This document shows, piece after piece, positions 1 through 19,507 of a stretch of 19,507 nt of DNA (position 1 is the first letter of the stretch; each line of letters starts with the position of its first letter). The notes below the pieces were generated by a model. That model worked only from the letters and a program-made list of their open reading frames with translations, was not told where the DNA came from and made no database searches. The position numbers and the translations under genes were made by a program. Source of the stretch: Sulfurimonadaceae bacterium. Lineage in GTDB: Bacteria; Campylobacterota; Campylobacteria; Campylobacterales; Sulfurimonadaceae. Location: contig JBFFUI010000040.1 of assembly GCA_041571435.1 (NCBI GenBank), positions 1 through 19,507 on the forward strand. The letters are read 5' to 3'.

Positions 1-1468
1 GCCGATGCTCAATGAAGAGACCTTTATGTACATGCCGGTCACCCCCTACGGTATCAGTGTGGACCAGAGCAAGATATTGACGCAGAAAACGGACAAGATC
101 ATCAAGTCGTTTCCCGAGGTGAAGAGCGTTTTCGGAAAAGGCGGCCGTGCCGACAGTGCAACAGACCCGGCCCCTTTGGGGATGCTGGAGACCATCATCA
201 CCTTTAAAGAGAAAAGCGAGTGGCGCGAGGGGATGACCTATGAGAAACTGATGGCTGAGATGGAAGAGGCCTTGCAGGTACCGGGGCTTGTCAACTCATG
301 GACCTATCCGATCCGCGGCCGCATCGACATGCTCCTCAGCGGTATTCGCACCCCTCTCGGCATCAAGCTCTACGGCAGCAGTGCCGAAGAGCTTCAATAT
401 ACTGCCAAGAAGATCGAAGGCGTGTTGCGCGACTTCAACAAGACGCTTTCCGTAGTGGCAGATCGGGCAAGTGCAGGGTATTACATCGATATCGATATCC
501 ATAAAGAGATGCTGGCACACTATGATGTTTCTGCATCGGAGCTTCTGGCGTATACGGCCTCTGCCATCGGCGGGATGAAGATCTCGACCATGTACAAAGG
601 TCTGGAGCGTTACCCTATCACGTTGCGCTTTGAAGAGGAGGAGCGCCGAAGCCTGGAGGATATCCGCAACATCATGATCAAGACTAAACGGGGGTTTGTA
701 CCCTTGGCTACCTTTGCGAACGTCGCGTACCGAGAGAGCGCTTCGGTCATCAAAAGCGAGATGGCAACGCCGGTCACCTTTATCTACATCACGCCGGTGG
801 AAGGGATTTCGGCAACAGCTTACAAGGAAGCAGCCAAAAAACTGGTAGAGAGTGTCGCACTGCCGGAGGGTTTTTATATCGAGTGGGCGGGGCAGTCGGA
901 GTATTTGGAGTCGGCAATGCGTAAGATCGTCTGGATCGTCCCGACGGTGCTGATGGTGATCTTGGTGCTGATCTATCTGGCACTGAAAGAGCTTGTGCCG
1001 ACACTCATCGTCTTTGTCACGCTGCCGTTTGCTTTAGTGGGCGGATTGCTCTATGTCGAGATGCTGGATTTCAACATGAGTATTGCCGTGATCGTCGGTT
1101 TCCTGGCACTACTTGGCGTCGCCGCCGAAACGGCAATCGTCATGATCGTCTATCTAAAAGAGAGTGTCGAGGAGGCGATGAACCGATGGGGTGATGCTTA
1201 TGATCACAGTCATCTCAACCAGGCGATCTATGAAGGTGCCGTGCAGCGGATTCGCCCAAAACTGATGACGGTCTTCGCCATTTTGGCAGGTCTCTTGCCG
1301 ATCATGTACAACCACGGCGTCGGCTCCGAGATCACCCAGCGCATTGCGGCACCGATGATAGGCGGTATCGTCTCGTCCGCGGTACTGAGCCTTATCATCA
1401 TCCCGCTGTTGTACGAGATCTATGCAAAAGTACAGTTGCGCAACAGGAGAAAAAGGAGAATATCATGA
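1..1468 (+). CDS. cusA: CusA/CzcA-family heavy-metal RND efflux pump, Cu(I)/Ag(I) type; 5'-truncated by the window edge
   Basis: The frame is open from the window start. Motifs FGKGGRADSATDPAPLGMLET, WTYPIRGRIDML and GAVQRIRPKLMTV, plus C-terminal TM helices. The three Met matching the E. coli CusA Cu-binding triad are present (YMP, GMLET, IDML). Confidence 0.93.
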   Translation, partial: PMLNEETFMYMPVTPYGISVDQSKILTQKTDKIIKSFPEVKSVFGKGGRADSATDPAPLGMLETIITFKEKSEWREGMTYEKLMAEMEEALQVPGLVNSWTYPIRGRIDMLLSGIRTPLGIKLYGSSAEELQYTAKKIEGVLRDFNKTLSVVADRASAGYYIDIDIHKEMLAHYDVSASELLAYTASAIGGMKISTMYKGLERYPITLRFEEEERRSLEDIRNIMIKTKRGFVPLATFANVAYRESASVIKSEMATPVTFIYITPVEGISATAYKEAAKKLVESVALPEGFYIEWAGQSEYLESAMRKIVWIVPTVLMVILVLIYLALKELVPTLIVFVTLPFALVGGLLYVEMLDFNMSIAVIVGFLALLGVAAETAIVMIVYLKESVEEAMNRWGDAYDHSHLNQAIYEGAVQRIRPKLMTVFAILAGLLPIMYNHGVGSEITQRIAAPMIGGIVSSAVLSLIIIPLLYEIYAKVQLRNRRKRRIS

Positions 1469-1827
1469 ACAGAGTATGGACACTCCTCTTTGGGGCAATG
1501 GTGGTCTGGAGTATTGGCGGCTGCAGCAGTGACCGGGATGATGCACCTAAAGAGAGTAGCTCTATCGGCGGCATGAAGTGCGGTGCCGGCAAGTGCGGGG
1601 GCACTATCTTAGACGGCAATGCGCTCCTGGCAAAGAAGAAGACAAATGTTATGATGCAGATGCGAGAAGACGACACACGACGAGTCTGTGTTATGACGGC
1701 AAAAAGCACCAAAGCGCTTTATGATTGTGTCCGTAATCCGGAGAACGGAAAACTCACTAAAAAATGCGGCGCCATGCAAATTGGTGAGACGATGAAGTGC
1801 GGTGCGGGCAAGTGCGGCACCAAATGA
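1465..1827 (+). CDS. Cys/Met-rich lipoprotein with two MKCGAGKCG repeats (HvfA-like KCG-repeat, putative copper-binding protein)
   Basis: ATGA overlap with the cusA stop and an AAGGAG RBS upstream. Hydrophobic signal ends in lipobox-like IGGC20. Eight Cys in total, with MKCGAGKCG at aa 37-45 and 110-118. Confidence 0.8.
   Translation: MNRVWTLLFGAMVVWSIGGCSSDRDDAPKESSSIGGMKCGAGKCGGTILDGNALLAKKKTNVMMQMREDDTRRVCVMTAKSTKALYDCVRNPENGKLTKKCGAMQIGETMKCGAGKCGTK
1573..1817 (+). repeat. Intragenic 26-bp direct repeat (1573-1598 and 1792-1817) encoding MKCGAGKCG
   Basis: atgaagtgcggtgccggcaagtgcgg versus atgaagtgcggtgcgggcaagtgcgg, with one synonymous mismatch. Confidence 0.9.
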
Positions 1828-1947
1828 TGATCTTTTCGCTCCGTTTTTAGATACTTCATACAGCTTCGTTTGGCAGCTATCTGTACAGAAAGTAACACCG
1901 CATGCAGAGATGTGAAACCAGTTCTTTGCAGATAAGTCTTTATCGTA

Positions 1948-1953
1948 TATAAT
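1948..1953 (+). promoter_or_regulatory. Putative sigma70 -10 box for the thioredoxin/globin genes
   Basis: Perfect TATAAT about 50 nt upstream of ATG 2001 in an AT-rich intergenic stretch. Confidence 0.5.
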
Positions 1954-2000
1954 ATTATAGTATTTAAATGATAGAGTGAGATTATACAAAGGGCTTGAAT

Positions 2001-2429
2001 ATGAAAATAGTGTTAACACTACTGAGTATGCTCTGCTCTTTGATGGCGGCTGATGCAGCCGTTGCTGCGAAGTTGTTGGGATACGAAAGCGATTATCAAA
2101 CAGCCGTTTCAAAAGCAAAGCAAGAGAACAAGATGGTCCTGATGGTCATTGTCCAGGACCCTTGTCGCTACTGCGATCGTCTGGTGAAGGAGACATTGTC
2201 AACGCCCTGTGTCCAAAGACGAATGAAACACTTTGTCCCACTTATCGTTGACAAACACAGTGACTACCCTCGACAGTTCAAGCCGCCGATGATACCGATG
2301 AGTTTCATCGTGGATCCGGTGCGTGAAGAGGTGACGTTTGAGATCGTTGGTGCGATACCGTTCAAAGAGTATATTCATGATCTCGAGACCGAGATAGAGT
2401 TTCGGGATATCGAAGATACAGGCAATTGA
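2001..2429 (+). CDS. Exported thioredoxin-fold protein (SoxW/Thioredoxin_7-like), CRYC active site
   Basis: Signal peptide MKIVLTLLSMLCSLMA, then AVSKAKQENKMVLMVI..DPCRYC and cis-Pro loop MIPMSF. ATG 2001 is preferred over TTG 1995 because of spacing from the AAAGGG RBS. Confidence 0.85.
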   Translation: MKIVLTLLSMLCSLMAADAAVAAKLLGYESDYQTAVSKAKQENKMVLMVIVQDPCRYCDRLVKETLSTPCVQRRMKHFVPLIVDKHSDYPRQFKPPMIPMSFIVDPVREEVTFEIVGAIPFKEYIHDLETEIEFRDIEDTGN

Positions 2430-2446
2430 TTTTAAGGAGAAGATAG

Positions 2447-2893
2447 ATGTTGGATTTAACAATAACAGCAGGCAAGATCGGTGAATTCCCGCCAGTGACC
2501 AAACCGCACCCCGGTTTTTTGTATGAGGTTGGCGAAGAGCGTTTCCGAGAATTGGTGAATGATCACTATGAGATGATCCGTGAAAGCGACATCGCAAACC
2601 TCTTCCCGGTGGACGATGAGGATTTTGCAGAGGCACAAAAGCATGCGCAGGACTTTCTTATTCAGATCTGCGGCGGGCCGAACTACTTTGAACAGACCCG
2701 CGGTGAAGCACGTATTGTCGGCCGTCATGCACCGTTTCGTATAGACGAAGAGGGGCGCCAGACATGGTTACGTCTTTACAGCTACCTGCTTCCGGACCTT
2801 CTCGATGAGGGGATCACGGAGGAGTATGTCCAGTCGTTCTGGAACTATCTCGACCTGCACTCCATCTGGATGATCAATACACCAAGCCGATAA
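2447..2893 (+). CDS. Truncated (2/2) haemoglobin, group II-like
   Basis: FLIQICGGPNYF..RG..RIVGRHAPFRID...W pattern with proximal His and G8 Trp. AAGGAG RBS upstream. Confidence 0.88.
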   Translation: MLDLTITAGKIGEFPPVTKPHPGFLYEVGEERFRELVNDHYEMIRESDIANLFPVDDEDFAEAQKHAQDFLIQICGGPNYFEQTRGEARIVGRHAPFRIDEEGRQTWLRLYSYLLPDLLDEGITEEYVQSFWNYLDLHSIWMINTPSR

Positions 2894-2903
2894 ACTCTCT
2901 TTA

Positions 2904-2939
2904 GACTTAAAGTCCTTGTCTAATCAAGGGACTTTAGTC
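2904..2939. terminator. Stem-loop after the globin gene (terminator or REP-like palindrome)
   Basis: GACTTAAAGTCCTTG-tctaat-CAAGGGACTTTAGTC imperfect inverted repeat starting 11 nt after the stop. Confidence 0.6.
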
Positions 2940-2993
2940 GCAGACAAAAACTAACCCGATAGACTATAATAATGTTAACACGTCAAAGGACAT

Positions 2994-3512
2994 ATGATGA
3001 AAAAGATTATTGTGTTTTTAATGATGGCCGTTATGGTTTTCGGTGTGGAACTTACCGTGGACAAAAAAGCTTCATCAGTCGGTTTTGAAGCAACACAGAT
3101 GATGTTTATAAATGTAGAAGGCAGTTTCAACGACTTCAGTGGCACAATCACCGTACTGGGCGATAAGATCACCGCCATCAATGGTGAGGTAACTGTCCTT
3201 TCGCTGAAGACAGACAATGAACGGCGTGATGATCACCTCTTAAGCAGTGACTTTTTTGATGAGGTGAAGTACAAATCGATTATCTTTAGATCCACAAAGA
3301 TCACAGGTAATACTGTCGTAGCGGACATCACGATAAAAGATATTACAAAACCTGTCACCTTTACAATGGAGAAGATCGAGGTCAGTGAAACAGGTGTGAA
3401 GATAAAACTCAGCGGTGTTGTCGATCGCACGGCCTTCGATATAGACAACAGCTTTATGAGTACGATAGTCTACGATAATATCGATGTTATGTCGACACTG
3501 ATCGCCAAATAG
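2994..3512 (+). CDS. yceI: YceI-family periplasmic lipid/polyisoprenoid-binding protein
   Basis: Signal peptide, SSVGF, VEGSFNDFSGTI, SLKTDNERRDDHLLSSDFFD, ITIKDITKPVTF and VDRTAFDI. TATAAT at 2965-2970 and an AAGGA RBS. Confidence 0.92.
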   Translation: MMKKIIVFLMMAVMVFGVELTVDKKASSVGFEATQMMFINVEGSFNDFSGTITVLGDKITAINGEVTVLSLKTDNERRDDHLLSSDFFDEVKYKSIIFRSTKITGNTVVADITIKDITKPVTFTMEKIEVSETGVKIKLSGVVDRTAFDIDNSFMSTIVYDNIDVMSTLIAK

Positions 3513-3591
3513 ACACGACGTTACCGAGTTACCGACTGACTCAGCTGATTTGCTCTTAGGGTCATCTTTACACAATGACTCCACGCTTACA

Positions 3592-3600
3592 TGATATAAT
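3592..3600 (+). promoter_or_regulatory. Extended -10 promoter (TGnTATAAT)
   Basis: TGATATAAT ending 37 nt before ATG 3638. Confidence 0.6.
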
Positions 3601-3637
3601 CTCACCATAAATTCGTATGTTGAGAAGGAAATCCTTA

Positions 3638-4027
3638 ATGAAAAAATTGTTCCTGCTGTTATTGTTTCTAAGCTCTGCACTCTTTGCTGATCTGAATTGG
3701 GCAGAAGATTATGAGACAGGACTGGCCCAAGCCAAGAAAGAGAACAAAAAAGTGATGCTTATGTTTACGCTTAGTGCCTGTCAAGTATGTGAGAAGATGA
3801 AAGAAGAGGTCTACACGCAAAAGAAAGTAATGGACTATGTCGAGAAGTACTTTGTCCCGATCGAGCTTAACCTTGACCTTGATGACAAAGAGGGGTTTGA
3901 GGTTTTTGGAACGCCGACGTTCTACTTCCTGGACAGTAATGGAAAACAGATCGGCGACGTCAAGATCGGCGGTTCAACAGTGGAAGGCTTTATGAAAAAG
4001 CTTAAAGAGATACAGGCGGCCAAGTAA
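3638..4027 (+). CDS. Exported thioredoxin-fold protein, CQVC active site
   Basis: AAGGAA RBS then MKKLFLLLLFLSSALFA signal. W..DY..GL..AKKENKKVMLMF....CQVC and GTPTFYFLD. Confidence 0.88.
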   Translation: MKKLFLLLLFLSSALFADLNWAEDYETGLAQAKKENKKVMLMFTLSACQVCEKMKEEVYTQKKVMDYVEKYFVPIELNLDLDDKEGFEVFGTPTFYFLDSNGKQIGDVKIGGSTVEGFMKKLKEIQAAK

Positions 4028-4122
4028 AAAGCCTGAAGAGATTTAGGAACAAAACCGCTGTTTTGTCTTTCTGTTGTTTTTGCTTGCGTTATAATAAAAC
4101 CGAGAAGAGGAGGTTTGACTCT

Positions 4123-4512
4123 ATGCATAAATATCTATTGATCCTTGTTTTTGTGGCAACATCGCTTTTTGCTGATATTAAATGGGCAGAAGATTACAAG
4201 TCTGCGCTCAAAGAGGCAGAAAAAGTGAACAAAAAAGTAATGCTCGTTTTTACAGATGAGAATTGTGAAGAGTGTGAGGCGATGCGTAAAGCGGTCTTCA
4301 CTGATGCAGAGGTGTCAAAGTTGGCAAACAGCCGTTTTGTATCTGTTGAGATCGATGTCGAATATGACGGCAGAAAAGGCTATAAAGTCTTTAAAACACC
4401 GACATTCTACTTTTTAGACCCTAAGGGCAAGCAGATCGGAGATGCAGTGGTCGGCGCCTATGATGCTGCGGCATTTTTAGCAAAACTCCAAGAGATAGAG
4501 CAGAGTAAATAG
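4123..4512 (+). CDS. Exported thioredoxin-fold protein, CEEC active site (tandem paralog of the preceding gene)
   Basis: TATAAT at 4090-4095 and GAGGAGG RBS before ATG 4123. Signal peptide, CEEC and KTPTFYFLDPKGKQIG. Confidence 0.88.
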   Translation: MHKYLLILVFVATSLFADIKWAEDYKSALKEAEKVNKKVMLVFTDENCEECEAMRKAVFTDAEVSKLANSRFVSVEIDVEYDGRKGYKVFKTPTFYFLDPKGKQIGDAVVGAYDAAAFLAKLQEIEQSK

Positions 4513-4545
4513 GGTAAAATACGCGAATTAAAACGAGGATACCCC

Positions 4546-4812
4546 ATGACAAAAACCGAAGAACTTATCGACCTGCTGAACAATGACATCATTCCTGAGA
4601 TCGAAGACGTCATTGATGGACTTTTTGAACTGATTAACGATGCAAAAACGGCGACAGACGCGGACAAGCAGGAGCTCAATGAGTTACAGGAGCTTAAAAC
4701 CGAGTTTAAAATGATGTTAGAAGAGGCGATGAGCGGCGAACTTGAAGAAGATGAAGCTGCCGAGATCCTTGACGAGATCGAAGAGATGCGCACAGAGGCC
4801 GAAGAGGCGTAA
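4546..4812 (+). CDS. Small, highly acidic helical hypothetical protein (88 aa)
   Basis: GAGGA RBS and TAAAAT at 4515-4520. 31 of 88 residues are D/E versus 6 K/R. Confidence 0.8.
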   Translation: MTKTEELIDLLNNDIIPEIEDVIDGLFELINDAKTATDADKQELNELQELKTEFKMMLEEAMSGELEEDEAAEILDEIEEMRTEAEEA

Positions 4813-6102
4813 TTACCCTTTCTGCAGCATGATGAGCTTCTCTTTTTGAGAACGGCTCATTTTCTTAACTTCTATCTCCCTTTTCAAAGCAGCGCTTTTC
4901 GAGCGCTGCCTCTCCTCATAAACCAATTTAACAGGACGGCGGGCTTTGGTGTATTTGGCACCTTTTGGCGAACGGTTATGGTCGTCTACCCGTTTGTTGA
5001 CCTCTTTGGCAATGCCGGTGTAATACGTGTTGTCGGCACACTCTACAATATAGAGCGAATAAAACGCGTCGTCTTCAAGCTCGATCGTATTATTAAAAAA
5101 CGTCATCCCTGTTCCGGTAGGAATCTTTTTATAGAGCAGGGGACTGTCGAGATCGATATAGCTGAAGGCGTCGTTGTAGGCCATGACGAGTTGGGCTGTA
5201 AGGGCTATGGAGGTCGGTCCCTCCAGCATCGAACCCATCATACACTTTACCCCCTTTTGTTGACAGTACACTATGATCTCGATCGCTTTGGAGATGCCCC
5301 CGCACTTCATCAGCTTAATATTGATAAGATCGGCGGCGTTCTCTTCGATGACTTTTTTGGCATCGTCCAGTGTAAAGACAGCTTCGTCAGCCAAGATGGG
5401 AATAGTGCTTTGTTGCGAGATGATCTTGAGCCCTTGAATATCACTGCCGAGCACAGGCTGCTCGATCAACTCGATTTGCAGCGGTGCAATGGCTTTAATG
5501 ATCTCCAGCGACTTGTCCACACTCCAAGCCTGATTGGCATCAATAAGCAGACGGGCTTCGGGAACAGCTTCTCTGACAGCAGTAATACGGTCCGTATCAA
5601 GTCCATCTTTGCCGCCGACCTTGACTTTCAGGATCGTATAACCGTGCCCGAAGGCGGACAAGGCATCATCCGCCATCTCTTTCGGGCTTTTGAGACTGAT
5701 GGTGACAGCCGTCTCAAGAGGTTTTGGCAGGGAACCTAAAAATTCGACCAGGCTACTGTTCTGCGCCGCCGCCGCAAGATCGTAGAGTGCCATGTCGACC
5801 GCCGACTTGGCACTGCTGTTGCCGTCGCAGCAAGTGTGCAAGATCTCCAGAACCCTGGGGAGGTTGAATGCCTCTCCGACCAGTTTCGGGGCGATACGCT
5901 TTTTGATCGTCCGGGAGATGCTGTCGAGATCTTCGCCGGTGATGGCTTTGGTCGCAGGCGCGCCGCCATACCCTAGATGGGGCGTGTCCGTATGGATACA
6001 GACGCGAACGTTTTCAACATCATCCACTCTGCGCAACGCCGTGATAAAAGGGGTCTGAAGTGGAATCTTTTCGATCTCCAGTGTGATACCCGTGATGATC
6101 AT
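4813..6102 (-). CDS. L-Ala-D/L-Glu dipeptide epimerase (enolase superfamily) fused to a C-terminal GIY-YIG (UPF0213/YhbQ-like) nuclease domain
   Basis: Epimerase motifs PFITALR, LKVKVG, DANQ, IEQP, ADE, NIKLMKCGG and DLD. Residues 347-429 read YIVECADNTYYTGI..R...HN..GAKYTKARRPVKLVY....ALKREIEVKKM. Single open frame with ATGA coupling to the upstream gene. Confidence 0.9.
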   Translation of the reverse strand: MIITGITLEIEKIPLQTPFITALRRVDDVENVRVCIHTDTPHLGYGGAPATKAITGEDLDSISRTIKKRIAPKLVGEAFNLPRVLEILHTCCDGNSSAKSAVDMALYDLAAAAQNSSLVEFLGSLPKPLETAVTISLKSPKEMADDALSAFGHGYTILKVKVGGKDGLDTDRITAVREAVPEARLLIDANQAWSVDKSLEIIKAIAPLQIELIEQPVLGSDIQGLKIISQQSTIPILADEAVFTLDDAKKVIEENAADLINIKLMKCGGISKAIEIIVYCQQKGVKCMMGSMLEGPTSIALTAQLVMAYNDAFSYIDLDSPLLYKKIPTGTGMTFFNNTIELEDDAFYSLYIVECADNTYYTGIAKEVNKRVDDHNRSPKGAKYTKARRPVKLVYEERQRSKSAALKREIEVKKMSRSQKEKLIMLQKG

Positions 6103-7235
6103 ACCGCGACAGCCTGCAGGATGTAGCCGATGGCAAGCCCGGCAAATGTGCCTATCATGTAGCCCATGATCGCCATCAAAACAGCGATACCGATCAGAGA
6201 GCGGTGGTACGCTGCAGCCAGAATAGGAGCCGATGCAACCCCGCCGATGTTGGCAAGCGAGGCGACACCGATACTGAAGAGGTCAAGCTTGAAGAGCTTG
6301 GCGACGACGGTCATGATTAGGGCATGCAACAGCAGGATAAGCAGACCAATACCAAGGTAAAGCGGCACTTCACTAAAACCGCGAAGGTGGGCCTGCGAAC
6401 CGATAAGCGCAATTAGAACCATCAGCATTGCACTGGCGAGTGCGGGTGAGCCGGCAACACTTTTCAAGGGGGTGCGTGAACCCAGCAGACCAAAGAACGT
6501 GGCGAAAAGGACACTCCATGTCGTCTTGGAAAGTCCGCCCAACAGAGATGCAAGGCTGTTACTGAGGTAGGCTACGGCAAGGGAGACGATAAACAGAAGC
6601 ATCAGGTTGAGAGGGTTAAGGGGGTGCTTTTTTTGCTCTACATCTTCGTCCACCGTTTTAAAGCGCAGCGGTGCCTTGGTCCAACGGTTGAAGATCGGGG
6701 CAAAAGCGACCAAGAAAAGCAGGGTCATCACCCAGAGGGTGTAGTCGATGGAGTCGACGATAAGTGCGTACCCCATCAGCTCTTCACGTACATCAAGTGC
6801 CGCCGCAACAGCGAGCATATTGGCCGTACCGCCCGTCCAGCTGCCCGCAAGTGTGGCAAACACGCCGGCGGCATCCAGGTCCAGTGAGAAGAGCCAGAAG
6901 AGTGCGACGAATGCGATGGCGAGCGAGAGTACCGATGCGACGTAGGCGATAATAAGCGATCGCCCGAGACCTGCAAACGCTTTGAGATCGATCTGCAACA
7001 GCATAACAAAGAGCATGGCCGGCAGAAGAACCGTTTTAACGCTTTTATAGCTGTCTCGGATGGGCGTACTCTCCTGCCAAAAACCGAGTTGGGCCAATCC
7101 CATAGCGGCTGCATAGATCAGGACGACTGCAGGCAAGAAGGTGAACAATCTGTGTTTTGTGCTCTTCTCAACTGCACCAAAGAGTGCAGCAAGCAGGGCA
7201 ACAGTGAAGAGGTATAGAAGCGGGGACGTTATCAT
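6099..7235 (-). CDS. DUF819-like multi-pass membrane protein (putative transporter)
   Basis: About 10-11 hydrophobic segments and two Gly-rich motifs, GSWTGGTANM and SLANIGGVASAP, typical of DUF819. ATGA overlaps on both sides. Confidence 0.8.
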   Translation of the reverse strand: MITSPLLYLFTVALLAALFGAVEKSTKHRLFTFLPAVVLIYAAAMGLAQLGFWQESTPIRDSYKSVKTVLLPAMLFVMLLQIDLKAFAGLGRSLIIAYVASVLSLAIAFVALFWLFSLDLDAAGVFATLAGSWTGGTANMLAVAAALDVREELMGYALIVDSIDYTLWVMTLLFLVAFAPIFNRWTKAPLRFKTVDEDVEQKKHPLNPLNLMLLFIVSLAVAYLSNSLASLLGGLSKTTWSVLFATFFGLLGSRTPLKSVAGSPALASAMLMVLIALIGSQAHLRGFSEVPLYLGIGLLILLLHALIMTVVAKLFKLDLFSIGVASLANIGGVASAPILAAAYHRSLIGIAVLMAIMGYMIGTFAGLAIGYILQAVAV

Positions 7236-7876
7236 CTGCAGGGCGCTTGTTTAAGTTCAGGCAGAGCCTTGTTGAGTTTATGCATAAACGCTTTACCCGG
7301 GTCCTCTTTTTCCGTGCGATACTCTCTGTCTCTCTCCAGCCAGAGAGGGGTATTCTCAAAACAGCGATAATCCGAGTGACCGATAAGGTAGTCGATAGTG
7401 TTGTATTTTTTTGTAAGATAGGTGATGAGCGCGATGTTGGCTTTGAGCTGTCTCTCTGTCAGCGTACCGAGATTTCCGACATTTTCAATACCGATACTGC
7501 TGTAGTTCAGACCGATGACGTGCCGACCCATCCAGTTGTCGGGCATGAGTTGATAGATGGTCCCGTCTCGGTCGATCAGGTAAGCAACAGAGACATTGGC
7601 ACTTACACTGTTGCCGGAGATGTCTTTACGGCTTGAGGGCAGCTCCTCACGGTCAAAGGCGTCAAATGAGCCCTGCAGCGTCGGTATGGCAGTATAGTGG
7701 ACAACGATAATTCTTGGCGTAATCGTGATCGTTTCGGGAGACAACCCATAATGCTGACGAATATAGTCGCGTGTCAGCCCTTGACGATGCTCACTGAATT
7801 TAATAGGTTTTTGGATGATCTCTACAGCGTAGATAATGTTTGTTAGAGTAAAAAATGCAAGTATTAATTTAATCAT
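7232..7876 (-). CDS. Exported N-acetylmuramoyl-L-alanine amidase (Amidase_2/AmpD/PGRP fold)
   Basis: IVVHYT, YLIDRDGTIYQL, HVIGLNYSSIGIENVG, LIGHSD and KEDPG supply the Zn ligands H/H/D and the catalytic Glu. A signal peptide starts at MIKLILAFF (ATG 7876). Confidence 0.88.
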   Translation of the reverse strand: MIKLILAFFTLTNIIYAVEIIQKPIKFSEHRQGLTRDYIRQHYGLSPETITITPRIIVVHYTAIPTLQGSFDAFDREELPSSRKDISGNSVSANVSVAYLIDRDGTIYQLMPDNWMGRHVIGLNYSSIGIENVGNLGTLTERQLKANIALITYLTKKYNTIDYLIGHSDYRCFENTPLWLERDREYRTEKEDPGKAFMHKLNKALPELKQAPCR

Positions 7877-7882
7877 AGGGTG

Positions 7883-7933
7883 ATTATATAGAGTCGAAGC
7901 TATAAAGAGGGTTAACATAAATCATACTATAAT
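7883..7933. promoter_or_regulatory. Divergent -10 boxes (minus-strand TATAAT 7883-7888; plus-strand TATAAT 7928-7933)
   Basis: Two perfect TATAAT hexamers pointing outwards in the 88-nt gap between divergent genes. Confidence 0.6.
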
Positions 7934-7964
7934 GGCACAAAATTTATACGGGAGGACGCACTAG

Positions 7965-8348
7965 ATGGTAAGAATTGAAAAACGTTCGATTATGAGGCGT
8001 CCCAGTGAAGATGCCGTAAAACTGGCAAACAGCATCTATTTTACGGCTATCCAATCGGGTGAAGATTATGTCTACATCGCACTGAATCAGCTTTGCAGAC
8101 TCTTTAATCTTTGCAATGAACCGGATATGAAAGCGCGCATCACCGAACTGTTGGAAGAGTTACGTGAACCGGTAGCCGTCGAAAACTTTACCTATCAGCG
8201 TAAAGAGATAAAGTGGAAGGCAATGAGTTTTATCAGTTACACATTTAAAACCGAAAGCGATCAGGAGTATGTCGATATCCACCTTGACAAGATGTTTATC
8301 GAAGTGATGTCGCAATTAGAAGCCGAACCTTACATTAACTTTCAATAA
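7965..8348 (+). CDS. Hypothetical protein resembling the N-terminal winged-helix (WH1) domain of Rep_3-type replication initiators
   Basis: GGAGG RBS and its own -10 support the gene. The fold call rests only on a by-eye hydrophobic and secondary-structure pattern. Confidence 0.6.
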   Translation: MVRIEKRSIMRRPSEDAVKLANSIYFTAIQSGEDYVYIALNQLCRLFNLCNEPDMKARITELLEELREPVAVENFTYQRKEIKWKAMSFISYTFKTESDQEYVDIHLDKMFIEVMSQLEAEPYINFQ

Positions 8349-8386
8349 TTTATAATCTCTCAACAACTTCTTCCACAAGGTCATCC

Positions 8387-9133
8387 ATGGCAAAATATGT
8401 TATTTTAGACACCGAGACTACCGGCGCAGCAGAGAATGACAGGGTCATTCAGTTAGGCTATATGGTCTTAGGTGCCAAAGAGGTGGAGATCCATAACGAG
8501 CTCTGCTCAGCCGAAGTGCCGATTACGATCGGTGCGATGGAGGTCCACAACATTACGCCGGAGATGATCGAAGGGAAGCCGCCGTGCCGGGAGATCAACG
8601 CTTACAAGCGTCTTCTCGAGCTCAACACGCCCGACAACTACATGATCATTCACAATGCACCGTTCGATATCGGTATGCTTGCGAAAGAGGGCTTTTCACT
8701 TGACATGAAACTGATCGATACGCTGCGGGTGGCGAAACATGTCTTTCCCGATTCGGAGTACCACCGTCTGCAGTATTTCCGTTATTCACTGGAGCTTTAC
8801 AAAGAGGAAGAGGCCGAAGCGGCAAAGCTTGGCATAGAACTCAAAGCGCATGACGCCTTGGGCGATGTCCTCTTTTTAAAACTGCTGTTGTCAAAGTTGC
8901 GCAAGGCGGTGCAGGAGAAGTTCCCGGGCGAGAATGATGTAGAGAAGATGGTGTCGTTGACGCAGCAACCTGTATTTATCACCAAACCGATGCGTTTTGG
9001 AAAGCACAAAGGCAAAACGATTCAGGAACTGGCCCATGAAGATGCCGGTTACCTGCGCTGGATGATGGAAAACATGCAGAACCTTGACGAAGATACGCGC
9101 TACACCATCCAAATGGTTTTGCAAGGCAGCTAG
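8387..9133 (+). CDS. DEDDh 3'-5' exonuclease, exonuclease X-like, with C-terminal FGKHKG domain
   Basis: ExoI LDTETTG, ExoII HNAPFD and ExoIII AHDALGD, plus C-terminal MRFGKHKGKTIQEL....GYLRWM. TATAAT at 8351-8356. Confidence 0.9.
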   Translation: MAKYVILDTETTGAAENDRVIQLGYMVLGAKEVEIHNELCSAEVPITIGAMEVHNITPEMIEGKPPCREINAYKRLLELNTPDNYMIIHNAPFDIGMLAKEGFSLDMKLIDTLRVAKHVFPDSEYHRLQYFRYSLELYKEEEAEAAKLGIELKAHDALGDVLFLKLLLSKLRKAVQEKFPGENDVEKMVSLTQQPVFITKPMRFGKHKGKTIQELAHEDAGYLRWMMENMQNLDEDTRYTIQMVLQGS

Positions 9134-9161
9134 TCTAAGTATTCTCTATCGGCCAAAAAAG

Positions 9162-9389
9162 CTACTTTGAAGAACGGCGGTCGCGTTCTTCTCTGGCCTG
9201 TATGGAACGGTATAGATCAAAAAGCAGATAGCCCCCAAAGGTCATACCGACAAGCAGCAAGACGATAGAGAGCCCCAGCCCCAGAAAACTGTCCATCTCC
9301 CTGGCGGAGAGAAAGAGCAGCGTTCCCGCCACTATTGCCAGTAAAATTGTTAATAATAGCAACCCCAGCGTGGTCATCGGATTTTTCAC
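9162..9389 (-). CDS. Small two-TM membrane protein (75 aa)
   Basis: GTG start with AAGG RBS, extended -10 TGATACAAT on the minus strand at 9418-9426, two hydrophobic helices and a basic tail. Confidence 0.75.
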   Translation of the reverse strand: MKNPMTTLGLLLLTILLAIVAGTLLFLSAREMDSFLGLGLSIVLLLVGMTFGGYLLFDLYRSIQAREERDRRSSK

Positions 9390-9530
9390 AGTCGTACCTT
9401 ATTGAATTCAGATTTCGATTGTATCAGCGATAAATGTGAAATTGGTGTGAGGCGAGCGCTATTTCTTTAAAAAAAACTTGTAAATTATCGAGATCCTTAG
9501 ACCTTAGTCCAAAAACACTATAATTACTTT

Positions 9531-10880
9531 ATGAATTTTGACGCCTTGAGAAACAAAAACATCATACTTTTTGGTAAAAGCAGAGCTTTGAGCGGCGACG
9601 AGTTTATCAAGCAGCTTCACAACCATGACATCACCTTGGTAGACGATGTCAATGACGGTGTCGAAGTGATCGTTCAGGGACGGCTGGTAAACCCGATCGA
9701 ACAAGATACGCTTGAGCGCCTTTATGAAGAGAAGGTCGCACCGATCATCGAGATCGAAGCGCTTGAAAAATGGCTCTGCAGTGCTATCGATGTGGATAAG
9801 CTGTTGATGAGTCTGAAGCTAAGCGGCAACAGAGAACGTCTGATGGGGTATCTGCAGAACCCCTATATTTCAAATACGCTCTTTTTACGTCTACTGAAAC
9901 TTTACAACTGGGAGGGTGTCGGTTTTTTTGAGAGCGATGACAACCGTGATATTACAGCAGCACTGATCAGCCGTTTTTACGAGAACATCGAACGAAATCA
10001 TAACGTCCAATATGCCAATATGGGGATCATGCATCTGCTGAACCAGAGCGGTGATGTCGAACTGACCGAGACGATCGCTCTGCTGGCACCGCTTCAGACA
10101 GCACTGAAAGAGGGGTGTGACAACTCAACGCAGAAGATACTCAATGCCATCGCACTGCATCCGAACATGTCGTCAAAGGTGCTCAAACAGTGGCTTAAAA
10201 ACGGCAGTGATGATATTCAGATGCTGATTGCAATGCGTCATGACCTTTCCCTGCCTATGCAGCAGTACCTTTTGAACCTTGGCAAACCGATTATCGATGA
10301 GACCCTCTCTCTGAACCCGACCATCGACCCTGAGATCGCTCTGACCCTGTTGCGCACGTTTCCGGAGAACATCGCTAAACACATAGTGCTGGACACAGGA
10401 CTCTTTGATTCACTGCTTGAGGCGTACGATCAGGCTTTGGCGCAAAACCCGACCTTGAGTCCGGCAATGCAGGAGAAACTTCTGGAGAGAGGCGAAGAGG
10501 TCGAAGCCGTGCTGGCCGGCAACCTGGAGCTCGAAGATTCGGTTTTTGAACGGCTTTCAAAAAGCGATAACCCCAAGGTGGTCTCGGCACTTCTGGGCAG
10601 CAGTCGGATGGACAGTGCCGGTATCAGAGCACTGTTTGAGAAGGAGGGGGCACGTTTTGCCGCCGAGATCGCTGCCAATACAAAAACAGAGACCTCGATC
10701 TTGCAGCAGCTTGCAAGCTGCGAAGATCTTAACGTGCTTCTGGCGCTTGCAAAAAACCCGTCCACTCCTGTTGGGCTTCTGTACCAGTTTCAACTCGACA
10801 GGCGGCTTGAGCGAGCCGTAAGAGAGAACCCGAGTTTCGGCAAACATATACAGCGCGATAATATCGGTTGGAATGTTTAG
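9531..10880 (+). CDS. Protein with an N-terminal BRCT-like domain and C-terminal LRV/HEAT-like helical repeats
   Basis: The N-terminus LRNKNIILFGK..LSGDEF..L....V..IVQG....PIIEIEALEKWL follows the BRCT pattern. Repeated A(I/L)AxNP/HP units: AIALHPNMS, LSLNPTID, ALAQNPTLS, EIAANTKT, ALAKNPSTP, AVRENPS. Confidence 0.75.
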   Translation: MNFDALRNKNIILFGKSRALSGDEFIKQLHNHDITLVDDVNDGVEVIVQGRLVNPIEQDTLERLYEEKVAPIIEIEALEKWLCSAIDVDKLLMSLKLSGNRERLMGYLQNPYISNTLFLRLLKLYNWEGVGFFESDDNRDITAALISRFYENIERNHNVQYANMGIMHLLNQSGDVELTETIALLAPLQTALKEGCDNSTQKILNAIALHPNMSSKVLKQWLKNGSDDIQMLIAMRHDLSLPMQQYLLNLGKPIIDETLSLNPTIDPEIALTLLRTFPENIAKHIVLDTGLFDSLLEAYDQALAQNPTLSPAMQEKLLERGEEVEAVLAGNLELEDSVFERLSKSDNPKVVSALLGSSRMDSAGIRALFEKEGARFAAEIAANTKTETSILQQLASCEDLNVLLALAKNPSTPVGLLYQFQLDRRLERAVRENPSFGKHIQRDNIGWNV

Positions 10881-10915
10881 TCACGTTATAATGATTAAGA
10901 GTTAAAAGGAAATCA

Positions 10916-11911
10916 ATGAGAGCAAACGAGATTGCGAGTTCATTAACGGCCATGATCAAGGCACAGATCCCGGCATTTATCTGGGGACCCCCGGGTATCG
11001 GTAAATCATCGATCGTGAAACAGATTGCCGAGGCCAATGCGTATGGGTTTATCGACCTGCGCCTCGCTTTGATGGATCCTACCGATCTTAAAGGGATCCC
11101 ATTTTATGACAAAGAGGCGCATCAGGCACTCTGGGCCCCGCCGTCATTCCTGCCGCGTGACGGTGAAGGGATCCTGTTTTTGGATGAGCTGAACTCTGCT
11201 CCGCCGGCGGTACAGGCCTCAGCCTACCAGCTGATACTGGACAGAAAAGTAGGCGAGTACACACTGCCGGAGGGGTGGGCGATCGTTGCTGCAGGAAACC
11301 GCGAAGGAGACCGCGGTGTTGTCTACCGAATGCCGTCGCCTTTGGCAAACCGTTTTGTCCATCTTGAGATGGATGTCAATGTGGAAGATTGGCGTGACTG
11401 GGCCTATGAGAGTAACCTTGACGAACGTGTGATCGCCTACATCGGTTATAAAAGCGATGACCTTTTCTCGTTTGATCCGACACAGAATGAAAAAAGTTTC
11501 GCAACACCCAGAAGCTGGGAGTTTGTAAGTTCCGTTCTTCAAAGCGGCATGGATGAAAAGCTGCTCTTGGAGACCATCGGCGGTGCTATCGGTAAAGATC
11601 GGGCCGTACGTTTTTTGAGTTTTGCCAAAGTGATGCACAGACTGCCCGATATCGAGGCGATACTTGAGAGCGGCAACGGTGCGTACCCGGAAGAGGTTGA
11701 TGTGCTGCATGCCCTGGCGACCGGTCTGGTCATGGCGATCATCAAAAATCCTTCGAAAGAGCGGATGGATAACCTCTTGAACTACACCCTCGAGCTGCAG
11801 AGTGAGTTTTCGGTGATGGTGGTGCAGGACCTGCAGCGCGCCGGTTTCACGATGGAAGAGCAAAAAGCCTTTGACAAATGGGTCGGCAAGTTTGCTTATC
11901 TACTTGCATAA
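10916..11911 (+). CDS. MoxR-type AAA+ ATPase
   Basis: Walker A IWGPPGIGKS, Walker B LFLDE, sensor VAAGN, PLANRF Arg finger and TPRSWE. TATAAT at 10887-10892 and an AAGGA RBS. Confidence 0.92.
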   Translation: MRANEIASSLTAMIKAQIPAFIWGPPGIGKSSIVKQIAEANAYGFIDLRLALMDPTDLKGIPFYDKEAHQALWAPPSFLPRDGEGILFLDELNSAPPAVQASAYQLILDRKVGEYTLPEGWAIVAAGNREGDRGVVYRMPSPLANRFVHLEMDVNVEDWRDWAYESNLDERVIAYIGYKSDDLFSFDPTQNEKSFATPRSWEFVSSVLQSGMDEKLLLETIGGAIGKDRAVRFLSFAKVMHRLPDIEAILESGNGAYPEEVDVLHALATGLVMAIIKNPSKERMDNLLNYTLELQSEFSVMVVQDLQRAGFTMEEQKAFDKWVGKFAYLLA

Positions 11912-13113
11912 TGACACCGCAGCTCAAACAAAAAGTCTCTGAGGCCAAGGCAAAACTACTTGTCGATTATCCGTACTTCGGTACATTGGCCTCCAAACTT
12001 GAACTGACCTCCAATGACAATATCCAGGCCTATCTGAGCGACGGTGTTCGTTTTGAATACAACGACGACTACCTGTTGGATCTCACCCAGGATGAACTCG
12101 CTTTCGCTCTTTCCAACGGGGCAATGCATGCTGCTCTGGCCTACGAGAACCGTCAGAAAGGGCGGATGTCATGGCTGTGGCAGTTGGCGACGGACTACGC
12201 CATCAATACGATGTTGGCCGCCAACGGCCTGGAGCCGCCGATGGAGATCGTGCTTGACCCCCGGTTTGAAGGGATGTATGCCGAAGAGATCTATGCGATC
12301 TTGAAAGATGAGATCCAAAATGAAGAGTTTGATGACAACGAAACGAACGAGACAGGTTTTAATGAGGAAAACAAACGTCGTCAGGAGCAGATGCGAAACG
12401 CCGAAGGTGACCATGACCCGGACAAAAAACGCGAGCAGTTGCAGGTGGAGAACCAGGAACAGAAACAGCTGATCGCCCAGGAGGAGATGTTTGATCAGTT
12501 CGCCAACGAAGCGTTGGAAAAGATGGAGCTTCACGGCAACCTTCCTCTGGAGATCGAACGCTTCTTCAACATCTCCGACAGCTCTAAAACGGACTGGCGC
12601 CAAGAGCTCTATCGTGCCATAGACAGACACTACTATGACAACTACCGCATGATGCCGCCGTCGAAGAAGCTGCTGTACAGCGGGGTCTACCTCCCTTCGC
12701 TCTACAGCGATACCTTGCGTTTGAGTATTGCCATCGACAGCTCCGGCTCAGTCGATGAATCGCTGCTTTCGACGTTTATGAGCGAGATCGAAGCGATACT
12801 TGTCCATTTTCCCAACTACATCATCGACCTGATCGTCTGTGATGCCAAGATACAGAGCCATCGGCAGATCATAAGTGGCGACCCTCTGGATGTGGATATC
12901 AAAGGTGGAGGCGGTACGGATTTCCGGCCCGTGTTTTCCTTGATCGAGGAGAATCTGGATGCACCATCACTCCTGTTATACTTCACAGACACCAAGGGAA
13001 GCTTTCCTGAAGCCGAACCTTTTTATGAAGTCATCTGGATAAGTGATGCTGAAAACGAGGTACCGTTTGGGGAGGTACTGGTTATCGAAAAGATGCAAGC
13101 GGAGCTCTTGTAA
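11911..13113 (+). CDS. DUF2201-type protein: N-terminal metallopeptidase-like domain (degenerate) plus C-terminal vWA domain
   Basis: TAATG coupling to the ATPase. PYFGTL and WQLATDYAIN in the N-terminal part, an acidic linker, then MIDAS IDSSGS, GGGGTDFRPVF and LYFTD. Confidence 0.88.
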   Translation: MTPQLKQKVSEAKAKLLVDYPYFGTLASKLELTSNDNIQAYLSDGVRFEYNDDYLLDLTQDELAFALSNGAMHAALAYENRQKGRMSWLWQLATDYAINTMLAANGLEPPMEIVLDPRFEGMYAEEIYAILKDEIQNEEFDDNETNETGFNEENKRRQEQMRNAEGDHDPDKKREQLQVENQEQKQLIAQEEMFDQFANEALEKMELHGNLPLEIERFFNISDSSKTDWRQELYRAIDRHYYDNYRMMPPSKKLLYSGVYLPSLYSDTLRLSIAIDSSGSVDESLLSTFMSEIEAILVHFPNYIIDLIVCDAKIQSHRQIISGDPLDVDIKGGGGTDFRPVFSLIEENLDAPSLLLYFTDTKGSFPEAEPFYEVIWISDAENEVPFGEVLVIEKMQAELL

Positions 13114-13120
13114 GTTCGCT

Positions 13121-13300
13121 CTACTCCAACCCCTTCTCTTGGTAACATTTATCGATACGCTGGTCTATTGCCATCTCCCGGCTGTTACTGTTTTCGACGC
13201 CGTTTAGAATGAAGTAGCCCGTAACGAACATAAAAACCAACCCTATCGAGATAATAGCGGTCGTCATATAGAGATTGCGTTTGTTTGGATCAAACGTCAT
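13121..13300 (-). CDS. Small single-TM protein (59 aa), not in the ORF track
   Basis: Manual translation gives MTFDPNKRNLYMTTAIISIGLVFMFVTGYFILNGVENSNSREMAIDQRIDKCYQEKGLE*. AAGGAG RBS just upstream, and it fills the gap between two genes. Confidence 0.75.
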   Translation of the reverse strand: MTFDPNKRNLYMTTAIISIGLVFMFVTGYFILNGVENSNSREMAIDQRIDKCYQEKGLE

Positions 13301-13396
13301 TGATTCTCCTTCTATAATGTACTTCCTATAAGCATAGACGCTTTTTCGTTGATAATCTTTGATAAAATACAGTTAACTAAAAATATAAAGATTCTG

Positions 13397-14683
13397 ATGT
13401 CTGAACACGAACGTATTACTTCTTTACTGGATGCAAAACAGAATGTCTTTTTGACCGGAGGTGCCGGTACCGGAAAGACGACCTTGACACGCAAGGTTAT
13501 CGACCACTACGAGGGTGAAGGCAAAAAAGTCGCCAAGCTGGCTTCGACGGGTATGGCGGCGACGTTGATCGGCGGGCAGACACTTCACAGTTTTTTAGAC
13601 CTTGGTATCGCCGACTCTATCGAAGAGCTGGAGCAAAAAGGGAAGCTCGAGATCAAAAATAAGACAAAAAAACTAATCGCTTCGATGGATTTGATCATTA
13701 TCGATGAGATCTCGATGGTGAGTGCGCCGCTTTTTGAGATGATACGGCTGCGGCTGCTGCAGAGTGACTTTAAGGGGGTCCTTTTAACAGTAGGGGATTT
13801 TCTGCAACTTCCTCCGGTGGTGCGAGGTTATGGCGAGATCAATTTTGCCTTTGAATCTGAAAGCTGGCAGCGGTTCGATTTTAGTACGATCACTCTGGAG
13901 ATAAACCATCGCAGTGACGACAGGGATTTTGTAAAGGTGCTCGACAGAGTGCGGTTCGCTGAAGTGGGGGATGCCGAGCACTACTACCTGCACCACCTTA
14001 TCAAGCCCATCGGTGAAGACCTGAGCCAATACACCTACCTTTACGGCAAAAACTATTCGGCCTCGCGTCACAATGAAGCCCAGCTGGCCTTTATCGACAG
14101 TGATGAGGTGGTCTATGAAGCACAGCTGGTGAAGCATGATAAAAACTCGACAGAAAAAGAGATAGAGCGGTTCTATCAGGATGCACGGATCGAACCACAA
14201 CTCAGACTCAAGGTGGGGGCCCCGGTCCTATTTACACGCAATGCCTGGAACTATTTTAACGGCGAACGTGGACGCATCGTACGGCTTAGCGACGAGACCG
14301 TTTTTGTTGAAAAGAGTGATGGGACTGTCGTGAAGCTCGAACGCGCTTCAATGGCGAAGACGCAGTGGAAAGAGAGGACGACCGAAGGTAAAAAGGAGAT
14401 GGTGGAAGAGGCCAAGTTCAGTCTGCATCAATTCCCGATCGCCCTTGCGTTTGCCATTACCATTCACAAATCCCAGGGGATGAGCATCGAAGACCTTATT
14501 ATAGAGACAACCGAGATCTTCGCCCCCTCGCAGTTCTACGTGGCGCTGTCGCGTGCGACATCACCGCACAGGCTGATCTTAAAACAGCCGCAGACAAACT
14601 GGTGCAACCTCGCCTTCGTTAATGGCAAGGCACTGAACTTTGTGCTGGGGCACTGCAAAGGAGAACAAGATGCCGGACAATAA
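13397..14683 (+). CDS. pif1: Pif1-family SF1B 5'-3' DNA helicase
   Basis: FLTGGAGTGKT, GGQTLHSF, IIIDEISMV, GDFLQLPPV, QFPIALAFAITIHKSQGMSI and YVALSRA. ATG 13397 is preferred over TTG 13349 because TGATAAAAT at 13360-13368 looks like the promoter. Confidence 0.9.
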   Translation: MSEHERITSLLDAKQNVFLTGGAGTGKTTLTRKVIDHYEGEGKKVAKLASTGMAATLIGGQTLHSFLDLGIADSIEELEQKGKLEIKNKTKKLIASMDLIIIDEISMVSAPLFEMIRLRLLQSDFKGVLLTVGDFLQLPPVVRGYGEINFAFESESWQRFDFSTITLEINHRSDDRDFVKVLDRVRFAEVGDAEHYYLHHLIKPIGEDLSQYTYLYGKNYSASRHNEAQLAFIDSDEVVYEAQLVKHDKNSTEKEIERFYQDARIEPQLRLKVGAPVLFTRNAWNYFNGERGRIVRLSDETVFVEKSDGTVVKLERASMAKTQWKERTTEGKKEMVEEAKFSLHQFPIALAFAITIHKSQGMSIEDLIIETTEIFAPSQFYVALSRATSPHRLILKQPQTNWCNLAFVNGKALNFVLGHCKGEQDAGQ

Positions 14684-14864
14684 AAAGAATCGACGCTTCA
14701 GGACCTTGGAAGAGCTGCAGGAAGAGTACAACGAAGAAGAACATCACCTCAAAGGTGAGCTTAACGATATCTGGAAAAACCTGAAAGCGCAGATCTTTTC
14801 TATGTGGGGCATGTTGATACTCTCGGCATTGACGCTGGCCATACTTTCGGCAATAGTACGCTAA
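14670..14864 (+). CDS. Small C-terminally anchored membrane protein (64 aa)
   Basis: AAGGAG RBS before ATG 14670, overlapping the helicase end. Charged N-terminus and one C-terminal TM helix. Confidence 0.7.
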   Translation: MPDNKKNRRFRTLEELQEEYNEEEHHLKGELNDIWKNLKAQIFSMWGMLILSALTLAILSAIVR

Positions 14865-14914
14865 CTTATTAATATAGTTGTGTTACTATAAATCAAACAA
14901 TGTGAGGAGTGAGT

Positions 14915-15502
14915 ATGGGTTATGTTTTTCTTGGTATATTGGTTTTATTGGGGCTCTATGCGATTGCTATATATAACAATCTGGTGGCAAAGAAAAATCA
15001 GATCGATAATGGTTTTGCCCAGATAGAGGTGCAGCTAAAACGTCGATATGACCTTATCCCAAATCTTATCGAAGTGGCAAAAAAGTATATGTCGCATGAA
15101 AGAGAGACCCTCGAAGCGGTTATCGCAGCACGTAATGAAGCCTCTGCACTGCTTTCAAAAGTCGAAGGCGCGCTGGACAACCCGAGTGCTATGGCACAGT
15201 TCAATGAAGCGGAACAGGGGCTGGTCGGTGCGATGGGCAAGATGAACTTCGTCATGGAGGACTACCCTGAGCTTAAAGCCAATGAGAACATGATGCAGCT
15301 TACCGAAGAGCTAACCACAACAGAGAACCGTATCGCCTTCGCCCGTCAGGCTTTTAATGACTTCGTGCTCGCGTTTAACACCTATCGTCAATCATTCCCG
15401 CAAAATCAGGTCGCCAACATGTTCGGTTTTACGACCGATGCCAAGATGCTCGAGTTTGAAGACTCCAAAGCGATTCAGGCCGCGCCTAAAGTCAGCTTTT
15501 AA
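14915..15502 (+). CDS. lemA: LemA family protein
   Basis: N-terminal TM, YNNLV, IEVQLKRRYDLIPNL, EDYPELKANENM, TENRIAFARQAFND and FP. GAGGAG RBS before ATG 14915. Confidence 0.95.
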   Translation: MGYVFLGILVLLGLYAIAIYNNLVAKKNQIDNGFAQIEVQLKRRYDLIPNLIEVAKKYMSHERETLEAVIAARNEASALLSKVEGALDNPSAMAQFNEAEQGLVGAMGKMNFVMEDYPELKANENMMQLTEELTTTENRIAFARQAFNDFVLAFNTYRQSFPQNQVANMFGFTTDAKMLEFEDSKAIQAAPKVSF

Positions 15503-15522
15503 TCTCAGCCAGTATCTGAAAT

Positions 15523-17469
15523 ATGAACTTTTTTCAGGAGCAGGCACGTTCGCGTCAGCATACATTCTGGCTGGTGATCATCTTCATCATCGCGGTATTA
15601 GTGCTGATCGGCGTGACCATACTTTTTGTTATCGGCTTGTACCTCTATATCAATGAGATCCCGCTTGCCAACTTTCTGAACGCCCCATTTGTGTATGTCG
15701 GTCCCCGTATCTATTACGGTGTCATTATTACTGTAATCGGTGTCGTTGCCGGCGGGTCGCTCTTCAAGTACCTCTCCCTCGCAAGCGGCGGCAAAAATGT
15801 TGCCATCGCGCTTGGCGGGCGGCAGCTAAACCGCAACAGTGCAGATGCCAAAGAGAAGATGCTGTTGAACGTTGTCGACGAGATGGCAATCGCCTCAGGT
15901 ATCTCCACACCTACAGTCTATATCTTGGATGAAAACGCTATCAACGCGTTTGCGGCAGGACTGACACTTGATGATGCTGTTATCGGTATCACAACGGGTG
16001 CGGTAGAGAAGCTTGACAGGGAAGAGCTCCAAGGGGTGATCGCCCATGAGTTCAGCCATATTTTTAATGGTGATATGCGTCTGAACCTGCAATTGACAGC
16101 AACCCTTCACGGCATACTGCTGATCGGACTGATAGGTCGGTTTATCCTGCGTTCAATGTCCCGCTCATCATCACACAGTTCGCGATCCTCAAGCAACAAA
16201 AAAGGCAACGGCGGGCTCTATATTCTTGTCTTGGGCTTAGGGCTTTTTGTCATAGGCTATGCTGGTACCTTTTTCGGCTCAATCATCAAGGCCAATGTCA
16301 GCCGAAAACGAGAGTACCTGGCAGATGCGACAGCGGTCCAGTACACTAGGTACCCGCGCGGGATCAGCGGCGCGCTCAAAAAAATCGCGTACTACAGTTC
16401 ACGTCTGGATGCGCCGGCCGCAGCAACCTACAGCCATCTCTACTTTGCCGAGGGAATCCGTACGATGTTCAGCTCTCTGATGGCGACTCATCCACCTTTG
16501 GAGGAGCGCATCAGAAGGATCGAGCCGCGATGGAGCGGCCGTTTCCAAAACTATGAGCAGCACAAAGTCCCAGAGCCTGAAGCTCCTGAACCCAAGCCTG
16601 AAAAAGAGGATAAAAAAGAGCGCTTTGTCCAGGGGGCGATCGCAGCTGCGATGATGCGTGTCGGGCAGATCAAAGAAGAAGCGGTTGAGCAGGTTGAAGT
16701 GGAGATCAAGGCGCTGGATGCCAAGGTACTGGAGCGCCTTAACGATCCGCTTGGGGCACAAGCCGTACTGTTATCGCTGCTGTACAACCCTGACCATAAA
16801 GAAGCGCTTTTTACCAAGGTTAAAGAAGAGAACCCTTATCTGCTGCTGGAGTTTGCAAATCTTCTAAAAGAAGGTCATACCGAACTCAAACAGCAGAGTG
16901 CCCTGATCGTCGCACTCAGTCTCAATGCACTTAAAAGCCTCTCTATCGAACAATACCAGCGCTTCATGACGATAGTGCAGACCTTTATTACTGCTGATCA
17001 GCATGTCTCACTGTTTGAGTGGAGTCTGCAGTATATCATTCAGCGTCCGCTCGAGATGCACCTCGGTATCAAAAAGGTCCCAAAGAGTCGGTACACGCAT
17101 CTGGGCGCGATTAAAGAGGAGGTCGAAGTACTTCTCTCTATGCTGGCGCAAGCCCAGTATGAGAATGAAGATCAAGCCAAAGAGTCCTTTGACAAGAGCA
17201 AACAGGCGATCCGTGCGGGTGCATTACAGTATCGTCTACGAGAGACGATATCGCATGAGGCTTTTGTGCATGCAGTGCAAGCTATAGAGATGGCCAAACC
17301 GGCTATTTCCGAACGCATCTTTGAAGGGGTCCTTTATAGCATTAAGATCGATGGTAAAGTGTCGCAGGCAGAAAACGCCTTTGTGCATGCTATCGCACAA
17401 CTGATCCAGGTACCGATGCCCCGCGAGTTCAAGTTGCAGGAGAGCGACGATAACACAGAAGGAAAATAA
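15523..17469 (+). CDS. M48 (HtpX-like) membrane zinc metalloprotease with a long C-terminal extension containing TerB-like motifs
   Basis: INAFAAG, VIAHEFSH, REYLADA and THPPLEERI. C-terminal ADQHVSLFE and IDGKVSQAE motifs. Confidence 0.9.
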   Translation: MNFFQEQARSRQHTFWLVIIFIIAVLVLIGVTILFVIGLYLYINEIPLANFLNAPFVYVGPRIYYGVIITVIGVVAGGSLFKYLSLASGGKNVAIALGGRQLNRNSADAKEKMLLNVVDEMAIASGISTPTVYILDENAINAFAAGLTLDDAVIGITTGAVEKLDREELQGVIAHEFSHIFNGDMRLNLQLTATLHGILLIGLIGRFILRSMSRSSSHSSRSSSNKKGNGGLYILVLGLGLFVIGYAGTFFGSIIKANVSRKREYLADATAVQYTRYPRGISGALKKIAYYSSRLDAPAAATYSHLYFAEGIRTMFSSLMATHPPLEERIRRIEPRWSGRFQNYEQHKVPEPEAPEPKPEKEDKKERFVQGAIAAAMMRVGQIKEEAVEQVEVEIKALDAKVLERLNDPLGAQAVLLSLLYNPDHKEALFTKVKEENPYLLLEFANLLKEGHTELKQQSALIVALSLNALKSLSIEQYQRFMTIVQTFITADQHVSLFEWSLQYIIQRPLEMHLGIKKVPKSRYTHLGAIKEEVEVLLSMLAQAQYENEDQAKESFDKSKQAIRAGALQYRLRETISHEAFVHAVQAIEMAKPAISERIFEGVLYSIKIDGKVSQAENAFVHAIAQLIQVPMPREFKLQESDDNTEGK

Positions 17470-17470
17470 G

Positions 17471-17635
17471 GTGAAATCGATAGAAGAACTCACAAACGAG
17501 GGCGTTGAACTCAAAGAGGTGGAGCTGATGCTCACGGCCGATGAACTTAAAAAGTTCGCGGCATATTGCATTAAAAACGACTTGAAGTTTAATGACTGGA
17601 TCCGTAAACTGGCCTATGAGGCTTTACAGAAATAG
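17471..17635 (+). CDS. Small ribbon-helix-helix-like protein (54 aa), not in the ORF track
   Basis: GTG start separated by 1 nt from the M48 stop, with AAGGA upstream. Translation: MKSIEELTNEGVELKEVELMLTADELKKFAAYCIKNDLKFNDWIRKLAYEALQK*. Confidence 0.72.
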   Translation: MKSIEELTNEGVELKEVELMLTADELKKFAAYCIKNDLKFNDWIRKLAYEALQK

Positions 17636-17670
17636 TCGGTTGATAAGGTTTAGCCTTCATACAAGAATCC

Positions 17671-17687
17671 TGCTATAATCATTATTA
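17671..17687 (+). promoter_or_regulatory. Extended -10 (TGCTATAAT) overlapped by a Fur/PerR-like ATAAT-C-ATTAT dyad
   Basis: TGCTATAATCATTATTA lies directly before and overlaps ATG 17687. Confidence 0.5.
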
Positions 17688-19021
17688 TGCGAAATGTATT
17701 CACACATCTTATTTCGGCGCTTACCAAAAACCACACGTTCGAATCAAATGAATGGATTTTAAGGTACAAGATACAGATATTGATCATTATCATTCTGCTG
17801 GTCAGTATGATGATTATCATGTTCTCGTTTATTCGTCTGTTAGAAGGCAACTTCGTACTGGCAGCGATCGATGCCGGCTTTTCGTCTTTCGTACTCATAC
17901 TGCTCTATTTTTTGCATATCAACAAAGAGTCATATCCTGTGGTTTCACGTCTCTTTCTATTTTTCGGAATTATGATGCTGTTTGCCAACTTCTATCTTGC
18001 GATCGATACTTATACCCGGGTGCTGTGGTTCTCTTCATTTATGTTGCTGGCTTTTTTTCTGCGTGATAAAAAAGAGGGTTTTGTCTGGCTGGGGATTATC
18101 ATTGTCATCCTCTCAGTGATCGCTGTTATGGAACCGAAATTTGACCTTGGCACGGTTAATTTTATGACGTTTATCGCCAATCTGAGTCTGATCGCGACGA
18201 TCGTATACTGGTATGAAAAAGTCAAAGAGAATGACAGCAAGCGTCTTCGACAATTGAATGCGACGCTGCAAACGCGTATCGATGAGGCTGTGATCGAAAA
18301 CCAAAAACAGGAACGTATGCTGATCCAGCAGTCAAAAATGGCTGCTATGGGGGAGATGATAGAGTCGATCGCGCACCAGTGGCGTCAGCCGCTCAATGTT
18401 ATGAGTTTGAGTTTGACTAAACTTGAGGTGGAACAAAATCTGGGTATGCTGGATGATGATTCATTTGACACGCTGGTGACAACGATGAACCAACAGGTTC
18501 AGTATATGTCGCAGACCATTGATGACTTTAGAACATTTTATCAAAGAGACAAACATGCGGTTGAGCTCTCACTGCAGGTGATGATCGATGATCTTGAAGC
18601 GCTTATTACACCGCTGCTCAACTCAAAATCTATTGATTTTATTAATAAAACCGATAGGGATATCAGGATCAGGACCTATCCTAATGAACTGAAACAGGTG
18701 CTTTTAAATATCATCAATAATGCCAAAGATGCGCTGATCACCTGCAAATGCGATAAAAAAGAGATCATTGTGAGTGCAGAAGAAGATGAAGAGAAGGTCA
18801 CTGTCTGTATAACGGACAATGCCAAGGGGATTGATGAGAAGATTATGGACCGTATCTTTGAACCCTATTTCACGACAAAATTTGAGTCCAAGGGAACAGG
18901 TATCGGTCTCTATATGAGCAAGACGATCATCGAAAACCACATACAGGGATCCATACGTGCTGAAAATATAAAAAATGGCGCCCGGTTTATTATTACGTTA
19001 CCGAAAAATGTAAAAGTCTAG
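17687..19021 (+). CDS. Membrane sensor histidine kinase (about 6 TM, HisKA + HATPase_c)
   Basis: SKMAAMGEMIESIAHQWRQPL H-box, N-box NIINNAKDA, DNAKGI, FEPYFTTK and GTGIGLY. Confidence 0.93.
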   Translation: MRNVFTHLISALTKNHTFESNEWILRYKIQILIIIILLVSMMIIMFSFIRLLEGNFVLAAIDAGFSSFVLILLYFLHINKESYPVVSRLFLFFGIMMLFANFYLAIDTYTRVLWFSSFMLLAFFLRDKKEGFVWLGIIIVILSVIAVMEPKFDLGTVNFMTFIANLSLIATIVYWYEKVKENDSKRLRQLNATLQTRIDEAVIENQKQERMLIQQSKMAAMGEMIESIAHQWRQPLNVMSLSLTKLEVEQNLGMLDDDSFDTLVTTMNQQVQYMSQTIDDFRTFYQRDKHAVELSLQVMIDDLEALITPLLNSKSIDFINKTDRDIRIRTYPNELKQVLLNIINNAKDALITCKCDKKEIIVSAEEDEEKVTVCITDNAKGIDEKIMDRIFEPYFTTKFESKGTGIGLYMSKTIIENHIQGSIRAENIKNGARFIITLPKNVKV

Positions 19022-19052
19022 AGGAAACAGAGAGGGTTGTTCTGCAAGAGGA

Positions 19053-19074
19053 GACACTCCCGAAGGGAAGTGTC
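19053..19074. terminator. Hairpin between the convergent kinase and ahpC genes
   Basis: GACACTCCC-GAA-GGGAAGTGTC, followed on the minus strand by a pyrimidine-rich tract. Confidence 0.6.
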
Positions 19075-19088
19075 ATAGGGAGGAACGA

Positions 19089-19507
19089 TTAGAGCTCGCT
19101 CTCGTGCTTAGCAAGATACTCGGCAACACCTTCAGTGCTGGCTTTCATACCTTCGTCACCTTTGTTCCAGCCCGCCGCACACACTTCACCATGCTCGTTC
19201 GTGAAGAGCATCGCGTCGACCATACGGATCATCTCATCGATGTTACGGCCAAGCGGAAGGTCGTTGATGACCGCGTGACGTACCGTACCGTCTTTGTCGA
19301 TCAGGAATGAACCACGTAGTGCAACGCCACCGTCAAGAAGAACATCGTACGACTTGGCGATCTCTTTGGTAAGGTCGGCAACAAGCGGGTAACGGACCTG
19401 ACCGATACCGCCTTCGTTGACCGGCGTGTTTTTCCAAGCAAAGTGAGAGAACTGGGAATCGATCGATACACCGATCACTTCGATACCGCGTGATTTGAAC
19501 TCATCCA
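19089..19507 (-). CDS. ahpC: Typical 2-Cys peroxiredoxin AhpC/TsaA; 5'-truncated by the window edge
   Basis: The frame is open to the window end: DEFKSRGIEVIGVSIDSQFSHFAW, ALRGSFLID, NDLPLGRNIDE and HGEVCAAGW. Confidence 0.95.
   Translation of the reverse strand, partial: DEFKSRGIEVIGVSIDSQFSHFAWKNTPVNEGGIGQVRYPLVADLTKEIAKSYDVLLDGGVALRGSFLIDKDGTVRHAVINDLPLGRNIDEMIRMVDAMLFTNEHGEVCAAGWNKGDEGMKASTEGVAEYLAKHESEL

Follow-up and report, generated by a model that had tools for sequence, protein, structure and literature searches.

A single gene of a Sulfurimonadaceae bacterium encodes, in one unbroken frame of 429 codons, a YkfB-like dipeptide epimerase followed by a UPF0213/YhbQ-type GIY-YIG domain. 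The fusion is real, has a single origin, and forms one clade in two genera of the family; purifying selection acts on both of its halves. The preferred reading, to which a probability of roughly 60% was assigned, is that two neighboring genes merged into a bifunctional gene whose activities are independent, with the fusion being tolerated rather than regulatory.

Domain organization of the fused gene

The gene lies in a stretch of DNA of 19,507 nucleotides, referred to as the window. Its parts and its closest neighbors are:

4813..6102, minus strand: whole fused gene, 429 codons plus a stop at 4813-4815 (one ORF; Pfam)
5077..6102, minus strand: dipeptide epimerase part, residues 1-342, from the MLE subgroup of the enolase superfamily and closest to the L-Ala-D/L-Glu epimerase YkfB (Pfam, PDB search, Foldseek)
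5065..5076, minus strand: short acidic linker EDDA, residues 343-346 (comparison with unfused relatives; strands of the predicted model)
4816..5064, minus strand: UPF0213/YhbQ-type (prokaryotic Slx1-like) GIY-YIG domain, residues 347-429 (Pfam, PDB matches)
4546..4812, plus strand: very acidic protein of 88 residues, convergent, its stop abutting that of the fusion (weak AF0941-like match)
6099..7235, minus strand: DUF819 membrane protein (Pfam, E 2.7e-79), its stop overlapping the epimerase start (ATGA)
7232..7918, minus strand: Amidase_2 (N-acetylmuramoyl-L-alanine amidase) with a hydrophobic N-terminus (Pfam, E 1.5e-20), overlapping the DUF819 gene by 4 nt

Three Pfam domains were found in the 429-residue protein and no others: MR_MLE_N at residues 11-123 (44.6 bits against a curated cut-off of 22), MR_MLE_C at residues 143-322 (151.9 bits, cut-off 29.4, E 2.7e-44), and GIY-YIG at residues 348-421 (47.9 bits, cut-off 22.6, E 1.7e-12). 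The single minus-strand ORF, with matches above the cut-offs for both partners, bears out the 429-residue frame at 4813..6102 described in the original prediction.

The best sequence match to the epimerase part in the PDB is Bacillus subtilis YkfB (1jpm, E 1.9e-62), and a Foldseek comparison of the predicted model with the same structure gave a TM-score of 0.90 normalized to the target, an rmsd of 2.0, and 40% identity. Both the N-terminal capping domain and the C-terminal modified TIM barrel were found (MR_MLE_N, MR_MLE_C, and the model). K159/K161, K263, D188, E214, and D239 align to K160/K162, K268, D191, E219, and D244 of YkfB; we take the KxK motif and the second Lys of YkfB to be its acid/base pair and the Asp/Glu/Asp set to be its metal ligands. 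D317/D319 and R24 align to D321/D323 and R24, respectively. The DxD motif after the last barrel strand presumably binds the ammonium group of the dipeptide and Arg24 the Glu side chain, both serving as specificity markers. All of these residues (R24, K159/K161, D188, E214, D239, K263, and D317/D319) are invariant in 53/53 fused sequences of an alignment, A1, that omits the fragments P0037 and P0056, so the description of an apparently intact Ala-Glu epimerase with KxK, D/E/D, second Lys, and DLD motifs was upheld at the level of these residues. The curated equivalog models score below their cut-offs (NF041118 of NCBIfam, 193.2 bits against 500; PRK15129, 130.1 against 343; DgcA, 189.4 against 400, almost as high as NF041118); the name can safely go no further than "dipeptide epimerase", and the substrate specificity given here is putative.

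The only significant PDB matches of the GIY-YIG part are two UPF0213 proteins, 1zg2 (E 7e-16) and 1ywl (E 2e-12), and searching this part alone against NCBIfam returned no family. The domain was predicted to be complete, and its Tyr, Arg, His, and Glu residues are indeed present as Y351, Y361, R371, H375, and E409, each invariant in 53/53 fused sequences. Those same 53 sequences contain no invariant Asn downstream of E409. According to the available part of a 2006 survey of GIY-YIG proteins, a table in it characterizes the UPF0213 cluster by "no C-terminal Asn" (PMC1564403).

Both halves are evolving under constraint. Using those of 55 pairs with dS between 0 and 3, and leaving out the 5'-truncated locus L011, the median dN/dS was 0.067 for the epimerase part (37 pairs) and 0.112 for the GIY-YIG part (48 pairs), against 0.275 for codons 339-347 in the linker region (24 pairs). 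The sequence of the linker varies, and its length is constant in 16/16 fused loci. A short acidic linker had been proposed as IELEDDA; its acidic character holds, but comparison with unfused relatives and the strands of the model place IEL in the last β-strand of the epimerase, leaving a true linker of about four residues (E343-A346).

An AlphaFold2 model of the fusion had a pTM of 0.93, with pLDDT of about 90 through the linker; the ceiling expected if the second domain were unplaced is about 340/429 = 0.79. The model suggests a defined interface between the GIY-YIG domain and the epimerase, which a purely neutral fusion would not require. For the separate epimerase and adjacent GIY-YIG protein of one unfused relative (G024; alignments A3 and A4), a complex prediction run with no controls scored 0.08 and 0.23, where the mark is 0.32, a result that counts neither for nor against binding.

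Distribution and single origin of the fusion

Among the best 120 database clusters, 54 contain both domains, at 63-93% identity, and the remaining 66 (at most 59%) lack GIY-YIG; taken over all fused orthologues, which have both domains throughout, identity is 62-93%. A stop-free match across the junction was obtained in 15/16 genomes of the genus, the source genome included; the fusion in the sixteenth is broken by a contig end, with the two ends overlapping. A second genus carries it in 2/2 genomes. At least one strain with the fusion, Sulfurimonas sp. HSL3-7 (P0016), is in culture; its copy is on a contig of 2.87 Mb. Among 1.84 billion cluster representatives, only one matches across the junction. 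An epimerase tree was built without L016 and L021, which have no epimerase, and without L023-L029 from a second collection, which are probably the same species as genomes with G handles; its fused rows form one clade (14/14, support 100/98). These results agree with the expectation that the two parts are usually separate proteins and that their fusion is lineage-specific.

The possibility that a sequencing or assembly error erased a stop or frameshift between two genes has essentially no probability left. The source is a 66-contig assembly, and nothing was found in favor of an error. The same unbroken frame is found in 15 further members of the genus and in both genomes of the second, so the fusion is not unique to one assembly, and the 54 protein clusters that carry it come from several sources. 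Contigs from three other studies cross positions 5060-5110 with no gap, hence no stop or frameshift interrupts the junction; these independent assemblies already refute the error.

The junction and the expected gene product

It had been predicted that no start codon lies at the domain boundary and that the nearest Met is residue 333, at position 5106. This proved correct: the codon for Met333 is the sole in-frame ATG/GTG/TTG among the 46 junction codons of this gene. Over the 16 fused loci, codon 333 is ATG in one, TTG in three, and not a start codon in 12, and in 10/16 loci none of the 46 junction codons is ATG, GTG, or TTG. In relatives whose contigs cross the junction, the residue is Leu. 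Met333 was rejected as a nuclease start on the grounds that ATG occurs there in 1/16 fused loci and that no Shine-Dalgarno-like motif precedes it in the window. Since Met333 is not conserved, no separate nuclease product is expected, contrary to the alternative raised in the original prediction. The GIY-YIG part is also the sole UPF0213-type copy in the genome; given that and the lack of a conserved internal start, the domain must be the C-terminal part of the 429-residue protein.

Operon context and origin of the fusion

Amidase_2 is the first gene of an apparent operon, an arrangement repeated in L022. The DUF819 gene is a conserved upstream neighbor of the epimerase gene in the family, and the gene order seen here is shared by L013, L014, L019, L020, L022, L117, and L119. 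The DUF819 protein is a candidate peptide transporter. On the other side, the gene for the acidic 88-residue protein marks the slot that holds the GIY-YIG gene in related genera.

Eight genomes of three sister genera keep the epimerase and GIY-YIG as distinct genes whose coding sequences overlap by 4-11 nt in different frames, so that one small indel is sufficient to explain the fusion. The merger of neighbors is the most likely origin, reconstructed as follows. The ancestor of the two Sulfurimonadaceae genera had a murein-peptide salvage operon running from Amidase_2 through DUF819 to a YkfB-like dipeptide epimerase as the last gene, with a small Slx1/YhbQ-type GIY-YIG gene directly downstream, which was in a different frame and overlapped the epimerase stop by a few bases. 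The frames were then joined by a small indel, creating the four-residue acidic linker at the cost of the start codon of the nuclease gene. In the resulting protein, the N-terminal part would epimerize L-Ala-D-Glu-type dipeptides from peptidoglycan, and the C-terminal part would retain the nucleic acid-cutting housekeeping role of standalone UPF0213 proteins. On this reading the two activities are independent: the fusion would be kept because it does no harm and ensures that both parts are expressed together, the small basic domain being predicted to pack on the acidic epimerase, and not because one activity regulates the other. The term "accidental", used in the original prediction, fits this origin, but it does not describe the gene as it is today, because purifying selection keeps both halves.

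Besides the interface suggested by the model, two observations sit uneasily with a tolerated fusion. The epimerase-then-GIY-YIG overlap recurs in three further genera, beyond a one-off neighborhood, and the fusion has been kept down to 62% identity with a fixed linker length.

The epimerase and GIY-YIG genes occur independently

Within the family, each gene is also found without the other. Genus g33 has the GIY-YIG gene in 54/66 genomes and the epimerase in 0/66, save for one weak partial match (E 1e-6), and the epimerase occurs without a GIY-YIG gene in at least 11 genomes. The pair is interrupted in G075 and G084 by a gene of about 1030 codons. Genus g6 has the GIY-YIG gene in G082 and lacks it at the same slot in G020. 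Among the matches listed for g2, 48/48 genomes with both genes have them on separate contigs or no closer than 74 kb to each other. The GIY-YIG gene occupies at least five other contexts within the family, and other contexts are found in most genera; nearly all genomes have one copy. Relatives were found with the two genes fused in two genera and as overlapping neighbors in three, and unlinked or alone in others. Several matches read through a stop into residues 345-372, and two of these apparent cases of adjacency were rejected: the flank fetched from G060 has no GIY-YIG gene, and in G267 the gene is on a different contig. The "adjacent" state requires at least three changes on the epimerase tree; on the GIY-YIG tree (80 columns, 46 rows), only 3/43 branches are well supported, and adjacency may have arisen once or several times. 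Relatives of the GIY-YIG part were examined at 80 loci, 73 of them from other phyla, and at none does an epimerase lie within 3 kb.

These distributions bear directly on the proposal that the nuclease acts together with the epimerase or under its control, whether by oligomerization gathering GIY-YIG domains or by the dipeptide altering access to the site. A fusion would fix an interaction already present between translationally coupled neighbors, and co-oriented overlapping genes in eight genomes of three genera, together with the fusion in two, fit that course. The selection on both halves after fusion, the linker length fixed in 16/16 loci, and the rigid, confident arrangement in the model point the same way. 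Eukaryotic Slx1 requires its partner Slx4 for activity, as stated in the available parts of two sources (PMC4407285, PMC7017083), and by extension a minimal 80-residue bacterial domain might need a scaffold. Against this stand the occurrence of each gene without the other, the pair split by an inserted gene in two genomes and the empty slot in G020, the other contexts of the GIY-YIG gene in most genera, the lack of an epimerase association outside the family among the 80 loci, and the promiscuity of the domain's fusion partners elsewhere. With each gene occurring alone and in many contexts, and with many partners, the suggestion that the dipeptide or epimerase oligomerization controls the nuclease was not sustained. 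Taken together, the findings speak against the two activities being obligately linked, and functional coupling is judged unlikely, with about a one-in-five chance.

Other interpretations of the GIY-YIG domain

The same domain type is joined elsewhere to UvdE, UDG/Vsr, dUTPase, Exo_endo_phos, MTS methyltransferase, LuxS, nitroreductase, HAD, Asp/Glu racemase, and other partners, with methyltransferase fusions accounting for 20/87 matches. The available part of the 2006 survey attributes "extraordinary evolutionary mobility" to the domain and proposes that its fusions may reflect this mobility (PMC1564403). A semi-autonomous, selfish or mobile cassette could accordingly be envisaged that inserts beside or into the ends of host genes, one insertion having been fixed here. 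Its many unrelated partners, its five or more contexts in one family, and its presence in G082 but absence from the same slot in G020 are what such a cassette would produce. It would not be expected to stay at one copy per genome nearly everywhere, to be under strong purifying selection, or to branch, as the fused domains do, as one group in agreement with the epimerase tree. Moreover, the domain has no DNA-binding or NUMOD module, no mobile-element genes were found near the fusion, and its closest relatives are UPF0213 proteins rather than homing endonucleases. We consider a cassette very improbable.

A role of the fused domain in RNA-related processes, or a structural one, is scarcely less improbable. 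From fusions of this domain type to tRNA/rRNA-type methyltransferases, the 2006 survey, in the part available, proposed that it takes part in RNA metabolism (PMC1564403). In the predicted model, the domain lies packed on the epimerase. However, a structural role does not demand the catalytic residues that are invariant in 53/53 sequences, the domain is strongly basic (net +11, pI 10), and its other partners include the DNA-repair enzymes UvdE, UDG, Vsr, dUTPase, and Exo_endo_phos.

Significance

A literature search found no description of an epimerase-GIY-YIG architecture, in line with the original prediction, and the available part of the 2006 GIY-YIG survey mentions neither epimerase nor racemase (PMC1564403). 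Among small nucleases with no assigned role, the bacterial UPF0213/YhbQ proteins are some of the most widespread, and this clade forces the domain into a well-understood, easily assayed enzyme, which offers a biochemical handle. The fusion is also a clean, datable case of overlapping stop/start junctions turning operon neighbors into fusion proteins, with the intermediates surviving in sister genera. It carries a caution for "Rosetta-stone" inference, since conserved adjacency and fusion exist here alongside phyletic independence.

If the two activities were coupled, peptidoglycan recycling would be linked to nucleic acid processing, a link for which we know of no precedent. A specific form of this idea, drawn by analogy, is that an oligomeric murein-dipeptide epimerase might act as an Slx4-like scaffold that assembles, and perhaps gates, a weak minimal Slx1-like nuclease. 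We regard it as quite unlikely; were it true, nucleic acid cutting would be tied to cell-wall turnover in sulfur-oxidizing bacteria, and the arrangement would give a first indication of what activates the UPF0213 nucleases of bacteria.

Comparison with known systems

The fusion shares the two-domain enolase-superfamily fold with YkfB (1jpm, 1tkk) and the other solved dipeptide epimerases (3jva, 3q45, 3r0k, 2zad). Its likeness to YkfB extends to the KxK motif, the D/E/D metal ligands, the second Lys, the DxD motif, and Arg24, all of which align, and to the company of a muramoyl-L-alanine amidase gene; it differs in the extra 83-residue GIY-YIG domain at the C-terminus.

With standalone UPF0213 proteins (1zg2, 1ywl), it has in common the same minimal domain of about 80 residues and the same Tyr, Tyr, Arg, His, and Glu. 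Those proteins stand alone at about 80-120 residues, and most of the 149 other top representatives matching the domain are 79-134 residues long. In contrast, the domain described here is the tail of an enzyme with no start codon of its own, and it falls outside the class of small standalone proteins of about 80-130 residues. The literature search returned no report of nuclease activity for a bacterial UPF0213 member. Homing endonucleases of the I-TevI type are distinguished by NUMODs and by residence in introns, phages, or mobile elements; the fusion has neither (Pfam, neighboring genes), and the genes around it are housekeeping genes (Pfam).

Eukaryotic Slx1-Slx4 has a catalytic domain homologous to that of the fusion and, as far as the available parts of the sources describe it, offers a precedent for reliance on a noncatalytic partner. 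The fusion has no RING/PHD domain and no Slx4, and a scaffolding role for the epimerase is speculation. The closest parallel in gene history may be the COG4123/MTS methyltransferase-GIY-YIG fusions of Lactobacillales, reported in the available part of the 2006 survey (PMC1564403). The partner there is a nucleic acid or protein N-methyltransferase, which makes a joint role on nucleic acid plausible, whereas the partner here acts on a cell-wall dipeptide, and the epimerase association does not recur beyond one family. In both cases, however, the fusion is fixed in a clade whose relatives retain the two genes as adjacent standalone pairs.

Both halves of the fusion gene are recognizable and maintained

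The fusion gene (4813-6102, minus strand) is a single unbroken ORF of 429 codons, and the original prediction was correct in its coordinates, its motifs and the position of Met333 (nt 5106). Three Pfam domains were matched above their curated cut-offs:

Residues 11-123: MR_MLE_N
Residues 143-322: MR_MLE_C (E 2.7e-44)
Residues 348-421: GIY-YIG (E 1.7e-12)

Among solved structures, the best match to residues 1-339 was the L-Ala-D/L-Glu epimerase YkfB of B. subtilis (1jpm/1tkk, E 1.9e-62), and the AlphaFold2 model (pLDDT 96.2) superposed on 1jpm with a TM score of 0.90 normalised to the target. R24, K159/K161, D188, E214, D239, K263 and D317/D319 align with YkfB residues that we take to be substrate-binding, catalytic and metal-binding. 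The NCBIfam equivalog models for Ala-Glu epimerases matched far under their cut-offs (193 versus 500 and 130 versus 343) and the DgcA racemase model scored nearly as well, so the naming of this acidic half (net -10) stops at dipeptide epimerase, probably of the L-Ala-D/L-Glu type.

Residues 340-429 matched just two solved structures, 1zg2 (E 7e-16) and 1ywl (E 2e-12), both described as "hypothetical UPF0213", and by sequence this half belongs to the YhbQ/YazA (UPF0213) group. A 2006 survey of GIY-YIG nucleases places that group in the Slx1 cluster as its prokaryotic branch (PMC1564403; also PMC7017083). The GIY-YIG half is basic (net +11, pI 10). Since the one further GIY-YIG domain in the genome sits in a 603-aa frame that is probably UvrC, the fused copy is its only UPF0213-type gene. 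Y351, Y361, R371, H375 and E409 are invariant in 53/53 fused sequences, as are the epimerase catalytic residues. Median pairwise dN/dS across 11 loci was 0.067 for the epimerase, 0.112 for GIY-YIG and 0.275 for nine junction codons; judged by conservation, both halves are maintained.

The linker is indeed short and acidic, as first described, and comprises only E343-A346 (EDDA): the "IEL" of the proposed IELEDDA belongs to the last epimerase strand, according to unfused relatives and predicted strands. Its length is constant in all 16 fused loci. Met333 had been raised as a possible start of a separate nuclease product. This residue is Met in this genome only and Leu in relatives aligned across the junction, and in-frame ATG, GTG and TTG are all absent from the 46 junction codons of 10/16 fused loci; the GIY-YIG domain must therefore be made within the 48-kDa protein.

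The fusion is genuine and arose once

The fusion is genuine, conserved, of single origin and spans at least two genera. Its continuity is confirmed by contigs from three other studies, which differed across 5060-5110 by substitutions alone (0 gaps); no insertion or deletion was reported anywhere in 4700-6200. Nor is the fusion unique to this assembly, a concern raised at the outset. A stop-free match spanned the junction in 15/16 genomes of the genus, this one included (in the 16th a contig end interrupts the locus, and the two pieces overlap), and both genomes of a second genus, g30, carry the fusion. Among the best 120 database clusters, 54 had both domains (63-93% identity); the remaining 66 (≤59% identity) were ordinary epimerases of 327-359 aa. 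Exactly one of 1.84 billion cluster representatives, representing this clade, matched across the junction. The 14 fused rows of a 40-row epimerase tree formed one clade (support 100/98). An epimerase lay upstream in just 7 of 80 loci of GIY-YIG relatives across bacteria, all in Sulfurimonadaceae-type MAGs, and there its match continued in the same frame into the GIY-YIG match; the 73 loci in other phyla all lacked an epimerase within 3 kb.

Genomic neighborhood

The fusion gene is the last of three genes with 4-nt overlaps:

7232-7918, minus strand: Amidase_2
6099-7235, minus strand: DUF819 membrane protein
4813-6102, minus strand: fusion gene

The DUF819-epimerase pair was found in every locus of the family that was examined. 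Going by family names, an amidase freeing stem peptides, a membrane protein and a cytoplasmic dipeptide epimerase would make a coherent murein-peptide salvage operon.

Divergent from this operon are a small ORF (7965-8348, plus strand) and an ExoX-like RNase_T exonuclease (8387-9133, plus strand). The exonuclease also adjoins DUF819 in loci L013, L014, L020 and L107, so a DNA exonuclease is a conserved neighbor of this cell-wall cluster, with or without a GIY-YIG gene. Convergent with the fusion gene, and ending at the same point, is a gene (4546-4812, plus strand) for an extremely acidic 88-aa protein (31 D+E, net -25, pI 4.05) with a weak AF0941-like Pfam match. It also flanks the epimerase/GIY-YIG slot in genera g3, g6 and g10 (co-directionally in g10), is present in genome G020, which has no GIY-YIG gene, and was not seen beside unlinked GIY-YIG genes. 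Elsewhere in the window, 1995-4512 (plus strand) encodes three secreted, thioredoxin-like paralogues (1995-2429, 3617-4027 and 4063-4512), among which lie a bacterial-like globin (2447-2893) and a YceI-like protein (2994-3512), and 10916-17469 (plus strand) holds a MoxR-like AAA ATPase adjoining a DUF2201 metallopeptidase/VWA protein, then a PIF1-like helicase and a LemA and M48-peptidase pair.

Unfused relatives and the question of coupling

Eight genomes, from three sister genera, have separate, co-oriented and directly adjacent epimerase and GIY-YIG genes: g10 (G024, G107, G091, G102), g3 (G017, G055, G069) and g6 (G082). At the junctions examined, the GIY-YIG gene starts within the end of the epimerase gene, in another frame, and the two share 4 nt (ATGA) in both G017 and G082, and 11 nt in G024. 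Aligned to the fused sequence, the unfused epimerase C-termini and GIY-YIG N-termini flank EDDA, so a small indel at this translationally coupled junction would be enough to join the frames of epimerase and GIY-YIG. On the epimerase tree the fused clade has the g10 clade as its sister, with moderate support (87/75), and the GIY-YIG tree, though poorly resolved, is consistent with this placement.

A tolerated fusion of translationally coupled neighbors with independent activities is the most likely reading (probability about 0.6). The original prediction offered accidental fusion or a regulatory link. Real physical or regulatory coupling of epimerase and nuclease seems unlikely, even though overlapping neighbor genes are found again in three further genera, the fixed linker would suit it, and AlphaFold2 predicts a confident placement of the small domain (pTM 0.93, where roughly 0.79 is the ceiling expected with the last 89 residues unplaced; pLDDT about 90 through the linker), these values being the model's own confidence, to which the 53 fused sequences of the alignment contributed. 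An obligate functional link is disfavored, because each gene occurs without the other. The GIY-YIG gene is present in 54/66 genomes of g33, where the epimerase was found in 0/66 bar one weak partial match, and at least 11 genomes have the epimerase and no GIY-YIG match (six are 99-100% complete). In g2, the largest genus, the two occupy separate contigs or are 74 kb or more from each other in 48/48 genomes with both among the matches listed, which were compared by hand. The slot is empty in one g6 genome (G020), and the pair is split by a gene of about 1030 codons in two g10 genomes (G075, G084). That gene (L108 3083-6184; L110 2976-6068) encodes a secreted protein of about 1030 aa; in the closest relatives the epimerase and GIY-YIG genes overlap.

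The GIY-YIG gene is also found after adenylate kinase (g7, g8, g28), in another conserved block (g33) or beside other genes, and short overlaps with neighbors often recur there. The adenylate kinase order was seen in L129, L133, L138 and L136; in g7 the gene also has aspS upstream of it and an rpsU-like gene downstream, a housekeeping translation/nucleotide context. In the g33 block (L124, L130, L131, L132, L142) a gene of roughly 273 aa and an NAD-synthetase-like gene are transcribed divergently from it; it shares an overlap with the start of a gene for a 251-aa membrane protein, after which comes a 197-aa gene. What stands is a lineage-specific merger, confined to one clade.

Comparison with other GIY-YIG fusions

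The promiscuity of this domain type in its fusion partners also argues against an obligate link. Partners elsewhere include DNA-repair enzymes (UvdE, UDG, Vsr, dUTPase, Exo_endo_phos), MTS methyltransferases (20 clusters), TP_methylase, YgjP-like, cpYpsA, ORF6N, DUF429, DUF2441, LuxS, nitroreductase, HAD, PNPOx and Asp/Glu racemase. The last (PF01177; cluster P0126) is a second D-amino-acid enzyme, unrelated to the epimerase, in a single metagenomic cluster on one 5-kb contig, where chance or error is possible. The available text of the 2006 survey mentions no epimerase or racemase partner and notes that one-off GIY-YIG fusions may reflect domain mobility rather than functional partnership (PMC1564403). 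In agreement with the original claim of novelty, no description of a dipeptide epimerase or enolase-superfamily protein joined to GIY-YIG was found in the literature searched; the architecture is visible in public annotation, for example as an automatic double name at JGI and as "enolase C-terminal domain-like protein" at NCBI. The epimerase is a new addition to the partners of a domain whose promiscuity in fusions was already known.
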